Virus record (IMG/VR): IMGVR_UViG_3300033463_000027 | Coordinates: 75,525 to 139,524 of that record | DNA length: 64,000 nucleotides | Direction: 5' to 3' (one strand) | Source of the DNA: a virus | Taxonomy: Duplodnaviria > Caudoviricetes | Shown here: positions 1 to 64,000 of the stretch, piece after piece | Layout of the letters: each line of letters begins with the position of its first letter | How positions within the stretch are numbered: position 1 is the stretch's first letter | Position numbers and translations under genes: made by a program | The notes under the pieces: model-generated | Databases searched by the model: none | What the model saw: the letters and a program-made list of their open reading frames with translations, nothing else | What the model was told of the DNA's origin: nothing

Positions 1-176
1 GATAGATACGAACTTACAGACAGAAACGGACAGAAGATGAACATTAACGATCTGAACGGATATCAAAAAGGTGTTGTACTCAATGACTGTTATGCTTACT
101 ATGTAGGCGGCAAATATCACGGAGATGCAAAAGAACCTTGTGGAGTTATCCGCATAACTGAAACGGAGGTATAACT

Positions 177-1094
177 ATGAATGAACTGAAAAACTTGCTT
201 GCTCTTAGCAGGAACGCATTACAGGTGTGCTATTATCAGCTTAACATGGATTTTGAAAAGCCCTTTACAGTTATAGAGGGCAATGGTAAATTTACCGCAA
301 ACTCTATCGGTAAAAGGATTTTTGAAGTCACTGGAATGACACGGAAAAATTGCAAGGCTGCACTTTATCTGCGGAATGATAATAAGTACAGAAGCGATTA
401 CACAAAACTGTATTTTGTGAAATACGATTGTGATTTTGAGTCTGTTGATACGCTTAGTAAAGTTATTTTTAAACATAAGTACATAGATGATTTTTGGAGA
501 AAATCAGACTTTGAAGCTGAACGCAAGAAAGACACGGCTCATTGGTGGATAGTTGTACAGAATAAACAGTATCTTCGTGAAAAGAAAGAGTTCCAGCCTA
601 TTGACTTCGGAGAAAGATACAATAGAGTTTATTCAGAACATTACGCTATACTAGGCAATGAACGGAAACGTATCAAGTACAGTCCGTGCTTTTATCCTTC
701 GCGCAGACCAACGGAGAAAGATATTCTTGATAAATCAGGATATATCCGTTGGGAAAATGTTATTACATATCAGAGGAAAGCAAAAGCCTTGAAAGCAGAA
801 AGAGAAAAGGCTGCGGCAAGTCTCTTTGATTGTTCGGAAGCAACTGAACGAATCGGAAAAGCTCTACTTGACATTCGTGATGCCTTGTCTAAAGCCCTAA
901 AGAATAATGTTAGGGCAGGAAAAATAAGAAACGTTTTGCACGATCTGGAATGGGTCGAATCCGACTATAACAACCATTGTTCAAAAATTGCAAAAGTCAC
1001 CTATTCTTCGATTGAGGATATCAACACTAATATTGATAACATGATGGCAAGAATCAACAGAATGAACACAGATATTGCGGAATTTGATAAATGA
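177..1094 (+). CDS. hypothetical phage protein (305 aa)
   Basis: Long ORF with GGAGG RBS upstream; no motif recognised. Confidence 0.7.
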   Translation: MNELKNLLALSRNALQVCYYQLNMDFEKPFTVIEGNGKFTANSIGKRIFEVTGMTRKNCKAALYLRNDNKYRSDYTKLYFVKYDCDFESVDTLSKVIFKHKYIDDFWRKSDFEAERKKDTAHWWIVVQNKQYLREKKEFQPIDFGERYNRVYSEHYAILGNERKRIKYSPCFYPSRRPTEKDILDKSGYIRWENVITYQRKAKALKAEREKAAASLFDCSEATERIGKALLDIRDALSKALKNNVRAGKIRNVLHDLEWVESDYNNHCSKIAKVTYSSIEDINTNIDNMMARINRMNTDIAEFDK

Positions 1095-1200
1095 CATACA
1101 ATATATAGTGTTTACAGAACAGAAACGGCACAAAATATGGTGTTGGAATCCGAATAAAAGGTAAGTTTTAGCGGCTGTCCTATCGGCTTGACGGGGAGAA

Positions 1201-1890
1201 ATGGAGTATATCATGAATAAGAACAAATTAGAAATAATACTTGAAAAGCACAATAAATGGTGGAATAATGAGGAAGGAGGAGAAAGAGCTGACTTGTGCG
1301 GAGCTGACTTGCGCGAAGCTGACTTGCGCGGAGCTAACTTGCGCGAAGCTGACTTGCGCGGAGCTAACTTGTGCGGAGCTAACTTGTGCGGAGCTAACTT
1401 GCGCGGAGCTAACTTGCGCGGAGCTAACTTGTGCGGAGCTAACTTGCGCGGAGCTAACTTGTGCGGAGCTAACTTGCGCGGAGCTAACTTGCGCGGAGCT
1501 GACTTGCGCGAAGCTGACTTGCGCGGAGCTAATCTATCTATGGCAGAAAATTTATTGTCTGCTATTGCTTACATTAAGGACAACTTTGAAACGACCAATG
1601 AAGGAATTGTTGTTTATAAAACTTTCGGTGGGTCTTATAATCCTCCTGAAAAATGGGTTATACAGTCTGGCTCGATATTATCGGAGAACTGCAATATGAA
1701 TCGCACTGATTTATGCGGCTGTGGAATCAATGTTGCACCTATTGAATGGGTAAAAAATAATTATTGTGGTGATATATGGAAATGCCTTATCCGTTGGGAG
1801 TGGCTTTGTGGAGTTTGTGTACCTTATAATACAGATGGAAAAATAAGGGCTGAAATGGTGGAGCTCATTGAAATAGTTGATAGAGATTAA
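1201..1890 (+). CDS. pentapeptide-repeat protein
   Basis: 16 tandem A[DN]L[RC][GE] repeats after a typical HNKWW..GGERADL N-terminus; start may be 1213. Confidence 0.92.
1288..1527 (+). repeat. 15-bp coding tandem repeat, 16 copies (GCTRACTTGYGCGRA)
   Basis: Directly visible; only three positions vary between units. Confidence 0.97.
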
Positions 1891-2041
1891 TAATAAAGGC
1901 TTTCCGGATTGAACCTTAATCAATCCGCTACAAACAAAGCGGAGTAAATCTCCGCTTACATACACGATCTATCCGCATGAGGATTGAAAGTGTACCATAT
2001 TCAGAAGTAAACGGAAATGTAACACAATAGGAGGAATAACT

Positions 2042-2326
2042 ATGACAGTAATTCAGCGTATCAAACAGGCGGTCAATAATCTTGACTGTGAAACGGATAA
2101 CATTGACAAAATAATAGCTCTTGCCTATATGATTGGCAAGGAAAAAGCAACTCGTGAAGTATCTAACGCATACAATAAATTACTTGCTGAACAGCGGGAA
2201 CGTGCGGAGAAATGCCGTTATCACAATATGGCTACGGAAATAGTTGGTGACAAGGAATACATATACTTCGGAGATTATGACGGGGCTATGTGTTATACTT
2301 TCGGAAGTGATGAAACGGAGGTGTGA
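2042..2326 (+). CDS. hypothetical early protein
   Basis: ORF with AGGAGG RBS. Confidence 0.7.
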   Translation: MTVIQRIKQAVNNLDCETDNIDKIIALAYMIGKEKATREVSNAYNKLLAEQRERAEKCRYHNMATEIVGDKEYIYFGDYDGAMCYTFGSDETEV

Positions 2327-2332
2327 CCCACA

Positions 2333-2686
2333 ATGACAATAGCAGAATTTAAAAACCACAACAAAGAAAACAATATGCCTTACGAATGGATAGGTCAAGG
2401 CTATGGCTACAAAGTAACCGATACCGCATGGGACGATCTGAACGATGACGATATTATTTATATCCCCGAGTATGGCTACGACAAGAAAGATGACGGAACT
2501 GTTTTTGTAAGCAGAAATGATGCGTATAGCAAGAGTGATTTCATTCAGCTAATAAGGGAACTGGGCGATAGATACCTTGATATTGGTAGACAGGTGGAAG
2601 TCAAGCGAATGGCTGCGAAACTCTTTGAAGCTGTTGACTGGCAATATCCGGAGAGTTTATTGAATGAGGGATTTTTTGAGGAATAA
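2333..2686 (+). CDS. hypothetical early protein
   Basis: ORF with GGAGG RBS in tightly packed + strand run. Confidence 0.7.
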   Translation: MTIAEFKNHNKENNMPYEWIGQGYGYKVTDTAWDDLNDDDIIYIPEYGYDKKDDGTVFVSRNDAYSKSDFIQLIRELGDRYLDIGRQVEVKRMAAKLFEAVDWQYPESLLNEGFFEE

Positions 2687-2695
2687 AAGGAGTGA

Positions 2696-2890
2696 GTGAG
2701 AATGAATAATTTATTAGTTATACCAAAATGTGAAAATCATGGTGTGCAGCTTGAATATGTCATACCTCGGACTTATGAACAGCGTTTTGTAGGTGCTATG
2801 TATTGCTGTCCTTACTGTAATAGATCGCGGCTTTATCCTTCAAAGGAAGCGCAAAAACAATTGGAGGATATGATAAACAAAAACAAATAA
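2696..2890 (+). CDS. small zinc-ribbon-like protein
   Basis: CxxH and CPYC motifs, AAGGAG RBS. Confidence 0.55.
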   Translation: MRMNNLLVIPKCENHGVQLEYVIPRTYEQRFVGAMYCCPYCNRSRLYPSKEAQKQLEDMINKNK

Positions 2891-2921
2891 AACAGTTGTT
2901 TTGTGAAAGGAGTATTGGTTT

Positions 2922-3128
2922 ATGAAAGATATTATCAGACGTTTGCTTATCAAAGCAAGCGAAGAAAAGGACTTAGAACTTGCGGAAATAGCAAGTGATT
3001 TGATGGGAGAGCTTGCCAGCACATACAATGCTCCCTCAAATTGGCGTGATATTCTTGACGAACTGCATGAGGAATTTATAGATAATGAATGGCTCATGAA
3101 CTCGGTGTATGAGTTTGCAATGTATTGA
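2922..3128 (+). CDS. hypothetical protein
   Basis: AAGGAG RBS, packed ORF. Confidence 0.65.
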   Translation: MKDIIRRLLIKASEEKDLELAEIASDLMGELASTYNAPSNWRDILDELHEEFIDNEWLMNSVYEFAMY

Positions 3129-3143
3129 AAGAAGTGTTGATCT

Positions 3144-3356
3144 ATGAAAAGAGTAACATTATGTAGCGCACCTACAAAGGAGGAACTTGAAAAGGTTATC
3201 AATGAATACTTTTGTAGCACCAATTATTTCATAGCTGCGGATAATCAAACTGTTATCAATGTAAAAACAGGTCTGACTTGGGGTAAGAATAACGGATTTG
3301 AGGTAAGACAGACAAAGCGCAGATGGGCTTTTGTTAGGTATGTGGATAGTGTTTGA
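3144..3356 (+). CDS. hypothetical protein
   Basis: Packed ORF. Confidence 0.6.
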   Translation: MKRVTLCSAPTKEELEKVINEYFCSTNYFIAADNQTVINVKTGLTWGKNNGFEVRQTKRRWAFVRYVDSV

Positions 3357-3370
3357 AAGGAGTGCTGACT

Positions 3371-3676
3371 ATGAGTTACACAAGGCAAATCGGAGAAATG
3401 GTTATAACTGTAGTATGCGCTGCAAATCCTGAACAGACATATAACGATCACTATGAGGATATCAAGCGTATGATTGAAGCTGACGGATATATCCCTGTTA
3501 CCTCTATGGATAATCTGATTAAGAACATTGTTCTTATGTTTGATTGTGATGACAACTATGGGGAGTATGACAAAGAAACAGGGTGCGGTGGTTACGGAGA
3601 AGCGTTCACTATGACAGAGTGCAGAAACTATGTGCTTGATAGTGGTGGATATGCGGAGTTTGACTATTATTGTTGA
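3371..3676 (+). CDS. hypothetical acidic protein
   Basis: AAAGGAG RBS before ATG 3371. Confidence 0.65.
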   Translation: MSYTRQIGEMVITVVCAANPEQTYNDHYEDIKRMIEADGYIPVTSMDNLIKNIVLMFDCDDNYGEYDKETGCGGYGEAFTMTECRNYVLDSGGYAEFDYYC

Positions 3677-3691
3677 AAGGTGGAATAAGAT

Positions 3692-3916
3692 ATGAAAAAC
3701 TTTTATTGCGCTATCAGTCAGCAGATCGGAGACTATCGCAATGCTTATGTTGGACAGTTTTCAAGTAGCGATAATCTCTTGAAATTCTGTGAACGCAGAC
3801 AGCGGGAAGGCGCACAGGTTGTCATGGTGTGCGAATCCAAAAAGCAAGCAGAACGCATTGTTGAGGAATGGAATGAAACCTATAAATCCGATGGAACTCA
3901 TTTACTTACTTCTTAA
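3692..3916 (+). CDS. hypothetical protein
   Basis: AAGGTGG RBS. Confidence 0.6.
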   Translation: MKNFYCAISQQIGDYRNAYVGQFSSSDNLLKFCERRQREGAQVVMVCESKKQAERIVEEWNETYKSDGTHLLTS

Positions 3917-4034
3917 CTTACATAAGCCCACTGCGGGGCTTTGTACCGCAGACAACACGGAATGAAGCGCATGAACTTCGGACTGTGAACCATTTACATT
4001 TAACTGTTTACTTATGAAAGGACGTTGATTACTT

Positions 4035-5267
4035 ATGAAAACAACAATGACTATTACTGCGGAGAACTTTAAGAGGGCTGTCAAGGCGGCTGTAAGCTGC
4101 TGCGTATATGCGACTGTCCCTGCCCTTGGTGATGTGTACATGGATATTGGCAAGAATGGGGTGTTTATAGCTTGCGACCTTGAACAGTATGTACGCTGTT
4201 CGTTTAATCCAGTGAAATACTCAGATGATACAATCGGAGTAAGTGTAGACTTTTCTATGTTGAAAAAGATTGCAGACATAAAAGGAGAAAACATCACGTT
4301 TACCTATGACGAAAGCGCAGAGCATGAACTTAAAATCTCCAATGGTAAGAAGTGTATAACTCTTGCTTGTACGCTCGTGGATAATTCGGCGGGAAGTAAC
4401 GACTTTAACAGAGAAACTTATTCTATTCCTTTTGAAATGGATAGAAAAGAAATTATGCAACTTGACAGCGAGGAACTTCTTATTACTATTAAAAACACAT
4501 CTGTGTTCACTTGTAAGACAGATATTAAGCCTATTCTGAAAGGCTATCATTTCAATGGACACGATAACGTCATTGAAACTATTGACGGGTATCATTGTGT
4601 ACGCAAAGACTGGAAAACAGGTGTGCTTAACAGTGACTACTTCGAGACTGTTGGCGAAAAACTCATAAATATTAAGAACATTTTTAATAAGAATGACGGA
4701 ATGATCACTATATATGGTGCTGAAAGTATGGAGAGTAAGCTGGACTTTGGTAAATACAAGTATACCTTGTTCAGTCTTACGGAAGGTGATATGAAAATAG
4801 AGTATGCCGTAAGAAATTTGCAAGGTGAGTTTTGTAACGTCAAGAACTCATATCCTACTACATTCCAAACATACGGAACTGCTAAAGCTGGCTCTTTGAT
4901 AGAGCTTTGCAAGGAGTATTCTAAGTTTATCAGTGAAAAAGCTCCTAATCCTATCATTTTTCATCAGGTCGATGATGTTGTGTATGCAAGTTTAAGGACA
5001 GTATCTATTAAATTCTGTGAACCTACAGAAATAAAAATAGATGGTGCTCCGCTTTCGGCAGGATATAAGAACGCATTTCTTATGGAAGGATTGAGCGTTT
5101 TTGACAAGAATGAAACGATTAACATGAAAACAAATGGAAATTTATACCCCTTGCTTATTGAGAATAACGAATATCATGTACTTGTTCTTCCAATCAGATT
5201 AGACAATGACATTATATCTGATGTTGAAAAAGATATTGCATTACTTAATAGCAAGGAGGCGGTCTGA
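4035..5267 (+). CDS. divergent DNA polymerase III beta sliding-clamp-like protein
   Basis: About 400 aa with clamp-like motifs ACDLE, KPILKGYHF, TIDGYH and C-terminal VLVLPIRL. Confidence 0.7.
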   Translation: MKTTMTITAENFKRAVKAAVSCCVYATVPALGDVYMDIGKNGVFIACDLEQYVRCSFNPVKYSDDTIGVSVDFSMLKKIADIKGENITFTYDESAEHELKISNGKKCITLACTLVDNSAGSNDFNRETYSIPFEMDRKEIMQLDSEELLITIKNTSVFTCKTDIKPILKGYHFNGHDNVIETIDGYHCVRKDWKTGVLNSDYFETVGEKLINIKNIFNKNDGMITIYGAESMESKLDFGKYKYTLFSLTEGDMKIEYAVRNLQGEFCNVKNSYPTTFQTYGTAKAGSLIELCKEYSKFISEKAPNPIIFHQVDDVVYASLRTVSIKFCEPTEIKIDGAPLSAGYKNAFLMEGLSVFDKNETINMKTNGNLYPLLIENNEYHVLVLPIRLDNDIISDVEKDIALLNSKEAV

Positions 5268-5405
5268 ATGTTAGGAATAGCTATTGTAGTTATATACTAT
5301 ATCGGCTGTCTGATTGCAGACACCTTCCGAAAGTACAAGTAAATAGATAGGGGGAACCGAGCGGCAGCGGAATGGTCTGCCGCATGAATGAGGGAGGAAT
5401 GATTT

Positions 5406-5756
5406 ATGAATACTGTTATACATTTCGCAGGAAGTTGTGTTGTGCATGACGATACAAAAGCATTACAGGAAACGGAATACGCTCTGTATCACACGGGGCT
5501 TTTTGAAAATAATAACGTAAGTATTATTGAGGTTACGTGTGGAGAACTTGCACAGAATCGGATTGTAACTCAGACTCGCCGTGAAGCTGACCTATTGGGA
5601 AATGGAATCCTTGCCCTTATCAAACAGACAGATGAAGCTATATGTGCTTTAAATGGAAACTGTGCAAAGGCAGCAATTGAGATAGCAGATTATCGGAGAG
5701 AGTTAATTGAGTTGCTTGATAAGATTAGGAGTTTGGAAAAGGAAAGTGACGAATAA
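5406..5756 (+). CDS. hypothetical protein
   Basis: GGAGG RBS. Confidence 0.65.
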   Translation: MNTVIHFAGSCVVHDDTKALQETEYALYHTGLFENNNVSIIEVTCGELAQNRIVTQTRREADLLGNGILALIKQTDEAICALNGNCAKAAIEIADYRRELIELLDKIRSLEKESDE

Positions 5757-5760
5757 TCCC

Positions 5761-5789
5761 TTGACAATCAAGGGATAATATGTTAAAAT
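5761..5789 (+). promoter_or_regulatory. sigma-A promoter
   Basis: TTGACA-17 bp-TAAAAT with extended TG. Confidence 0.8.
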
Positions 5790-5812
5790 TAACATCAAAG
5801 GAGTGTTGTTTT

Positions 5813-6118
5813 ATGCGCAAATGGAAATACAAGTTGTTCACAGGCAAGGCTTTGAGAGAAGCTATAAGAGAGGATAGTAATGAAGCTACTTTAGAAGCGT
5901 TAAGGACTTGCTATAGGGAAATTCATAGGGCAATGCCTGATTGGTATGACGAAGATGATCTGGAAAACGACTGTGCAGAGATTGATAATCAGTTAGATAA
6001 CTGTAACAATTATGTTGATTATGATATGACTGAGGACGATGTTCAGAATGAAATTAACTATTTACTCAGAGACTTTTATGACTTCTGTGATTGTAATGGT
6101 ATTTGGGTAGGACTGTAA
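5813..6118 (+). CDS. hypothetical acidic protein (paralog of pseudogene at 15588)
   Basis: AAGGAG RBS; ATG 5813 lies downstream of the promoter. Confidence 0.75.
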   Translation: MRKWKYKLFTGKALREAIREDSNEATLEALRTCYREIHRAMPDWYDEDDLENDCAEIDNQLDNCNNYVDYDMTEDDVQNEINYLLRDFYDFCDCNGIWVGL

Positions 6119-6132
6119 AGGAGTGAATAGAA

Positions 6133-6330
6133 ATGAAAGTTAAAATAGGAACTATTCTTTTTGACGAATGTAGCGGAAATTATTTCAGAGTTGACAGCGA
6201 ATATAAAGAGTTGCAGCATGGTTATTGGTGTACTCAGGTAGAGCTTGACGATGATGGAGAAATTATTTCCGAAGAATCAAGCGGGTGGAGAACAAAGAAA
6301 GAAGTCGAAAGCTGTATTGATAATTCTTAA
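6133..6330 (+). CDS. hypothetical protein
   Basis: AAGGAG RBS. Confidence 0.6.
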   Translation: MKVKIGTILFDECSGNYFRVDSEYKELQHGYWCTQVELDDDGEIISEESSGWRTKKEVESCIDNS

Positions 6331-6342
6331 AAGGGTGGTTTT

Positions 6343-6738
6343 ATGAAAACTTATGTAAAGATAGAAAACGTAGACGAGCGTTTTGATACTATGCAGGACG
6401 CTACTCAGTATGCAGAGGACAATTTCGATGACGAGATTGAATCCTTTGAAATGGACGTATACTCGGAAAGCGGAAAGCATATTGATAATCAGACTGTCGA
6501 GCGGAATCCATATAGTAATCAGTTTGTTTACGCTGCTTGGGGTTTTGGCGTGAGTAAATGGAATGATGACGAATATGATTGGTATGGAGATGTGTTTGAT
6601 ACTCTGGATCAGCTTCTTGAAAACGAGGATTATCTTTCTGCAAAAGCAAAAGGTTATGGACTGCGCGTGGAGAAGTATACTCAGACTGTTGACGAGAATA
6701 TTGGAGATGTGGTAGACATCTATTCGGAGGACGATTAA
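6343..6738 (+). CDS. hypothetical highly acidic protein
   Basis: D/E-rich ORF with RBS. Confidence 0.65.
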   Translation: MKTYVKIENVDERFDTMQDATQYAEDNFDDEIESFEMDVYSESGKHIDNQTVERNPYSNQFVYAAWGFGVSKWNDDEYDWYGDVFDTLDQLLENEDYLSAKAKGYGLRVEKYTQTVDENIGDVVDIYSEDD

Positions 6739-6740
6739 CT

Positions 6741-7148
6741 ATGGCTATATCTCAAATAGAAATTATCTGTGAACATTGCGGAAGAACATTCAAGCACAGG
6801 CACAAATGTTATAACCGTGATGCTGCGGAATCATACACGGAATGGGCGAAAGAGAATGTAACCATTTGCCCTGATTGTTACCGAGAAATTCAGAGAGAAA
6901 TAGAACGCAAACGTATTGAAGAGCTTACAAAAGATATGCCAGTTACCGCAGAGCTTCAAGGCAGTGAAAAACAGGTAAGATGGGCGAACGATATTCGCAA
7001 GAAAGCTCTTAGTTTTGTTGCCGATAGAAAACCTAAACAGGCATTTTGGAATGCTGTAAATTCAAAAACTGATGCTGTGTGGTGGATAGATCATTGTGAT
7101 AAGTTAGATAACATTTATGACTTTGCAAGATTATTGGAGGAAAAATAA
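6741..7148 (+). CDS. conserved hypothetical zinc-binding mobile-element protein
   Basis: CEHC and CPDC pairs plus LQGSEKQVRWANDIR motif. Confidence 0.65.
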   Translation: MAISQIEIICEHCGRTFKHRHKCYNRDAAESYTEWAKENVTICPDCYREIQREIERKRIEELTKDMPVTAELQGSEKQVRWANDIRKKALSFVADRKPKQAFWNAVNSKTDAVWWIDHCDKLDNIYDFARLLEEK

Positions 7149-7814
7149 ATGGATATTTTAGAACGAATTAAAGAGCGTGGATATGAAGTAATGAAAGCTG
7201 ACTATGATGATGTAGACGATCCTTATGCGTTTAATTATGCGAGAGTTGTCATCAAAACCCCTGCCGGAAATATAAAGCCTATTGTTGGAACGCTCGATAG
7301 ACTTTTATACATAAAAGATAAAACATTACAGACTTCTCAGAGAGAACTTATTGAAGCTATTTATCACCCCGATAAAAATGGTTGGTGTCTTTTGGAGAAT
7401 GGATTTGACCTTAAAAGCAAATCTGTTTTTGAAAAAGCAGAAGAGCAGCTTGGATTGAAAAGTTATAAAACTGAGGAAGAGGGAGCTTCAATCGAAAATG
7501 AAAGCACTGTAAAATTCCTCACTCACTTTGTCAATGGTGAAGCATATCTAACTGTCATTGATGGAGAATATGTAGTACAGCTATTTCATCAGGCAGACAT
7601 TGATTGTTTTATCACAGACACGTTTGTGTTCGATCATGAGCCTACTTTGGAAGAATTTCATGCAGCTTACGATCTTATGCAATTTAAGGTTTGCCTTATG
7701 TGTAAGAGAATTAAAGAAATTGATGGTGAAATGTATTGGTTTGAACAATTAAGAAGATATAAAGACCTACTCGGAAACGCATATTCTATGCTTGTCGAGA
7801 TAACTAAAAATTAA
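7149..7814 (+). CDS. hypothetical protein
   Basis: GGAGG RBS, 221 aa. Confidence 0.7.
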   Translation: MDILERIKERGYEVMKADYDDVDDPYAFNYARVVIKTPAGNIKPIVGTLDRLLYIKDKTLQTSQRELIEAIYHPDKNGWCLLENGFDLKSKSVFEKAEEQLGLKSYKTEEEGASIENESTVKFLTHFVNGEAYLTVIDGEYVVQLFHQADIDCFITDTFVFDHEPTLEEFHAAYDLMQFKVCLMCKRIKEIDGEMYWFEQLRRYKDLLGNAYSMLVEITKN

Positions 7815-7934
7815 ATTGATATATATAACTTTTGACCTTCCACTCAGCGGAAATAAATCTGTTGAGTGGAATTTGTTCACCCACATTTCAAATGTGAATA
7901 TTGTGTAAAATTTTGCGCTGTACCCAAAACGCTA

Positions 7935-7963
7935 TTGACAACAAGAGCGAAAGGATATATAAT
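7935..7963 (+). promoter_or_regulatory. sigma-A promoter flanked by TGTACCYAA boxes
   Basis: TTGACA-17 bp-TATAAT; boxes at 7919 and 7983. Confidence 0.85.
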
Positions 7964-8011
7964 AGATAATAGAAATATACAATGTACCTAATCAGAGAGG
8001 TGAAAGCAAAA

Positions 8012-8575
8012 ATGACTTATGAAGTAGTTATACAGGAAACCTTACAGCGTTCAATCTGTGTTGAAGCGGAGACAGAACAAGAAGCTGTAGAGAAGGTGGA
8101 CGAAATGGTATCAAGCGGAGAATTGGTACTTAACGCTGATGACTTTACAGACAGAAAGTATAAGGTCGCTCCCATGTATGCGGCGAGTGTAGTTTGCCCG
8201 AACAGAAAAGATGAATGGGTAAGACGTATTCTCGCTATCGGAACAGGGGAGGATATGACATTGCAATTAAACCGAAATACTTTTATGTGGGTGGAGCGAT
8301 TTATAGAAAATGAAACTGACATACTCTTAGTCGAGATCGACAAGGGGTCTATTGAGAACTGTGACGGAGAAGATATAACAGTCTTTAATAAAGTTAAGGA
8401 AACGTATAAGCTCGATTTGATGGACATAAGAACGTGTGTAGACACGTTACTTGATTTGTTTGATTATTATGTCAAACCCACCACAAGTCCCGCCGATGTG
8501 GTCAGGGGAGTTTTTGGAATGGTAGTTGCAATTGGGTTGTTGTCAACATTTTCGGTGCTGATGTCACTATTATGA
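8012..8575 (+). CDS. DpnD/PcfM-like domain protein with hydrophobic C-terminus
   Basis: YEVVIQETLQRSICVEAETEQEA...VLNADDF signature. Confidence 0.7.
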   Translation: MTYEVVIQETLQRSICVEAETEQEAVEKVDEMVSSGELVLNADDFTDRKYKVAPMYAASVVCPNRKDEWVRRILAIGTGEDMTLQLNRNTFMWVERFIENETDILLVEIDKGSIENCDGEDITVFNKVKETYKLDLMDIRTCVDTLLDLFDYYVKPTTSPADVVRGVFGMVVAIGLLSTFSVLMSLL

Positions 8576-8845
8576 AAGAAAGGAGTGAACAAACCATGCA
8601 GAATGACATTGATGCTGTTATCAGACAGGTTTTGGTGCAAGCAGTCAATGGCAAGGTATCAGATTTCTATGCTTTGGTAACTGCGGAGTACGAGCCTGAT
8701 ATGTACACTCGTGAAGATGACTATTTTGTGGCGAGAAAAAGAATACAGCATAAGGCAGAAACCGTAAGGTTTGTTCACCTCTATGCGGAGTAAACAAACG
8801 CAAAGTGCGTTTGACATATACTATTATCTAAAGGAGAAATGTCCT

Positions 8846-10069
8846 ATGAACACATTAACAACAGCAAATGTAAGCGGAATGTCACTTCCCATTATGGAAG
8901 TAAACGGAACAAGAGTGTTGACTACAGCACAGTTAGCGGAGTGCTATGGAACAACGGAGCGCAGGATATCTGAAAACTTTAATGCCAACAAAGATCGGTA
9001 TGAAAAAAACAAACATTATGTTGCTCTCGAAGGCGAAGAGAAACGGAATTTTCTCAACCATACGAAAATTCCGTATGGTTCAAAAGCCGCAAAATTTTAT
9101 CTCTGGACAGAACGCGGAGCTTTACTTCATGCAAAGTCTCTTGGAACTAATAAGGCATGGGAAGTATACGATATATTGGTGGACAATTATTTTACCTCTG
9201 CTAAGATAGTTACCATCACGCCTACCGATGCTGCTCGAATACTTGCAGAGAATAATCTAAACAACAGAAAAATCAATCAAGCGAACGTTCGGAAGTACGC
9301 CGACGATATGCTACTTGGTAAGTTTGAACTTAACGGAGATACTATTCGCTTCTACGCCGATGGAACCTTGGCAGATGGACAGCATAGACTTATGGCTTGT
9401 GTGCTTTCAGGAGTTCCTTTTAAAACCTATGTAGTTAAGGGTTTGGAGAAAAAGGTTCTTCCCACTATTGACTGCGGCAAGCCCCGGAATATGGTTGAAA
9501 CTCTGAACATGATAGGTTGTGGAGTAAATAAGATGATAGTTCCTGCGATGAACCTTTACTTTAATAATAGAGCGAGTCTTACTGCTAATCAGGTACAAGT
9601 CCTTTGGGATAAGTATTCGGATAAACTTGAAAAACTATGTACTATATTAAAGGGAAGTCACCACGATCACATTCTCTCACAGAAAGACGTAAGGGCATAC
9701 TTTATGCACTTACTGTTAGCGGAGAACTGGACAGAAGATGATGTTCAAACCTTTGTCAACGGATTAAAGACCAAACCTAATTGCGCAACCAATTTCGATT
9801 ATACTTGTTATAATTTCAGACGTTGGTACGACCGCAGGATTCATAGAAAGATTACCGATGGCAAGAAGTGTAAGAACAATCCCAAGTCTTTGATGACTAT
9901 TGAAGGATTATGTACTGTTGCGGATTCGTATATACAAGACAAGCAGTATAACAAGTTTGCTGGAACTAAGTTGACACGCGCCAATGGAGTTCTTGAAAGA
10001 GGACAAGCGTTAGCTCAGATACAGTTTCAGTTAATGGAATCCTCTAACTTAACATTGACCTCTACTTAA
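8846..10069 (+). CDS. ORF6N antirepressor-type DNA-binding domain fused to a DGQHR (ParB/Srx-like) domain
   Basis: RVLTTAQLAECYG and LWTERGALLHAKSL (ORF6N); NNRKI and ADGQHRL; AAGGAG RBS before ATG 8846. Confidence 0.75.
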   Translation: MNTLTTANVSGMSLPIMEVNGTRVLTTAQLAECYGTTERRISENFNANKDRYEKNKHYVALEGEEKRNFLNHTKIPYGSKAAKFYLWTERGALLHAKSLGTNKAWEVYDILVDNYFTSAKIVTITPTDAARILAENNLNNRKINQANVRKYADDMLLGKFELNGDTIRFYADGTLADGQHRLMACVLSGVPFKTYVVKGLEKKVLPTIDCGKPRNMVETLNMIGCGVNKMIVPAMNLYFNNRASLTANQVQVLWDKYSDKLEKLCTILKGSHHDHILSQKDVRAYFMHLLLAENWTEDDVQTFVNGLKTKPNCATNFDYTCYNFRRWYDRRIHRKITDGKKCKNNPKSLMTIEGLCTVADSYIQDKQYNKFAGTKLTRANGVLERGQALAQIQFQLMESSNLTLTST

Positions 10070-10133
10070 TTGTTCATAGGAAGGGCTTTCGCGGCTGTGC
10101 CTAACAACCGCGATTTATAATCGCTTAGAGTGC

Positions 10134-10427
10134 GTCAATAACTCACTGCTTATAGAAGCAGGAGCTTGTAAATGCTCAAATTGACTACCCTAAGTTCTTC
10201 AAGAACTACGTTATGCAAGAATTGTATAAGTTCTTTTATACTAAATAGTTACCCGTGAGCGTTATGCCTAACTTGCGGCTCTAAGGCAAATGGTTAAATA
10301 GTTCTGTGGAGTAGGAACAGTGCTGTTCGCAGTAAAACCTTGCAATAACATTGGGGAAGGCATTTAACAGCTTTGTATGTGCTGTCTTACAGAGTAGAAC
10401 ATACAATTTGACTGAAAGGAGTGTTTT
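10134..10427 (+). ncRNA. omegaRNA scaffold upstream of iscB
   Basis: About 290-nt non-coding leader with typical TTGACTA, CTACGTTA, GCTCTAAGG and AACATTGGGGAAGG segments. Confidence 0.8.
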
Positions 10428-11713
10428 TTGGTGGTATATGTGATAAACAAAAACGGACAGCCGCTTATGCCAACCGAGAGACACGGTAAAGTGAGACGAT
10501 TGCTTAAAATAGGAAAGGCTAAAGTAATCAAACGCTGTCCGTTTACTATTCAGCTTCTTTATGCTACGACTGATTTTGTACAAGAAGTCACTTTGGGAGT
10601 AGATAGTGGGAGTAAGCATATTGGAGTATCAGCGACAACAAAAGACAAAGTTTTGTATGAAGCTGATATAGAGCTTAGAAACGATATTGTCAAGCTGTTA
10701 TCTGCAAGAAGAGAGGCAAGACGTACAAGGCGCAATAGAAAAACTCGTTACAGACAGGCTCGGTTTAACAACCGCAGTAAGCCCGATGGTTGGCTTGCCC
10801 CGTCAGTGCAACACAAGGTCGATGCTCATTTGACTGTCGTTCGTAAAGTGTATGAGATTCTTCCAATTGCAAAAATCATAGTCGAGGTTGCTTCTTTTGA
10901 TATTCAGAAAATCAAAAATCCATATATTAAGGGAGAAGAATATCAGCAAGGTGAACAGCTTGATTTCTGGAACGTAAGAGAGTATGTGCTTTTCAGAGAT
11001 AGTCATGTGTGTCAGTGTTGCAAGGGCAAATCAAAAGATAATATTCTCAATGTACATCACATAGAATCACGGCAGACAGGCGGGGATGCTCCCAATAACC
11101 TTATCACTCTCTGCGAGACCTGCCATTTAGGGTATCATAAAGGGACTGTGAAACTTCCAAAGACCATAAAGCGGGGGATGTCTTTTAGAGATGCAGCTTT
11201 CATGGGAATAATGCGATGGGCGTTTTACAATAAACTTAAATATATATATCCGAACGTTAATCTGACTTACGGATATATCACCAAAAACGCCCGTATTAAA
11301 AACACTCTTTCCAAAAGCCACTTTACAGATGCAAGGTGCATAAGCGGAAATCCGAAAGCTGTATCCGATGATGTAGTTTTCTATCAGAAAAAAGCCAGAT
11401 GTCATAACAGACAGATACATAAATACAACATACTCAAGGGCGGGTTGAAAAAGAAAAACCAAGCACCGTATGAAATGTTCGGTTTTAGGTTGTTTGACAG
11501 GGTAAAGTATCTTGGAAAAGAGTACTTTATCTTTGGTAGGAGAGCATCAGGATATTTTGATATAAGAGACTTACAAGGAAATAAGGTTAACAAAGGGAGT
11601 ATTTCCTATAAAAAGTTGACCTTTATCGAACGGGCTAAAACTTATTTAACTGAAAGGAGGAAGGAGCATTCCTCCCCGACTTTTGAAGTTGGGGTATCCT
11701 GCTCCTATTTTAG
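10134..11713 (+). mobile_element. non-autonomous IS200/IS605-superfamily IscB (OMEGA) element
   Basis: Starts GTCAA plus subterminal hairpin; ends with hairpin CCCCGACTT-TTG-AAGTTGGGG and abuts ATGAA; no tnpA. Confidence 0.88.
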
Positions 11714-11717
11714 ATGA
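10428..11717 (+). CDS. iscB: RNA-guided endonuclease IscB
   Basis: PLMP N-terminus, RuvC-I GVDSG, Arg-rich bridge helix, RuvC-II IVE, CxxC-HNH (VHHI..N..CETCH), RuvC-III HFTDA. Confidence 0.95.
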   Translation: MVVYVINKNGQPLMPTERHGKVRRLLKIGKAKVIKRCPFTIQLLYATTDFVQEVTLGVDSGSKHIGVSATTKDKVLYEADIELRNDIVKLLSARREARRTRRNRKTRYRQARFNNRSKPDGWLAPSVQHKVDAHLTVVRKVYEILPIAKIIVEVASFDIQKIKNPYIKGEEYQQGEQLDFWNVREYVLFRDSHVCQCCKGKSKDNILNVHHIESRQTGGDAPNNLITLCETCHLGYHKGTVKLPKTIKRGMSFRDAAFMGIMRWAFYNKLKYIYPNVNLTYGYITKNARIKNTLSKSHFTDARCISGNPKAVSDDVVFYQKKARCHNRQIHKYNILKGGLKKKNQAPYEMFGFRLFDRVKYLGKEYFIFGRRASGYFDIRDLQGNKVNKGSISYKKLTFIERAKTYLTERRKEHSSPTFEVGVSCSYFR

Positions 11718-11807
11718 ACTTAAAGTGATTACCATATAGTAAACGTGCGTATTATAGCGGTTCAGCGGAGTTATAAATCCGCGCATTGTCTTGAAAGGAG
11801 TATAAAT

Positions 11808-12773
11808 ATGGATAACACAGCAAGAAAGCTAACTATCAGCGGAAACAACATTGATATTTCCGTAGTCAAGTCCAAGAAAAAGGACAGAATACAATCTAAG
11901 ATTGTAACCGAGGACGAGTTCGCGGAGATTTATCGCTCTGCTGATGCGATAACTTCTGCAAAGGACATAGAAAATATGTGTCTTACGCTCTATAAAAGGG
12001 GTTATGTAGATAGCATGGTTCTCTTTATCGTTGGAACCAATATTGGCTATCGTCCTGTCGATTTACAAGCGTGGAGATGGGAGCAGATTACCGATGAAAA
12101 CGGAAACATTCTTCGGAGATTTGCTATGAACGAACACAAGACAAGCAAGATGACAGTAGTTAATTTCAATGAGACTGTTGTTAAACTTCTTACATGGTAT
12201 AGGGATTATAAAATGTCTCAACCCAAGTTTATGTGGGAGAATTATGTTTTTTCTGTAAGCATAAAAAATGCGGCAAGAAGTTATGTGTGGTATGATAAAG
12301 AAAACGATATTATCTATCACCAAGATAGGAAACATAAACAGTTGGGGCTTGTATATTATCATGAGGGCAAAAATATTATTACTTGTCCTGCGTGTGAAGT
12401 TATCGGAAACGAGAAGTATCTTAAATTGCAAAAGCCCATTACGACTGAAACTGCCAGTAACAATTTTATTGAAGCTGCGGAGAAATGCGGAATTGAGGGA
12501 CATTTTTCGTCATATACAATGCGGCAAACGTTCAGCTTTTGGTTTAGAAAAACCTTAAAAGAGGACGAAACTCTTGCAAATGTAGCTGATGAATACTTCT
12601 CGACCATGCTGCTGAGTGGATATTTTCAGCATAGCAGTTTAAAGGTCACGCAAAAACACTATATGCGAGATCAAGTTGCGTTATTCAGACAGATTGTAAA
12701 CAAGATGAACCTTGCTAAAGATTTTGTGGATTGTCTGGTCGAAAAGGATAATGCAGTACAGATGTGTTTATAA
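11808..12773 (+). CDS. tyrosine recombinase/integrase-family protein
   Basis: GYRPVDL (R), EHKT (K), YTMRQTF (HxxR variant), FQHSS..TQKHY (H, Y). Confidence 0.8.
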   Translation: MDNTARKLTISGNNIDISVVKSKKKDRIQSKIVTEDEFAEIYRSADAITSAKDIENMCLTLYKRGYVDSMVLFIVGTNIGYRPVDLQAWRWEQITDENGNILRRFAMNEHKTSKMTVVNFNETVVKLLTWYRDYKMSQPKFMWENYVFSVSIKNAARSYVWYDKENDIIYHQDRKHKQLGLVYYHEGKNIITCPACEVIGNEKYLKLQKPITTETASNNFIEAAEKCGIEGHFSSYTMRQTFSFWFRKTLKEDETLANVADEYFSTMLLSGYFQHSSLKVTQKHYMRDQVALFRQIVNKMNLAKDFVDCLVEKDNAVQMCL

Positions 12774-12834
12774 TAAGGTAGTTACCGAGGAAACTCGGAA
12801 AAATATATTAACTAAATTTTAGGAGGAATTTTTT

Positions 12835-13416
12835 ATGAAAACTTTAAAGGTTACTTGGAAAGGCACAAAGACTCTGATTATGCACTCTTGCCAGTGCGTT
12901 AATCCCCTTAATCCGATTCAAAAGGAATTGAAAAAGTACACTTCAAAAAGAACCAAAACTGATGAAGATTTACAGAGAATTTCTGATCTTGAATGGGAAG
13001 CTGGGGCTTATTGGAAAGAAGGTATGGGACTTTATATCCCCGGAGAAAATGTGATAGCAACCATTATTAATGGTGCAAAACTCTTCAAGAAGGGTACTGA
13101 TGTTCAAAAGTATGTTTCTGTTCCTAATGTGCATATTCCGTTTAATTACGGAGAAAATCTCACTAAGGAAGAACTGATTGCTGATAAAGATTATCGTGAT
13201 GTAAGACCTATGGTCGTTGGTAAGGCAAAGGTTATAAGAACAAGACCAAGATTCGATCAGTGGAATATTACTTTTAACCTTGAATATGAAGAGGATAAGA
13301 TTGACCGTGATGTTGTCATTCTTGCATTAGAAAATGCAGGAAAGTATGTGGGGCTTTGCGATAGTCGCAACTATGGCTATGGGCGATTTGTCGTAAAAGC
13401 AGAAGAGTTGGATTGA
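12835..13416 (+). CDS. stand-alone RAMP/Cas7-like protein associated with the GTT-NN array
   Basis: N-terminal strand ending LIMH, LYIPGENV motif, RTRPRF, C-terminal Gly-rich loop GKYVGLCDSRNYGYGRF; AGGAGG RBS; no other cas genes nearby. Confidence 0.78.
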   Translation: MKTLKVTWKGTKTLIMHSCQCVNPLNPIQKELKKYTSKRTKTDEDLQRISDLEWEAGAYWKEGMGLYIPGENVIATIINGAKLFKKGTDVQKYVSVPNVHIPFNYGENLTKEELIADKDYRDVRPMVVGKAKVIRTRPRFDQWNITFNLEYEEDKIDRDVVILALENAGKYVGLCDSRNYGYGRFVVKAEELD

Positions 13417-13421
13417 GATAG

Positions 13422-13854
13422 GGATTATATGTTTGGTTCTGTTCTGTTGTGTTTCGTTAGGTTCCGTTCAGTTCAGTTGCGCTAAGTTATGTATTGTAGG
13501 TTGTGTTTTGTTTCGTTAAGTCGAGTTTCGTTGTGTTGTGTTGCGTTAGGTTGGGTATTATAAGTTAAGCTCCGTTGCGTTGAGTTTAGTTGTGTTAAGT
13601 TCAGTTTGGTTGGGATAGGTATTATAAGTTAAGTTAAGATGTATTATGTTGTGTTTAGTCAGGTTGCGTTAAGCTAAGTTAAGTATTATAAGTTAGGTTC
13701 TGTTTCGTTGTATTGAGTTATGTTGGGGTTCGTTTGGTTCGGTTATGTTTGGTTGAGCTAAGTATTATAAGTTGCGCTATATTAAGTTATGTTGAGTTAG
13801 GTCAAGTTGCGTTGCGTTATGTTAAGTTGCGTTGGGTTAAGTCAAGCATTATAG
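13422..13854 (+). repeat. array of 74 GTT-NN pentamers in six units delimited by GTATTATAA-like separators; candidate guide-RNA array
   Basis: Separators at 13422, 13491, 13555, 13619, 13683, 13762, 13846; units of 12, 11, 11, 11, 14 and 15 pentamers; 59 of 74 start GTT and the other 15 differ by one base. Confidence 0.93.
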
Positions 13855-13889
13855 GCTTTGAAAAAAAATACCAAGAAAGGAAAATTATT

Positions 13890-14354
13890 ATGAATGAGTT
13901 AATCAACAATAAGACAATCGCGGAGGTTCTTGCGGAAGAAATTGATAAACTTCCCTATGAAACTGTAATCGAGCATGGACAAATAGAGTCCATCATCGGA
14001 GTTCCGAGAGGTCTGAACAAGTATGGTTCTACTATTGCAAAAGCAAAGAAGTTACTTATAGAGAAGCGGAAACATATTGAGAGTATACGGGGTGTTGGTT
14101 ATCGGATAGTCGCGCCTGATAACGTGATAGATCGTTCACTTCATCACATTAAAAGAGGTTGTAATGAAATCAAAAAAGGGCAGGAAATCTTAGATCATGC
14201 ACCTGTTAATGATATGAGTGTAGAGGGTCGTGAAGCCTATCGTAGAGTATATGACAGAGCTGTTATCCTTGATGCTGCTATGAAAGGCGCTGCCGTGGAG
14301 CTTAAAGAGCTTGCGGGTAAACGTCCTCATCCGTTTTTGTTTTGTAAGAAATGA
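13890..14354 (+). CDS. putative winged-helix DNA-binding accessory protein
   Basis: AGAAAGG RBS before ATG 13890; IESIRGVGYRIV wing-like motif followed by helical C-terminus. Confidence 0.65.
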   Translation: MNELINNKTIAEVLAEEIDKLPYETVIEHGQIESIIGVPRGLNKYGSTIAKAKKLLIEKRKHIESIRGVGYRIVAPDNVIDRSLHHIKRGCNEIKKGQEILDHAPVNDMSVEGREAYRRVYDRAVILDAAMKGAAVELKELAGKRPHPFLFCKK

Positions 14355-14551
14355 GGAATTGTTATGATAGTCTATACTGTATTTAAAACTCGATGGAATC
14401 CCGATAGTAACTATGACGAAACTTTTCTTATAGACATATATTCCAACGAACAAACAGCTATGCAAGAGTGTATTAGTTATAATAGTAGTCATGATAACAG
14501 TGAAAGTTTTTTTGTTTTATGAAGATTATACTGTCAAGGAGGACTAAAAAA

Positions 14552-15016
14552 ATGAACGAAGAAAGATATAAGAAGTGGTTTGCAGAAGCCAAAGAACAGA
14601 CTATTGAAACTCTCCCTGAGTTTATGAAAAGAATCTTGGACGAGCCACAAAGTTATGATTCTATTGTTGAAGCAATTACTGCTTGTGCGCTCGGAGCTGC
14701 TTGGGCGGCAGACCATCATGAGAATGGTGGAATCACAGGCTTTCAGGGCAGTTGGGTGATGTGGCAATTCATTAAGCACTGGATGTGCAAGGGAGATAGT
14801 TGTGGATTAAAGCTTGTTGATTATGATGATATGCTTTATCCTCAGTATGACTATAAGTTCTGCGATAAAACAATTGATAGGAGTACGTGGAAAGCCTTAC
14901 AGAAGAAAGCGGCAGAGTATTTAGCCGAGGGTCGCGGAGTTGCGGAAGTAAAAGCGCACTGGCGGTCGATTGTTAATGGCGTTGTTCCTTTTGGTTATAC
15001 AGTAAAGGAGGACTAA
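14552..15016 (+). CDS. conserved hypothetical phage protein
   Basis: AGGAGG RBS before ATG 14552. Confidence 0.7.
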   Translation: MNEERYKKWFAEAKEQTIETLPEFMKRILDEPQSYDSIVEAITACALGAAWAADHHENGGITGFQGSWVMWQFIKHWMCKGDSCGLKLVDYDDMLYPQYDYKFCDKTIDRSTWKALQKKAAEYLAEGRGVAEVKAHWRSIVNGVVPFGYTVKED

Positions 15017-15018
15017 TC

Positions 15019-15591
15019 ATGAACAAAATAGAAAAGCTGAATGAACGTATTGCACAGCTCACAGACCTTGTGAAGTCCGGCGAAGAAACAATCTCCGCGA
15101 CTAAGGAAATGTTAAAGTTAGCGGAGCAAGAAAGGGACAGGCTTGCGGATCAGCGGACGGAAATAGAGCCGAAGTTTGAGAGAATGCATCAAACTAAATC
15201 GTATTGGAGATTAGCATTTGACAATGCGTTTGGTTGTGGAGCTTGGGTTCTTAAACAGGTAGAACGCGGATGGTACGATTTCAACAACATGACTGATTTT
15301 AAGGGCAATAACTATTTTCACACCGAAAAACGAGCGCAGGAAGTCGCTGACAAGATTAACTTCTTATTGAAGTTAGAAAGATTACATGACATATATTGCC
15401 CCGATTATGTGCCTGATTGGAATGATTTTTTTGCTTGCAAATGGTATGTTTGGATGAATACCGATGATAGGTTATATTGTTGCACAAGAACAGCAAGTGC
15501 TAAAGACCCTTGTGGAGTATATTTCCATTCGGAAGAAATTGCACAGAAAGTCTGTGACATATTGAACGCCGAATTGGAGGAAAAGAAATGA
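15019..15591 (+). CDS. hypothetical protein with N-terminal coiled coil
   Basis: GGAGG RBS. Confidence 0.7.
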   Translation: MNKIEKLNERIAQLTDLVKSGEETISATKEMLKLAEQERDRLADQRTEIEPKFERMHQTKSYWRLAFDNAFGCGAWVLKQVERGWYDFNNMTDFKGNNYFHTEKRAQEVADKINFLLKLERLHDIYCPDYVPDWNDFFACKWYVWMNTDDRLYCCTRTASAKDPCGVYFHSEEIAQKVCDILNAELEEKK

Positions 15592-15894
15592 AACGTTGGA
15601 AATATTCTTTAGTAACAGGAAAAGGCTCTTCGAGAGTCTATTCAGAACAATGGTAATAAGGAAACCTTAAAGGCTCTTAGAAAGTGCTATGAAGAAATTC
15701 ATAGAGCCACGCCCGATTTGTATGATGAAGATAATCTTGAAAATGATGTGGAGGAAATAGAGAATCAGCTTGACAACTGTGAGAACTATGAAGATTATGA
15801 AATGAGCGAAGATGATATACTGGTTGAAATCAACTATATGCTCAGGAACTTCTATGACTTTTGTGATGCTAACAATATATGGGTGGGGCTGTAA
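15588..15894 (+). pseudogene. frameshifted paralog of 5813-6118
   Basis: Removing one A from GGAAAAGG (A-run 15620-15623) gives MKRWKYSLVTGKALRESI...FYDFCDANNIWVGL, colinear with the 5813 protein. Confidence 0.85.
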
Positions 15895-15986
15895 TTAATT
15901 GACACCATATATAGTGTATGATGTACTAATGCAACACAATATATTGTATATAAAATACGGATAAAACGAGATTTTTATTGTAAGGA

Positions 15987-16277
15987 GTGAGCACGTTGAA
16001 AGCGGAAGAATTAATTGATTGTTTAGAAGATATCAGCAGAATGGTATATAGACAGTGGTGTGATGAAACATATTGTCAGGTTATGGATAAAACAATAAAA
16101 GCAGTAAGGAAAACCATTCCTCAGAAAGTAAAATATGACCTATTCGGTGCAGAATGTCCTAATTGTGGTGGACGGGTGACATTACCAAGCACTTATACCT
16201 TTAATGGCAAAATGATTTGCATACGTTGTGATTATTGTGATAGTTGTGGACAGGCATTAGATTGGAGTGATGAATAA
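15987..16277 (+). CDS. zinc-ribbon phage protein
   Basis: CPNC and CDSCGQALDW motifs. Confidence 0.7.
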   Translation: MSTLKAEELIDCLEDISRMVYRQWCDETYCQVMDKTIKAVRKTIPQKVKYDLFGAECPNCGGRVTLPSTYTFNGKMICIRCDYCDSCGQALDWSDE

Positions 16278-16513
16278 TGAAATTTAAAATAGCTATCGAA
16301 GTAGAACTCGATCTTTCAAATCTCACAATCGAGATGGTTGAGTCAAATCCCGCAGTCTTTTGTAAGGAGTTTGCGGAAACTTTAGTGGAGAACGCGGCGG
16401 TCGAAGTCGCGGAACAAGGAGCGATACTTAGCTACAAGAACTCTGCTTGGATGTCTGATAAGAACAATGATTATGATACTGGTATCTTGAACTACTTTAT
16501 TTGGAGGGATTAA
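16277..16513 (+). CDS. hypothetical protein
   Basis: Start overlaps previous stop. Confidence 0.6.
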   Translation: MKFKIAIEVELDLSNLTIEMVESNPAVFCKEFAETLVENAAVEVAEQGAILSYKNSAWMSDKNNDYDTGILNYFIWRD

Positions 16514-16517
16514 AGGA

Positions 16518-16790
16518 ATGAAAATTGTATTAGATATTCCTAAAGATTTTGAACGTCATTATAATAATGATAAGTTCAAGGACAGCTTGGAAAGAATCAA
16601 AGCCGATCTTAATGAGGATTTTGTATTTGCGGGAAACTATGAGCGTGAGCTGCTTGATATGTTGGTAGTAGCTTTTGAGGAAGCAAGGGTTATTTATTCT
16701 ACTTGTACACTTAAAGGAATCCCCGTTTACAAAATCAATTGTGATGATATTTGGAATGAAGCCTATGATAAAAGAGATGGGGTGAAGTAA
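16518..16790 (+). CDS. hypothetical protein
   Basis: GGAGG RBS. Confidence 0.6.
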   Translation: MKIVLDIPKDFERHYNNDKFKDSLERIKADLNEDFVFAGNYERELLDMLVVAFEEARVIYSTCTLKGIPVYKINCDDIWNEAYDKRDGVK

Positions 16791-16967
16791 ATAAAAGCGA
16801 TTGATGCGCCGGCGCAGGAAGGAAAGTGGATTCCCGTTCCTCAAACTGATATTACAAAAGATTGGAAGTGCTCTAATTGTCAAGGACTTGTAACTTTAGC
16901 GCATTATAGTAAAAAATGTTATTATGATTATTGCCCTACTTGTGGCGCAGATATGAGAGGAAAGTAA
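16791..16967 (+). pseudogene. zinc-ribbon protein remnant lacking a canonical start
   Basis: Open frame IKAIDAP..GKWI..CSNC..YCPTCGADMRGK beginning at ATA. Confidence 0.55.
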
Positions 16968-16969
16968 AA

Positions 16970-17233
16970 ATGATTGAGAAACATATATACATCGCTTATG
17001 ATGGAAAAGAATTTGTAAATCGAGACACTTGTGAAATATATGAAACGATGTTGTATTACAAAAAGACAAAAGAAGAATTGGCGGGATTGCCGAATATAAA
17101 GAAGGCAATGTCAGTTATTTCGGAATATTGTACATTACACGCTTGTTGTAATGAATGTCCCATGCTTATTGGTTCTCCTAAAAGATGTTGTTATTTTAGA
17201 GATAAAAGTCCCAATAATTGGCTTAATCAGTAA
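16970..17233 (+). CDS. hypothetical Cys-rich protein
   Basis: GAGG RBS before ATG 16970. Confidence 0.6.
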   Translation: MIEKHIYIAYDGKEFVNRDTCEIYETMLYYKKTKEELAGLPNIKKAMSVISEYCTLHACCNECPMLIGSPKRCCYFRDKSPNNWLNQ

Positions 17234-17253
17234 GAATGAAAGGAATGATTGTA

Positions 17254-17442
17254 ATGCGTGACCTAAATAGAATAGACGTAATTTGCGATCTGCTTAGAGA
17301 AGTATGGAAAGAAGTTCCTGATTGGAGATTGGGACAGTTAATTTTCAATCTCACCGGTAGGTACGATTGCTTTTATGTAGAAGATGATGTATTGGAAGAA
17401 GCGTTAAGAATAAATTTGCAAAAAGAAAGTGATAGCAAATGA
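17254..17442 (+). CDS. conserved small phage protein
   Basis: MRDLNRID..W..VPDWRLGQL motif. Confidence 0.65.
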   Translation: MRDLNRIDVICDLLREVWKEVPDWRLGQLIFNLTGRYDCFYVEDDVLEEALRINLQKESDSK

Positions 17443-17593
17443 AAATTTTATGCGTAATAATCACCTTGCTAATAGAAAAAATATTCGGACTTGTATTAGC
17501 GATGTGTGATAAGGAATAACTCATACAGGCTACTTGTAGAAAAATAAACGAGTAGCCTTTTACATATAAACTATAAGAAAGGAATTATTAGGT

Positions 17594-18589
17594 ATGTCAA
17601 ACATAATTATCAGACAAGGTAGAAACGCCATTCAACAAAGTGCTGTCAATGACCATACTATGAGCAGAAATGCAAGGGGTATGCTCATGGACTTACTCTT
17701 CATGGACAGTGAAGCAAGTGTGAGATCACTTACAGATATGTCCAGTGATGGACAAGCAAAGGTTACTTCTGCTTTAAAAGAGTTAGAGGACAAAGGTTAT
17801 CTTATTCGTGAAAGAACAAGAGTGAATGGTAAGCTATCCAAGTATAATTATGTTTTAACTATGCCTAACAGTTCTGATACCACATCTGATTCTGCAAGGG
17901 ATTTATTCATTGAAAGTCTTGAACAGCCTGTATGTGATACGGTAGAATCTCATATAGCTATATCTGACATAGGTAATTCTAATGAAGAAATCCCTTGTGT
18001 GATAAACCATGACAAGGCTAAAACCACGGTAAATCAAGGCTTTTCGGAGTGTCAGTATGCTTATTCAAGCTATGATCTGATAGATAAGAATATAAATAAT
18101 AATAATATATATTTATCTAATCAATCATCAAATCCATCTTCTGTTAAATCTCAGATAGGTTATGATACTCTTGTCAATGAAGTGGACAAGCAGGATATAG
18201 AATTGGTAGATATGATGGTCGCTATCATATCCGAAGTGTATAGCTCTCAGAGCGCATGGACAAGAGTGTCAGGGCAAAGTATGTCTACTCGGAAGGTTGT
18301 AACACAGTTCATAAAACTTGGAAAGGAAGATTTACTCTATGTCGTAGAATGTATGAATAAGACCAACACTTTAATTAGGTCTATAAAACCCTATCTTGTC
18401 ACAAGCCTTTACAATGCTGCTATAACGCAGGAGTCTCGCAAGTCAGCAGCCAAATTTAACAGACGCGAGAGAAAACGTGACTGTTGTGATAGTTACTATG
18501 ATAATTACGGAGAACATAGCTCGTTCTCTATCGACAAGTTCTATGAGATAGCAAATGGGTATGACCCTTTGCACATTACTTTTTCATGA
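17594..18589 (+). CDS. HTH plus DUF6017-like replication-initiator-type protein
   Basis: N-terminal wHTH (SALKELEDKGYLIR), low-complexity linker, C-terminal IRSIKPYLVTSLYNA. Confidence 0.65.
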   Translation: MSNIIIRQGRNAIQQSAVNDHTMSRNARGMLMDLLFMDSEASVRSLTDMSSDGQAKVTSALKELEDKGYLIRERTRVNGKLSKYNYVLTMPNSSDTTSDSARDLFIESLEQPVCDTVESHIAISDIGNSNEEIPCVINHDKAKTTVNQGFSECQYAYSSYDLIDKNINNNNIYLSNQSSNPSSVKSQIGYDTLVNEVDKQDIELVDMMVAIISEVYSSQSAWTRVSGQSMSTRKVVTQFIKLGKEDLLYVVECMNKTNTLIRSIKPYLVTSLYNAAITQESRKSAAKFNRRERKRDCCDSYYDNYGEHSSFSIDKFYEIANGYDPLHITFS

Positions 18590-18679
18590 CAAGAAAATAG
18601 CAGAAGTATAGAAACTTCTGCTATGATTGTTGGTATTATCTTTGTATTGCAGATTTGAGGGCGAGGGTGTATAATATAA

Positions 18680-19183
18680 TCAGATCGGAATTAAGCTATC
18701 TTGAATTTCATAAGCACATTGTTCTAATTTTTGGAAATCGCAACATCTGTGAGCCAAAGATGTGTCATTAACATTGGTAAGCTTATGGTTATAAACAATA
18801 ATAGCGTTTTGAATAATCTTATTCGATAGTTTACGGATAATTCGATATTCATTTTGTAAAAGGCTATAATAACCTTTATCTGTTTTATTAATTTCAGAAA
18901 AATCAACATAGTGATATACTCCATCAATCACTGGAATCATGTTGTTTAGATTTACCGAACCATAATGTCCTATGTGAATATGATCCAACATTTCAGGAAG
19001 TTGTTTGTGTTCCTTGAAAGATGTAAGATTTACAAAATATTTTAGATCATTTACTTTAAAGAGGATGCCAAGATATTTTCGAGGATAAATTCTTGATTTA
19101 ATTTTGGGGTCAGCGACTTTATTGTCAACAGCTTTGAGTTTGAGAATATAGTCATCATCAATCTCGAACATTTTTAAGCTCAT
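18680..19183 (-). CDS. toxN: type III toxin-antitoxin endoribonuclease, ToxN/AbiQ family
   Basis: IDDDYI..L..VDNKV, RKYLGI, YFVNLTSFK, NLNNMIPV motifs; upstream repeats and terminator. Confidence 0.88.
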   Translation of the reverse strand: MSLKMFEIDDDYILKLKAVDNKVADPKIKSRIYPRKYLGILFKVNDLKYFVNLTSFKEHKQLPEMLDHIHIGHYGSVNLNNMIPVIDGVYHYVDFSEINKTDKGYYSLLQNEYRIIRKLSNKIIQNAIIVYNHKLTNVNDTSLAHRCCDFQKLEQCAYEIQDSLIPI

Positions 19184-19196
19184 GATAACACTTCCT

Positions 19197-19225
19197 AAAA
19201 AGAATGGGCTGTATTGCACAGCCCA
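19197..19225 (-). terminator. intrinsic terminator between antitoxin repeats and toxN
   Basis: TGGGCTGT/ACAGCCCA stem followed by TTCTTTTT on the minus strand. Confidence 0.85.
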
Positions 19226-19302
19226 CTTCTAAAGTTCTCATTTAAGGGTCGAGATATACCCACTTTATGCAGTTCTCATTTAAGGGTCGAGATATACCCA
19301 CT
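19222..19302 (-). ncRNA. toxI: ToxI-like antitoxin RNA, about 2.1 repeats of 38 nt
   Basis: Identical 32-mers at 19233-19264 and 19271-19302; minus-strand GGGT/ACCC and TCTC/GAGA pairings form an H-type pseudoknot. Confidence 0.88.
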
Positions 19303-19330
19303 AAGGATAAAGTTTCCTTTATCCACTATT

Positions 19331-19359
19331 ATTATATCACATTGATTAAAGTTTGTCAA
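19331..19359 (-). promoter_or_regulatory. sigma-A promoter of toxIN
   Basis: Minus-strand TTGACA-17 bp-TATAAT. Confidence 0.88.
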
Positions 19360-19533
19360 TATGTTTTTATAAAGTTTACAATTTGTTCATATCTGATTTC
19401 TTTTACCCTATAAACTAAAAAGCAGAAGCGTAACAACTTCTGCCTTGTTCTTTACCATAATGTTTGTATTGAAAATCAGAGTAAGAGAATGTATAATAAT
19501 ATCAAGATAAAGAACATAGGGCAAAGCCCAAAA

Positions 19534-19758
19534 CTATTCTTGATTATTTGCGTTATCGGGTATGTATTCAAGAATGTCACCGGGTTGACATTCAAGGAGC
19601 TTGCATATTGTTTCGATGTTCTCCCATGAAACAGGCAAAACATTTCGGAGTTTTTGCACTGTTGATTCACTTAATAACTTTTCTTTTCTGATTGTATAGG
19701 TTGAATAACCTTTATTTCGTAATTCGTTTAAAACATCTATTTTGAATTTCATTGACAT
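19534..19758 (-). CDS. Cro/C1-type HTH regulator
   Basis: IETICKLLECQPGDILEY signature. Confidence 0.85.
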   Translation of the reverse strand: MSMKFKIDVLNELRNKGYSTYTIRKEKLLSESTVQKLRNVLPVSWENIETICKLLECQPGDILEYIPDNANNQE

Positions 19759-19928
19759 AGAATCACCTTAATTCAAAGAGAAAAGAGGGTTTCCGAAGAA
19801 TCCCTCTCGTCCCTTTAACACTACCCTACACACATTGTTAGGGTTTCTCTAAGCATTGTTGTATCATTATCTCTTTCGTAAAAGAGATTTATCTTGCATC
19901 TTTAGTATAACATATAGTTTAAGATTTG

Positions 19929-20555
19929 TCAAGGGGTTTTGGAAATTTTCTTTTTTAATTCTTCAAAGTTGTTGACATTGAAATACTTAAATACACAATT
20001 GAGTTGTAAAATTAAATCTGTTTGTCTATTAAACATACGCTTGATTTTTAAATCTTGGTTTTGACATTTAGTATTTAGATATTGAAACTTAGAAATTAAG
20101 CCAGTTTGAAAAAGAAGTTGATTATCAATCTGATCCATCACTGATTTTGGAAGTGGATTAGGAAGGATTTTCTTATCTAAACGAACTTTGTCAATGGTTA
20201 AAATATTAGATATATTAGCTTTACCATCTAAAATTATATTTCCTTGTTGATTTTTATATATACCAATAGGAATAAGGCAAGAATAATTTCTACTGCTATG
20301 AGTGATTGGGCAAACAATTGTATTAGAAGAACGAATATTAACCTTATCGTTTTGAATTATTACACAAGGTCTTGGGGTTGTTTTGCGAATTTCTGTTCCA
20401 ATATTATATCCCAAATGACACCAATATACTTCACCTCGCCTTACAGAACGCTTATGGGCGTGTGTAGTATATGCTTGATTGTCTAAGAACAATGCAGTAT
20501 TAAGCCAGTTAATAAAGTATTGGGCTTCGTTTAAAAACATTTGATGAATAGCCAT
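19929..20555 (-). CDS. PemK/MazF-family toxin with C-terminal coiled-coil extension
   Basis: RRGEVYWCHLGYNIGTEIRK..RPCVIIQND..VCPIT..TIDKVRL. Confidence 0.85.
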   Translation of the reverse strand: MAIHQMFLNEAQYFINWLNTALFLDNQAYTTHAHKRSVRRGEVYWCHLGYNIGTEIRKTTPRPCVIIQNDKVNIRSSNTIVCPITHSSRNYSCLIPIGIYKNQQGNIILDGKANISNILTIDKVRLDKKILPNPLPKSVMDQIDNQLLFQTGLISKFQYLNTKCQNQDLKIKRMFNRQTDLILQLNCVFKYFNVNNFEELKKKISKTP

Positions 20556-20583
20556 ATCTTATCCCTCTTTATTCTGGTTATTA

Positions 20584-21472
20584 GCCTGTTCTACATAAAA
20601 AGTATTCTATTGAAATACTGGCTATGTCTGATTATACCGAAGAACAGCTCGAAGAACAGTTCATGCGCCTGAACAGCGGTACACCCTTTAAGCCAACGCA
20701 GAAAGAACGTGTAGCACTTGGGACTCAGATTGCTCCCAAGTTTGACGAGAAGATACTTAATCTTCCGTTTTGGGATAGGTGTACTCCCTCGGTTGCAAAC
20801 TCCAAGACTGATGCTAAGTTGGGTATCGCACTCGAATGTCTCATGCTCTTGACAGATTACGAGTGCAAGGGGTATGGTTCTGCTGAGATACAGAAGTTCG
20901 CTCAGTATTTCCGTGAGAATTATGACGAAGCTGCGGTGGACGAGCTTGCGATGTTGCTTGAAAAGTTGGATGAATACTATCCTACCGATGACGAGTGTGT
21001 TCCTTTGTTAAAGAAGTTACATATCCCTGCACTGGTTATATGTATGAAGATGTTCTTGAAAATACAGAGTGGTGAAGTTAAGTTTAATGGTAAGGTCAAG
21101 TTCAATTTCACAGAGGAGGACTTTGAGAAGTGGCTTTATGAATGGTCTACCAAGATGCATCGTGGAGAATACTCTGATAAGGGCTGTAAGGAAGGAACCA
21201 CCAAGAAAGATAAGGTGAAAGCCCGTGTGGATATTATCTGTGATAGACTCTTGGGAGCAGCGGAAGTCAATATAACCAACTATATAATCTCTGTCAAGGG
21301 TGATAACTTTGATTGGGAGCATGGCGATTATAGCTTCTTAGAAGGAACCCCCTCAGATGACAACACTGTAACCGCAGAGATTGTAGAGGACAACACGCCA
21401 ACAACAGTAGATGCTATCCTGGATAGCATGGATTTGGAAGAAGAAGTAGTTGAGTCTAATGAAAAGAGGTGA
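20584..21472 (+). pseudogene. 5'-truncated DUF262/ParB-like protein (C-terminal part)
   Basis: Begins near EEQFMRLNSGTP, a motif that normally ends the DUF262 domain; no RBS; in-frame stop just upstream. Confidence 0.55.
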
Positions 21473-21478
21473 AAATAT

Positions 21479-22473
21479 ATGCAAATGACTGCAACAGCGA
21501 AAATACAGCTTATTGTACCATCTGAATATTATGAGCTGCTGATTAACACAGCTAACACTTATCGTAATGCTTGTAATTTTGTATCTGAATATATTTTCAA
21601 AACACATAATTTAAAACAGTTTTCTTTGAATCAGGAATTGTATTATGAACTTAGAGAGAAGTTTGGGCTTGGTTCTCAAATGACACAATCTGTATTTAAA
21701 ACTGTCATTGCCAGATATAAAACGATTCAAACAAATCAGCATCAATGGATTCAGCCTGAATTTAAAGTTCCTCAATTTGATTTAGTTTGGAATAGAGATT
21801 ATTCTTTAAATCAGGATTGTTTTTCAGTCAATACTTTGCATGGCAGAATCAAATTAGCTTACTGTTCACAAGGTATGGAAAAATATTTTGATAAAGAGAT
21901 TTACAAATTCGGAACAGCAAAACTTGTCTATAGACATAAGAAATATTTTCTGCACATTCCGGTGACTTTTGAAGTTTCAGAATGTTCTGATTCTGATATT
22001 TGTAATGTTGTTGGTATTGACCGTGGAATCAATTTTATTGTTGCAACCTATAACAGTAAACATCAATCTGGCTTTGTCAGTGGTAAGACTATCAAACAAA
22101 AACGTGGGCATTATAAGAATCTCCGCAAACAATTACAGCAGGTCAAAACTCCGTCATCTCTGCTACTGAAAAAATCAAGCTGAAAAACAGATATGTTTCT
22201 GTAAGCTGGGCTTTTTACGATTTAGAACAAAAACTTATCTATAAAGCAACGCAGCATCATGACAAAGTGATTAAAGTAAATCCTGCTTATACAAGTCAAT
22301 GTTGTCCCATGTGCGGACATACAGAAAGAGCAAACCGCAATAAGAAAATACATCTTTTCTGTTGTAAAAATTGCGGTTATAAGTCAAATGATGACCGTAT
22401 AGGTGCAATGAATCTCTACCGAATGGGAATAGAGTACCTTGTAGAGTCACAGACCAGTATATCTGTTCTGTGA
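21479..22473 (+). pseudogene. tnpB: TnpB with internal deletion/frameshift removing RuvC-II
   Basis: RuvC-I GIDRG in first frame; frame switch near 22160; YTSQCCPMC..CKNC..NDDRIGAMNL in second frame; no LEDL motif. Confidence 0.85.
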
Positions 22474-22618
22474 AGGGTGCTGTCAACCACCCTACGATGT
22501 AACGCCACTTCTAATAGCAATATTAGTTGTCAAAATGTGGGAGGAGAAATCCGCTATACCACAGGGCAGTTGCAAGCTCCTACCTCTAAGGCGTTAGCCG
22601 TAGGTCGGGGTAGTTGAC
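22474..22618 (+). ncRNA. TnpB omegaRNA/right end of IS200/IS605 element
   Basis: Structured tail ending GTTGCAAGCTCC-hairpin-GTTGAC. Confidence 0.7.
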
Positions 22619-22706
22619 AATAATGAAAAAGTGTATAAACATCATAAAACAAAATATTTGTATTTGTGCAAATAGCAGAAGATTTCTATTTCAAGTATCT
22701 TGTATG

Positions 22707-22735
22707 TTGACAGTGATTCAACAATATGATATAAT
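22707..22735 (+). promoter_or_regulatory. sigma-A promoter
   Basis: TTGACA-17 bp-TATAAT with extended TG. Confidence 0.85.
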
Positions 22736-22790
22736 GTGACTTAATGGGAACAAGCTATTCTCAAATACAATTGAAAGGAAGTCACAAGAC

Positions 22791-23558
22791 ATGGTGATTA
22801 ACAGAAACTACTCCGCTTTGGAGGACGAATTTGAAAACGCTGAAAGGATTGTGTTTAAACGTCCTGATAAAACCGAGGTTGTAGTCAAGACCTCAGTTCC
22901 AGACAAACTGCTTTCGATAAGTCAAACACCTATGAGATATGCAGACGAACGCCACGATATAATTTTTGATAAAGATATTGTTTCAGTGGTAAGACTGAAC
23001 AATATTCTTGGGGTTGATTATATTAAAAATTTAACCTACACCGTAGATTCAAACGATGATGTTGTTAAGTGTATAACCATCATTGACAGTGGACAGGTCA
23101 TAGGAACTGCGGAAAAGTATCACTACAAGGGAGTTCGCAAGCGGTTCAAGCGTAATAGAAAACATCGGTATAACGAACTTGTTAATGAGATTAGCAAGGA
23201 ATACACATTCAGATTACCCGATGGACGTGTGGTATTGGGAACTGATCTTAATGATTACGAACCAATACCGTGGACAGGAGAAATCCGAAAAGTAATTAGA
23301 TTCATGAATCATACAAGACATCGTATTTATGATCTTGATTTATTGATAACGTTTGGATTTATCATGGAGAGAAGCGGTGGAATATCACTTGGGTTTATAA
23401 ACGCACTTACAGGAGAATATCTTGCGTTTATATGTCATCTTGATGATGTTTTAACTAATGAGAACAAAGAGAGGTTACATAAAAAAAGAGAAGAGTACCT
23501 TGATACATTAACCGATACAGAAATAATGATAAACAATAAACTGAACAGGGGAGAATAA
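22791..23558 (+). CDS. hypothetical protein
   Basis: 255-aa ORF behind promoter and GAAAGGA RBS. Confidence 0.7.
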   Translation: MVINRNYSALEDEFENAERIVFKRPDKTEVVVKTSVPDKLLSISQTPMRYADERHDIIFDKDIVSVVRLNNILGVDYIKNLTYTVDSNDDVVKCITIIDSGQVIGTAEKYHYKGVRKRFKRNRKHRYNELVNEISKEYTFRLPDGRVVLGTDLNDYEPIPWTGEIRKVIRFMNHTRHRIYDLDLLITFGFIMERSGGISLGFINALTGEYLAFICHLDDVLTNENKERLHKKREEYLDTLTDTEIMINNKLNRGE

Positions 23559-23614
23559 TACGATAATCAGCAGACCATTTATTCTTCCCTATATTGGGAA
23601 AGGTGGTCACGATT

Positions 23615-24067
23615 ATGAGTGCTATGAATACGGAGACAACAAGAATGAGCCTGTCTCACGCTGATTGTGAGAGAATACAGAAGGCAGCTAATGAAGGCAA
23701 TTTGTATATAGGCAAACCCAAGTCCAAAGAAGTGCGCAGAGGTCAGGTTTATATTGCTGACCTCGGCACTGGACGAGGTTCAGAGCAGCAGGGCATAAGA
23801 CCAGTGCTTATAATTCAGAATGATATTGGTAATCATTTTGGCAACACTGTTCTTGTGGTACCTATTACCTCACAGAACAAACGTGAAATGCCCACTCACC
23901 TTAGAATATCTTCGGGTACTGCGGGGCTTACTAAGGATTCAACAGCTCTTGTCGAACAGATGAGAACTGTTGATAAGTCACGTTTGAAGAATTGTATCGG
24001 GTGCCTTACCGCTGATATGATGAATGATGTCAATAGTAGGATCATGATTCAGGTTGGAATAGGATAA
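23615..24067 (+). CDS. PemK/MazF (NdoA-like) toxin
   Basis: RRGQVYIADL..GSEQQGIRPVLIIQNDIGN..VVPITS..EQMRTVDKSRL. Confidence 0.92.
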   Translation: MSAMNTETTRMSLSHADCERIQKAANEGNLYIGKPKSKEVRRGQVYIADLGTGRGSEQQGIRPVLIIQNDIGNHFGNTVLVVPITSQNKREMPTHLRISSGTAGLTKDSTALVEQMRTVDKSRLKNCIGCLTADMMNDVNSRIMIQVGIG

Positions 24068-24157
24068 TTTTTACATAATGTTTATATTGTAGTAACATTA
24101 TGTAGTATTATTTGCTATTGGTATTTGATACAATGTATAATGTAAGAGGTGATAGTA

Positions 24158-25108
24158 ATGGGCAGAACACCAAAGAAGTCAAACTTTTTTAATGCTGAAA
24201 AAAAGATTAAGTTTTGGGAAACATTAATAGATCAGAAAGATTATTACAATAACACTTGTAATTTATTTAATAAATTGAAACCCTTTGAGGAAAGTTTAGA
24301 CAAAGATGTATTAGATTTTACCCAAGATGAACTGACCGAAACTTTCTTTGACTTAACATTGTATACTTATAGAGAACGTAAGGACAATCTTATTTTGCTC
24401 AACAAGTATGCGTTATATATGGGAAAGCCTGAATTGACTTTACCCGGTGAAGCTGAATTAAAAAAACTGTACATTGAACGTGGTAAAATCGAAGTTGTTA
24501 TTAACGACGAAGATTTGTTTGATGCTATGATGGTAGCTTTGAAAAAAGCTAATTGCGTGGATAAACATTATTATGATATGCCTATTCTTAGGCAATTAAT
24601 GCTTTATTATGGAGTTAGTGATGAACAACTCATTAATATGAAAAAGACTTTTATAAATGATTTTAAGTTGCCGACTGGCAAAGAAATAACCAGTAAGGCA
24701 ATTCAGAATTTTATCATCAATGTTGTTATGAGCGGCGGTTATAGAGTTCGCGGAAAAGATGATACTGTGAGATACAGGCGATATGTTGAGACTGAGTTGT
24801 TATTAGCAAGGAGTTATTATGTGAGTGATACCCCCAAGAGAACAGATAAATCACAAGAGAATTTGTTGAATCAGTTACAAACACAGTTTAAGGAACTATA
24901 TAGCAATGATGATCGTCTAACCACTAAGAACATAACAATAGCGGGAAAATTTGACAGAGCATACCAACTTGATATGTTAAAAGACAATAAGGAAGTAATA
25001 TTGTCTTGGTATATATTACAGCAGAAAGCTCATATTAAAGGATTAACTCTATTGGAGGAAGAGAGATATAACGTATATAAGCTATATCGGTTCACCAACA
25101 ACATATAA
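24158..25108 (+). CDS. MrpR/YopR-like phage repressor (degenerate tyrosine-recombinase fold)
   Basis: FNAEKK.KF and FEESLDKDVLDFTQDEL N-terminal pattern, about 320 aa, no intact recombinase catalytic set, located just before the tRNA/replication operon. Confidence 0.55.
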   Translation: MGRTPKKSNFFNAEKKIKFWETLIDQKDYYNNTCNLFNKLKPFEESLDKDVLDFTQDELTETFFDLTLYTYRERKDNLILLNKYALYMGKPELTLPGEAELKKLYIERGKIEVVINDEDLFDAMMVALKKANCVDKHYYDMPILRQLMLYYGVSDEQLINMKKTFINDFKLPTGKEITSKAIQNFIINVVMSGGYRVRGKDDTVRYRRYVETELLLARSYYVSDTPKRTDKSQENLLNQLQTQFKELYSNDDRLTTKNITIAGKFDRAYQLDMLKDNKEVILSWYILQQKAHIKGLTLLEEERYNVYKLYRFTNNI

Positions 25109-25114
25109 TAAGAC

Positions 25115-25147
25115 AGCTCACGGTTTTCCCGTGGGCTTATTTTTTTT
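25115..25147 (+). terminator. intrinsic terminator
   Basis: AGCTCACGG/CCGTGGGCT stem followed by T-run. Confidence 0.8.
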
Positions 25148-25235
25148 GCCTTTGGTCTGTATGTACAAAATCGAATAATATTCATTGTCATTTTTGTGCA
25201 AGTATATAAAATTATACAATGTACCTAATTCCCTA

Positions 25236-25264
25236 TTGACAAGTCGCAAGGTGTGTGGTATACT
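25236..25264 (+). promoter_or_regulatory. sigma-A promoter for tRNA/replication operon, flanked by TGTACCTAA boxes
   Basis: TTGACA-17 bp-TATACT; boxes at 25220 and 25343. Confidence 0.85.
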
Positions 25265-25424
25265 TATTTATAGAGATACGAAAGACGAAAAAGAATAAAT
25301 AAAAGACAACTTTTATTTTTTTCACTGCATAACATTATGCAGTGTACCTAAATGTGATTACGACTGTATCAATACTCCTTTCATTCGGTTTTCCGATTCC
25401 GAAGGAAAACAAAAATCGGGGCTT

Positions 25425-25505
25425 GCCCCTTTGGTGGAACGGCAGACACACAGCACTCAAAATGCTGCGCCGCAAGGCATATTGGTTCGAGTCCAATAAG
25501 GGGCA
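25425..25505 (+). tRNA. tRNA-Leu(CAA)
   Basis: GCCCCTT/AAGGGGC acceptor, CAGCA-CTCAAAA-TGCTG, long variable arm, TTCGAGT T-loop. Confidence 0.92.
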
Positions 25506-25677
25506 TCGCCGAAAGAACAACAGCCACACTATCCGTGGTGATTGCGTTTGATTAGGGTGGTTAGCCGCCACAATTAATGGTTAGTCACATGGGCAAGTGG
25601 CGTGTAGAACTAAAGATGATAAGTAAAATCGTCTTTTGCTCACCTATGCCGATGATGGTTAATTCGGTGTTCTACAT

Positions 25678-25763
25678 TGGGGAATGGCGAAGTGGTTTTT
25701 AACGCAAGCGGCTTTGACCCGCTCATGAGAAATCTGTCGTGAGTTCAAATCTCACTTCCCCAA
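25678..25763 (+). tRNA. tRNA-Gln(TTG) with unusually long variable region
   Basis: TGGGGAA/TTCCCCA acceptor, AGCGG-CTTTGAC-CCGCT, GTGAG-TTCAAAT-CTCAC. Confidence 0.85.
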
Positions 25764-26111
25764 CTCTATGAATACCTCTTTTATTCTTTGCAGAGTTATT
25801 CATATTTACCTCCTATGTTCTCGGCAAGTCTTTTACGCCGAAGAGATAGTAGATGTTAAGAGATACTACCGAGAACAAACGCCTATTGTCACGCTTTACA
25901 CAAGGCGTATAAATATATAATGGAAAGGGAATGAATTATGCCGATGTTCGTTAGTGGTTTTATTCAACGGGTAGGGTTAGCTGAATAATCCCGCCCAAGA
26001 AAAGCAACACCAATCTCCTACTGGCTTATAGTCCCGATCAAACTATGAAGCAGGGCAATAGCGGAATTGCTCACCGTTTATTACTAACACAAAAGGTAGG
26101 AGATTGAGTTT

Positions 26112-26183
26112 CGGGGTGTAAGTCAATGGTAGACTGCTTGTTTTGGGAACAAGATGTTGGAAGTTCGATTCTTCTCACTCCGA
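26112..26183 (+). tRNA. tRNA-Pro(TGG)
   Basis: CGGGGTG/CACTCCG acceptor, CTTGT-TTTGGGA-ACAAG. Confidence 0.9.
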
Positions 26184-26213
26184 TTACAGTTGTAAAACTT
26201 AAAGTTTTGTTCT

Positions 26214-26286
26214 GCGCTTGTAACTCAGTCGGTAGAGTAATCGCCTTTTAAGCGATAAGTCGTGGGTTCGAGTCCCATCAGGCGCA
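26214..26286 (+). tRNA. tRNA-Lys(TTT)
   Basis: GCGCTTG/CAGGCGC acceptor, ATCGC-CTTTTAA-GCGAT. Confidence 0.92.
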
Positions 26287-26369
26287 CTTTTCTTCTCATG
26301 GTTTTTGTTTGTCATTTTGACGACGCTCCTTTTTGTCAGGTGTGGTTCTCACACAACCGCACCTGATAC

Positions 26370-26443
26370 GCTCCCTTAGACCAATTGGCAGAGTCATAGC
26401 ACTTAAAATGCTTATAGTGTGAGTTCGAGTCTCACAGGGAGTA
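26370..26443 (+). tRNA. tRNA with TAA (Leu) anticodon and short variable loop
   Basis: GCTCCCT/AGGGAGT acceptor, AGCA-CTTAAAA-TGCT, 5-nt variable loop. Confidence 0.85.
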
Positions 26444-26578
26444 TTAAGGTAGTACATTTCCGACCTATGATTGACTATCGAACAGGGAAATGGCGTAGGC
26501 ACATACGATAGAAATGTGTTGGTTGCAGGGCAGACCAAGTAAGGATATCCTTTACTAAAGATTAGTCATCAGCCCAAT

Positions 26579-26650
26579 GCTGACATAGTATAAAGGTTAT
26601 TACTGTAGATTTGTAATCTTCAAATCCCTGTTCGAGTCAGGGTGTCAGCT
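26579..26650 (+). tRNA. tRNA-Thr(TGT)
   Basis: GCTGACA/TGTCAGC acceptor, GTAGA-TTTGTAA-TCTTC with one stem mismatch, CCCTG-TTCGAGT-CAGGG. Confidence 0.85.
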
Positions 26651-26691
26651 TTAACCATAAAACACGTTGATAATTATAGGAGGTTATCATT

Positions 26692-28740
26692 ATGTCGTTT
26701 GAAAATTTTAGCAAGGCAGTAAGAGACAATTTTGCAAAGATGTCAAAAGAATCAACGAGACTTTTTACGGTTGATGTTGACAAAGATGAACTTTGGGAGC
26801 TTTATCTTTCCAGTTTTCCCACGGGGAAAAATCCCATCTATCGCGTAAATACAGAACATGATTGCTCTTGTTGTAGACACTTCATTAAAAGTGTTGGCAA
26901 CGTTGTAGCGATTAAGTCAGGTAAGGTTTATTCAATATGGGACGTTGATATAAATGATAAGGCTTATAAAGCGGTAGCAAATGCGTTGTCAACATATATA
27001 AAAAGACACGCCGTAAACAATGTATTTCTTACAAAAGAGACACGTTTAGGTACAATGTTATCTCGTGAAATTGTTGATAACAAGGTTATAACATACAATC
27101 ATTTTTATGTAGACCCGTTAAGTAGAGATATAGTACCTCGTAGTGCATCGGTAGATACAGAACTGAGCCAGTATCGTGATACAAAGAATGTTTTTAAGAG
27201 ATCATTGGAAGAGATAAGCTTGGACAGTGTTGAAACTGTTCTTGAACTGATAAAATCTAATACTCTGTATAAAGGTAATGAGTGGTTAAAAGCTCTTACA
27301 CAATTTGCCACATACAAGAAAAAATATGATGACTTGGCTGATGATAAACAGCGCGACTTGTACGCATGGGAACATTCTATCGAAGCAGGAATGGTTATAG
27401 GCAGAATAAGAAATCATTCTATTGGAGTTTTACTGACGAATATCTCTAATGGTATGGACTTAGACAATGCTGTAACACAGTATGAAAAGATAGTTGCTCC
27501 CAGCAATTACAAAAGACCCAAGGCAATTTTCACTCAAAAAATGCTTGATGAAGCAAAACAAACCATAACTGAACTTGGTTATCTGGATTCTTTACAGAGA
27601 AGATATGCTACGCTTGACGATATAACAGTGAATAATATCTTGTTCTCTAACAAGGATTCATCAAAGAGAATCGGAGGAGCAGGGGATATATTTTCTGAAA
27701 TGTCAAAAGAAGTTGTAACTTCAAAGCCTAAGAAATTTGACAGAATTGAAGAAGTATCTGCGGATAACTTTCTTAAAAACATTGTTCCGAACGCTCATGA
27801 AATTGAACTGTATTTTGAAAATAGGTTGACAAGTAATATGGTGTCGTTGATTGCCCCTACCATAAAGGACAGTAAGTCAATGTTTAAGTGGACTAATAAT
27901 TTTTCTTGGTCATATACAGGAAATATGACTGATAGTATGATGAAAGAAAGAGTGAAGTCTGCTGGTGGTAAGGTTGACGGTGTTCTGAGATTTTCAATTC
28001 AGTGGAACGATATAGACACAGGCAAAGATGACAACGATCTTGATGCTCATTGTATTACACCAAAAGGAACAGAAATTTATTATTCTCATAAACGCGATAG
28101 CATCACTGGCGGCGAGTTGGATATTGACGTTATCCACCCTCAAAATGAAGTTGCTGTTGAGAACATCACATGGGCTGATAAGAATAAAATGACAGAAGGT
28201 GTTTATCGTTTCTTTGTTCACCAATTCACCAACAGAGGTGGCAGAGATGGTTTCCGTGCTGAGATAGAATTTGATGGTCAGATTTATTCTTTTGATTACA
28301 GGAACGAATTAAGACAGAATGAAAAAGTTATGGTTGCGGAAGTAACTTATAAGAATGGTCAGTTTACTATTAAAGAACTTCTTCCCTCTTCGTTTAGTTC
28401 GCGAGAAGTTTGGGGATTAACTACAAACAATTTCATTCCTGTTTCGGTAATTTGTTTCAGTCCGAATTATTGGGACGAGCAGCAGGGAATAGGCAACAAA
28501 CATATCATGTTTATGCTTAAAGAATGTATCAATCCTGAATCTCCTAACGGATTCTTTAATGAATTTTTGAAAGAAGAACTTGTTAAACATAAGAGGGTGT
28601 TTGAAGCACTTGGTTCTAAGATGAAAGTCGCTGATTCAGATGACCAACTTTCAGGTGTAGGTTTCTGCTTGACAAAGAGAAATTATGTAGTCGTTAAGGT
28701 TAAAGGTAACATTGAAAGAATAATTAAGGTAATGTTTTAA
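26692..28740 (+). CDS. large conserved phage protein (682 aa) with YfaP/DUF2135-like internal motif
   Basis: DLDAHCITP..GGELDIDV..VENITW motif; N-terminal HDCSCC. Confidence 0.6.
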   Translation: MSFENFSKAVRDNFAKMSKESTRLFTVDVDKDELWELYLSSFPTGKNPIYRVNTEHDCSCCRHFIKSVGNVVAIKSGKVYSIWDVDINDKAYKAVANALSTYIKRHAVNNVFLTKETRLGTMLSREIVDNKVITYNHFYVDPLSRDIVPRSASVDTELSQYRDTKNVFKRSLEEISLDSVETVLELIKSNTLYKGNEWLKALTQFATYKKKYDDLADDKQRDLYAWEHSIEAGMVIGRIRNHSIGVLLTNISNGMDLDNAVTQYEKIVAPSNYKRPKAIFTQKMLDEAKQTITELGYLDSLQRRYATLDDITVNNILFSNKDSSKRIGGAGDIFSEMSKEVVTSKPKKFDRIEEVSADNFLKNIVPNAHEIELYFENRLTSNMVSLIAPTIKDSKSMFKWTNNFSWSYTGNMTDSMMKERVKSAGGKVDGVLRFSIQWNDIDTGKDDNDLDAHCITPKGTEIYYSHKRDSITGGELDIDVIHPQNEVAVENITWADKNKMTEGVYRFFVHQFTNRGGRDGFRAEIEFDGQIYSFDYRNELRQNEKVMVAEVTYKNGQFTIKELLPSSFSSREVWGLTTNNFIPVSVICFSPNYWDEQQGIGNKHIMFMLKECINPESPNGFFNEFLKEELVKHKRVFEALGSKMKVADSDDQLSGVGFCLTKRNYVVVKVKGNIERIIKVMF

Positions 28741-28753
28741 GGAGGAAGTTACT

Positions 28754-29125
28754 ATGGATATATTTGAATACGCCGCAGAAAACAAGTTGCGTTTCCCTTA
28801 TAAGGGCAGTATTTCAACAGAAGATTTGTATGATCTTGGTGTTGAAGAACTTGACATGATTTTCAAAACATTAAATCGTGAGGTTAAGAAAAGTAATGAG
28901 GAATCTTTACTTGCAAAGAGATCTGATGCAGATACCAAGCTGAACGTTAAGATTGAAATTATCAAGAAGATTGTTTCTAAGAAACTTGCTGAGATAGAAG
29001 AAAGCAAGAACGCTATTATGAAGAAGCACAAGAATGAAAAGATAATGGAATTGATTGCTCAGAAGCAAGACGAGAATCTTAGAAGTCTTTCAATTGATGA
29101 GCTGAAAAAGATGTTGGAAGATTGA
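28754..29125 (+). CDS. conserved coiled-coil phage protein, likely partner of the upstream gene
   Basis: KLRFPYKG.ISTEDLYDL motif, AAGGAGG RBS. Confidence 0.7.
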   Translation: MDIFEYAAENKLRFPYKGSISTEDLYDLGVEELDMIFKTLNREVKKSNEESLLAKRSDADTKLNVKIEIIKKIVSKKLAEIEESKNAIMKKHKNEKIMELIAQKQDENLRSLSIDELKKMLED

Positions 29126-29308
29126 ATAAATAGCTTGTTAATGCAATGTGTGAAATCCACGACATTATGAGTTACAGTCTCATATCAGCTTTTAATAAGG
29201 GTGAAAGTTTGGTTCGATTCCGGGCTACCAGAAGTGACTGGTGCTGGTCTTACCTTGGAGTATTGCAATATCTCTTATTAATGACAGCTCGGAAAGACGA
29301 GCATTATC

Positions 29309-29397
29309 GGTAGCGTAGACAAATTGGTTATAGTCGGGGTGGGAACCACCCTCTCCAAAGTACACGGAGTTTGCAAGTTCGAGCCTTGCCGCTGCCA
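29309..29397 (+). tRNA. tRNA-like gene with aberrant anticodon loop (class II body)
   Basis: GGTAGCG/CGCTGCC acceptor, D arm, long variable arm, GCAAG-TTCGAGC-CTTGC; anticodon arm GGGTGG-GAA-CCACCC. Confidence 0.75.
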
Positions 29398-29522
29398 CTA
29401 TAACTTTTTACAATCTGCTTTGCAGTTGACATAGATATCCTCAAAAGAAAGGAGTATGGATATTTGCTAATGGTTTAGTCGTAAAGTGTAAAAAGAATTA
29501 TTAAATGAAAGGAAGAAATTAA

Positions 29523-30548
29523 ATGGCTGAGATTAAAACTAAACATGGTTTGCAGGAAACAAAAGGATCGTTTCAGCTTCGCGGTATCGTTAATGGCGTA
29601 GACCGCGATAGTTTTTACAAAGAGATAACTACCAAGTCCAACAAGTCTATGAGAATGGTCAACTTCGGTGCAGAGGTGGATAAGGGTAAGACAATTTATG
29701 TTACCATTAATGGTATGGAAAGAGATAAAGTTTATTTCTCTACCAAGCAGAATGACAAAACTGTTGTTGAAGCGGTTGATTGGGACAAGAGAAAGACCTT
29801 TAAAAAGAAGGATTATAACCTGATTGGTATAAGGCTGGGTCTTAAAAAGGTAGTAAATAAAGAAGGCAAGGAAGTTAATGATAAGCAGACTATGACCGAG
29901 TTTGATGCCTGTGAATACATTGATGAGAACTTGACTGATGATGTTGCGGTTTATACCAGAGGTAAGGTCGAGTTTAGCACCTATAATGACAAGCACTATA
30001 CCAAGTTTGTTCCCGAACAGATTTCGCTTTGCAAACCCATTGACTTTGAAGATGACGATTTTGAATCGCTTGCTAACTTTGAACAGACTATCATTCTGAC
30101 TGGCGTTACCAAGAATGAAGATGGTACGTTTACTGTTAATGGCAAGGTTGTTACTTATAATACTATTGAGGACGTTGAATTTTTCATCTCTGAACAGAAA
30201 CAGAAACTTGCTAAGACATTAAAGAAACTCAATCCCTATACCGCGTTAAAGGTCTTTGGTAATATCGTTGTTGAGCAGGAAGTTGACACTGTTGAGGACG
30301 ATGATGACGCATGGGGCGACCCCAACCCTATGAATAGAATATCTAATCCTACGCAGAGGAAGATGTTTATTACAGGCGCAGACAAAGACAGCCTTGATAC
30401 TGAACTTTATTCTGAGGAATCAGTCGAAGCTGCAATTGCCAAGCTGAACGCCGATAAGAAGGCAGACAAAGACTTTGGTTCTTCTGATACTGACGATTGG
30501 GGTAGCGTTGGTGATAGTAGTTCAGATGATGACGATGAATGGGATTAA
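29523..30548 (+). CDS. single-stranded DNA-binding protein (OB-fold, acidic tail)
   Basis: Acidic C-terminus DDDDEWD; first gene of the replication module. Confidence 0.65.
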   Translation: MAEIKTKHGLQETKGSFQLRGIVNGVDRDSFYKEITTKSNKSMRMVNFGAEVDKGKTIYVTINGMERDKVYFSTKQNDKTVVEAVDWDKRKTFKKKDYNLIGIRLGLKKVVNKEGKEVNDKQTMTEFDACEYIDENLTDDVAVYTRGKVEFSTYNDKHYTKFVPEQISLCKPIDFEDDDFESLANFEQTIILTGVTKNEDGTFTVNGKVVTYNTIEDVEFFISEQKQKLAKTLKKLNPYTALKVFGNIVVEQEVDTVEDDDDAWGDPNPMNRISNPTQRKMFITGADKDSLDTELYSEESVEAAIAKLNADKKADKDFGSSDTDDWGSVGDSSSDDDDEWD

Positions 30549-30561
30549 GAAGTGATGTTTA

Positions 30562-31587
30562 GTGGTTAAAGTTAAGAAAGATTTAACTGGTCAAAAGTTT
30601 GGTAGGCTTACTGTTATAGGACAGGCAGAGGATTATGTGAATTCGAATACTGGCAAACATTCTGCAAAATGGGAGTGCCAATGTGAATGTGGAAACACTA
30701 AAGTTGTAGTGCGTAATGACTTATGTTCTGGAAAGACACTATCTTGTGGTTGCTTAAATAAAGACATTCTTCATAGTCGTGCTTCTGCTTTTAGGATTGG
30801 TGAAAATTCCTATACCAAATATGGGACTAAAGCTACTATTCTCGATTACAAAAATTCTCATGATGTGCTAATTGAATTTGAAGATCGGTTCCATTATCAA
30901 TATGTAACAAGCTACAAAAACTTTATTAATGGTAATATTATCAATCCTTATGATAAAAATGTTTATGGAGTTGGTTGCTTTGGTGTTGGAGAATATGATT
31001 CTAAAAATGAAGCATATTCTGTATGGTATAATATGATAGAACGCTGCTATAAACAGTCAAGAGGAAAAGCAGATGAATCATATATCGGTTGTACAACTTG
31101 TGAAGAATGGCACATTTATCAAAATTTTGCAAAATGGTACAATGAAAATTCTTATCCATGTTCTGAAACATTAATGATTGATAAAGATTTTATGGGTGTT
31201 AAGAATAAAAGATATTCTCCACAAACTTGTATCTTAGTTCCTAAGACTTTAAATTTAGCCTTGATTAATTCTTTAAGAGAAAAACCAAGAGTAGATGAAA
31301 ACAGAGATTTACCCATAGGGGTGGAAAAAAATAAGAATAAGTATATATCTCGTATTTCTGTAGGAAGAAATACAATTTCACTTGGCTCTTATTCCACCAT
31401 AGCAGAAGCTAAAATCTCATATCAACAGGCTAAAAAAGAATACTTATTATCTTTAACATTAAAATACAAAGATATAATGCCTACCAATCTTTATGAAAAA
31501 ATAACTAATCAGATCATAACAATTTATAGTTCAAAGGAGAATGATACAGATGGCAACAGCAAGAAAAGCATCAAGTACACAGAGTAA
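30562..31587 (+). CDS. free-standing homing endonuclease (HNH/AP2 type)
   Basis: DLTGQKFGRLTV..WECQCECG..SCGC, CEEW..YQNFAKW, IDKD..YSPQTC, AP2-like C-terminus. Confidence 0.8.
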   Translation: MVKVKKDLTGQKFGRLTVIGQAEDYVNSNTGKHSAKWECQCECGNTKVVVRNDLCSGKTLSCGCLNKDILHSRASAFRIGENSYTKYGTKATILDYKNSHDVLIEFEDRFHYQYVTSYKNFINGNIINPYDKNVYGVGCFGVGEYDSKNEAYSVWYNMIERCYKQSRGKADESYIGCTTCEEWHIYQNFAKWYNENSYPCSETLMIDKDFMGVKNKRYSPQTCILVPKTLNLALINSLREKPRVDENRDLPIGVEKNKNKYISRISVGRNTISLGSYSTIAEAKISYQQAKKEYLLSLTLKYKDIMPTNLYEKITNQIITIYSSKENDTDGNSKKSIKYTE

Positions 31588-32728
31588 GTTGGCAATGTTG
31601 CTTTATGGTAGTCCTTTTAGTGGCAAGACCACTTTGGCATTACAGTTGGCATATTTTAAGAATCCTGATGGTTCGCCTTTTAAGATTCTATATATAGATA
31701 GCGAGGGTGGTGGTGCAGATGATTATATTCCAGACCTTGAAGCCAATGGGGTAGACCTTGACAATATTTATATTGTATATACTCAGAGTTTGGGAGAAGT
31801 TCAAGAGCTTATTCGCAAGGCTAAGACTGGTGAAAATTTTCATGAACTTGACGAGCAGGGCAATGAGACAGATAAAATAGTTTTAGACGCACAGGGTAAA
31901 CCATTTAATCCAGATGCTATTATTATTGATGGTACTTCAATACTTAACCTCAGCGCTAAACAATCTCTTGTAGAATTTTCTAAGAAAAGAAGTAATGTTC
32001 GTGCCAAATCAAAGGGTTTGGTAGGAGAAGAAAGATTGGTTGCTGTTGGTTCAGCATTTTTGGAACTTCGTGACTACAATATACTTGCATTTAAGGGTCA
32101 GAATTTAATATTAGACCTTATGGGTTGTGGTAAACATTTTGTTATAACTGCAAGAGAAACAGATGAAAAGGTTTCTGTTAAACAGAATGATGGTAGTGTT
32201 ACAAGTGTAGCCACTGGAAACAAGATAGCCGAGGGTTTTAAAGGACTTGACTATAATGTTAAGACTGTAATTAGAATGTTCCGCGATGAAGATGGTCAGG
32301 TTTGCGCTCATGTACAAAAGGATAGAACACATATTCATGATGATAACGTCATAATCGACGATCCTTCTTTGATTGATTGGCAGGAAGTAATTGACAAAAC
32401 TGCAAAAAATAAAGCATTTGTAGTTAAGAATAGCCTTGTACAGTCAGTAGAAAAGGAACAGGATATTTATGAGCGTGAGGTTCTTGGTCGTGAGGGAAAA
32501 CCCATTGATACTATAACCGATGAATCCGATGAGTTAATTTCCAATAATACGGTCTCTACTATAATTGACGAGATCAATTCTAAGATGAAATCTTTCAGCG
32601 TTACAAATAAGAACGTAGCTAAGAAGGCTCTTGAAGATAAAGGACTTCCTGCCAGTCCGAAGGCAATAAAGGCAGAGACTTCCGAGGACACTCTTAAACA
32701 GGTTCTTGAAGTGCTTAATAACGTATAA
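31550..32728 (+). CDS. Sak4-like/AAA recombination ATPase
   Basis: Walker A YGSPFSGKTT, YIDSEGG, Walker B IIIDG. Confidence 0.8.
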   Translation: MATARKASSTQSKLAMLLYGSPFSGKTTLALQLAYFKNPDGSPFKILYIDSEGGGADDYIPDLEANGVDLDNIYIVYTQSLGEVQELIRKAKTGENFHELDEQGNETDKIVLDAQGKPFNPDAIIIDGTSILNLSAKQSLVEFSKKRSNVRAKSKGLVGEERLVAVGSAFLELRDYNILAFKGQNLILDLMGCGKHFVITARETDEKVSVKQNDGSVTSVATGNKIAEGFKGLDYNVKTVIRMFRDEDGQVCAHVQKDRTHIHDDNVIIDDPSLIDWQEVIDKTAKNKAFVVKNSLVQSVEKEQDIYEREVLGREGKPIDTITDESDELISNNTVSTIIDEINSKMKSFSVTNKNVAKKALEDKGLPASPKAIKAETSEDTLKQVLEVLNNV

Positions 32729-32736
32729 AAAGAGAA

Positions 32737-32790
32737 TAAAGGGGTTACAACTTAATACGATAAAGGTTGTGACCCCTTATTTTTTTTATT
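32737..32790 (+). terminator. intrinsic terminator/attenuator
   Basis: AGGGGTTACAAC/GTTGTGACCCCT stem followed by T8. Confidence 0.75.
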
Positions 32791-32813
32791 CTTTTTACAA
32801 GGCGGTGAGCAAT

Positions 32814-33344
32814 ATGCCCAAAGCAAATTCAAATACAAAACCAAAAGCTGCAAAAGCACCAAAGGTTAATCAGAAAACATTAACCGATTGGATTTATAAA
32901 ACTTATGATGTAGACCAATTACCCAAACATTTTTTCATGCACATTGCATCAATTAAAAAGGGCAAGTATAAAGGGCAGAGACAGCCGATTTCGGTTGCTG
33001 ATTTATTGGATATGTGGCAGAGGTCAATGCCAAAATTAGAAAAAATTTATGCACAAAACTGTAGTCGTGGCAAAGTGATGGAAGGTTATGCGAGAATAAG
33101 TTATGATCTTTCAATAGTAATGTCAAGACATAGTAGCTATTTGGCGTGGAAGTTGGAACAAGAAGCCAAACGCAAAGAGGAAGAAAGCAAAGCTGATAGG
33201 ACTGACTACGCTAAGGCGTATGAGCAAATAGAAGAAAATCGTCAAATCAACAATGACACTCCTTCACAGCATAAAGTCTTATACAAATCTGGTATTGAAG
33301 ATATATCAGAAGTTCTTGATGAAATGTGGGTGAGTGATGATTGA
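32814..33344 (+). CDS. hypothetical replication protein upstream of helicase
   Basis: ATG 32814 after GGCGGTG RBS; overlaps helicase start. Confidence 0.65.
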   Translation: MPKANSNTKPKAAKAPKVNQKTLTDWIYKTYDVDQLPKHFFMHIASIKKGKYKGQRQPISVADLLDMWQRSMPKLEKIYAQNCSRGKVMEGYARISYDLSIVMSRHSSYLAWKLEQEAKRKEEESKADRTDYAKAYEQIEENRQINNDTPSQHKVLYKSGIEDISEVLDEMWVSDD

Positions 33345-34870
33345 GTGAAGTAATCGCAAATATAACCAACGAGATATTGATGGTTGGAAGTATCTATAAG
33401 AATCCCGACTTGCTGATTGAATATGGCGCACATATAAGAAGCAAGTATGACTTTGCTGATGAAGCCACAAAATTCTTCTACGACAATGCAGAGAATATGT
33501 ATTATCATCATACCCATACGTTTTCTAAAACAACAATCAATACTTACTTTGCAAGTGATACAAGCAAACTAAATCAGTTTAAGAAGTTTGGTGGATATAA
33601 AACTATTGCAAACTGGATTGAACTTGCAGTAGTTGAGGATATCGACAAAACATTTGATGTCCTCAAAAAATATTCTTTACTTAGGGAATATCAACGACAA
33701 GGATTTAACATAGATCGAATTGTTGAAAACAAACGCTTTGAACAGTTTGATGCCTTAGACATTTATCGCATGGTCAGAGGTATGGCTGACAGGGTACATA
33801 CTGTTATCTTAACAAATCAAGAGAGTGAGATTTTAAATGAGAATCTATCGGAAATGGTAAATGAACATTTGATTTCGCCTGATATGGGAATCTACTTACC
33901 CTTTCCAATACTTAATGATTTGTTTCGAGGGGTTAAATACCAAACTATGACTTGTGTTGGTATGCTTTCTAATGCGGGTAAGTCACGATTTATGTTTAGA
34001 ATACTTGCCAATCTTGCGCTTGTTAAAAAACAAAAGGTTGGAGTTCTTCTTAATGAGATGACGGTTTCCCGTATGAAACTTTGTCTGTTGATTTCTGTAA
34101 TTAATAATGAAGAGTTTAAAGCCCTACATGGTGTAAACATTTCTAAGAAAGAAAAAGAAGTTGCTATGGGTCTTTATCGAGATTCAAAAGGTGAGTTTAT
34201 TTATCGCAAGAAAGATGAATGGGGAGAGTTTTCTGAGACTGTTGAAGAATATCAAACACGTTTAATTAATGAATCTGAGGAATACAATAATGTAGTCAAG
34301 GTTGCTCAGTGGATTGAGAAAGAAACTGAGGGATTAATTTATGCCAAAGATGTTAGTTCTTGTTATGATGATAAATCGTTAGAACATGAAATACGCAAAC
34401 TCAATTTAGTCAATGGCGTTCGTCTATTTTTCTATGATACTCTTAAACAGGATACCTCGGCTATGGGTGATTGGGCTGCGTTAAAAACAACAGCCACGAT
34501 GTTGTCTCAGCTCACAAGAGAATTAGATTGTTTTATATATGGCTCTATTCAACTTGTAGATGAAGCAAACTATATAAAACCTCATGAACTTACTTCAAGC
34601 CAAATTGCAGGAGCAAAACAGATTAAACACGTTTTGGATAATCTTCTTTTCTTTAAAGAGATTCAACCAAATGAAAAAACCAAGTATCAATATTTGCAGC
34701 ATAACCCCGATTGGGGCGAAGATGTTCCTTGTGATCTGAAAGCTGATAAACGCTATTATCTTTGTACTGTTGACAAGAACAGAGAAAGCGAGAAAAAGAA
34801 AATCATATTTGAGCTTGACCTTAATTTAAACACTTGGGTTGAACTTGGTGAAATGATTCTAAAAAGGTAG
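33341..34870 (+). CDS. DnaB-like replicative helicase
   Basis: SNAGKSR Walker A, LNEM, FYDTLK, IAGAKQIK, DKNR motifs. Confidence 0.85.
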   Translation: MSEVIANITNEILMVGSIYKNPDLLIEYGAHIRSKYDFADEATKFFYDNAENMYYHHTHTFSKTTINTYFASDTSKLNQFKKFGGYKTIANWIELAVVEDIDKTFDVLKKYSLLREYQRQGFNIDRIVENKRFEQFDALDIYRMVRGMADRVHTVILTNQESEILNENLSEMVNEHLISPDMGIYLPFPILNDLFRGVKYQTMTCVGMLSNAGKSRFMFRILANLALVKKQKVGVLLNEMTVSRMKLCLLISVINNEEFKALHGVNISKKEKEVAMGLYRDSKGEFIYRKKDEWGEFSETVEEYQTRLINESEEYNNVVKVAQWIEKETEGLIYAKDVSSCYDDKSLEHEIRKLNLVNGVRLFFYDTLKQDTSAMGDWAALKTTATMLSQLTRELDCFIYGSIQLVDEANYIKPHELTSSQIAGAKQIKHVLDNLLFFKEIQPNEKTKYQYLQHNPDWGEDVPCDLKADKRYYLCTVDKNRESEKKKIIFELDLNLNTWVELGEMILKR

Positions 34871-34880
34871 GTGATACAAT

Positions 34881-35900
34881 TTGGATATAGAATATGTTAA
34901 GAATTACATTCTTGAAAATTCTTTTATCCCTACCATTTTAGAAAAACTTGGTTGCCATCACATAAGGTATTGCGGAGAGTATTACAAATGTGCAAATCCC
35001 GATGGGGATAATAGTGGGGCTATAACAATTTATTGCACCGAGAATCTTACCACAATAGATTACACTCGACAGCTCTCACAAGACGATAGAACGCATGATA
35101 TTTTTGACCTTGTTAAATTCTTTGAACAATGCAACTTTTTTCAGGCTTTAAAAACCGTTTGTGAATGGATTGAACTGGATTATTATGTTGACCCCGAAGC
35201 AGAGTTACCTGAGAGCATTAAACTCACACAACTTATTTATAATCTCCAAAAAGAAGATGATGAGATTAACGAGGATAAGCCTATTAAACCTATTCCTGAA
35301 ACAATACTATCTTATTATAAAACCTATGTCAATGATATGTTCCATAATGATAGTATCTCTTATGAGGTTCAAAGAGAATTTGAGATTGGTTATGATGATT
35401 TTTCCAATCGCATTACCATTCCCATTAGAGATGAGATTGGTTCTCTTGTAGGGGTTAAAGGCAGATTGTTTCAAAAAGAAATTGCAGAGGACGAAATGAA
35501 ATACCTTTACATTGAGCCATGCAATAGGTCGCAGATACTTTATGGATTACATAAATCCATTCCCTATATTGAACGAACTGGTAAAGTGTATGTGTGTGAA
35601 TCTGAAAAGGGAGTATTACAGTTATGGTCAATGGGGATAAGTAATTGTGTAGCTACCGGGGGTAAGCGTGTAAGCCGAGTACAGATTGAAAAGCTGACAA
35701 GGTTATGCTGTGAGGTAATCTTCTTATTTGATAAGGACGTTAATCGAGAAGAATTAGAATTATTGGCTAATAGGTTTCTTGATAGCGTACCTTTATATGC
35801 TGTTATTGACAACGGTAATATTCTTGATGAAAAAGAAAGTCCCACAGATAATCCCGAAAAATTTCAGCGATTAATTCAAAACATAGAAAGATTGAGGTAA
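34881..35900 (+). CDS. DNA primase (TOPRIM)
   Basis: RITIPIRD..LVGVKGR, KYLY, LYGL, VCESEK, FDKD. Confidence 0.85.
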   Translation: MDIEYVKNYILENSFIPTILEKLGCHHIRYCGEYYKCANPDGDNSGAITIYCTENLTTIDYTRQLSQDDRTHDIFDLVKFFEQCNFFQALKTVCEWIELDYYVDPEAELPESIKLTQLIYNLQKEDDEINEDKPIKPIPETILSYYKTYVNDMFHNDSISYEVQREFEIGYDDFSNRITIPIRDEIGSLVGVKGRLFQKEIAEDEMKYLYIEPCNRSQILYGLHKSIPYIERTGKVYVCESEKGVLQLWSMGISNCVATGGKRVSRVQIEKLTRLCCEVIFLFDKDVNREELELLANRFLDSVPLYAVIDNGNILDEKESPTDNPEKFQRLIQNIERLR

Positions 35901-35904
35901 ATAT

Positions 35905-37641
35905 ATGAATTTCAAATTGATTGGTAGTAATAACATAGATGATGTAAAAACTACCTTCTTTAATAATAGGAGTATTCAAGACGTTAAGGGCTATTGTAAT
36001 TTAGATAGCTCTTGCGTGAACGATCCTCGTAATTTAGATAATATAGACAAAGCAGTACAAACTTTTATCAATGGGTTGGATAAAGAAATTGCAATCGTTG
36101 TTGACTGCGATACTGATGGTGTTATGTCAGCGGCAATGCTGTATAATTACATTAAATTTGCCAAGCCTGATGCTAAAATTACCTATTTATTGCATGAAGG
36201 CAAGCAACATGGACTGTCAGATGACATAAAAATCCCCGATAAAACTGAACTTTTATTGCTACCAGATGCGGGTACAAATGACGTAAAAAAGTGCAAGCAA
36301 CTACAAGATATGGGGGTCGAGATTGTTATTCTTGACCATCACATACAAGAAGTTGAAAATTCCTATGCAATCGTGGTAAACAATCAATGTAGTGAACGCT
36401 ATACTAATAAAGAATTATGTGGCGCTGGCGTAGTATATCAATTTCTTAGACTTGTAGATGAAGAATTATGGCTTGACTACGCCGATACTCTCTTAGACCT
36501 GTGTGCTATTGCTAACATAGCTGACGTAATGGATATGCGTTCATTTGAGACAAAGTATTTTGTTGAACGTGGTCTTTCTCAAATCGTCAACTCAGGACTT
36601 GAAGCATTTATAAATGGACAAGGTTATCAAATAAAGGGCAATCCAACAATTCATGATATAGAGTGGTTCGTATCACCTTTAATCAATGCAGTCTGCCGAG
36701 TGGGTACACAAGAAGATAAAGACATTGTGTTCAAATCATTTATCGGAGATGAATCAGAAGAATACTCTGCCAAAAAGAAAGACCCCGATACAGGAAAGTT
36801 TGTTACCATTCAAGAAAACATTTACGACCATGCTTTTAGAGTGGCAAAGAATTGTAAATCAAGACAGGATTCGGTTGTTAAAAAATTAATGCCACAAGTA
36901 GAACAATGGATAGATACTCATGGAGCTGCGAATAATGCAGTTATCTTTGGCAGACTTCCAAGTGATATTGACAATGTATATACTGGCTTGGTAGCCATTA
37001 AGATTGCCAATGAGTATAGAAAGCCCACCCTTATTTTACGTAAAGAGGGAAATAACTGGAAGGGTTCTGGCAGAAACTTTGATAACTGTCCTCTTGAAAA
37101 CTTTAAGGAATTGCTTGATAAGTCTAAACAGTTTAAGTATGCAGCGGGTCATAATGGTGCGTTTGGTGTCATGATTGATGGTAATAACGTAGAAACTGCC
37201 ATAACATATTGTAATGACCAGTGTAAAGATATAGACTTTAGTTCTGTTAAAGTTGATTTTTCGCTTGATTATGAAGATTTGGATATAAGATTTATCATAG
37301 ATGTAGATAAACTCAAAGATTATTTTGGTACAGGGTTGAAAGAACCAATAGTGCATATTCGCAATGTTGCATTAAAACGTAATCAAGGTGTTGTCATAGG
37401 TAAACAGAGTACAACTTGGAAATTTACTGATGATAATGATATTGTATTCTTAAAGTTTCTTAATCCCGAAGATGATCCTGTATTAAAGTTTCTAAATGAC
37501 GAAGATGAATATGCCGAAGATGCTATTATTATTCAGGATATGATTTGTAAGGTAAGTTTTTCTGAATACAATAAAATTCTGTCAGCACAAGTTCAAGTGC
37601 TAAGTTATGAGGTTTGGGGGACTGCTTTTAATGTACAGTAG
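35905..37641 (+). CDS. recJ: RecJ-like ssDNA exonuclease (DHH)
   Basis: DCDTDG, LDHH, LCGAGV, GSGR, AGH..AFG. Confidence 0.9.
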   Translation: MNFKLIGSNNIDDVKTTFFNNRSIQDVKGYCNLDSSCVNDPRNLDNIDKAVQTFINGLDKEIAIVVDCDTDGVMSAAMLYNYIKFAKPDAKITYLLHEGKQHGLSDDIKIPDKTELLLLPDAGTNDVKKCKQLQDMGVEIVILDHHIQEVENSYAIVVNNQCSERYTNKELCGAGVVYQFLRLVDEELWLDYADTLLDLCAIANIADVMDMRSFETKYFVERGLSQIVNSGLEAFINGQGYQIKGNPTIHDIEWFVSPLINAVCRVGTQEDKDIVFKSFIGDESEEYSAKKKDPDTGKFVTIQENIYDHAFRVAKNCKSRQDSVVKKLMPQVEQWIDTHGAANNAVIFGRLPSDIDNVYTGLVAIKIANEYRKPTLILRKEGNNWKGSGRNFDNCPLENFKELLDKSKQFKYAAGHNGAFGVMIDGNNVETAITYCNDQCKDIDFSSVKVDFSLDYEDLDIRFIIDVDKLKDYFGTGLKEPIVHIRNVALKRNQGVVIGKQSTTWKFTDDNDIVFLKFLNPEDDPVLKFLNDEDEYAEDAIIIQDMICKVSFSEYNKILSAQVQVLSYEVWGTAFNVQ

Positions 37642-40600
37642 TTTACATAATCATACAGAATATAGCTTGCTTGATGCTTATGGCACTCCCGAAGAAATGC
37701 TTAAACGAGCCAAAGAAATTGGGCTGAAAGCGTATGCTATAACAGAGCATGGTAATCAATATTCTTGGGTTTATTTTGATAAGCTCAAAGAGAAATATCC
37801 TGAGATAAAAATAATATATGGTGTTGAACTCTATGAAGTTTTTGATACTTCTGTTAAAGATAATACAGATAAGCGTTTTCATTTGATTGCCCTTGCAAGA
37901 AATGAACAGGGAAGGATTGCGCTTAATAAAATTATCACCAAGTCTAATCTGGAAAACTTCTATTATAAGCCGAGGGTTCAAATAAGCAATATTGCTCCTT
38001 ATGCTAAAGATTTAATAATCACTTCTGCCTGTCTCGCTTCTAAGATTGCAAGAGAAGATGATTACCAGTTGTGCGCAAAGTATATACGAGACTATAAGAG
38101 TGTGTTCCCTTTTTTCTTTCTTGAAATGCAAAGTCACAATACAACAGATCAAAAAGAATACAATCAAAAGATATTGCAGTTATCGAAAGATACTAATACT
38201 CCTTATATAATCACAACTGATAGTCACGCCGCTACCAAAGAAGATTTATATTACCAAGCAAGACACGTTCAAATAGCTCATGATAGTGAAACCATGAGTG
38301 AAAGTTATGAGGATTGTTATTTACAGAGTGAAGAAGAAATCCATAATATAATGGATAGTCAAATAGGTTATAAAGCTGTTTATAAAGGTCTTGCGACCAC
38401 AAATGAAATAGCCGATTATTGCGAAGAAGTCAAGATGCCATTTCAAGATGCACAGCTACCAACTTACCCTCTGCCTGATGGGTTTAAAAGCAATTATGAT
38501 TATCTTAAATATCTGATTGAACGGGGTTGGGCTGAACGCGCTATCAATAATTTATCAGCCGAGGAACAAAAAATATATAGAGACAGAGTTGATTATGAGT
38601 TAAATATAATACATTCTATGAATTTTGATGGCTATTTTCTCATTGTCGCAGATTTTATTGGCTATGCCAAAAATCATGGAGTAAAGATCGGAGCTGGACG
38701 AGGTTCATGTTCGGGAAGTCTTGTATGTTTTTTGATTGGCATAACAAACTTAAACCCAATTAAATACAACTTAATTTTTGAAAGATTTCTAAATCCTGAA
38801 AGAATCTCCATGCCAGATACCGACACTGATGTATCGGATAGGGCGACAGTAATAAATTATCTTATTGACAAATATGGTGAAAATCGAGTTTGTCAAATAA
38901 TCAACTTTTCATATATTACTCCAACAGTTGCTATTAAGGACGTTGGAAAGGTGCTTGGTTTTAAATTCAATGAGATGGATAAGCTGTCAAAGAAATTTTC
39001 TTATGACACTTTTGATGAATGTATCGAGCATAATAGAGAATTTGTTGACAATCACCCTGAGTATACCGAGTTGTTTTCAATTGCTAAAAAGCTCAGTGGT
39101 CGTATAAAAACTGTTTCTGCTCATGCTGGCGGTGTAGGTATAGTAGATACTGCTATCACAGACTATATGGCTATGAAGTTGGGAACTAAAGATGAACACG
39201 TTATTTCGGTTGATAAAAGAGTAATTGAAGAAATTGGAATTATTAAATTTGATATACTTGGAGTTCAAACTTTAAGTATGGTTCAAGAGATTCAAGAGGA
39301 TTTAGGCTTATCAGATTGGGATTTGGATATTAACAATCCAAAGTTTGAAAATGATACAACTCCTTTTGAATTGTTAAAGACCACAAAAACAAATGGCGTG
39401 TTCCAAGTTGAATCTGCTGGCATGAAAGACCTTTTGGGCAGACTACAAGCGAACAATATGGAAGAGTTGTCTGCGGTGCTTGCACTTTATCGTCCTGACA
39501 GTATGCCAGCTCTTGAAGAATTTATTGCTTGCAAACATGATAATTCGTTGGTTCACTATATTCACGATGACATGAAACCAATTCTTGAAAGCACTTATGG
39601 CTGTATGATTTATCAGGAACAGCTCTTGGATATTGTTCGCACTTTTGGTGGTAGGTCTTATGGAGGGGCAGACCTTTTTCGCAAAGCGATCGGCAAAAAG
39701 AATAAGGAACTTGTACAACAAGAGTCCAAAAAACTCTATCAAGAAATAATGGAAAATGGTTACTCAGAAGAAATTGCCAAAACAATCAGTGATGATTTGG
39801 CAGAGAAAGGCGGGTACCTCTTTAATAAGAGCCATAGTTATAGTTATGCAGTTCTTTGTTTCCAAACCGCCTACCTCAAAGCTAACTACCCTGTTTATTT
39901 CTTTAAGGCTCTTTTTAATCTTAATAAGAACAAGGCAGGAGCTTTAAACAAATATATTCTTGACGCTAAAGATTTTAAGGTGACGATTTTACCGCCAAAT
40001 ATTAACCAGTCTGAGATGAACTTCTCAGTTGTAGATAATAAGGTTCTTTTTGGGTTGTCTGCTATTTCGGGCATTGGTGAAAATGTGGCTGCGGAAATCA
40101 TAGAGGAACGTAATACAAACGGCAAATTTAAGAATTTTCAAGACCTTTTAAACAGAGTAGATTTGTCAAAGTCTCAAATTGTTTCTCTTATCAAAGCAGG
40201 AGCTATCCCTACCAAAGATAAAAAGAAATGCTTGATAAACTATCTTAAAAGCCAATATATTCCACTAACTTTCAAGCCTGTTTCTAAAGCACCAAGCTAC
40301 GAAAAGTTGATAACAGACTATGGTTTTGACTTAGAAAAATACAGAACTGGTACAAAGAAGTACGATTATGATAAAGAAAGAATCCTTACCGATTATAACG
40401 TCCTAAAAGAAAAAGCGTTCAATCAACAGCAGACAGAACGTTTTCAGAAATATATTGACGATAATAAGAAGTATCTTGCTGATGAACAGTTTTGGGAATT
40501 TGAAGCACTTCAAATCTTTATAAACAACAATCCTTTTGAGGAAGCGTACAAGTATATTCAATCGCAGTTTGAAGATATAAATGAGGGCGATAAGTGCGTT

Positions 40601-40861
40601 GTGGTAGGTGTGATTTCAAGAGTTCAAAAGAAGAAAGACAGAAACAAGAATCAGTTTGCGTTTATTAACATTTATTCTTCCTTTGGATTGATCGAGGGAA
40701 CTGTATGGCATTCGACCTACAAACAGTTTGAAGAACTGATTTATAAAGGAAGTCAAATAGCTATTGTGGGTAAGAAGCTGGGTGATGAAAACATAGCGGT
40801 TGAACAGATTAAAACTTATCAGCAATGGTTAAAGGACAGAAAAATTAAAATAGGGAAGTGA
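37631..40861 (+). CDS. dnaE: DNA polymerase III alpha subunit
   Basis: LHNHTEYSLLD PHP domain, GAGRGS, FERFLNPERISMPDTDTD, KFDILG, FNKSHS. Confidence 0.96.
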   Translation: MYSSLHNHTEYSLLDAYGTPEEMLKRAKEIGLKAYAITEHGNQYSWVYFDKLKEKYPEIKIIYGVELYEVFDTSVKDNTDKRFHLIALARNEQGRIALNKIITKSNLENFYYKPRVQISNIAPYAKDLIITSACLASKIAREDDYQLCAKYIRDYKSVFPFFFLEMQSHNTTDQKEYNQKILQLSKDTNTPYIITTDSHAATKEDLYYQARHVQIAHDSETMSESYEDCYLQSEEEIHNIMDSQIGYKAVYKGLATTNEIADYCEEVKMPFQDAQLPTYPLPDGFKSNYDYLKYLIERGWAERAINNLSAEEQKIYRDRVDYELNIIHSMNFDGYFLIVADFIGYAKNHGVKIGAGRGSCSGSLVCFLIGITNLNPIKYNLIFERFLNPERISMPDTDTDVSDRATVINYLIDKYGENRVCQIINFSYITPTVAIKDVGKVLGFKFNEMDKLSKKFSYDTFDECIEHNREFVDNHPEYTELFSIAKKLSGRIKTVSAHAGGVGIVDTAITDYMAMKLGTKDEHVISVDKRVIEEIGIIKFDILGVQTLSMVQEIQEDLGLSDWDLDINNPKFENDTTPFELLKTTKTNGVFQVESAGMKDLLGRLQANNMEELSAVLALYRPDSMPALEEFIACKHDNSLVHYIHDDMKPILESTYGCMIYQEQLLDIVRTFGGRSYGGADLFRKAIGKKNKELVQQESKKLYQEIMENGYSEEIAKTISDDLAEKGGYLFNKSHSYSYAVLCFQTAYLKANYPVYFFKALFNLNKNKAGALNKYILDAKDFKVTILPPNINQSEMNFSVVDNKVLFGLSAISGIGENVAAEIIEERNTNGKFKNFQDLLNRVDLSKSQIVSLIKAGAIPTKDKKKCLINYLKSQYIPLTFKPVSKAPSYEKLITDYGFDLEKYRTGTKKYDYDKERILTDYNVLKEKAFNQQQTERFQKYIDDNKKYLADEQFWEFEALQIFINNNPFEEAYKYIQSQFEDINEGDKCVVVGVISRVQKKKDRNKNQFAFINIYSSFGLIEGTVWHSTYKQFEELIYKGSQIAIVGKKLGDENIAVEQIKTYQQWLKDRKIKIGK

Positions 40862-40866
40862 TATTT

Positions 40867-43098
40867 TTGGCTGATGAATTATTGAAGTTTACAATTATTC
40901 CTGAACAGCAAAGATTTTATAATGAGAACTCTCATTGGGGAGTATATGTGTTTTCTACTGATGATAAAATTCCCGAATACTATATGAGCGATGTAAGATT
41001 TGAAGAAAATGAAATCCCTCGTAGATTTAGTGTTATCGCAGGATCAATGCAGCAGTTGACTATGGGTGCAAAATATGAAGTTGAAGCTGTTTTGGAATAC
41101 AATGCAAAATACAAGCAATATCAATATACTCCCAAGATGATTACAAGCTGTACTCCTAAGACGTATGACGAACAGGTAGCATACTTAAAGACACAGGTTA
41201 CAGAACTGCAAGCCAAAAATATTTTGAGTGTTTATCCTAATGTGGTTGCTGATATTATTGAGGGGAAAGATATTGATTTTACTCCGATCAATGGTATTGG
41301 CGAATACACTTGGAACAGAATCAAAAATAACGTAATTGAAAATTATGCTATTTCAGATGTGTTAATTATGTTACAGCCTTTGGGAGTAACATATAAAACA
41401 ATCTCCAAGTTGATTTCCGATAGTACAAGTCCTACTGTTTTAAAGCAACAATTACTGGACAACCCTTATATCCTTACGAAAGTAAAGGGTATGGGGTTCA
41501 AGAGAGTTGATGAAATTGCTTTAAAACTCAATTCCGATATTAAGGTGTCGTTAAAACGAGTGGTTGCTTTTATAAAGTATTATCTTCATTCCATTGCAAA
41601 TGATAGTGGTAACACATGGGTAGCTCTTAATGTACTTGACGAGGGAGTAGGTGATACTATTCCTGAGTGCTTAGAAATTTATCAAGGGTTTATTGAGCAG
41701 CAAAAAAATGATGGAATGTTCCTTTATATTGAGGGTAATAAAGTAGGTCTTGTCAAGTACAGGGAGCAAGAACTGAATATTATTAACATACTGAAATACC
41801 TCGATAAGATCGAAACTGATTATGAGTTGGACATTCCCAAAGGAATTGCCGAAGCAGAAGAACAGTGCGGTTTTAAGTTTACTGTTGAACAGATTGACAC
41901 AGTTAATAAGGTTTGCCATCATAATATAGGCATCTTCTCAGGCAAATCGGGTTGTGGTAAGTCAACCATATTAAGGGCAATCACCAACATTTATAAAAAT
42001 AGTGGCAAGTCAATTGCTTGTTGCGCTTTGTCTGCGAAGGCAGCTCAAAGAATCACAGAAACAACGGGACGTGCAGCTATAACCATTCATCGTTTACTTA
42101 AATGGAATGGTAATGAGTTCAAGATGAATCAAGATAACAGGCTCGATTATGATGTGATTATTGTAGACGAGACTTCAATGATTAATACTCATATATTCTA
42201 TGCTTTAGTTAAAGCAGTTAAAGAGGGCGCAAGAATAGTTATGTGCGGTGATGATGGTCAGTTACCTCCTATCGGAGAGGGTAATATTTTTCATGACTTG
42301 CTTATGTACGATGATACATTTGCTTGCTGTAAACTCACCAAGATAATGAGACAAGCTGAGAAATCTGGCATTGTAACTGATGCGGCAAAGATACGCGAAA
42401 ATATTTCTCCATTAGATAGACCTGAGTTAAAGGTTTCTACCGGAGAATTGAACGACATGACTTATATGTTCAGGGACAATCGTGAGGGCATGAGAGAGCT
42501 TGCGATTAAACTATACCTTAAAGCTATCGAACAGTCTGGTGTTGATAATACTATCATCATTACGCCCTGTAAACAAAATCGTACCAATAGCACGTTTGAG
42601 ATCAACAGTATCATTCAAGATGAATTAATTCCTGATACAGTACAGAGTATTAAATTTGGGATTAAGGAATTTAGAGTAGGTGCAAAGGTTATTCAGCGTA
42701 GTAACAATTATGATTTAAACGTATTCAACGGCGAGGTTGGGTTTATTACTGATATTTTTAAATGTGATGGTAAGAACATGGTTCGCATTGATTTTGGCAA
42801 TGGCAAGATTATTGATTTTGAACAGTCGCTACTTGCTGATGTAGAACTGGCTTATGCTTTGACTTGTCATTTAACACAGGGTTCAGAATATCAGAATGTC
42901 ATTTGCATTATTGACAATACCCACTACAAGCTGTTAGACAGTTGTTTACTTTACACAGCTATAACAAGAGCAAAGAAAAAGTGTTTGTTGATTGCAGAAC
43001 CTTCGGCGTTTAGAAGATGTATTCAAAACAAGGCAAGTGATAGAAACACTTGGCTAAGTTATTATAAGGATAATGAAAATAAAGAAGAGGTGGTCTGA
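40867..43098 (+). CDS. RecD2-like SF1B helicase
   Basis: GKSGCGKS, TIHRLL, DETSM, GDDGQLPPIG, TCHLTQGSEY, LYTAITRA. Confidence 0.92.
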   Translation: MADELLKFTIIPEQQRFYNENSHWGVYVFSTDDKIPEYYMSDVRFEENEIPRRFSVIAGSMQQLTMGAKYEVEAVLEYNAKYKQYQYTPKMITSCTPKTYDEQVAYLKTQVTELQAKNILSVYPNVVADIIEGKDIDFTPINGIGEYTWNRIKNNVIENYAISDVLIMLQPLGVTYKTISKLISDSTSPTVLKQQLLDNPYILTKVKGMGFKRVDEIALKLNSDIKVSLKRVVAFIKYYLHSIANDSGNTWVALNVLDEGVGDTIPECLEIYQGFIEQQKNDGMFLYIEGNKVGLVKYREQELNIINILKYLDKIETDYELDIPKGIAEAEEQCGFKFTVEQIDTVNKVCHHNIGIFSGKSGCGKSTILRAITNIYKNSGKSIACCALSAKAAQRITETTGRAAITIHRLLKWNGNEFKMNQDNRLDYDVIIVDETSMINTHIFYALVKAVKEGARIVMCGDDGQLPPIGEGNIFHDLLMYDDTFACCKLTKIMRQAEKSGIVTDAAKIRENISPLDRPELKVSTGELNDMTYMFRDNREGMRELAIKLYLKAIEQSGVDNTIIITPCKQNRTNSTFEINSIIQDELIPDTVQSIKFGIKEFRVGAKVIQRSNNYDLNVFNGEVGFITDIFKCDGKNMVRIDFGNGKIIDFEQSLLADVELAYALTCHLTQGSEYQNVICIIDNTHYKLLDSCLLYTAITRAKKKCLLIAEPSAFRRCIQNKASDRNTWLSYYKDNENKEEVV

Positions 43099-43100
43099 CC

Positions 43101-43394
43101 ATGTGGATAAGAACAATTAACACACAAAACAAAGAAATCCTCATTAACCTTGACAAAATCGAGAGTATACAATTCCTCGACCAAAAGAACGAAACTATCC
43201 TTATACCCGCCACAGACCCCGAAGGTGCAGCTTATACTATCAAAGGTACTCCCGATAGAATCTTTGAATTGCTTGAACAGAAAGGTATGGTCGAGGTTTT
43301 ACCGTTGCCGAGAGAAGAGGAAGATGAAGAAGAATGTAATATTGCCGATGAGGAATGGCGTGAGTGGGCAAGAAAAATGCTTAAACAGGAGTGA
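43101..43394 (+). CDS. hypothetical protein
   Basis: GAGGTGG RBS. Confidence 0.6.
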   Translation: MWIRTINTQNKEILINLDKIESIQFLDQKNETILIPATDPEGAAYTIKGTPDRIFELLEQKGMVEVLPLPREEEDEEECNIADEEWREWARKMLKQE

Positions 43395-43399
43395 TTAAC

Positions 43400-43792
43400 A
43401 TGAAACGCAAATACTTGGATGATTTGGGGATAAAAGACAGACATGATCTGTGGAACCCCAATGACAATAGACAATCAATATGGCAAAGACAAAGAAGGGA
43501 ATATGGTTTTGACGAACGTGAAACATGGTCGCTGGACAGCGCGTTTTATCTTTGGCTTTACGAGAGATTAAAGATGTATCTTGAATACGCCAGTAAAATA
43601 GTAAATTTAGACTTTCATGAGTTCGTCTATAAAGGTGAGAAGTACACTCAAAAGCAATTGATTAATATGATGATTGAACGATTAGAAAATTACTTTGCTA
43701 ACAAGTATGACACCGAGAGCGAAGAAGAAAGTAGCCGCTTGGACGAGGTTGCAGAGATTTGGGCGTTGGTGTTACCCGCGATGTGGTGGTGA
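43400..43792 (+). CDS. conserved hypothetical phage protein
   Basis: GFDERETWSLD motif. Confidence 0.65.
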   Translation: MKRKYLDDLGIKDRHDLWNPNDNRQSIWQRQRREYGFDERETWSLDSAFYLWLYERLKMYLEYASKIVNLDFHEFVYKGEKYTQKQLINMMIERLENYFANKYDTESEEESSRLDEVAEIWALVLPAMWW

Positions 43793-44117
43793 GATTATGA
43801 AGCTAAATCAGTATGATGTAGATACTTACGAACAGGTTTTGCATAGTATAGGTATTGATGTAGTAGATAGAACCGCTGTTGTGTCAACGAGTAACACTAA
43901 TTATTTTTATGATGTAAGCATGATCCCCATGTCAGAGCGTAGGTTAATGGGGGATGAGGTAAGAGTAGATAACAATGTTATAGTTTGTTTTGATAGGTTG
44001 GAAGTTAAACGCGAGGGATTGATTGCATATTTATCTGCATTAGTTTCAATAGATTATATTTCTATAAAAAATGATTGTGGATTATGGTATCATGATTCAA
44101 ACGTGTATGCAATACAA

Positions 44118-45387
44118 TAATGGTCAGCGAAGATTCCCCACCCTCTAAGCGACAACGTAGGGCGGGGAGGAATCGCATAGAAAGGTGGTGAATAAATGTT
44201 TAGAGCGTATAAGATGAGGATATTTCCTACAGAAGAACAAAAGGTGCTTATTGTTAAGACTTTTGGTTGTTGTCGTTGGTATTGGAATCAGGCTTTACAT
44301 GACAATATAGAATACTACAAAGAGAATGGCAAAGGCAAAATTACTACTCCTGCAAAATATAAAACTGAGAACGAATGGCTTAAAGAAGTAGATTCTATGG
44401 CATTATGTAATACCCAAATGGATTTACAATCTGCTTTTTCCAAATTCTTTTCTCAACCAAAGACTGGATTCCCTAAGTATAAGTCTAAGAAAAGACCGAA
44501 GAATAGTTATAAGACAACAAGGTCAAAGGGATATGAAGTGACAGATGATTATATTAAGTTGCCAAAACTTAAAGAAGTCAAACTTGTTAATCATCGTCAT
44601 AAAACAGGAATTTGCAAATCAGCTACAATATCTCTTACTTCGTCTGGACAGTATTATGTATCTTGTCTGTTTAAAGAAGAAGTGGATTTATTACCCGCAA
44701 CTGATAAAGAAATAGGTGTGGATTTAGGTCTTGTTGATTTAGCAATATGTTCAGATGGAACTAAGTTTCCTGTACTACGATCATTGAGAAAAAATTTATC
44801 AAAATTAAAACGAGAACAACGAAAACTAAGTAAAATGGTTTATGGCAGTAATTGCTATCTAAAACAAAAACAAAGAGTAGCAAAACTACATGAGCATATA
44901 GCAAATCAGCGCAAGGATTATTTGCATAAAATAAGTCACAAACTCATAAACGAGAACCAAGTTGTGTGTTTGGAGGACTTAAACGTAAAAGGACTTCTGA
45001 AAAATCATCATTTAGCGTTATCAATATCTGATGTTGGTTGGTCTGAATTTGTATCTATGTTGCAATACAAAGCCGATTGGTATGGTAGAACAATACAGAA
45101 GATAGGCAGATTCTATTCAAGCAGTCAGATTTGCAGTTATTGTGGTTATAAATCAGGAAAGAAACCGTTGCATATTAGAGAATGGACTTGCCCTGAATGC
45201 GGAACACATCATGACCGAGATGTGAATGCAGCTAAAAACATACTGCAAGAAGGTAAAAGACTTTTGGCGGCAAGCACCTGCCGTAACAGGCAATTTATGC
45301 TCTCGGATAAGCTATCTCAGCCTAAAAATGAGATAGCGAAGCTGAATCGAGTTGCAAGCTCCGTCCTCTTAGGTTGGAGTGGTTGAC
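44118..45387 (+). mobile_element. non-autonomous IS200/IS605 (IS1341-like) TnpB element
   Basis: Left hairpin GATT-CCCCACCCT..AGGGCGGGG-AGGAAT; right end CAAG-hairpin-TTGAC; left boundary uncertain by a few bases. Confidence 0.85.
44196..45386 (+). CDS. tnpB: RNA-guided endonuclease TnpB
   Basis: HTH_OrfB N-terminus, [25 protein letters not shown] all intact. Confidence 0.95.
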
Positions 45388-45567
45388 TAATGGTAACTTA
45401 TTTTCAATAGCATTAAAGGGATTGTCTCATGAATATGTACTTGATGTATTAGATCACACTACCAAAGAAGAATGGCACGAAGGCACAGTCCTCGTTGAAC
45501 AACGCCTTGCTGAATTTTCGCAAGAAGATAATAAAGAAAGATTTGATTTGTAAAAAGGAGAATAATT

Positions 45568-46467
45568 ATGGAACACAAGAAGTTTATGGACATTGAAAGA
45601 ATTAAAGAAGGATATGCGACTGGTTTTAATAAGGGAGATTTTATCTACATCGAAGAGAAGATCGACGGAAGTAATGCTGCAATCAGGTATGATAAAACAA
45701 CCAACTCAATAGTAGCGCAGAGTCGTAAGCAGATACTTACTCCAACTAATAATCTGCGTGGGTTCTATGAGTTTGCACAGCGGCTCGATGTTGATAAGAT
45801 TAAGAAGGAACTTGGCGACAACTTGATCGCTTACGGGGAGTGGGCTGTCCCTCACACCGTCAAATATCCTGATGATAAGTACAATAATTTCTATATGTTC
45901 GACGTATACGATTTGGAAACACAGTCTTATCTGCCGCAGAACAAAGTCATAGCTATCGCTGAAAATCTCGGATTAACGATGGTTCCCATATTCTATGTAG
46001 GTGAGTTTATCTCATGGGAACATTGTATGAGCTTCGTTGGTAAGTCTGAATTGGGTGCAGAAAGTGGGGAAGGAATCATTGTTAAGAGCCAAACAAGATT
46101 AAACGATCCCGATTATCGCCACCCATTCTATCTGAAAATTGTTGGTGAAAAGTTCTGCGAAACAAAAGCGCATGGACATATAAAGCAGACCAATCCTGAT
46201 GTTCTTGCAAAACTTGAAGCAGATAGGGAACTTGCAGAAACCATTGTAACCGAAGCAAGAGTTACAAAAATTTTACACAAGATGGTCGATGAAGGAATAA
46301 TCCCTGCGGATTGGGGTAGTCATGATATGGGAACTATTGCAAAGAATTTGCCCCGTTTGGTGTATGAGGATTGTGTTAAGGAAGAGTCTGAAACAGTTAA
46401 TGCAATTAATAACTTTGGAAAGATAGCAAACTCGATTGCAATGGGTGTAGTGAGAAATAAGCTTTAA
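45568..46467 (+). CDS. Rnl2-family RNA ligase
   Basis: EEKIDGSN, YGEW, FDV, EGIIVK nucleotidyltransferase motifs. Confidence 0.85.
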   Translation: MEHKKFMDIERIKEGYATGFNKGDFIYIEEKIDGSNAAIRYDKTTNSIVAQSRKQILTPTNNLRGFYEFAQRLDVDKIKKELGDNLIAYGEWAVPHTVKYPDDKYNNFYMFDVYDLETQSYLPQNKVIAIAENLGLTMVPIFYVGEFISWEHCMSFVGKSELGAESGEGIIVKSQTRLNDPDYRHPFYLKIVGEKFCETKAHGHIKQTNPDVLAKLEADRELAETIVTEARVTKILHKMVDEGIIPADWGSHDMGTIAKNLPRLVYEDCVKEESETVNAINNFGKIANSIAMGVVRNKL

Positions 46468-46479
46468 GGAGAATTAACT

Positions 46480-46881
46480 ATGATAAGATTTCCAGAAACA
46501 ATAAACAATGTGACTTATGATAACTTCTGCAACTGCGTAGAAGCGTTAAAGAAATGGGATAACTTTGCCGATGAACTTGAAGAAATTACTGGTCATGGAA
46601 TAGTTATATGGGAAATAAACGAGCTTACAGGAATAAACACCCAACTTGTGCATTTCTTAGCAAAAGCACTCAATGATGGTACAGAAGCAATTATGTATTT
46701 TCTATACGAACTTGAATATGGTGAAAGATATGCTTTTGGTGACTGCGATTATGACTACCGTGGAACAGGTGAGATTATAGAAACTCCGCTGCGTAATGAA
46801 AAAGAACTGTGGCTGTTCCTTGCACTCGATAATCAGATCATTGACAAGAATGAGTATCAAACCTTATTGGCGAAAGGGTGA
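46480..46881 (+). CDS. hypothetical protein
   Basis: AAGGAG RBS. Confidence 0.65.
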   Translation: MIRFPETINNVTYDNFCNCVEALKKWDNFADELEEITGHGIVIWEINELTGINTQLVHFLAKALNDGTEAIMYFLYELEYGERYAFGDCDYDYRGTGEIIETPLRNEKELWLFLALDNQIIDKNEYQTLLAKG

Positions 46882-46885
46882 TAGT

Positions 46886-47176
46886 ATGACGTTTGAAGAA
46901 AAGTATGGTTGCTTCACCAATTACCAAAATGAAACTGCGCGTAAGGCTTTAGAGTTTAATAAGGGTGAGTTGCATACTTTAGAAGTCGCTTTGAGGTTTG
47001 GCAATGATTATGCAGTAAGAACCAATCTTCCTTATAGTGAGATTGAGAATAGGTATAATAAATTAAAAGAATTAGTTGCTTATCTTGAAAAGCTGTTAAA
47101 ATCGAATGGTAGAATTATTGACCCTCTTTATAGGGCATATTGGATTTCAATTAAAGACAAAGAATACGAGGTGTAA
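46886..47176 (+). CDS. hypothetical protein
   Basis: AAGGGTG RBS before ATG 46886. Confidence 0.6.
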   Translation: MTFEEKYGCFTNYQNETARKALEFNKGELHTLEVALRFGNDYAVRTNLPYSEIENRYNKLKELVAYLEKLLKSNGRIIDPLYRAYWISIKDKEYEV

Positions 47177-47177
47177 C

Positions 47178-47762
47178 ATGAATGACCATATAAACAAAAC
47201 AAAACCACAGGACGTAGTTATTCTGATCGACATAGACGATGTGCTTACATACTTTGTCCCTGCGTGGGTCAAATGGCTCAACGATAAGTATGGGCTTGAC
47301 GTTAGGTATGAAGATATAACCGAGTGGGAGGTAGCAAAATTCTTCCCCACACTTACACCAGAGCAAGTGTTTGAACCTTTAGGTACAAGAGAGTTCTGTG
47401 AAAGTGTACAGGTCAGACCCGATGCCGTGGAGTACGTCAAGAAGTTGCATGACATGGGTTATCAGATTTATCTTTGTACTGCGACTAACTATCACAATAT
47501 CAAGGATAAATATGAGGTTATAATTAAGCAACATCTTCCTTACATTGATTGGGCGCACGTTATTGTGACTTCCAAAAAGCAAATGATTAGAGGGGATTAT
47601 TTAATAGACGATTGTGTAGACAATCTGATAGGTGGCGAGTACATACCCATTTGCATGGCAGTTCCGCATAATGAATATCTTGGTTCGCCCGGAAGATGTG
47701 ATAACTGGAAAGATATTTACAATTGGATTATGTTTTGTGAAAGAAAGCAGGGGCGACTGTGA
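47178..47762 (+). CDS. 5'(3')-deoxyribonucleotidase (NT5C, HAD family)
   Basis: DIDDVL motif I, K..IRGDYLIDD, PHN. Confidence 0.85.
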   Translation: MNDHINKTKPQDVVILIDIDDVLTYFVPAWVKWLNDKYGLDVRYEDITEWEVAKFFPTLTPEQVFEPLGTREFCESVQVRPDAVEYVKKLHDMGYQIYLCTATNYHNIKDKYEVIIKQHLPYIDWAHVIVTSKKQMIRGDYLIDDCVDNLIGGEYIPICMAVPHNEYLGSPGRCDNWKDIYNWIMFCERKQGRL

Positions 47763-47977
47763 TGAAAGATTTTGAAGCCTATTTTTGTCCCATACCTTAT
47801 TATGGTCACGATGAGGAAGAGAGGATTAGACCTCAAAAGCCCAAAGTAATCAAATACTTTTATGGAGAGTATTACGAGTGTCCTAATTGTAAGTTGATGA
47901 TTATGCAGCATGAAACAAAAGATACGAATTATTGTAAGAAGTGTGGGCAGAAGTTTGATTGGAATGGAATAATTTAA
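47762..47977 (+). CDS. zinc-ribbon phage protein
   Basis: CPNC and YCKKCGQKFDW. Confidence 0.65.
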   Translation: MKDFEAYFCPIPYYGHDEEERIRPQKPKVIKYFYGEYYECPNCKLMIMQHETKDTNYCKKCGQKFDWNGII

Positions 47978-48112
47978 GGGTGATGATATGTTTATCTTTA
48001 CATGGCTTAGTAATCATAAGCTACAAACAAATGCTGAACTAATATTATTTGGTATTCTTATTTTTATGATAATTATATTTTTTATTATAGGTATAATATG
48101 GAATGAAAGGGT

Positions 48113-48529
48113 GTGAGTAACATAATGAATGACGATAACACTATTTTTATGGTTTCCAGACAAGCAATCCTTAATCAAATAGACAGAGAAACAAAGAACA
48201 CCTCTCCAAGTCTATACGACAAAGAAGATAAATTCATGGAGTTCATGGACGATGAAAACACCTCTGAGTTTGGTAGATGGCAATGGGCAAATGGATATAA
48301 TGCCGCGTTAGTGACTATAAGGTTGTTTGTTGAGAAAATGAAGAGTATAGATATGATGATCGAGATTGGTAAACCAGTCAAGGCAGTAGAACTTGCAATG
48401 GTAATGCCTTATTCAGAACATGAGATATTGGGCGCGTTATCTGATGGAACTTATCAAGGTCTTATTATGAAAGACGATGGTGCGTGGGTAGTTACAGATG
48501 AAGCAAGAGATTTGTGGGAGTGTGAGTGA
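48113..48529 (+). CDS. hypothetical protein
   Basis: Packed ORF. Confidence 0.6.
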   Translation: MSNIMNDDNTIFMVSRQAILNQIDRETKNTSPSLYDKEDKFMEFMDDENTSEFGRWQWANGYNAALVTIRLFVEKMKSIDMMIEIGKPVKAVELAMVMPYSEHEILGALSDGTYQGLIMKDDGAWVVTDEARDLWECE

Positions 48530-48530
48530 T

Positions 48531-48875
48531 ATGCGACCGATTGATGGGGACGCACTAAAAGAAAAGTTACAAGAGCAACAAAAATATGGGAGCATAGCAG
48601 ATAGCAGAGGTCGTGCCAAGGCTATTGTTGAGGTAATACACGCTCCCACCATTGAAGTCGAGCCTGTCAACCCCAAGATGACTAACCGTGAAAGATTTAT
48701 GCGTGAAATATCAAATGAAGATTTGGCAAAGATTTTGAAAGATGCAAGTGGTGGGAATTGTCCTTGCCAGTATTGTATAGAAATGCAAGACACTTGTAAG
48801 CTCAAACCTTGTATAGAGGGAGTAATAGAGTGGTTAGAAAGTCCAAGTGACAAAGGTGAAACGGAGAGTGAATAA
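48531..48875 (+). CDS. hypothetical phage protein
   Basis: MRPIDGDAL..APTIE and MTNRE motifs. Confidence 0.6.
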   Translation: MRPIDGDALKEKLQEQQKYGSIADSRGRAKAIVEVIHAPTIEVEPVNPKMTNRERFMREISNEDLAKILKDASGGNCPCQYCIEMQDTCKLKPCIEGVIEWLESPSDKGETESE

Positions 48876-48879
48876 AACA

Positions 48880-49281
48880 ATGCGTGATATTCTTTTCAGA
48901 GCCAAGAGAATTGATAACGGTGAATGGGTATATGGCTATTACATCAAGACCCATGATTATCTGGATAATAGGGAAATACATCTTATAGTTGGTATTGATT
49001 CTACGTCTTTTCCTGCTAATGAAATTACAGACACAAACGAAATTGATCCTGAAACTCTTGGGCAGTATACGGGGTTTACAGATAAGAATGGTACGAAAAT
49101 CTTTGAGGGGAATATTTGTCATTTTTATGGTGGTGAGTATTATAGCGGTTTTTGGGAGTTGAATCACGTTTGCAAAATCGAAATCTGTGTTGAATGTTTG
49201 CATTATCTTGAAAATGCCGAATTTGTAGAGGTTATGGGAAACGTGTATGATAATCCTGAGTTGTTGGAGGAAAAGAAGTAA
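48880..49281 (+). CDS. YopX-family protein
   Basis: ILFRAKR..GEWVYG, GQYTG..DKNG.KIFEG, EVMGNVYDNPELL. Confidence 0.9.
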   Translation: MRDILFRAKRIDNGEWVYGYYIKTHDYLDNREIHLIVGIDSTSFPANEITDTNEIDPETLGQYTGFTDKNGTKIFEGNICHFYGGEYYSGFWELNHVCKIEICVECLHYLENAEFVEVMGNVYDNPELLEEKK

Positions 49282-49775
49282 TGAGTACAAGAAATATATT
49301 GTTTCGAGGTAAAGATGTAAAGACAAATAAATGGGTTTATGGCTATTATGTTTGGAATCCTAATGGTACTTATATTATAGCTTACGATGATGAGATTGCT
49401 CGTATGCTGCTTGTTCATGATAATTTATGTCTTAAACGCCTAAAAGGTGTAGAAGCCCATGATTGGAGAGCTGTTGACCCAGCAACCGTAGGCGAAATTA
49501 CAGGTTGGAACGATTGCACTTTAACTGAAATATTTGAAGGCGATATAATTTGCTGTAAGGATAAGATTGGAATTGTTGAATATGGGGATTACAAAATAAC
49601 TCTTGATGACGAGAGTGATAGTATAATAGGCTTTCATGTTAATTGGATTCAAGAAACGCAAATGAGAAAAGACCTTCAATATTGGGCGATCAATTATCAT
49701 AGTGAACTCAAAATAGTTGGTAACATTTTTGACAATATAAATATTGAGCCTAAATTTAAAGAACAACTAATATGA
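49281..49775 (+). CDS. YopX-family protein
   Basis: ILFRGK..KWVYG, EIFEGDI, IVGNIFDN. Confidence 0.85.
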   Translation: MSTRNILFRGKDVKTNKWVYGYYVWNPNGTYIIAYDDEIARMLLVHDNLCLKRLKGVEAHDWRAVDPATVGEITGWNDCTLTEIFEGDIICCKDKIGIVEYGDYKITLDDESDSIIGFHVNWIQETQMRKDLQYWAINYHSELKIVGNIFDNINIEPKFKEQLI

Positions 49776-49786
49776 GGTAAATAATA

Positions 49787-50035
49787 ATGGCTAACTACGA
49801 ACACATTGTCCAAGAACACATAAAACTGCATGAGTCTCTTTTTAACAAACAAGCGGATATTATAAAAGAAGCGAGTGAACTTCGAGATATAGCAAATGAA
49901 TTAAATCAAGAAAATCTTTTATTAAAAAAGATACTTAGTGATGTTTTGCCTATGGTTACAAGTATAGAGTCCCAATTGAGTTTACCACCCAAGTATTCAG
50001 AATTGATAAAGTCATTTATTGGAGAAGATGACTAA
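49787..50035 (+). CDS. hypothetical coiled-coil protein
   Basis: GAGGT RBS. Confidence 0.6.
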   Translation: MANYEHIVQEHIKLHESLFNKQADIIKEASELRDIANELNQENLLLKKILSDVLPMVTSIESQLSLPPKYSELIKSFIGEDD

Positions 50036-50077
50036 TCATGATTTGCCAAATCGTAATTGACTAAAGGGAGATTTGAT

Positions 50078-50524
50078 ATGCACGAATTAGAAATGTTGGA
50101 TTATCTTTGTAAGATTATTCCTGATGTTGGGTTGCTTAAAGTAGAACTTGTTAATCATTTAAAGCAAATTACATATTTGTATAACAATCCCTCTCAATAC
50201 ACATATATAAAAGGTAAATTTGAGAATTGTAATTCTTTTGAGGAATATATTTATCATTACATTTCTTTTCGTCTGACAATAATAAATATAAAAGCAAGGG
50301 CTACAAGAGCGAAAACAATTTTTGGGACAACATACGAAGTGTCTATTGCAGAACCATCTCGTTTTAACACTCTCATTCACACTTATAACCTCTCTTCTGA
50401 ACATTTACTATGGCTAATCGGAGTATGTAGTAAATATGAAGCCTATGAGCAAGTTGCTATCCTTGAACAGAGAATAGCCGAGATAGGTGGTTGCAAGTCT
50501 CTTACAGACAGATTTCAAATATGA
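50078..50524 (+). CDS. hypothetical protein
   Basis: AAGGGAG RBS before ATG 50078. Confidence 0.6.
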   Translation: MHELEMLDYLCKIIPDVGLLKVELVNHLKQITYLYNNPSQYTYIKGKFENCNSFEEYIYHYISFRLTIINIKARATRAKTIFGTTYEVSIAEPSRFNTLIHTYNLSSEHLLWLIGVCSKYEAYEQVAILEQRIAEIGGCKSLTDRFQI

Positions 50525-50561
50525 ACAAAATATTAAATTTTGCATTGTACCTAATTTCCTA

Positions 50562-50590
50562 TTGACAAATAAGATTATATGGTGTATAAT
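50562..50590 (+). promoter_or_regulatory. sigma-A promoter of the modification/nucleotide operon, flanked by GTACCTAA boxes
   Basis: TTGACA-17 bp-TATAAT; boxes at 50546, 50690 and 50730. Confidence 0.85.
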
Positions 50591-50754
50591 AAAGTTACAG
50601 AAAGAGATATAATCTAAGGCGTAAAGTAGTTGATATTTACAATTGCTACTTTACGACCTATATTTTTATCCCCTTTAAGCATTATGTGCTGTACCTAACG
50701 GCATTTGCAAAAATTATAACATTATATATCGTACCTAAAAGTGAGGTGAGAAAA

Positions 50755-51159
50755 TTGCACTTTGGAACGCCTTTAAAAGTACCTCGAAAAAAAGCTGAAT
50801 TTTATCAGGATTTTTTGACCCTATATTGGCAAGATGAAGCCAATTGTGGGCTGTCTGATTTCAGTAGTTACGAGGATTATGATATAAATGAGTTCATGCA
50901 CATAGAAGGAGATGATACAGAAATGGTAAGTCGAAGAATTTTGATTGAGAAGTATAAGGACATTAAACGCTTTGTGGATATCGCCAGTAAATATGGTGAC
51001 GATCTGATAATCAAGGGAATTAATTATGAGTTTCCTGCTTGTTCTCTTATGTCAGTTATGTCACTCGTTGATTTGAGCGATAGTGTAAGAATTATGTTCC
51101 CCGAAGAATACATTGAGAGCGTTGAAATGGACTTTGCAGAATGGTTGTGTGAACAATGA
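50755..51159 (+). CDS. protein with C-terminal HPr-like domain
   Basis: KRFVDIASKY..ACSLMSVMSLVDLS resembles His15-less HPr homologs; GAGGTG RBS before TTG 50755. Confidence 0.55.
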   Translation: MHFGTPLKVPRKKAEFYQDFLTLYWQDEANCGLSDFSSYEDYDINEFMHIEGDDTEMVSRRILIEKYKDIKRFVDIASKYGDDLIIKGINYEFPACSLMSVMSLVDLSDSVRIMFPEEYIESVEMDFAEWLCEQ

Positions 51160-51851
51160 ACCGCAGACAAAGATTTATTTGTCAAGCTCTTGTGTTTTGG
51201 TTGCTTGGTGTAACTGCAATTGCGGTGAGTGACTACGTTGACCAAGAGAAGTATGAACGCCAAAAAGATGTAGGTGCAACTAAACTTGCTACTGTGAGCG
51301 TTGTGACCGAAGTCAAACCTCAGAGCGAACGTGTTCTAAAGTTTGAGTTACATCAAGGCGGGAGTTATCAGCCGAAAGAAAGTTACATAGAGAAAACCAT
51401 TGTTAAAGAACAGGTGTATGAGAGTTTGGAAATACCGCAAGGTCGAACAGATAATTTCATGTACATGGATTATCGAGCCTTAACCAATACGGCTTCGGCA
51501 CAATATGAATTGCAGCAGTACGCTTGGACTGATTCACAAGGATTCCGTAGATATGGTGACTATTACATGGTTGCTATGGGAACTTATTACGGTTATGTCG
51601 GTGAGACGTTTAGAATAACAACTGATCGTAACAATTGCTACGATGTAATTCTTGGGGATTGCAAGGGGACAGATGCGGTTAGCTATGACGGTAATCACAG
51701 TTGGTATCATGTTGCAGGAGATTACAGATTGAATGTCGTGGAATTTATCGTTGCGACTGAATACTTGCCAAGTGAGGTTACGTTACATGGTGACTGTGGT
51801 GTGCTTGAAAATATCGGCGGGAATGTTATAAAGATTGAGAGGTTGGAATAA
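51156..51851 (+). CDS. membrane-anchored/secreted protein, possible cell-wall-acting domain
   Basis: N-terminal hydrophobic helix; C-terminal globular domain YMVAMGTYY..VILGDCK. Confidence 0.45.
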   Translation: MNRRQRFICQALVFWLLGVTAIAVSDYVDQEKYERQKDVGATKLATVSVVTEVKPQSERVLKFELHQGGSYQPKESYIEKTIVKEQVYESLEIPQGRTDNFMYMDYRALTNTASAQYELQQYAWTDSQGFRRYGDYYMVAMGTYYGYVGETFRITTDRNNCYDVILGDCKGTDAVSYDGNHSWYHVAGDYRLNVVEFIVATEYLPSEVTLHGDCGVLENIGGNVIKIERLE

Positions 51852-52370
51852 TTGCAAATAGAAAGAACATGGGCAATGCCTAATGGTAATACTTTTACAA
51901 TAAAACCAATCAAAGAACTTGTTGAATCTGTTATAAGCTCTTTACATAATAGCGCGGTTATCGTTGACCCTTTTGCAAACAATTCTAAGTATGGCACCAT
52001 AACTAATGACTTAAATCCCGAATATGATACTACTTATCATCTTGACGCATTAAAATTCTTACAACAATTATGCTCTGATAGTGCAGATTTAATTCTTTAT
52101 GACCCGCCATACTCCATCACTCAGGCTGCTACGCTTTATAAATCCTATGGAAAAGAGAAGTTGGAAATTAATGTCGCCAATATGAAGTATTGGGCTGAGT
52201 GCAAAAAAGAAGTAGCAAGGATATGTAAAAGCTCTGGACAAGTTCTTTCTTTTGGTTGGAATACTAATGGAATAGGCAAGAATAGGGGATTTGAAATTGA
52301 AAAAATACTAATAGTAGCTCATGGTGGGTCTAAGAATGATACACTATGTACTTTGGAAAGGAAGTTATAA
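51852..52370 (+). CDS. amino (N6-adenine/N4-cytosine) DNA methyltransferase
   Basis: VDPFA and LYDPPYS motifs. Confidence 0.8.
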   Translation: MQIERTWAMPNGNTFTIKPIKELVESVISSLHNSAVIVDPFANNSKYGTITNDLNPEYDTTYHLDALKFLQQLCSDSADLILYDPPYSITQAATLYKSYGKEKLEINVANMKYWAECKKEVARICKSSGQVLSFGWNTNGIGKNRGFEIEKILIVAHGGSKNDTLCTLERKL

Positions 52371-53060
52371 ATGAATGTGTTGGTAGCCTGTGAAGAGTCA
52401 CAGCGCGTTTGTACCGCTTTCCGTAGGGGGGGGCATAATGCCTTTAGCTGTGATGTGATTGAACCAAGTGGAGAACACCCTGAGTGGCACATACTCGGTG
52501 ATGCTTTAGATGTTATAAATCCTAAACCTGATAAGATTTCATTCAGAACTATGGATAATAAGACTTACATAATTGATAAATGGGATTTAATAATTGCTCA
52601 CCCACCTTGTACTTATCTGTCCAATGCGGGGGCTTGTAGGTTATATCCCAAGAAAGGTCAGTTAAATCAAGAGCGATATACCAAAGGATTACAAGCCAAA
52701 GAGTTCTTTATGCAGTTCATTAATGCTAATTGCGAACACATTGCAGTTGAAAATCCAATACCTTCAAAGATATATAATTTACCTAAGTATACACAGATCA
52801 TACAACCCTATCAGTTTGGACACCCATACACTAAAAAGACCTGTCTCTGGTTAAAAGGATTGCCTAAGTTACAACCCACTAATGTAGTTGAACCACAAGG
52901 TATGTGGGTTAATGGCAACTCAAATATTTGGAAGAAGCAAGCTGCTGATGGTAATGTTACAGGCAAGTCCAAAGACCCTCGTGTTCGAGCCAAAACTTTT
53001 GATGGGATAGCAGAAGCTATGGCAAATCAATGGGGAAATTTGAACAAAACAATAATTTAG
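52371..53060 (+). CDS. C5-cytosine DNA methyltransferase-like protein (G8 tract, in frame)
   Basis: VLVACEES, AHPPCTYLS, VENP motifs. Confidence 0.8.
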   Translation: MNVLVACEESQRVCTAFRRGGHNAFSCDVIEPSGEHPEWHILGDALDVINPKPDKISFRTMDNKTYIIDKWDLIIAHPPCTYLSNAGACRLYPKKGQLNQERYTKGLQAKEFFMQFINANCEHIAVENPIPSKIYNLPKYTQIIQPYQFGHPYTKKTCLWLKGLPKLQPTNVVEPQGMWVNGNSNIWKKQAADGNVTGKSKDPRVRAKTFDGIAEAMANQWGNLNKTII

Positions 53061-53145
53061 CATACTATATATAGCGGTTATAAATACATATTAGAACCTA
53101 TATATAGGGGTACTTTTAAAGAAAGGTTTTATAAGGAGAATTAAA

Positions 53146-53832
53146 ATGGGATTATTTAGTAAGAAGAATGATATAGAAACTATTGAATTATCAAAGAAGA
53201 TCAGCCTTGCCAAAGACGAAGTTCACAAGGTCTGCTTAACTAAACCGATTCTGAATGGACTTAAAGCCAAGGTTTGTCTCGCCATAGACTATTCGGGGTC
53301 AATGTCTGACCTGTATGATAATGGCACCGTGCAGTCAATTTTCGAGAAAATGCTTCCGCTTGCAATGGAGTTTGATGATGACTGGACAATGGAAGCGTGG
53401 AAGTTCGACAATGGTACGAAACGCTTAAAAGATGTAACGCCACAGAACATTGCTAACTATGTAAAGAAGAATATTAATGGTTCAATGGGTGGCACAAACT
53501 ATGCACCTGTTATAAATGAGATTGTGGACTTCTATAAAAACTCTAAAGCCCCCGTGTATGTAATCTTTATTACTGACGGTGATAACTGGGATAAAGACGA
53601 TGCAACAACTGCAATTCAGGCAGCTTCAAAACTTCCGATTTTCTGGCAGTTTGTCGGACTTGGTAATAATGGATATTCATATTTACAAGACCTCGATGAC
53701 ATGACAGGGCGATACGTTGATAATGCTGATTTCTTCGAGGTACGAAACGCCAATGATATAACTTATTTCAATCTGCTCAATGAGTTTCCAAGTTGGTTGA
53801 GTAATGAAAAAGTTAAGGCTATGATTGTGTAA
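53146..53832 (+). CDS. vWA domain protein (TerF/tellurite-resistance-associated type)
   Basis: MIDAS DYSGS, GGTNY, FITDG, PIFWQFVG, DNADFF. Confidence 0.85.
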   Translation: MGLFSKKNDIETIELSKKISLAKDEVHKVCLTKPILNGLKAKVCLAIDYSGSMSDLYDNGTVQSIFEKMLPLAMEFDDDWTMEAWKFDNGTKRLKDVTPQNIANYVKKNINGSMGGTNYAPVINEIVDFYKNSKAPVYVIFITDGDNWDKDDATTAIQAASKLPIFWQFVGLGNNGYSYLQDLDDMTGRYVDNADFFEVRNANDITYFNLLNEFPSWLSNEKVKAMIV

Positions 53833-53852
53833 AGAAAGAAGGGGTAGCAATA

Positions 53853-54404
53853 ATGCCACTTAATAAAGGTTATCTAACAGCAAAACAAACTCCCGCATCT
53901 GATGAGTGCCTTACCCCTTTCTATTGTGTTGACCCTCTCCTTGAATTTCTTACAGACAAGAGCAAAATAATTTGGTGTCCTTTTGACAAAGAATATTCTG
54001 CGTTTGTTCAAGTCCTCACAGGGGGGGGGCTAACAGTAATCCATTCCCATATAGATGATGGTCAAGACTTCTTTGAGTATGAACCCAATCTATGGGACAT
54101 TATGATAAGCAATCCCCCATTCAGCAAGAAAGACAAGGTTCTTGAAAGAGCGTTTAGCTTTAACAAGCCCTTTGCACTTTTACTTCCTTGCAATAGTATT
54201 CAAGGCAAGTCAAGGTTTAAGATATTTAATAATGAAATACAAATGCTCTGTTTTGATTCGAGAGTCGGTTTCTTTATGAATGGCGATCTAAAAAATGTAA
54301 CTGAGGGAACTGCTTTCGGTTCTGCTTATTTTTGTAGAGATTTTTTGCCGAGTAAGTTGGAACTGAGAGAACTACATAAGTATGAAAGGACGTTGGTTGA
54401 ATGA
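53853..54404 (+). CDS. N6-adenine DNA methyltransferase (G9 tract, in frame)
   Basis: DECLTP, WCPFD, GQDFF, SNPPFS. Confidence 0.82.
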   Translation: MPLNKGYLTAKQTPASDECLTPFYCVDPLLEFLTDKSKIIWCPFDKEYSAFVQVLTGGGLTVIHSHIDDGQDFFEYEPNLWDIMISNPPFSKKDKVLERAFSFNKPFALLLPCNSIQGKSRFKIFNNEIQMLCFDSRVGFFMNGDLKNVTEGTAFGSAYFCRDFLPSKLELRELHKYERTLVE

Positions 54405-54586
54405 AACAAATACTAATTGTTTATGTATTGGGAACAGTTTTGATACAAATAGCTATGTCTATTGGTATTACTTACTGTGCTGTATATTTCAATTCTCCTA
54501 AATTACTTTGGTTTCTTTTGCTCCCTGTTATAATTTCACCAAGTATTAAAAAGACTACTGAAATTGATAAGGAAAGAAGTGATTGA
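54401..54586 (+). CDS. small membrane protein
   Basis: Two hydrophobic segments. Confidence 0.55.
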   Translation: MKQILIVYVLGTVLIQIAMSIGITYCAVYFNSPKLLWFLLLPVIISPSIKKTTEIDKERSD

Positions 54587-54589
54587 AAA

Positions 54590-55890
54590 TTGTCCAATAT
54601 AAGCACCTACATCTCAGACAAAGGTGTTCATAACAGTGAACGTTTAAAAGAACTGCAAACCTTGCCACTTGACCGCAAGATAGCAATAACACAGGCTCGT
54701 ATTATTGAGTGGTTTAACTTTTGGGAAGGTAACGTTTATGTTTCTTTCTCAGGTGGCAAAGATAGTACAGTCTTGCTTGATCTTGTAATTAAAACAATTA
54801 AGGCGATTGACCCAACGTTTGAAGTCCCTGTCGTGTTCAGCAACACGGGTCTTGAATACCCTGAAATTCAGAGGTTTGCCAAGAGCAAGGGTGCGACTTT
54901 TGTAACCCCTAAGATGAACATAGTTGAGGTTATTCGCAATTATGGTTATCCTCTTATCAGCAAGGAAGTGTCCAGTGCAATTTATTATGCAAGACGTATA
55001 AAGCCGTATGACAGCGGCGCAACCTGCGACACACACACCAGAACGAGGTTACAAGGAAACAACGTTCAAGCGACTGGAACTGCAAGACAAACGACCTCCG
55101 AACGGGCGCGAATGGGGGGGGCAAGACGAGTTCAGAACTGCCATCAGAAAGCGGAACGAATTGCTTGACCAACGCATCGATTCATGTAGTCCAAAAGGAT
55201 ATCAGGAGAAAGGAACTCATGGGGACTATGGGTAGCTCGGATTGCTCTACTAAATCAAAGTTTAACAAGAAGAAATGGCTACCACTCGCACAAGAACTTC
55301 CTGCGTTAATATCTCATAAGTGCTGTGACGTTATGAAAAAATCACCAATAGGAATATATCAAAGGGCTACACATAATAAACCTTATCTTGGTACTATGGC
55401 AGAAGAAAGTATTATGCGTAGACAAGCATGGATAAGAACAGGTTGTAATGCTTTTGAGGGAAAGAAACCGAGTAGTCAACCGCTTAGTTTTTGGACTGAA
55501 CAAGATATCTTGGAGTACATCAGAACGTATCAGATTGAGATTTGTTCTGTGTATGGGGATATTGTTGAGGAAGATGGAGTGTTGTGTACTACTGGTGTAA
55601 GTAGGTCAGGCTGTGTAGGCTGCCCTTATGGGAGCCAATATGAAAAGGGTATAACACGTTTTCAGAGACTTGCCGAAACTCACCCCAAACAGTACAAGTT
55701 CTGTATAGAGGGTGGCGAATGGGCTGATAATCCTTACTATGATCCTAACGCACCTGAGTACGATGGCGAATGGAAAAACTGGAATCCTAAAAAGATTTGG
55801 ACAGTAGGCAATGGTGGCTTGGGTATGGGTTATCTCTTTGATATGGTTAATGAGATTTATGGAAAAGAATTAATAAGGTATAAGGTGTGA
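54590..55890 (+). CDS. PAPS-reductase-family (PP-loop) protein, out of frame across (AC)5 and G8 tracts
   Basis: SFSGGKDS and NTGLEYPE in first frame; CCDVMKK, PLSFWT, RSGCVGC in second frame. Confidence 0.85.
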
Positions 55891-55896
55891 TAAATA

Positions 55897-56097
55897 ATGA
55901 ACAACAATAAAAACAACAATAACAAAACTACTGTATCGGGCGGTATAGGATTTGGAGGACTTCTTACAATTGCCTTTATTATACTAAAGCTCTGTGGAGT
56001 GATTAAGTGGTCGTGGCTTTGGGTGCTTGCTCCCACTTGGATTCCGATAGCTTTGGTAATAATCGTACTTTTGATTATTATAACTGTTAAGAAGTGA
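55897..56097 (+). CDS. small transmembrane phage protein
   Basis: GGIGFGGLLTIAFIILKLCGVIKWSWLWVLAP. Confidence 0.75.
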   Translation: MNNNKNNNNKTTVSGGIGFGGLLTIAFIILKLCGVIKWSWLWVLAPTWIPIALVIIVLLIIITVKK

Positions 56098-56116
56098 TAC
56101 ATAAGAGGAAGAAAAA

Positions 56117-56650
56117 ATGAGTGATTTTAGTACACAAATCAAAACAAGTGTTAATGGTGACGAATACTTCTCGCCCCCCCCTGTGGTCGAGATGATAATA
56201 CCGCTATTACAACAAAATAACATTCAGAGAGTTTGGTGTCCATTTGATAAACCTGACAGCAACTTTGTGACAATGCTTACAGACAAGGGTTTTGAGGTTA
56301 CTTATGGACACATTGAAACTGGACAGGACTTCTTTGATTATGAAGCCCCACCTGATAATGTACAATGCGCAGTAAGTAACCCGCCCTTTAGTAAACGTAA
56401 TGCGATATTTAAGAGACTGTTTGAGTTTAATATTCCTTTTGCTTTGGTTATGAACCTTAACGGTTTGTTTGATAGCAAAGAGCGTTTTGAGATGTTCAAG
56501 CACCAAGACATAGAACTTTACATACCAAAAGGTCGAATGAAGTTTGTAGCAAAAGATAAGGGTCAGCTCAATTCACCGAATTTTCAGAGTGTTTATGTAT
56601 GCAGTAAAATGTTAAACAATCCGATTACATTTGCGGATTGGGAGTTTTAA
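56117..56650 (+). CDS. N6-adenine DNA methyltransferase (C8 tract, in frame), paralog of 53853
   Basis: DEYFSP, WCPFD, GQDFF, SNPPFS. Confidence 0.82.
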   Translation: MSDFSTQIKTSVNGDEYFSPPPVVEMIIPLLQQNNIQRVWCPFDKPDSNFVTMLTDKGFEVTYGHIETGQDFFDYEAPPDNVQCAVSNPPFSKRNAIFKRLFEFNIPFALVMNLNGLFDSKERFEMFKHQDIELYIPKGRMKFVAKDKGQLNSPNFQSVYVCSKMLNNPITFADWEF

Positions 56651-56672
56651 GGAAAAGAATAAAAGGTAGGCG

Positions 56673-57596
56673 ATGTATTTGACAAAAGATTTAACAGGAC
56701 AACGGTTTGGATTTCTTACTGTTATCAGACGTATAGAAAATTATGTTACCAAACAAGGGAAACAACTTTCACAATGGGAGTGCTTATGTGATTGCGGAAA
56801 TTATACAACAGCATATACTGCCTTATTAACAACAGGTCATAAAAAATCTTGTGGTTGTCAAAAACATGGTAAAGAACCTATTGACTTAACAAATCAAAGG
56901 TTTGGCAAATTAACTGTCATTGAACGAGTAGGGACAAGAAACGGCAGTCCTTTATGGAAATGTAAATGTGATTGTGGTAATGAAATTGAAACAATTACAC
57001 AGAGATTGCGTAACGGAGAAGCTAAATCTTGTGGATGCTACATAAGGGATTGGATATCACAAAGAAATCGCAAGTATAATAAATATGAAATAAAAGATAA
57101 TTACGTCATAGGTTATACAGAAAATGGAGAAAAGTTTTTTGTTGACATAGATGACTTAGAAAAAATAAAACCATATTATTGGAAAGTAAGTAGTAGTGGT
57201 TATATTATCGCTTGGGACAAAGAAATAAAAACCAATATTCATTTGCATAGGTTAATAATGAATTGCAATGATGAAAATTTAGTAGTAGATCATATTGGTG
57301 GCTCAAAAACAATTAACGATAATAGGAAGAGAAATTTAAGGATTGTATCACAAGCTCAAAATCAAATGAACGCAAAACGATATAAGAATAACACATCGGG
57401 GCATACTGGCGTTCGTTTTGATAAGCGTTCAGGAAAATGGCTTGCTACAATTAATTTTAATTATAAAAATTATTGGTTGGGATTGTATGAAAATTACAAC
57501 GATGCAGTTAAAGCCAGAGAAAAAGCAGAAGATGAATATTTTGGCGAATATGGATATAGAAATAGTCAAAAACAAATTCAACAATATGCTGATTAA
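56673..57596 (+). CDS. HNH-AP2 homing endonuclease
   Basis: Two DLT.QRFG.LTV..CDCG..SCGC repeats, LHRLIM..VDHI..DNRKRNLR, NTSGHTGV AP2 domain. Confidence 0.88.
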   Translation: MYLTKDLTGQRFGFLTVIRRIENYVTKQGKQLSQWECLCDCGNYTTAYTALLTTGHKKSCGCQKHGKEPIDLTNQRFGKLTVIERVGTRNGSPLWKCKCDCGNEIETITQRLRNGEAKSCGCYIRDWISQRNRKYNKYEIKDNYVIGYTENGEKFFVDIDDLEKIKPYYWKVSSSGYIIAWDKEIKTNIHLHRLIMNCNDENLVVDHIGGSKTINDNRKRNLRIVSQAQNQMNAKRYKNNTSGHTGVRFDKRSGKWLATINFNYKNYWLGLYENYNDAVKAREKAEDEYFGEYGYRNSQKQIQQYAD

Positions 57597-57608
57597 GGAG
57601 TGATTTCT

Positions 57609-57887
57609 ATGAAAGCAAGAATCCCCAATAATGAGTATGATCCCAATACAATCGGTGTACCTAAGAAACTCATTGAGGACAAACAGTATGCCAAAGAGTT
57701 TTGGGAGTACCTTACTCAGTCTAATCCCGAAAGCGACTATGGTGAGTTCGAGGATTGGTATAACAAGCTCTGTGTACTTGACTTCAAGCAAAAGTTATAC
57801 AACACTCCGCTACCTAATAGGGCAAGTCGCAGAGCAAGGAAGGCTGAAATGAGAAAGGCTGAAAAGTCTGAGAAAGGAGGTGATTGA
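57609..57887 (+). CDS. hypothetical protein
   Basis: AAGGAG RBS; C-terminal NRASRR motif. Confidence 0.6.
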   Translation: MKARIPNNEYDPNTIGVPKKLIEDKQYAKEFWEYLTQSNPESDYGEFEDWYNKLCVLDFKQKLYNTPLPNRASRRARKAEMRKAEKSEKGGD

Positions 57888-57889
57888 TT

Positions 57890-58312
57890 ATGAGTGTAGT
57901 TGATAATACGAGTCCACCTAATGACAGACCGCCGATTGCACCAAACGTAGTTCCTCGGCATAAATCCTACTACAACAAAATGATTTATGTCGCAGGAGCT
58001 TATGGTGGAAGTGAAACAAACAAGACCTATATTGAAATGTGCTGTCGCAGATTCAGCGAAGATTACCCTACATACTGTTTTATAAATGGTGTTTCAGAGT
58101 TCTCTCACTGGTATAATAAGTCAAATTCTATCGTAGATGACCTAAAAAGATGCGCTTTTTTGCTAAAAAAGTCTGATGAAATCTGGGTTTTATCGGGTAC
58201 AGATTGGGAGAGTTCGCAAGGTACAATGGTAGAAATTTTCGTAGCTATGGAGAATGATATTCCTGTGGTTTACGATAAGGACAAACAGCTTTCAATAAAG
58301 AAAGAGAAGTGA
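57890..58312 (+). CDS. nucleoside 2-deoxyribosyltransferase-like (DUF4406/DUF1937) protein
   Basis: IYVAGAY and DEIWVL..WESSQG..E motifs. Confidence 0.7.
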   Translation: MSVVDNTSPPNDRPPIAPNVVPRHKSYYNKMIYVAGAYGGSETNKTYIEMCCRRFSEDYPTYCFINGVSEFSHWYNKSNSIVDDLKRCAFLLKKSDEIWVLSGTDWESSQGTMVEIFVAMENDIPVVYDKDKQLSIKKEK

Positions 58313-58441
58313 TCTGAATATGAGCGCATTGATAATTCTTGGTATAGGTTTTATCGGCGGCGGGGTGGTAGGTATTGTTATTGCTTACTTATGCAATCGT
58401 TCAGAAGATTATGATGGAGAAGATGATAAGGGGGAATGGTA

Positions 58442-58645
58442 ATGGACGTAGTATTTTACTCTACGGGTTGCCCGAAGTGCAAAGTTTTAAAAGCAAAGCT
58501 TGACTCTAAGGGTATTGACTATACAGTATTTAATGACATTGACAGAATGGTAGAAATGGGAATGACGACTGTCCCTAATCTTATGGTTGATGGTAAGCTG
58601 ATGAATTTTAAGGAAAGTATGGAATGGCTTAACAGCATAGATTGA
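58442..58645 (+). CDS. glutaredoxin/NrdH-like redoxin
   Basis: CPKC and TVP.L.VDG. Confidence 0.88.
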   Translation: MDVVFYSTGCPKCKVLKAKLDSKGIDYTVFNDIDRMVEMGMTTVPNLMVDGKLMNFKESMEWLNSID

Positions 58646-58656
58646 GGTGGTTGATT

Positions 58657-60525
58657 GTGTATTCTGAAAAATACGAAGTATATAGGAAGTATGTTGACTT
58701 TATAAATGGTTACAGGCTTGCAAGCAACGCGGCGACTGGTAGTAAGGTAGATTCTAATGCGAATGTTGAACATAAAAACATTACTACTTGTGCGGGAGAG
58801 TTGGTAAAGAAGATAAAGATAGGTGTCAATAGACTTCTCATGATTGATAAGCTGACTAATATGTACGGTTACGATGTTGCAGAGGAATATATTAGACAAA
58901 TAGAAGCTCATGAGAAATATAAACATGATGAAACAAGTATATACCCTTATTGTGTATCTATCACTATGTACCCCTTCTTGACCGGTGGTTTATCTGATAT
59001 TGGAGGAATATCTTCTGCGCCAACTAATCTCGAATCATTTGCGGGTTCGTTTATAAATCTTGTATTTGCTATTGCAGCTCAGTTTGCAGGGGCAGTTTCA
59101 ACCCCTGAATTTCTTTTGTACATGGATTACTTTATCCGTAAAGATTATGGAGATAATTACATAGAACATCTCGATCAGTATGTTACAACCGATTTTGTTA
59201 TAAGGAAAAGAACACTTAAACAAGCTATTGAGGATAAATTTCAACAAGTAGTTTATTCTTTAAATCAGCCAGCGGCAGCAAGAGATTATCAGTCGGTCTT
59301 TTGGAACATAGCCTACTTTGACCGAAACTATTTCAATGGTTTGTTCGAAGATTTCCTTTTTCCCGATGGTACAGAACCGTGTTGGAAAACACTCAACTGG
59401 TTGCAGAAAAATTTCATGAAGTGGTTTAATAAAGAACGCCTTTCCAAAGTTCTTACATTTCCTGTTGAAACAGTCAATCTTCTTGATAACGGAACATCTT
59501 ATGTTGATAAAGAATGGGAAGATTTTACCGCTGAAATGTACGCGGAAGGTCATTCATTTTTTACTTATAGAAGTAATAGCGTAGATTCATTAAGTTCGTG
59601 CTGTAGACTCCGCAATGAAGTCTCTGAAAACACCTTCTCGTTCACTCTTGGTGCGGGTGGCGTTTCAACGGGTTCAAAGGGTGTTATTACCACAAATGTT
59701 AATAGACTTGTGCAGAACGCAGTACGTAATGGTGAAGATATCTCGGAAGTTATGCGCCGCGAAACTCTAAAGAATCATAAGTATCTTATGGCTTTCAACG
59801 AGATTGTCAAAGATAGCTTTAATGCAAAAATGCTTTCAGTATATGATGCGGGATTTATTGAATTGTCCAAACAATATCTTACACAAGGTATCAATGGATT
59901 TGTTGAGGGGGCAGAGTTTTTGGGTATTGACATTTCTCCCAACGAAGAATATTTTAAGTATGGTGAAATGATACTGAAACCCATCTATGAGGAAAACAAG
60001 AAAGCTAAAACAAAGGAACTCATGTTTAATACAGAGTTTGTTCCTGCCGAGAACCTCGGTGTTAAGAACGCTAAATGGGATAAAGAAGATGGGTATGTAG
60101 TTCCGAGAGATTGCTATAACAGTTATTTCTTTGTAGTAGAGGACGAACATTGTAATATCATTGATAAGCTCATTCTTCATGGCGAAAGATTAACCAAGTA
60201 TCTCGATGGTGGTTCTGCGCTCCATATTGGTTTAGATGAACATTTAACTAAAGAACAATATAAACAGTTATTAAGAAATGCTATCAAGACAGGTTGTTCT
60301 TATCTTACTATTAACGTACCCAATACAATTTGTAACGACTGTGGATTTATCAGTAAGCATAGATTATTGAAGTGTCCTAAGTGCAGAAGTGTAAATCTTG
60401 ATTATCTGACAAGAATTATCGGTTATCTTAAAAGGATTTCTTCGTTCTCCGAAGCCCGTCAAGTTGAAGCTGCAAAGAGATATTACATCAAGAAAGAAGA
60501 TGTGAGCCAATGTCTCAAAGGTTAA
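58657..60525 (+). CDS. nrdD: anaerobic (class III) ribonucleoside-triphosphate reductase
   Basis: PYCV, SSCCRL, PAENL, CNDC..CPKC, glycyl-radical loop TRIIGYL; no ATP cone. Confidence 0.95.
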   Translation: MYSEKYEVYRKYVDFINGYRLASNAATGSKVDSNANVEHKNITTCAGELVKKIKIGVNRLLMIDKLTNMYGYDVAEEYIRQIEAHEKYKHDETSIYPYCVSITMYPFLTGGLSDIGGISSAPTNLESFAGSFINLVFAIAAQFAGAVSTPEFLLYMDYFIRKDYGDNYIEHLDQYVTTDFVIRKRTLKQAIEDKFQQVVYSLNQPAAARDYQSVFWNIAYFDRNYFNGLFEDFLFPDGTEPCWKTLNWLQKNFMKWFNKERLSKVLTFPVETVNLLDNGTSYVDKEWEDFTAEMYAEGHSFFTYRSNSVDSLSSCCRLRNEVSENTFSFTLGAGGVSTGSKGVITTNVNRLVQNAVRNGEDISEVMRRETLKNHKYLMAFNEIVKDSFNAKMLSVYDAGFIELSKQYLTQGINGFVEGAEFLGIDISPNEEYFKYGEMILKPIYEENKKAKTKELMFNTEFVPAENLGVKNAKWDKEDGYVVPRDCYNSYFFVVEDEHCNIIDKLILHGERLTKYLDGGSALHIGLDEHLTKEQYKQLLRNAIKTGCSYLTINVPNTICNDCGFISKHRLLKCPKCRSVNLDYLTRIIGYLKRISSFSEARQVEAAKRYYIKKEDVSQCLKG

Positions 60526-60986
60526 AGTATTTAGGGTATAGTATAGTATTTCAAGAAGTTCCCAATGAAACATCTTTGGCTATAAATATTAGTGGTTGCC
60601 CTCACCATTGTGAGGGTTGCCACAGTAAATATTTATGGGAATACAAAGGAAACTATATATCAGACGATATCGAATCCTTGATTGAACAATACGAAGGCTA
60701 CATTACTTGTGTTTGTTTTATGGGCGGCGATCAAAACTTGAAAGAGTTAAATGAATTATGTCTTACTGTTCATGATTATGATTTAAAGAGTTGCCTTTAT
60801 TCAGGAAGTAATACATTAAAATTGAATGAAGTGCCATTTTTTGACTATGTTAAAACAGGAAGTTACCAACAAGAACGAGGTGGACTTAATTCAAATAATA
60901 CTAATCAGAAAATGTATAGACGAGAACCAAATAGTTTCCACTATACGGATATTACCCATTATTTTCAAACCGCACAGAAAGGATAG
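60510..60986 (+). CDS. nrdG: anaerobic RNR activase (radical SAM)
   Basis: CPHHCEGC, FMGGD, KTGSY, TNQK. Confidence 0.93.
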   Translation: MSQRLKYLGYSIVFQEVPNETSLAINISGCPHHCEGCHSKYLWEYKGNYISDDIESLIEQYEGYITCVCFMGGDQNLKELNELCLTVHDYDLKSCLYSGSNTLKLNEVPFFDYVKTGSYQQERGGLNSNNTNQKMYRREPNSFHYTDITHYFQTAQKG

Positions 60987-60991
60987 GTTGA

Positions 60992-61201
60992 ATGAGTAAA
61001 CTAAAGATAATTAAAAATCCCGATGAAGAGATTGTAAATGAAATTAAAATCAAGTTAAAAGAGACATTGGGTAATTGCCCATGTGTCCTTCCACCTTTTT
61101 GGAATAAAGATACCAAGTGTCCATGCAAAAAATTCCGTGAGCAAGATTACGAGGGCGAATGTTGTTGTGGTTTATACATTAAGGTGAAAGCCGATGAATA
61201 A
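60992..61201 (+). CDS. ferredoxin-thioredoxin reductase catalytic-subunit-like protein
   Basis: CPC..CPC..CCCGLY (CHC-variant) pattern. Confidence 0.8.
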   Translation: MSKLKIIKNPDEEIVNEIKIKLKETLGNCPCVLPPFWNKDTKCPCKKFREQDYEGECCCGLYIKVKADE

Positions 61202-62357
61202 ATGGAAGAACGCCGCAATACCCGCCATACTTCTTCATATTTGTATAGGTTCGGTTTATAGCTTTTCATTATTTGCTAAACCGATTTCAGAATATATCGG
61301 AAAGTCTCAATCGCTTGTACAGTTTGCTTTTTCACTTGCGATTTTCTTCTTAGGAATGTCCGCAGCGTTCGGTGGAGCTTTCGTAGAGAGAAACATACAC
61401 AGATCATCTTTGTTAAGTACGGTATGCTTTTGTGGGGGGCTTGCGCTCACTGCATTAGCTGTACACCTTAAATCGTTACCCTTACTTTACATTGGATATG
61501 GGTTTGTTGGTGGTGTTGGACTTGGCTTAGGTTATCTTAGTCCAGTTAAAACACTTATGCTATGGTTTAAAGACAATAAAGGTCTTGCAACAGGAATTTC
61601 AGTTTGTGCATTTGGTTTTGCTTCAACAGTAGCTTCGCCAATAATTACATTTCTTTTAAATAGAGTATCAATCTCAACAACGTTTTTGATTCTTGCAGGA
61701 CTTTATTTTATTCCTATGATGATAGGACACTTTTTGTTGCAGAAGCCAAAAGACTGGATAGAACCAAAATCAAATGCTGATTTTAAAGCGATCACTATGT
61801 TAAAAGACAAGAAGTTTATAGCCATGTGGTTATTCTTCTTCTTGAATATAACTTGTGGTCTTGCACTAATTCCGATAGCAAGTCCCATGCTTACAGAGCT
61901 TAATGTTAAGCCAACATTGATTGCTCTTGTAGTAAGTATTATGGGAATATTCAATGGCGCAGGAAGATTAGTATTCAGTGCTGTATCTGACAAGCTAAAG
62001 AAAAGAGTGTATATATATTACTTGATTTTCTGTATTTCAATAATTACTGCAATCTTATCTATAATTTCGCACAACTTTTCAATGATAGCTTTAATACTGA
62101 TTTCAGCGACTTATGGCGCGGGGTTCTCATGTATCGCACCTCTGTTGGCTGATTGTTATGGCATGAAGAATATAAGCAAACAGCATGGGTTAATTCTTTC
62201 TGCGTGGGCTTGCGCTGGATTGTGCGGCAATCAACTTGCAATGTTTATTCAGCGCAACACAGGTTCTTACATGAACGTGTTCAAGGTAACTGCGGTTCTG
62301 TACCTTATAGCTCTTGCAGTGGCTTTTATCAACCTCAACAAGACCAAGACAAACTAA
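61194..62357 (+). CDS. MFS transporter, oxalate/formate antiporter (OFA) family
   Basis: About 12 hydrophobic segments; IGSVYSFSLF, WFKDNKGLATG, FNGAGRL..SD motifs. Confidence 0.85.
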   Translation: MNKWKNAAIPAILLHICIGSVYSFSLFAKPISEYIGKSQSLVQFAFSLAIFFLGMSAAFGGAFVERNIHRSSLLSTVCFCGGLALTALAVHLKSLPLLYIGYGFVGGVGLGLGYLSPVKTLMLWFKDNKGLATGISVCAFGFASTVASPIITFLLNRVSISTTFLILAGLYFIPMMIGHFLLQKPKDWIEPKSNADFKAITMLKDKKFIAMWLFFFLNITCGLALIPIASPMLTELNVKPTLIALVVSIMGIFNGAGRLVFSAVSDKLKKRVYIYYLIFCISIITAILSIISHNFSMIALILISATYGAGFSCIAPLLADCYGMKNISKQHGLILSAWACAGLCGNQLAMFIQRNTGSYMNVFKVTAVLYLIALAVAFINLNKTKTN

Positions 62358-62432
62358 TCAAATTGAATAATCACCGCCCAACACTATTCGTTGGGTGTGT
62401 GGTTATTATAAAAGGAGTGATACATCTTGTCA

Positions 62433-62840
62433 ATGATTCCAATACTTTTACTTATTATAACACTATTGCTTTTGCTACTTTTGGTTTCAGTATTGATTTA
62501 CGGTTTAGTTACAACACCATCTACCATTCCTTTAAAGGTTTTATTTGTTGCAGTATCGTTATTCTGTTTTGCCGTTTGTATGAATTTAATTACCACTCAA
62601 CTCATTGCAAGAAACCAAGTACAGCCAATAGAAGTAGTTAAAAAGGTAGATTTAACTTACAACCCCGATTATCCCAATTACATAATTATTTTCAGACTCA
62701 CCGAGGACAAGCTGGGGCGTAACCAATTATACAAAGCTGAAATAAACAATCATTCAGCAAGGAATTATTCGGAGGGTGAGACATATTATAAAACGCTTTA
62801 TGATATGTTTAAGTTTTCGGATATTAGAAAAATAATATAG
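62433..62840 (+). CDS. membrane protein
   Basis: Two N-terminal TM helices, AAGGAG RBS. Confidence 0.6.
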   Translation: MIPILLLIITLLLLLLLVSVLIYGLVTTPSTIPLKVLFVAVSLFCFAVCMNLITTQLIARNQVQPIEVVKKVDLTYNPDYPNYIIIFRLTEDKLGRNQLYKAEINNHSARNYSEGETYYKTLYDMFKFSDIRKII

Positions 62841-62866
62841 TAGTAGTGGGTGGGTAGGCAAATACA

Positions 62867-63217
62867 ATGAAAAATATATGCAAATCCAAAGTAGCCAAAG
62901 CATATCATAGGCATCACAATATAAATCGGTATTGGCTTTTAGTTTCTGTACTACTAATAATCGTAGGAACAATAGTAGCTATGGAGATTGGTGTGCTTTA
63001 CGAAGAAAAGGTTATAAGTGATATACAATTAGCTGCGATCATAGTTGGTATAGCGTTCATTTGCTTTGCTGTTATGATTATAATTGGCTCGTACAATGAG
63101 TTATATTTAGAGGAAGATTTAATCGACTTTGATAGATTTGCAAAAAAGTACAATCTTATCAAAGGACAACGTGAATACAAGCGTAGAGAAAGGAAGAATA
63201 AAAAATGGCTGATGTAA
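62867..63217 (+). CDS. membrane protein
   Basis: Two TM helices. Confidence 0.6.
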   Translation: MKNICKSKVAKAYHRHHNINRYWLLVSVLLIIVGTIVAMEIGVLYEEKVISDIQLAAIIVGIAFICFAVMIIIGSYNELYLEEDLIDFDRFAKKYNLIKGQREYKRRERKNKKWLM

Positions 63218-63651
63218 AAGCATTAACTGACTTTGAAAAGTTCAAAGAGCTATTCAAGGAAATTGGTTGTGAATATATCATTCATCTTTTTCCTGATTGT
63301 ATTTATATTGATATTGATCCAATATTAGCAGATGGTAATTTAAGTGTGGAATTTGACAGACAAGGTAAGTTTAAGAGATTTGTGACGGAGTAAAAAAAAA
63401 TGAGCGAGATGAGAACAGAATTTATAAAACAAACGCAAATGCAAAAGCAAAGAGTAGAGTTCGGATTTGATGCGCCAATTGATTGGACACCGGGGAAAGG
63501 TGCTTGTTGGATTGATTGTCCTTTTTCGGTATGTACTTCTTTTGGACATAGGTGTAAAGCGTTAGTTGATAATCAGTGTCCTTTTACGGAGAATGTAGAA
63601 ACATTTTATTACGATGACACAACAGATATAGAGGATAAAATGTAATTAGAG

Positions 63652-63870
63652 GTGGCTAATATAAATTTCTACGAGATACATCCTTGTCCCAAATGCAAGG
63701 GTAATGGTAAAGCAAGATTAGTAGGCGATCTGAAAGATGGTTACATTATAGAGTGTAACGACTGCGGCTACATTGCGGCAAACTATAATGAAGCTCGTTT
63801 CACTCTTTTGGGAGCAATCAGATTATGGAATAAGAAATGTAAGTTAAGTAAGGAGCGTGATTCCAATTAA
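63652..63870 (+). CDS. Lar-like zinc-finger protein
   Basis: PCPKC..ECNDC..AIRLWN. Confidence 0.65.
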   Translation: MANINFYEIHPCPKCKGNGKARLVGDLKDGYIIECNDCGYIAANYNEARFTLLGAIRLWNKKCKLSKERDSN

Positions 63871-64000
63871 GTACATGGGTTCAAAGAGCAGGATAGCAAA
63901 ATACATAGTTCCTATTTTGCAAAAAGAGATAGACGATAACAATATTAAAACATACCTCGAACCATTTGTGGGGGGGGGGGGGGGGCAAATTTAATAGAAA
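63857..64000 (+). CDS. Dam-family adenine methyltransferase, 5' part, out of frame at a G16 tract
   Basis: KYMGSKSRIAK..YLEPFVGG; after G16 the frame stops at 63992 while the expected ANLIE lies in another frame. Confidence 0.85.

Follow-up and report, generated by a model that had tools for sequence, protein, structure and literature searches.

The question raised by this locus is whether a lone Cas7-like gene, a run of GTT-NN pentamers and a small downstream gene, all on one phage, form a VIPR (Viral Interference Programmable Repeat) although the fixed triplet of the pentamers is not the usual GGY. VIPR as described in the discovery paper consists of a minimal phage-borne RAMP, vrRNAs of 9–16 GGY/NN pentamers and vap accessory genes; its DNA targets are read as NN-x, with one skipped base, and binding represses transcription (10.64898/2026.04.26.720920). 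The locus studied here lies in a window of 64,000 nucleotides (the whole stretch of DNA that was analysed), taken from a virus record that is 139,524 bp long. Our reading, to which we assign a probability of about 0.88, is that positions 12,835–14,354 of the window are a complete VIPR module on a 139.5-kb phage, whose Vipr filament acts on double-stranded DNA. The locus is a genuine VIPR with a G-U-U guide scaffold instead of the usual GGY, and it comprises a small Cas7-like protein, six GUU-NN guide RNAs and a DNA-binding helper gene.

A scaffold other than GGY is compatible with membership in VIPR, because the discovery paper, in the portion of its text drawn on here, admits 'a related consensus' and names NNNGG, YNNNG and NNNNG (10.64898/2026.04.26.720920), and because a later preprint, again in the portion used, describes 21 VIPR-like clusters with non-canonical trinucleotides, e.g. 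GAC, CAC, WGT and TGH (10.64898/2026.10.21.760802). The limits of the module were set at 12,835 and 14,354 because vipr, the array and vap are the only elements common to the loci of the relatives; the flanks differ from one locus to another. An upstream integrase-like gene, an IscB-like gene and the downstream ORFs were considered as parts of the module and rejected, being absent from the relatives' loci.

The first gene, vipr (12,835–13,416, plus strand), is preceded by a strong AGGAGG ribosome-binding site and encodes a protein of 193 aa with the layout of a minimal RAMP, i.e. a single RRM core, a thumb and the G-loop CDSRNYGYGRF. The hallmarks on which an earlier sequence-only reading had called this ORF a RAMP were all found at these coordinates, with LYIPG at residues 66–70 and the C-terminal loop GLCDSRNYGYGRF. 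That reading had also proposed a resemblance to VIPR, and the proposal was correct: a phmmer search of the PDB sequences matched the window Vipr to the 'SUSP1 Vipr protein' (PDB 36pp) with an E-value of 4.8e-28, residues 1–188 aligning with residues 1–188, at a full-length identity of about 33%. No Pfam domain was detected in the window Vipr, which falls into PHROG 4652, a family without known function (3.9e-49). An AF2 model built from 21 homologues had a mean pLDDT of 89.5, and its best Foldseek matches were Csm3/Cas7 proteins of type III and type VII complexes (E about 5e-5, TM about 0.5, 11–15% identity). As modelled, the window Vipr has the RAMP/Cas7-like fold that had been proposed for it.

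The cryo-EM structure of SUSP1 Vipr shows how the fixed triplet is held: G1 is contacted by H17 and D177, G2 by R138 of the thumb and by W178, which stacks on it, and Y3 by E71, M72, R179 and others (10.64898/2026.04.26.720927). The RNA-contact residues H17, R138, D177 and R179 of SUSP1 are kept in the window Vipr as H17, R137, D176 and R178. Two substitutions are S177, which takes the place of W178, and M126, which takes the place of V127.

The array begins about six bases past the vipr stop codon and extends over 433 bp (13,422–13,854). A GTT with a second GTT at +5 was observed 43 times, compared with 2.6 ± 1.7 (maximum 8) in 500 dinucleotide-preserving shuffles. Within the 139,524-bp genome no second array of the same kind was found, the only other match of the scan being an unrelated 15-nt tandem repeat. 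The 433 bp had been described as strictly periodic by 5 nt; a pentamer array just after the stop codon is indeed present, but it is not a single run, since the GTT positions fall into six blocks whose position modulo 5 is 1, 0, 4, 3, 2 and 1, with a drop of one per block. The six blocks are units of 12, 11, 11, 11, 14 and 15 pentamers (74 in total), placed between seven 9-nt separators of the form G-N-AUU-W-U-R-D (GT-ATTATA-A and variants), each of them one base short of two pentamers and shifting the phase by −1.

Along the plus strand, separator 0 (GGATTATAT, 13,422–13,430) is followed by vrRNA unit 1 (13,431–13,490, 12 GTTNN pentamers), the degenerate separator 1 (GTATTGTAG, 13,491–13,499), unit 2 (13,500–13,554, 11 pentamers), separator 2 (13,555–13,563), unit 3 (13,564–13,618, 11 pentamers), separator 3 (13,619–13,627), unit 4 (13,628–13,682, 11 pentamers), separator 4 (13,683–13,691), unit 5 (13,692–13,761, 14 pentamers, two of them irregular), separator 5 (13,762–13,770), unit 6 (13,771–13,845, 15 pentamers) and separator 6 (GCATTATAG, 13,846–13,854), which closes the array; separators 2 to 5 all read GTATTATAA. 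The scaffold bases of the window are conserved at 92% (G), 85% (T) and 94% (T), positions 4 and 5 vary, and G accounts for 1% at position 2. Across the clade, the separator G-N-A-T-T-W-T-R-D recurs at a spacing equal to 4 modulo 5 in 44 of 54 cases, 54 and 64 nt being the commonest values, and therefore a unit is made up of k pentamers and one 9-nt element, which falls one base short of a pentamer pair. Directly 5' of the separator, the clade arrays have a conserved G-T-T-A-R pentamer.

The predicted fold of the array RNA is less stable than that of any of the 100 shuffles (z +2.84), in keeping with a linear guide that is coated by protein and kept single-stranded. No Rfam family and no hammerhead was found on the array, and consensus scans of positions 12,600–14,600 returned neither a terminator nor a promoter signal above background. 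A TTG-start ORF overlapping the array (13,713–14,354) was rejected as an artefact arising from the vap frame.

The gene that the sequence-only reading had noticed 3' of the array, with a ribosome-binding site of its own (AAAGGAAA) and a wHTH-like character, is vap (13,890–14,354, plus strand). It encodes a Vap1-like accessory protein of 154 aa, whose N-terminal domain is winged-helix-like and whose C-terminus forms a long helix. A profile of 17 clade members was compared by hhalign with the genes directly 3' of vipr in VpaE1 (a SUSP1-like phage), LESphi2, MakoManhole, LittleE and locus L013, giving a probability of 98.1% and an E-value of 1.3e-13 over 124 columns; judged by these profiles, the downstream gene is a Vap1 homologue. 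The protein falls into PHROG 5926. In its AF2 model (pLDDT 84.9), long helices come after an H-S-H-H-S-S N-terminal domain, and the Foldseek matches of the model are weak and mostly to winged-helix regulators of the GntR, OmpR/PhoB and MarR types. A similar gene stands 3' of the array in every relative examined, and vap is syntenic in 21 loci.

A Pfam scan of seven neighbouring ORFs revealed no other cas genes, in agreement with what had been noted earlier, and a tandem-repeat scan of the window revealed no CRISPR-like repeat-spacer array. Membership in class 1 CRISPR-Cas was rejected because the window lacks a repeat-spacer array and the scanned neighbours lack cas domains; the similarity of the Vipr model to Cas7/Csm3 folds, moreover, goes no further than a TM of about 0.5 at 11–15% identity.

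The window Vipr has over 1,100 homologues, among them a densely populated clade, about 70% identical to it, whose members stem from Lachnospiraceae genomes and metagenomes of gut type; the carriers of these relatives are Lachnospiraceae prophages and gut or rumen phages. The association of homologues with adjacent pentamer arrays, on which the earlier proposal depended, was found in all of the first 26 loci examined and in 88 of the 92 loci of a wider sample. One copy of vipr was present in each of five host genomes. In two relatives (L005 and L012), vipr is interrupted by a single in-frame stop.

The phase of the pentamers in these arrays was assigned by a small hidden Markov model whose only prior information was a G at position 1 and a pyrimidine at position 3, position 2 being left uninformed. 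With W, Y, M, A, H, C, K, N or Q at the residue corresponding to SUSP1 position 178, position 2 of the scaffold is G in 54–100% of pentamers (69 of 69 loci). With Ser at that residue, position 2 is G-poor (1–25%) and T-dominant (40–87%) in 19 of 19 loci, the window included. Only two columns of the alignment separate the scaffold classes perfectly, namely 178 (Ser) and 127 (Met versus Val). The suspicion that the GTT scaffold is a distinct variant was therefore well founded: it is a property of the clade, paired with Ser at the G2-stacking position. Column 178 is that of the residue which stacks on G2 in the solved SUSP1 structure.

In a tree built with FastTree, locus L008, which is of the GGY type and has Tyr, groups as the sister of the main Ser clade (support 0.93), and a second Ser group (L009–L011) falls outside. 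The topology suggests that scaffold and residue changed together at least twice, the deeper node of the tree lacking resolution. It should be noted that the covariation rests on few independent events, because the Ser clade is nearly monophyletic, and that Ser should be read as marking the switch and as possibly determining it, not as its proven cause, because the non-aromatic residues A, M, C, K, Q and N also go with G2. It is conceivable, although we hold it only as a tentative and rather doubtful idea, that the G-U-U (G-H-U) scaffold together with Ser178 (and Met127) is a natural switch of scaffold specificity that makes the clade orthogonal to GGY vrRNAs, possibly selected against hijack or decoy by solo vrRNAs of rival phages and satellites. 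If this were true, two residues would set which guide scaffold is accepted, and several independent VIPR channels would be possible in one cell.

The variable bases behave differently from the scaffold. Loci L009, L010 and L011 have Vipr proteins that are 98.5–99.5% identical, but a single guide is common to their arrays, and their NN strings are otherwise almost wholly different; guide content turns over fast while the scaffold stays fixed. The 85 usable guides from the loci were compared with all the loci, allowing skips of 0 to 3 bases, and a single match stood out: unit 1 of L021 agrees at 31 of 34 positions, under a skip of 1, with the antisense strand of codons 14–30 of the L004 vipr. 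L021 is an uncultured Dorea prophage with a Ser-type Vipr. Controls for this guide gave 22.2 ± 0.7 (maximum 24) with the order of pentamers permuted, 24 with a skip of 0 and 22 with a skip of 2. The same guide matches most vipr genes of the Ser clade at 26–31 of 34 positions and its own vipr at only 23 of 34. In the window vipr, the corresponding site occupies 12,874–12,923 on the minus strand (codons 14–30, LIMHSCQCVNPLNPIQ) and agrees at 29 of 34 positions with a 1-nt skip.

The bases skipped by the L021 guide are the wobble positions of the vipr codons. Because this guide matches rival vipr genes under the 1-nt-skip rule, that rule holds in the G-N-U clade. The guide sequences further indicate that rivalry between VIPR systems, in which guides are directed against the vipr genes of rivals, operates beyond the E. 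coli phages in which it was described. Position 2 of the L021 scaffold was also compared with the skipped target base, which it copies in 6 of 16 cases by hand count, a value that is not significant.

As to the guides of the window itself, their NN strings (n = 74) were compared with the codon registers and the genome background, and the best fit was to positions 1 and 2 of sense codons (log-likelihood −198.6, versus −203.0 or worse for the others); the codon-like composition is suggestive only. Searches for NN-x targets of the six guides in the phage's own 139.5-kb genome gave at best 21 of 30, no better than the controls with skips of 0, 2 and 3, and searches in 219 fetched loci (1.67 Mb) remained at chance level. 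In IMG/VR, exact seeds of units 1 and 2 had no match, that of unit 3 had three matches in one locus with flanks that fail, and that of unit 6 had 110 matches, the best at 23 of 30, which is chance level. The seed of unit 2 was matched 17 times in JGI/ENA metagenomes, with flanks agreeing as expected by chance; a peptide common to these matches, [FL]SK[DE]SVVA, is forced by the pattern and was discarded as uninformative. No target of unit 6 was found in 401 Lachnospiraceae genomes at up to 3 mismatches, and none of unit 2 above chance in the genomes or records of 22 relatives. This null result carries little weight in either direction, because phages of the rumen and gut are sparsely sampled and exact seeds were needed in most scans.

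Homology with the published systems leads to the following picture of how the module may work. The three elements vipr, array and vap are probably co-transcribed, and the array RNA would give rise to six vrRNAs of 11–15 pentamers delimited by the 9-nt AU-rich separators, processing at the separators being purely conjectural. Vipr protomers would then polymerize on the vrRNA, one per pentamer, burying G-U-U and exposing the two variable bases. By analogy, this arrangement, which the sequence-only reading had put forward in the form of one subunit per pentamer binding the triplet and presenting NN, is the one that the preprints show for GGY/NN VIPR. The exposed NN would pair with double-stranded DNA read as NN-x-NN-x, with one target base skipped per pentamer, and the filament would block transcription of a competing phage, a satellite or a rival VIPR locus, presumably assisted by the winged-helix Vap1-like protein.

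Could RNA, and not double-stranded DNA, be what the filament of this clade mainly acts on, with mRNA being silenced or masked? A VIPR complex is able to bind an RNA target as a gapped duplex (10.64898/2026.04.26.720927), and the sole clade guide with a clear target, that of L021, is antisense to vipr mRNA. Nevertheless, in that same study most filaments are incomplete on RNA targets and silencing is tied to a DNA triplex; published targets lie on both strands (10.64898/2026.04.26.720920), and the NN strings of the window resemble sense codons, so that most of its guides would be unable to pair with mRNA. We therefore regard a mainly RNA-directed action as unlikely.

It appears still less probable that the array works as DNA, its pentamers being iteron-like sites for Vap or Vipr and their periodicity reflecting protein–DNA phasing. 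The predicted DNA-binding fold of the neighbouring gene would suit such sites, but the arrays of SUSP1 and P. fulva, which accompany homologous Vipr proteins, are transcribed and co-purify with Vipr (10.64898/2026.04.26.720920), and the G-rich strand is always the vipr strand. Neither the turnover of NN beside a fixed scaffold nor a guide that is a gapped copy of a rival gene, as seen once in the clade, is expected of binding sites. Just as improbable is a decaying or inactive VIPR in which GTT arose from GGY by mutational drift, even if the in-frame stops in L005 and L012 and the failure to find targets for the window guides in the genome, locus, IMG/VR, metagenome and Lachnospiraceae searches could be taken to point that way. 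The vipr and vap genes of the window are intact and its scaffold conservation is high (92/85/94%); moreover, position 2 is U-rich in all 19 Ser-type loci with arrays, whose proteins diverge by as much as 45%, a convergence that would not be produced by drift. The preferred reading remains that of a complete VIPR module whose filament acts on double-stranded DNA.

VIPR itself, non-canonical scaffolds and vipr-targeting guides are already described in preprints of 2026 (April to October), and the window clade is probably contained in the published PSI-BLAST set, because NCBI nr holds a homologue of the window Vipr at 69% identity. The coupled change of Ser and U2, the order vipr-array-vap and the short separator are features of uncertain novelty. 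In VIPR, DNA is recognized by RNA in a recently described manner, with a gapped, non-contiguous code, and the present locus extends the system to a large phage lineage of the rumen or gut with Lachnospiraceae-type hosts while leaving the published mechanism unaltered. It is also a natural case of joint change in the fixed base of the scaffold and in the pocket of the protein by which that base is read. S177 and M126 are suggested as candidate residues for scaffold specificity, which would be useful for orthogonal VIPR tools.

Among known systems, the Cas7/Csm3 backbone of type III and type VII CRISPR-Cas resembles the window Vipr in its RRM-thumb-G-loop fold and in fixed-step polymerization along a guide RNA. 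Unlike the Cas7/Csm3 effectors, the window locus has no repeat-spacer array, no other cas gene among the seven neighbouring ORFs scanned and no second RRM, and in VIPR the step is 5 nt rather than 6 nt and the guide is non-contiguous.

The closest systems are the type II VIPRs of Escherichia phage SUSP1 and of a Pseudomonas fulva prophage, which share with the window locus a homologous Vipr with the G1, Y3 and thumb contacts kept, a homologous Vap1-like gene, carriage by a phage, and arrays of 9–16 pentamers in which three bases are fixed and two vary; 1-nt-skip, wobble-aligned targeting is likewise seen in the window's clade. The scaffold, in contrast, is G-U-U here (G-H-U in relatives) and G-G-Y there, and the window Vipr has Ser for W178 and Met for V127 of SUSP1. 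The order here is vipr-array-vap, whereas in SUSP1 and P. fulva it is vipr-vap-array, a single vrRNA lying upstream. Here a 9-nt separator marks the limits of each unit, while SUSP1-type vrRNAs end in a conserved pseudoknot tail of about 40 nt, and the host lineage here is that of Lachnospiraceae-type Firmicutes of gut or rumen.

The GUU unit (YNNGN) is not among the repeat units named in those parts of the text of 10.64898/2026.04.26.720920 and 10.64898/2026.10.21.760802 on which this comparison draws. Within the same parts, the array resembles the staggered arrays of the legend to fig. S18 (10.64898/2026.04.26.720920), with back-to-back vrRNAs and a register shift of one base, and the locus resembles the 21 non-canonical clusters (10.64898/2026.10.21.760802), with non-GGY fixed trinucleotides beside Vipr-like folds. 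Finally, the vipr-targeting vrRNAs of SUSP1-family phages are directed against early codons of a rival vipr and match their own gene less well (10.64898/2026.10.15.759431). The L021 guide does the same, aiming at early codons of a rival vipr and being weaker on its own, but it belongs to a Lachnospiraceae prophage clade, to a vipr-positive element and to a G-N-U scaffold. With respect to that conflict, the window vipr is a potential target and not the aggressor.

Among the relatives' VIPR loci compared with the window, two have a vipr gene (the Cas7-like RAMP gene) that is interrupted in frame by one stop codon: codon 18 in L005 (4001-4576) and codon 44 in L012 (4001-4582). Since both loci retain the full array and vap (the Vap1-like accessory gene) despite the stop, they may be vipr-null loci that still hold vrRNAs, the guide RNA units of the array; a sequencing error is a possible explanation of the stops. 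In a third locus, L002 (4593-6517), the array is broken in two by an inserted 135-aa ORF (4746-5153), which by eye resembles a transposase N-terminus, and its second part (5548-6018) is followed by vap from position 6071. The guide AG-GT-GG-TT-CC-TG-GG-TT-AG is identical in L009 (5002), L010 (4835) and L012 (4909), and its conservation in three otherwise reshuffled arrays hints that its target is under steady selection.

In the window, TRF located a 15-nt unit, GAGCTAACTTGCGCG, in 16.5 tandem copies (1286-1532; 92% matches, score 396), possibly iterons, and six tRNA genes are clustered on the (+) strand at 25425-26650 (Rfam tRNA matches, 53-73 bits). The immediate upstream neighbour of vipr is a tyrosine-recombinase-like ORF of 342 aa (11745-12773, +; Phage_integrase 1.9e-06; PHROG 216 integrase 2.3e-21), which the relatives' VIPR loci do not have in common with the window. 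The stretch 10134-11717 (+) contains a HEARO/omega RNA (108.6 bits to Rfam RF02033) and, after it, an IscB-like ORF of 429 aa with RRXRR (1.1e-68) and HNH domain matches; the phage thus carries, upstream of its VIPR module and about 1.1 kb away from it, an OMEGA/IscB RNA-guided nuclease element as well.

What the first reader, a model, noticed from the sequence alone, without database searches (positions are those of the whole stretch)
13422..13854. Two-level grammar of the array and the six decoded dinucleotide strings
Seen: separators GGATTATAT (13422), GTATTGTAG (13491), GTATTATAA (13555, 13619, 13683, 13762) and GCATTATAG (13846) give periods of 69, 64, 64, 64, 79 and 84 nt, always 9+5n, with no phase slip. 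Positions 1-3 are GTT in 59 of 74 pentamers and one mismatch away in the rest. Positions 4-5 use 15 of 16 dinucleotides. Strings: U1 TG CT CT GT TC AG CC CA CA GC AA AT; U2 GT TT TC AA GA TC GT GT GC AG GG; U3 AA CC GC GA TA GT AA CA TG GG AG; U4 AA AA GT AT GT TA AG GC AA AA AA; U5 AG CT TC GT GA AT GG TC TG CG AT TG GA AA; U6 GC AT AA AT GA AG AA GC GC AT AA GC GG AA AA. A slippage microsatellite would homogenise neighbouring units and lose phase. Here variation is confined to two positions and every unit differs, as expected for stored information. The separator is the likely processing site or handle (inference).
Basis: seen in the sequence. Interest (0 to 1): 0.9.

Follow-up and report, generated by a model that had tools for sequence, protein, structure and literature searches.

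The report
Phage VIPR guide-RNA array (GUU-NN)

Summary
This is the only such array in a 139.5-kb gut phage.

- **Flanking genes.** The gene ending 5 nt upstream (12835-13416) is a full-length homologue of the solved SUSP1 Vipr protein (E 4.8e-28). It has a Cas7-like fold. The gene downstream (13890-14354) is a Vap1-like winged-helix protein.
- **Identification.** The locus is a VIPR system (bioRxiv 10.64898/2026.04.26.720920, .720927, 2026.10.15.759431). Each unit is a guide RNA, GUU is the protein-bound scaffold, and NN is the code.
- **Relatives.** In 22 related loci (88 units), positions 4-5 are hypervariable and 1-3 are conserved. The closest relative has almost entirely different units between conserved flanks.
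- **Skip rule.** Only the published 1-nt-skip rule gives significant targets. Two relatives' guides hit rival vipr genes at 30/32 and 25/26 positions.
- **Targets.** No target was found for this window's own six guides.
- **Differences from the published type II.** The scaffold is GUU rather than GGY, with Ser replacing the Trp that stacks on G2. The delimiter is 9 nt rather than a pseudoknot tail. The array lies between vipr and vap.

This scan has noted VIPR-type arrays on other DNA many times: 235 notes in at least 187 genomes hold the search words.

The parts
12835..13416 (+). vipr gene (193 aa, P0121): single-RRM RAMP/Cas7-like protein that coats the guide RNA, one protomer per pentamer
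   Evidence: phmmer against PDB 36pp 'SUSP1 Vipr protein' gives E 4.8e-28 over residues 1-188. The family profile gives E 1.6e-62. The AF2 model has pLDDT 97.7, and its top Foldseek hits are Csm3, Cmr4 and type VII Cas7. phrog_4652.
12874..12923 (-). Site inside this phage's own vipr (codons ~14-30) matched by a rival prophage's guide (L149 unit 1) under the 1-nt-skip rule
   Evidence: 29 of 34 NN bases match. That is 28 of 32 without the terminal pentamer (my count). The same guide matches L131's vipr at 30/32.
13422..13430 (+). First delimiter GGATTATAT (array leader side)
   Evidence: the same GATAG-GGATTATAA leader is present in relative L186
13431..13490 (+). vrRNA unit 1, 12 pentamers; NN = TG CT CT GT TC AG CC CA CA GC AA AT
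13491..13499 (+). Delimiter GTATTGTAG
13500..13554 (+). vrRNA unit 2, 11 pentamers
13555..13563 (+). Delimiter GTATTATAA
   Evidence: family logo G[CT]ATT[AT]T[AG]N
13564..13618 (+). vrRNA unit 3, 11 pentamers
13619..13627 (+). Delimiter GTATTATAA
13628..13682 (+). vrRNA unit 4, 11 pentamers
13683..13691 (+). Delimiter GTATTATAA
13692..13761 (+). vrRNA unit 5, 14 pentamers
13762..13770 (+). Delimiter GTATTATAA
13771..13845 (+). vrRNA unit 6, 15 pentamers; the only unit partly shared with the closest relative
13846..13854 (+). Last delimiter GCATTATAG (trailer side, conserved in relatives)
13890..14354 (+). vap gene (154 aa, P0122): Vap1-like winged-helix plus helical accessory protein
   Evidence: hhalign of the 16-sequence profile A2 against SUSP1 vap1 gives 93.8% probability and E 1.8e-7 over the WH domain. 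BLASTP gives E 1e-4 with a shared GVGYR.V.P motif. The AF2 model has pLDDT 87 with an H-E-H-H-E-E topology. Foldseek matches are weak and go to OmpR, ToxR and GntR wHTH domains. The gene is conserved after the array in 19 of the 20 relatives where an ORF of at least 110 aa follows the array; the 21st, L138, runs off its contig.

Best explanation
The array encodes six VIPR guide RNAs (vrRNAs).

**Proposed mechanism**
- The region is probably transcribed together with vipr and cut into units at or near the AU-rich delimiters G[CU]AUU[AU]U[AG]N.
- Vipr protomers then polymerise along each unit, one per pentamer. They bury the constant G-U-U bases and present the two variable bases.
- The 10-14 NN pairs of a unit base-pair with a double-stranded DNA target that reads NNxNNx..., with one base skipped, usually the codon wobble base.
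- This forms a filament that silences transcription of a competing mobile element. The winged-helix Vap probably assists.

**Shown here**
- Homology of both flanking proteins to SUSP1 Vipr and Vap1.
- The pentamer grammar and its conservation in 22 loci.
- Hypervariability of NN, and validity of the 1-nt-skip rule in this GUU clade.

**Taken from the papers**
- Filament formation, gapped pairing and silencing.

**Inferred**
- Co-transcription, cleavage at the delimiter, and the identity of this phage's targets.
For: **Proteins**
- P0121 is a Vipr homologue with a Cas7-like fold.
- The residues the cryo-EM paper assigns to G1 (H17, D177), to Y3 (E71, R179) and to the skip base (K33) are conserved, as is the thumb Arg R138. 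Trp178, which stacks on G2, is Ser, matching the change of G2 to U (paper 10.64898/2026.04.26.720927).
- Within the clade, Ser goes with a position-2 base that is mostly T and rarely G. The Tyr (L135) and Cys (L150) variants have GGY pentamers.
- Vap is Vap1-like.

**Array grammar in relatives**
- The same vipr-array-vap order and the same grammar occur in 22 loci from gut phages and Lachnospiraceae prophages.
- Units hold 7-21 pentamers. The published range is 9-16, with up to 30 reported.
- Over 982 pentamers, entropy is 0.18, 1.49 and 0.43 bits at positions 1-3 and 1.86 and 1.90 bits at positions 4-5.
- The closest relative has flanks 86-91% identical in DNA but different units.

**Skip rule**
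- Only skip = 1 gives significant non-array hits: L149 unit 1 at 30/32 and L148 unit 1 at 25/26, with E about 1e-7 and 2e-6.
- Both hits lie in rival vipr genes, one in the early codons and one in the G-loop codons GLCDSRPKYGKFV. Shuffles give none.
- This mirrors the vipr-targeting guides in paper 10.64898/2026.10.15.759431.

**Other signals**
- NN frequencies track codon positions 1-2 in the sense orientation (r = 0.93, against 0.21 for antisense).
- There is no self-target in the phage's own genome.
- The array RNA folds less stably than all 100 shuffles (z = +2.84).
- There are no promoter or terminator matches inside the array on its own (+) strand; the one promoter-like match within it is on the - strand.
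Against: - No target was found for any of the window's six guides. The searches were:
  - exact 1-skip scans of IMG/VR for U1, U2, U3, U5 and U6;
  - GTDB genomes for U1, U5 and U6;
  - JGI metagenomes for U1 and U3, where U3 gave 2 hits judged to be chance;
  - scans allowing up to 3 mismatches in 401 Lachnospiraceae genomes for U6;
  - five prophage hosts;
  - five whole related phage genomes plus 1.4 Mb of loci.
- Five of the six IMG/VR scans included the terminal pentamer, which probably does not pair. A target there could have been missed, and U4 was never scanned against any collection.
- There are no expression or RNA-end data for this phage.
- There is no structured 3' tail like the published pseudoknot, so capping and processing must differ.
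- The link between the G-loop residue and position 2 rests on only two or three independent switches.
- The sense-codon-like NN composition could partly reflect strand composition or protein-binding preferences.
Confidence: 0.9

Rival explanations
1. The array is a binding platform on RNA or single-stranded DNA for a ring or filament protein, like TRAP on (G/U)AG-NN repeats. It would serve regulation or sequestration. The NN bases would be neutral spacers that carry no information.
For: The motif has 5-nt periodicity with a conserved triplet. Several units have 11 pentamers, like TRAP's 11 sites. No target was found for the six window guides.
Against: - Unit length varies from 7 to 21 pentamers across relatives, so there is no fixed ring stoichiometry.
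- The adjacent protein is a Vipr homologue, not a TRAP-like protein.
- Two relatives' NN strings spell rival vipr genes at 30/32 and 25/26 positions, only at gap 1.
- NN composition matches codon positions 1-2, which neutral spacers would not do.
Confidence: 0.04
2. The array is a double-stranded DNA element: a plasmid-prophage centromere, origin iterons or recombination sites. It would be bound by the downstream winged-helix protein or the upstream tyrosine recombinase.
For: A wHTH gene follows the array, and a tyrosine recombinase gene lies at 11745-12773. The 9-mers are regularly spaced.
Against: - A 5-bp repeat puts successive motifs on opposite faces of the duplex, which is unusual for iterons.
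- The recombinase is conserved only in the two closest relatives.
- The strand asymmetry is absolute: all repeats lie on the transcribed strand.
- Homology to the experimentally characterised Vipr/vrRNA pair explains all the features.
Confidence: 0.03
3. The array is a decaying or orphaned VIPR array. The RNAs would still be made, but the system would no longer silence anything, so the lack of detectable targets would be real.
For: No targets were found. Two relatives (L132, L139) carry in-frame TAA stops in vipr, and in L129 only one unit precedes an IS5-like transposase ORF. Decay therefore does occur in the clade.
Against: In the window, vipr and vap are intact, 59 of 74 scaffolds are perfect, and the phase is never lost. 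Array content turns over quickly among relatives, which argues for ongoing selection. The databases sample gut mobile elements poorly.
Confidence: 0.03

Closest known systems
Type II VIPR of Escherichia phage SUSP1 and the Pseudomonas fulva prophage (Vipr + Vap1 + vrRNAs; bioRxiv 10.64898/2026.04.26.720920 and 10.64898/2026.04.26.720927; PDB 36pp)
   Same: - The Vipr protein is homologous over its full length (32% identity, E 4.8e-28).
- The Vap1-like winged-helix partner is present.
- Guides are built of tandem pentamers with 3 constant and 2 variable bases, 11-15 per guide.
- The 1-nt-skip rule holds in this clade.
- The system is phage-encoded and has no self-targets.
- Some guides in the clade target rival vipr genes.
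   Different: - The constant triplet is G-U-U (G-N-U across the clade) instead of G-G-Y. The G2-stacking Trp178 is replaced by Ser and Met72 by Asn.
- There is no pseudoknot tail of about 40 nt. There is only a conserved last pentamer GUUAR plus a 9-nt AU-rich delimiter.
- Six guides are packed head to tail between vipr and vap. SUSP1 has one guide upstream and three downstream of vipr-vap1, each with its own leader.
- The host is Lachnospiraceae rather than Proteobacteria.
'Staggered' VIPR arrays with abutting or overlapping vrRNAs (fig. S18 legend of 10.64898/2026.04.26.720920)
   Same: [quoted passage not shown] The 9-nt delimiter here shifts the pentamer register by -1 between units.
   Different: The figure and supplementary data are not available to me. 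I therefore could not test whether that architecture has the same delimiter, motif or clade.
Class 1 CRISPR crRNA-Cas7 backbone (types I, III and VII)
   Same: The RAMP fold has a G-loop and a thumb. One protomer binds per fixed-length RNA segment. The array holds variable guide segments between constant segments, and its content turns over fast between close relatives.
   Different: - Periodicity is 5 nt, with only 2 pairing bases per protomer, against 6 nt with 5 pairing bases in CRISPR.
- There is no cas1/cas2 and no palindromic repeat.
- The constant part is interleaved with the guide rather than flanking it.
- The system is carried by phages.
TRAP binding sites in the Bacillus trp leader: 11 (G/U)AG triplets with 2-3 nt spacers
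   Same: A conserved triplet plus about 2 variable bases, repeated about 11 times on RNA, each triplet held by one protein subunit.
   Different: TRAP spacers carry no code and the protein is a closed 11-mer ring. Here unit length varies and the spacers spell targets.

Membership tests
VIPR system | Vipr protein: single-RRM RAMP with a G-loop and thumb, homologous to SUSP1 Vipr | tested here: met
   phmmer gives E 4.8e-28 over the full length against PDB 36pp, and the profile gives E 1.6e-62. The AF2 model has pLDDT 97.7 and matches Csm3, Cmr4 and Cas7. A G-loop VGLCDSRNYGYG is present.
VIPR system | vrRNA made of tandem pentamers with a conserved triplet alternating with a hypervariable NN; published 9-16 repeats, up to 30 | tested here: met
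   The six units hold 11-15 pentamers. Entropy is 0.24, 0.63 and 0.30 bits at positions 1-3 and 1.85 and 1.97 bits at positions 4-5. The same holds in 22 loci.
VIPR system | Conserved triplet is GGY (canonical) or a 'related consensus'; the published alternatives are NNNGG, YNNNG and NNNNG | tested here: inconclusive
   The triplet here is GUU, with G1 and U3 kept and position 2 = U. None of the three alternatives named in the methods text keeps G1 while losing G2. The published logos (fig. S17) are not available to me.
VIPR system | Target recognition by NN with a 1-nt skip in the target | tested here: met
   This is met for the clade, not for the window's own guides. Two relatives' guides match rival vipr genes at 30/32 and 25/26 positions only at skip 1, and shuffles give none. 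The window's guides have no hits.
VIPR system | Invariant structured 3' tail capping each vrRNA (a pseudoknot in the SUSP1 clade) | tested here: not met
   Only a conserved GTTAR pentamer plus the 9-nt G[CT]ATT[AT]T[AG]N follows each unit. The whole array folds worse than shuffles. The paper describes the tail for type II only and reports other architectures, so this does not define the whole family.
VIPR system | Adjacent vap accessory gene with a DNA-interaction domain | tested here: met
   P0122 and profile A2 against SUSP1 vap1 give hhalign 93.8% and E 1.8e-7. The model shows a WH topology. The gene is conserved after the array in 19 of the 20 relatives where an ORF of at least 110 aa follows it.
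VIPR system | Mostly encoded by viruses or proviruses; no self-targeting | tested here: met
   The source is an IMG/VR phage genome of 139.5 kb, 97% complete. Relatives lie in viral contigs and Lachnospiraceae prophages. The best self-match does not exceed shuffles.
VIPR system | vrRNAs are expressed, co-purify with Vipr and silence transcription | not testable with these tools
   This needs small-RNA sequencing, pull-down and reporter assays.
CRISPR array | Identical direct repeats of about 24-40 nt separating unique spacers, with cas1/cas2 nearby | tested here: not met
   The delimiters are 9 nt and the 'spacers' are themselves pentamer repeats. No Rfam CRISPR repeat scores at or above threshold. 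No cas genes appear among the six flanking ORFs scanned.

The most novel reading that the evidence does not exclude
This Lachnospiraceae-phage clade is a distinct VIPR subtype with two features.

- The scaffold specificity has been rewired from GGY to G-N-U by loss of the G2-stacking Trp in the G-loop. Tyr and Cys variants within the clade have reverted to, or retained, GGY.
- The guides are released from a tail-less, head-to-tail array at a 9-nt AU-rich site, possibly by a host single-strand endonuclease, instead of being capped by a pseudoknot.

If this subtype is not already in the published type tables, it would give a natural series of Vipr/scaffold pairs with orthogonal RNA specificity and the most compact multiplex guide array yet seen for VIPR.
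Probability: 0.3. Interest if true: 0.6.

Novelty: new member of a known kind. Interest (0 to 1): 0.4.

Why it matters
- **Range.** The result extends a just-described RNA-guided system (VIPR) to large gut phages and prophages of Lachnospiraceae. It shows that the 1-nt-skip code also holds when the scaffold is GUU rather than GGY.
- **Engineering.** The Trp-to-Ser change, and the Tyr and Cys variants inside one clade, point to the residue that sets scaffold specificity. That is useful for building orthogonal Vipr/guide pairs.
- **Multiplexing.** The 9-nt delimiter suggests a very compact way to express several guides from one array.
- **Ecology.** Guides aimed at rival vipr genes, nonsense-mutated vipr genes with retained arrays, and complete guide turnover between phages with 95% identical Vipr proteins all indicate an active arms race among gut phages.

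Tried and rejected
**Ideas rejected**
- **TRAP-like fixed ring** (my first idea). Unit sizes range from 7 to 21 pentamers in relatives.
- **Known RNA family.** Rfam gave nothing on the array.
- **Close DNA match in known phages.** There was no blastn hit in INPHARED.
- **Internal promoters at the 9-mers.** No sigma-70-like site lies on the + strand inside the array, and the pentamer phase cannot place a TTG at -35 (and reading of the sequence).
- **Guides against other arrays' handles.** No excess over shuffles.
- **Tyrosine recombinase or RRXRR-HNH gene as part of the system.** Neither is conserved across the family.

**Target searches for the window's guides, all negative**
- Own genome at skips 0-3.
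- 1.37 Mb of loci.
- Five whole related phage genomes.
- IMG/VR exact scans for U1, U2, U3, U5 and U6, plus U6 without its last NN.
- GTDB genomes, exact, for U5, U6 and U1 without the last NN.
- JGI metagenomes for U1 (0 hits) and U3. U3 gave 2 hits, in an ABC-ATPase gene and an MCP gene of unrelated contigs at 45-50% GC. About 1-2 are expected by chance for 20 specified bases, so I reject them.
- 401 Lachnospiraceae genomes, up to 3 mismatches, for U6.
- Five prophage-host genomes for U6, U5 and U1.

**A flaw in the search**
- The first five IMG/VR scans included the last pentamer. I later found that it belongs to the handle, so those scans were stricter than intended. No viral scans remained to repeat them.

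Full report
**1. The observation**

There are seven 9-nt delimiters: GGATTATAT, GTATTGTAG, GTATTATAA four times, and GCATTATAG. They bound six units of 12, 11, 11, 11, 14 and 15 pentamers. In all there are 74 pentamers with no phase slip, 59 of them GTT. The other 15 are one mismatch away, and 15 of the 16 dinucleotides occur at positions 4-5.

A pattern of five GTT pentamers with up to one mismatch matches 40 times, all on the + strand inside the array. Shuffles give 0.01. The window is the last 64 kb of a 139.5-kb IMG/VR phage record that is 97% complete, and that genome has no other such array. TRF sees only fragments with periods of 5 to 40, as expected when two of every five positions are free.

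**2. Context**

The array fills the gap between two + strand genes.
- Upstream lies 12835-13416 (193 aa, P0121, phrog_4652). Its stop codon is 5 nt before the first delimiter.
- Downstream lies 13890-14354 (154 aa, P0122, phrog_5926).
- Further upstream are an RRXRR+HNH gene and a tyrosine recombinase gene. They are not conserved with the array across relatives.

**3. What the flanking proteins are**

P0121 belongs to a very large family, with 2,324 cluster representatives at E ≤ 0.001. A 134-sequence alignment (A1) gave an AlphaFold model with pLDDT 97.7. Its best PDB fold matches are Cas7-type RAMPs: Csm3, Cmr4 and type VII Cas7.

By sequence, P0121 matches one solved structure, 36pp "SUSP1 Vipr protein". 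The pairwise E-value is 4.8e-28 over residues 1-188, and the profile E-value is 1.6e-62.

A literature search then found three 2026 preprints on VIPR (Viral Interference Programmable Repeat) systems. They report the following.
- A small phage-encoded RAMP (Vipr) polymerises on vrRNAs made of 9-16 GGY/NN pentamers plus a 3' tail.
- Each protomer buries GGY and presents NN.
- The NN bases pair with dsDNA that reads xNN, with one base skipped, usually the codon wobble base.
- Binding silences transcription of rival mobile elements.
- Seven types and six vap accessory genes are described.

P0122 is related to SUSP1 Vap1.
- BLASTP gives E 1e-4 with a shared GVGYR.V.P motif.
- A 16-sequence profile against SUSP1 vap1 gives hhalign 93.8% probability and E 1.8e-7 over the winged-helix part.
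- Its model (pLDDT 87) has winged-helix topology followed by helices.
- The model weakly resembles OmpR, ToxR and GntR DNA-binding domains.

**4. The array in relatives**

I found homologues of P0121 in 13 viral contigs, 9 Lachnospiraceae or Clostridia genomes and 3 Logan contigs. Nearly all carry the same grammar directly after the stop codon, and a P0122 homologue follows the array in 19 of the 20 parsed relatives where an ORF of at least 110 aa could be called.

Over 88 units and 982 pentamers the pattern is consistent.
- Position 1 is G in 98% of pentamers.
- Position 3 is T in 92%.
- Position 2 is T in 64%, with A or C allowed and G rare.
- Positions 4-5 have 1.86 and 1.90 bits of entropy.

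Units hold 7-21 pentamers.

The junction logo shows that the last pentamer is itself conserved as G-T-T-A-R, with A at N4 in 87% of junctions. It precedes G-[CT]-A-T-T-[AT]-T-[AG]-N.

Array content turns over much faster than the flanks.
- L136-L139 share identical leaders and trailers but have different sets of units, with one unit common to three of them.
- The closest relative found, L186, has a 95% identical Vipr and flanking DNA 86-91% identical. It has four units, none shared with the window except part of the last.

**5. Is the code real in this clade?**

I scanned all 88 family guides against 1.37 Mb of held loci. I then scanned them against five whole related phage genomes plus the window's own genome. 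I used 0-3 skipped bases and shuffled-order controls.

Apart from array-to-array self matches at skip 3, the only significant hits were at skip 1.
- L149 unit 1 matches the antisense strand of vipr codons ~14-30 of L131 at 30 of 32 positions (E about 1e-7).
- L148 unit 1 spells the sense codons of the G-loop GLCDSRPKYGKFV of L129's vipr at 25 of 26 positions (E about 2e-6).
- Shuffled guides gave nothing below E 0.01.

In both cases the terminal pentamer did not fully pair (one of its two bases matched in the first case, neither in the second). This agrees with its conservation as part of the handle.

Guides against the early codons and the end of rival vipr genes are just what the October 2026 preprint reports for SUSP1-like phages. 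The L149 guide also matches this window's own vipr (12874-12923, - strand) at 29 of 34 positions. That is above the papers' 80% threshold.

Independently, NN dinucleotide frequencies in the 86 unique guides track codon positions 1-2 of the phage's genes read in sense (r = 0.93). They do not track antisense (r = 0.21). Per-guide log-odds are indistinguishable from real sense-strand gene segments, with a mean of 0.27 against 0.29. This fits wobble-skipping of coding targets. It also suggests a strong sense-strand bias, although strand composition could contribute.

**6. The window's own guides**

I found no target.
- The best self-matches equal those of shuffles, consistent with the papers' absence of self-targeting.
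- Exact 1-skip scans of IMG/VR, GTDB species genomes and JGI metagenomes gave only two hits, and mismatch-tolerant scans of 401 Lachnospiraceae genomes, five prophage hosts and five related phages gave none.
- The two hits were 20-base matches that look like chance.
- Five of the six IMG/VR scans wrongly included the terminal pentamer, and U4 was never scanned against a collection. The negative result is therefore weaker than it looks.

**7. How this member differs from the published type II**

*(a) Scaffold.* The scaffold is GUU, not GGY. In the alignment to SUSP1 Vipr, the residues assigned to G1 (H17, D177), Y3 (E71, R179), the thumb Arg (R138) and the skip-base Lys (K33) are kept. Trp178, which stacks on G2, is Ser, and Met72 is Asn.

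Among 22 clade members, Ser goes with T-dominant position 2. The single Tyr variant (L135) and the single Cys variant (L150) have GGT or GGY pentamers. This is a suggestive specificity switch, but it rests on few independent events. The methods text of the discovery paper lists NNNGG, YNNNG and NNNNG as alternative repeats. None of these keeps G1 while losing G2. I cannot see its fig. S17 or its data tables.

*(b) Tail.* There is no structured tail. SUSP1 vrRNAs each carry a pseudoknot tail of about 40 nt and their own leader. Here only GUUAR plus 9 nt separate the guides. The whole array RNA folds worse than every one of 100 shuffles. No promoter or terminator consensus lies on the array's own strand within it. 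The array is therefore probably co-transcribed with vipr and cut. The delimiter G[CU]↓AUU fits the RN↓WUU preference reported for RNase E-type enzymes. That is from my own knowledge, untested, and only an inference. This arrangement may correspond to the "staggered arrays" of fig. S18.

*(c) Gene order.* The order is vipr-array-vap, rather than vrRNA-vipr-vap1-vrRNAs.

**8. Verdict**

The kind of system has been in print since April 2026. This scan has already noted it on many other genomes: 235 notes in at least 187 genomes hold the search words, including other non-GGY scaffolds. I file it as a new member of a known kind with variant features. Its targets are unknown.

Noticed in passing
L149:3601-3685 (Dorea sp. 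MAG prophage) against window 12874-12923 (-): A rival prophage's first guide matches this phage's own vipr gene (codons ~14-30) at 29 of 34 NN bases under the 1-nt-skip rule. This phage's VIPR may itself be a target.
   Followed up: partly
L132:3052-3054 and L139:3130-3132: Two related phages carry in-frame TAA nonsense codons in vipr, at codons 18 and 44, yet keep full guide arrays and vap. This resembles the 'VIPR-null, solo vrRNA' phages of the October 2026 preprint. Sequencing error is not excluded.
   Followed up: partly
L129:3596-4150: In this relative only one unit is left, and an ORF beginning MLRRYELTDEEWLRIEPLL follows in place of vap. I recognise that N-terminus from memory as IS5-family transposase-like and ran no family search on it. 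The array may have been cut by an IS insertion.
   Followed up: no
window 10428-11717 (+): A 429-aa protein has a full RRXRR domain (PF14239, E 1e-68) plus HNH, the IscB-like/HNH endonuclease architecture. It lies two genes upstream of vipr and is absent from relatives' loci, so it is probably an independent mobile insertion. I did not look for an omega-RNA.
   Followed up: partly
window 11745-12773 (+): A tyrosine recombinase gene lies directly upstream of vipr. It is conserved only in the two closest relatives (L186, L187; 76-77% identity).
   Followed up: partly
L133:5017-5140: This relative has a second set of GTT-NN pentamer runs about 1.4 kb downstream of the first array, beyond vap. Some clade members therefore carry two arrays.
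   Followed up: no
86 unique guides from 22 loci (/scratch/units.pkl): The guides look almost exclusively like sense-strand codon positions 1-2, with an implied sense fraction of about 0.97. The papers report targets on both strands. This is either a real strand bias in this clade or a composition effect.
   Followed up: partly
I did not examine it.
   Followed up: no

Follow-up and report, generated by a model that had tools for sequence, protein, structure and literature searches.

Bacterial phasevarions are built on phase-variable Type III mod or Type I hsdS genes, as in Haemophilus, Neisseria, Helicobacter and Moraxella, and are defined by the control of a regulon. In phages, the contingency loci described so far are agt of the T-even phages, rIIA, and receptor-binding genes of Campylobacter phages. 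For the last of these, Sorensen and colleagues reportedly described in 2021 hypermutable polyG tracts in Fletchervirus phages, with the tracts serving host recognition and evasion of resistance by way of the receptor-binding genes (Cell Rep 35:109214). The A-tract of T2 agt acts as a contingency locus in which susceptibility to TgvAB is traded for susceptibility to McrBC: Gomez, Barrick and Waters found that the gene is inactivated and restored at high frequency through one-base changes in the repeat, by which T2 progeny escape modification-dependent (TgvAB) or modification-sensitive (McrBC) restriction (bioRxiv 10.1101/2025.10.21.683753).

Here we describe five G/C homopolymers and an (AC)n repeat in the DNA-modification genes of a rumen phage, whose record spans 139,524 bp; the window that we analyzed is its final 64 kb. 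These repeats are probably contingency loci that would give the phage a combinatorial methylome by replication slippage, which would add methylation, and phages of the rumen and gut that have not been cultured, to the list above. As in T2 agt, a mononucleotide repeat lies in a phage DNA-modification gene. The T2 repeat, however, is an A9 in a glucosyltransferase gene of an AT-rich lytic coliphage with such runs across all gene classes, whereas the G/C runs reported here, known from sequence alone, are compositionally unexpected, confined to modification genes, and spread over five loci (four methyltransferases of three families and a PP-loop enzyme). The Fletchervirus phages are likewise reported to carry polyG of variable length in phage genes and to have phenotypically mixed progeny, but the genes concerned are, by title and citations, receptor-binding genes and not DNA-modification genes. 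In the literature searched (open-access papers and preprints), we found no paper on repeat-switched methyltransferases encoded by phages.

The earlier note on this DNA had proposed a candidate phage phasevarion, and that proposal is supported in respect of repeat-switched methyltransferase genes, but the enzymes do not correspond to the mod and hsdS genes of Type III and Type I systems. As in bacterial phasevarions, simple sequence repeats (SSRs) in the 5′ part of a methyltransferase gene are predicted to switch methylation ON and OFF; unlike the bacterial genes, which are parts of cellular restriction-modification systems, those described here are orphan, phage-encoded and, on our reading, independently switched. 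The enzymes are small (172-263 aa) and stand-alone, match phrog_757, phrog_799 and PF02086, and are orphan Type II-like rather than mod or hsdS/hsdM; no res or hsdR partner was found in the methyltransferase cluster. Since a phasevarion in the strict sense is a regulon under a phase-variable methyltransferase, the term can serve for this phage only as a candidate label.

Results

Counting of homopolymers and of open reading frames recovered the five G/C tracts at the sites and in the frames that the earlier note had listed (Table 1). Its observation that the window holds no other G/C run of at least eight also holds: no further run of at least seven occurs in the 64 kb, and none of at least eight was found elsewhere in the whole 139,524-bp genome. 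All five sites lie within DNA-modification genes (a C5-type methyltransferase, two paralogous N6 methyltransferases, a PAPS-reductase-like gene and Dam), leaving the other 134 kb tract-free, which bears out the claim that such tracts are confined to modification genes and are not equally common elsewhere. Next in length among the G/C runs of the genome come a single C7 (genome position 20530) and three 6-base runs, one of them the G6 at 61434, and the G runs number 19 of length 5, one of 6, none of 7, two of 8, two of 9 and one of 16. Every repeat sits inside an ORF at a length capable of slippage (about 7-8 or more for G/C): G8, G9, G8, C8, G9/G16 and (AC)5. As sequenced, three of the genes are in frame (ON), namely the C5 methyltransferase and both N6 paralogues; the other two, Dam and the PAPS-like gene, are OFF.

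Table 1 Modification genes and repeats in the window (positions are those of the window)
Feature	Position	Strand	Evidence
Further DNA methyltransferase, 172 aa, tract-free, same modification cluster	51852..52370	+	PHROG 11619 (phrog_11619, E=2.5e-44)
C5-cytosine-type DNA methyltransferase, 229 aa, ON	52371..53060	+	PHROG 757 (phrog_757, E=2e-54)
G8 tract in C5 methyltransferase, codons 19-21 (cgt AGG GGG GGG cat)	52426..52433	+	Run count, frame
N6/N4-type DNA methyltransferase N6a, 183 aa, SNPPFS motif, ON	53853..54404	+	PHROG 799 (phrog_799, E=1.5e-31)
G9 tract in N6a, codons 57-59 (aca GGG GGG GGG cta)	54021..54029	+	Run count, frame
PAPS-reductase-like gene (PP-loop ATPase superfamily), OFF; ORFs of 192 aa (54590-55168) and 241 aa (55165-55890)	54590..55890	+	PF01507 in both halves; phrog_424
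Linker open in all three frames, spanning both PAPS-like repeats	55012..55165	+	ORF frames
(AC)5 repeat in PAPS-like gene	55029..55038	+	Run count
G8 tract in PAPS-like gene	55114..55121	+	Run count
N6/N4-type DNA methyltransferase N6b, 177 aa, N6a paralogue, ON	56117..56650	+	PHROG 799 (phrog_799, E=1.3e-26)
C8 tract in N6b, codons 20-22 (tcg CCC CCC CCt)	56174..56181	+	Run count, frame
Dam (D12-class) adenine methyltransferase, 5′ end, OFF	63857..64000, continues at record positions 1-765	+	PF02086 at both record ends
G16 tract in Dam VGGA motif, contig end	63970..63985	+	Run count

Under a first-order Markov model, 0.35 runs of at least eight are expected, against the five sites seen (Poisson P ~3e-5), and the chance that all five would fall in the modification genes (~5.1 kb, or 3.7% of 139.5 kb) is ~7e-8. 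Dinucleotide repeats of at least five units number just two in the genome, one of them the (AC)5 of the PAPS-like gene. Base composition was ruled out as the source of the runs, as the GC content of the tract genes is 38-42% against 37% for the genome. We also considered whether the tracts merely encode conserved Gly-Gly or Pro-Pro. This was ruled out by comparison with homologues, which have mixed codons and no tract at the same positions; of all Gly codons, 13% are GGG. The comparison indicates that the tracts arose at the nucleotide level, with no protein constraint imposing them.

The C5-type enzyme carries PPC and ENP motifs that are invariant in 19 homologues, and its AlphaFold2 model (pLDDT 84) matches M.HaeIII, DNMT3 and M.HhaI at a Foldseek probability of 1.0. 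Its match to Pfam PF00145 is weak (E=0.009) and its motif I is atypical. On its PPC and ENP, which correspond to the catalytic PC of motif IV and ENV of motif VI, and on the modeled fold, the product is classed as a C5 cytosine DNA methyltransferase. Sequence searches of the PDB with this enzyme, its family profile and N6a gave no useful match, nor did an NCBIfam search with three of the tract methyltransferases give any. In ~80 homologues, the tract position reads FR[KRE][KRL]GH in mixed codons, and the tract is absent.

Relatives carrying the tract genes were found through exact-protein matches; they are rumen contigs with 82-95% nucleotide identity in those genes, among them L169 (run ERR2200540) and L171 and L172 (assemblies ERZ914856 and ERZ27280237). 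Four of the five G/C tracts are kept in these relatives at the same position and at other lengths. The exception is the C5 methyltransferase, whose tract is present in two genomes, this phage and L166, and is G8 in each. Across the phage and its relatives, lengths range over G7-G9 in Dam, G6-G10 in N6a, C7-C8 in N6b, and G7-G9 with (AC)5-16 in the PAPS-like gene. For this phage and its relatives alike, all ON and OFF calls follow from the summed tract lengths taken modulo 3, each change of repeat number moving the gene between a full-length and a truncated frame. The earlier note had named invariance among relatives as a reason to abandon its proposal; instead, four sites vary and toggle the frame.

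The two N6 paralogues illustrate this variation. In relatives, the N6a tract is G6, G7, G8 or G10, in agreement with the frame, and the 90%-identity protein cluster of N6a contains 59-67-aa forms that stop exactly at the tract beside 182-183-aa forms. N6b has C8 in L167 (ON) and C7 in L169 (OFF), and protein variants reading ..TSRPPVVEM and ..TSRPPPVVEM imply C6 and C9. The tracts occupy different sites in the two genes: TGGGL in N6a corresponds to TDKGF in N6b, and SPPPVV in N6b to TPFYCV in N6a. Because each paralogue is tract-free at the other's site, the two must have gained their tracts independently.

The PAPS-like gene combines two repeats, which in relatives appear as G7, G8 or G9 with (AC)9, (AC)10 or (AC)16. 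Both repeats lie in a linker that is open in all three frames, has a GC content of 55% (genome, 37%), and recurs at 145-197 nt in five relatives. Full-length proteins of 428-441 aa are encoded by L166 and L171. Over 13 kb, the sole indel between the near-identical contigs L171 and L172 is one G in this tract, giving 441 aa with G8 in L171 and 200+223 aa with G7 in L172; their last 12.8 kb show no other difference. The gene neighborhood is what suggests that the enzyme may act in DNA modification.

Dam spans the ends of the record, which overlap by ~140 nt, and the assembly break falls at its tract. The tract is G16 at the end and G9 at the start, both out of frame; with G8, the frame is open and yields a complete protein with a DPPY motif. 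In relatives, it is G8 in L167 (ON, 263 aa) and G7 in L169 (OFF), and three homologues (L087-L089) encode VGGAN in mixed codons. The earlier note's G16 is thus confirmed as out of frame, but its exact length is unreliable because the run lies at the contig end, 15 nt from the last base, with two mismatches to the other copy in those 15 nt and G9 in that copy. The reading of 16 stems either from an artefact of the contig end or from a minor variant.

Discussion

Random ON/OFF switching of each gene is very probable, because the tracts occur only in modification genes and their lengths differ between relatives. The slippage proposed by the earlier note is thereby supported on three counts: confinement, length variation, and frames predicted by length. 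Under this model, slipped-strand mispairing during replication of the phage or prophage DNA would add or remove repeat units, and every such change would put one DNA-modification gene into another frame. The affected gene would then alternate, heritably yet reversibly, between making its complete product (ON) and a truncated one (OFF), and with five independent switches, the progeny could display as many as 32 modification states. We infer a high and reversible switching rate within one population, hinted at solely by the G9 and G16 of the two overlapping contig ends, with the methylome changing along with it. L163, L164 and L165, apparent re-assemblies of one sample, have identical tract lengths, so the tracts are not wildly unstable at the consensus level. 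By analogy with known systems, the benefit would presumably be hedging between hosts whose restriction is blocked by methylation and hosts that attack with Type IV enzymes, or avoidance of the cost of a methyltransferase.

An alternative is relaxed selection, by which dispensable methyltransferases would accumulate neutral slippery runs and frameshifts, and the differences among relatives would mark pseudogenes in decay, with no evolved switch behind them. The N6a tract of L171 and L172 is down to G6 and is joined by a second frameshift, so some OFF states do become permanent; most of the listed members of the N6a cluster are truncated, and methyltransferase gene content differs greatly between relatives. 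Decay, however, accounts poorly for tracts of at least eight, each of which requires a coordinated set of changes that are non-synonymous or introduce rare codons; the tracts nevertheless arose in at least five genes, two of them paralogues with tracts at different sites, and nowhere else in 134 kb. They are moreover kept in lineages whose nucleotide sequences differ by 5-18%, N6a is otherwise intact in its OFF alleles in L163 and L169, and the three-frame-open linker is conserved in every relative examined. We therefore regard relaxed selection as unlikely.

Very unlikely, in our view, is a prophage phasevarion, in which the methyltransferases of a temperate phage would methylate the chromosome of its lysogen and randomly alter host expression, instead of or besides protecting the phage. 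The phage encodes two or three tyrosine integrases, and a precedent exists in PamA, a prophage Dam-like methyltransferase by which the expression of host genes in S. aureus is changed (review: PMC13076061). The methyltransferases reported here, however, adjoin NrdDG in the replication/nucleotide-metabolism module, and a search of GTDB species genomes with the vWA protein of this phage returned nothing above 45% identity, so that no host or integrated copy was found; the host is probably a rumen Bacillota species. Modules of this kind are usually expressed in lytic growth.

Sequencing or assembly artefact, with homopolymer miscalls producing the apparent frameshifts and contig differences, is barely plausible: all data are short-read metagenome assemblies and the contig-end G16, followed by mismatched bases, conflicts with the G9 at the other end, but the existence of the tracts cannot itself be artefactual, their lengths span 5 units with accompanying (AC)5-16 differences and co-vary with lineage-specific flank substitutions, the ENA (ERZ27257207) and IMG assemblies of the phage have identical gene calls (contrary to the sequencing errors that the earlier note had allowed for), and when proteins from many metagenomes are clustered at 90% identity, those of the tract genes include truncated forms that stop exactly at the tract, whereas the neighboring vWA control gene is free of truncation except for short forms on ~1 kb contigs.

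Phage methyltransferases are usually viewed as fixed anti-restriction equipment; if they are switchable by replication slippage, one genotype would yield mixed epigenetic types. Such switching would explain broad or shifting host ranges against classical and methylation-dependent restriction, and would account for the ‘broken’-looking methyltransferase genes of phages in metagenome assemblies, as well as for assembly breaks at such tracts. A bolder reading, which we offer tentatively and which may well prove wrong, is that this lineage of large rumen phages has evolved a dedicated multi-locus ‘stochastic methylome generator’, with repeats placed only in modification genes, as a general and undescribed counter-defense strategy of gut phages. 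The PAPS-like gene would then hold a two-repeat, three-frame-open cassette, and in the multi-tract C5 methyltransferases of relatives, the choice of the target-recognition module that is read in frame may depend on the lengths of the tracts. If so, a single burst would release progeny with dozens of modification patterns.

GenBank phages, searched by megablast, gave no match to the region, and IMG/VR relatives reached through the C5 methyltransferase (at most 61% amino acid identity) or NrdD (at most 74%) were so distant that they lacked the tract genes. Similar placements nonetheless recur in other phages. The sole G/C run of at least eight in a complete 113-kb relative falls in a methyltransferase. 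Other phages have a phrog_111 methyltransferase with G9 versus G13 and a DpdA/TGT-like gene with G9. Separately, runs of G8-G10 were seen in a tail-fibre gene of more distant relatives.

Long G/C tracts are confined to DNA-modification genes

Homopolymer enumeration of the window reproduced exactly the G/C tracts that an earlier note had listed in proposing a candidate phage phasevarion, with long tracts confined to DNA-modification genes. No further G/C run of at least 8 nt was found in the whole 139,524-bp genome (an IMG/VR record, 97% complete by CheckV estimate, whose bases 75,525-139,524 form the window), for which a first-order Markov model predicts 0.35. Genome-wide, there are 19 G runs of length 5, one of 6, none of 7, two of 8, two of 9 and one of 16, and the only non-homopolymer simple repeats are (AC)5 and one (AT)5. 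All five long G/C runs sit in seven modification genes amounting to ~5.1 kb (3.7% of the whole), and the tract genes have a GC content (38-42%) near the genome's 37%. An A9 run reaches from the stop codon of 63205-63393 into the start codon of 63400-63645 (gagTAAAAAAAAATGagc).

The C5 methyltransferase (MTase) matches phrog_757 ('DNA methyltransferase', E=2e-54), the PPC and ENP motifs are invariant in its family, and its AlphaFold2 model (pLDDT 84) has matches to M.HaeIII, M.HhaI and DNMT3. The N6a and N6b MTases are phrog_799 paralogues with an SNPPFS motif, and a PAPS-reductase-like PP-loop enzyme gene is broken into two ORFs.

Genes, repeat tracts and reading-frame states (window coordinates unless stated; G/C tracts by homopolymer and (AC)5 by repeat enumeration; ON, full-length frame; OFF, frame broken at the tract; L numbers, rumen relatives)
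Feature	Position	Tract and position	Window state	Relatives
Tract-free MTase, phrog_11619	51852-52370	none
C5 MTase	52371-53060	G8, 52426-52433	ON	L166 G8 ON
N6a MTase	53853-54404	G9, 54021-54029	ON	L166 G8 ON; L163-L165 G10 OFF; L169 G7 OFF; L171/L172 G6 OFF
PAPS-like gene	54590-55890	(AC)5, 55029-55038; G8, 55114-55121	OFF	L166 (AC)10+G8 ON, 428 aa; L169 (AC)9+G9 OFF; further relatives: L167 (AC)16+G8 OFF, L171 G7+G8 ON, 441 aa, L172 G7+G7 OFF
N6b MTase	56117-56650	C8, 56174-56181	ON	L167 C8 ON; L169 C7 OFF
Dam	from 63857	G16, 63970-63985 (G9 at record start)	OFF	L167 G8 ON, 263 aa; L169 G7 OFF
Tract-free MTase, PF01555	758-1549 of record	none
TnpB-type gene	~44196-45386
Transporter gene	61194-62357
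A9 run	63392-63400

Tract length varies among relatives and sets the reading frame

Close relatives were recovered from cattle and sheep rumen metagenomes by exact-protein look-ups, and their tract genes share 82-95% nucleotide identity with those of the window, except for the Dam gene of L167 (68%). Tract conservation in homologs, a check named by the earlier note, came out in its favor: four of the five tracts are in place, with differing lengths. In every case, in the window and in relatives, the ON/OFF state is predicted by summed repeat length modulo 3. In L163 and L169 the N6a gene, although OFF, is intact apart from the tract; in L171 and L172 it carries an additional frameshift and is possibly in decay. 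Over 13 kb, L171 and L172 share 99.9% identity with a single indel, one G in the tract of the PAPS-like gene; their last 12.8 kb show no other difference.

Protein forms were also compared within 90%-identity clusters from a collection of 15 billion proteins. The N6a cluster holds 182-183-aa members and many of 59-67 aa that end ...GGA*, ...GGGA* or ...GGGHESYSFSY*, endings that correspond to the tract in the two alternative frames. Alongside 177-aa members, the N6b cluster has forms of 164, 165 and 176 aa that come in from a different frame via RPPVV or RPPPVV, which implies tracts of C6 and C9. Full-length PAPS-like proteins comprise four distinct sequences. The cluster of the adjoining vWA gene contains no such truncations, except for short forms on ~1 kb contigs.

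We rejected the tracts as a by-product of protein sequence on the basis of codon usage, homologues and paralogues. GGG is the rarest glycine codon (13%). Among ~80 C5 MTase homologues (43-61% identity), the tract position reads FR[KRE][KRL]GH in mixed codons without any run; the window reads cgt AGG GGG GGG cat, with glycine replacing a K/R/L residue. At the VGGAN position of Dam, three homologues use gta gga ggg gcg, gtt ggc ggt gca and tgc ggt gga gct, and the ON form of the window gene uses gtg ggg ggg gca. In place of the TGGGL of N6a, N6b has TDKGF, and in place of the SPPPVV of N6b, N6a has TPFYCV; the tracts were therefore gained independently, at different positions.

A two-repeat cassette in the PAPS-like gene

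The two PAPS-like repeats are separated by ~75 nt and lie in a 145-197-nt stretch without a stop codon in any of the three frames, in the window and five relatives, so that a frame change at one can be offset at the other with no stop codon in between. In relatives this gene is interrupted by a GIY-YIG gene and NrdD occurs in two pieces, separated in L173 by an HNH gene (L167:2669-3613; L167:7606-10247; L173:10661-13751), and these interruptions resemble mobile introns or insertions of homing endonucleases. Directly upstream of the PAPS-like gene, L169 encodes an adenylosuccinate-synthetase homologue (PF00709, 426 aa, L169:7817-9097), possibly a PurZ-type enzyme for 2-aminoadenine DNA.

The record ends meet within the Dam gene

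The first 139 nt of the record and its last 147 nt (window 63853-64000) are 95% identical over a ~140-nt overlap, so the record, classed as linear by IMG/VR, closes on itself and the genome is circular or terminally redundant. Because this overlap breaks exactly at the Dam tract (G16 at the 3' end vs G9 at the 5' end), the Dam gene spans the junction. With G8 it would encode a full D12-class enzyme carrying a DPPY motif; neither G9 nor G16 is in frame. The length of 16 is unreliable, and the 15 nt downstream of it contain two mismatches to the copy at the other end. That the assembler failed at precisely this poly-G tract is telling.

Contingency loci as the most economical reading

Repeat-switched MTases are classic in bacteria, and known phage contingency loci include T-even agt and rIIA and the polyG tracts of Campylobacter phage, reportedly described by Sorensen in 2021. 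Neutral decay of the tract genes is an unlikely source of these patterns, and sequencing error behind the tract lengths a very improbable one: tract confinement, independent origin, conservation and reproducibility speak against both. The genome encodes tyrosine integrases, in keeping with a role in lysogens, where a true phasevarion would act on host genes, though we consider such a role quite doubtful. Most economically, the tracts are contingency loci that change by slipped-strand mispairing, which would turn each modification gene ON or OFF heritably and reversibly; independent switching would then yield a combinatorial methylome among progeny. Methylation shields DNA from classical restriction but leaves it open to methylation-dependent Type IV enzymes, and this trade-off may be the purpose of switching. 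For the T2 agt A-tract, a modification trade-off vs TgvAB and McrBC has been demonstrated (10.1101/2025.10.21.683753). We found no report of repeat-switched phage-encoded MTases among open-access papers and preprints; the present case is notable for its five loci, three MTase families and two-repeat cassette.

Tracts in other phages and further genes

G/C runs of at least 8 nt are rare in other uncultured-phage loci (19 in 2.6 Mb), and several fall within genes for modification or host range. They include a G8 in a phrog_67 MTase, the only such run of a complete 113-kb relative, a phrog_111 MTase with G9 vs G13, and a C8 in a C5 MTase homologue. In an unrelated uncultured phage, a queuine tRNA-ribosyltransferase/DpdA-like gene (phrog_887) has a G9 starting 43 nt from its 5' end (L009:4475) and is another tract-bearing DNA-modification gene. 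Three more distant relatives (NrdD 66% identical) carry G10 (L151:18334), G9 (L152:18549) and G8 (L153:18332) at one site in the 5' part of a tail-fibre gene (phrog_4492), close to its start, and share an invariant G9 in a 177-aa ORF without assigned function.

The C5 MTase C-terminal region of relatives (L169:2700-4100, L163:8100-9100, L171:1-900), whose motifs resemble target-recognition and C-terminal blocks, is divided by four or five poly-G tracts (G7-G10) into 57-96-aa ORFs. Tract lengths there differ between the three and might choose the in-frame recognition module. PF01555 N4/N6 MTases of relatives (L163:1331, L171:13600, L172:13010, L166:13444) have G12 or G9 right behind the start codon, or an internal G8, and members of their protein cluster measure 197-272 aa. 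Judging from genes called in the ENA copy of this phage, the phage early region in the window holds an IS605 OrfB/TnpB-type gene (PF01385, PF07282, 396 aa). A 387-aa major-facilitator-superfamily transporter gene, unusual phage cargo, adjoins NrdDG and is kept in relatives.
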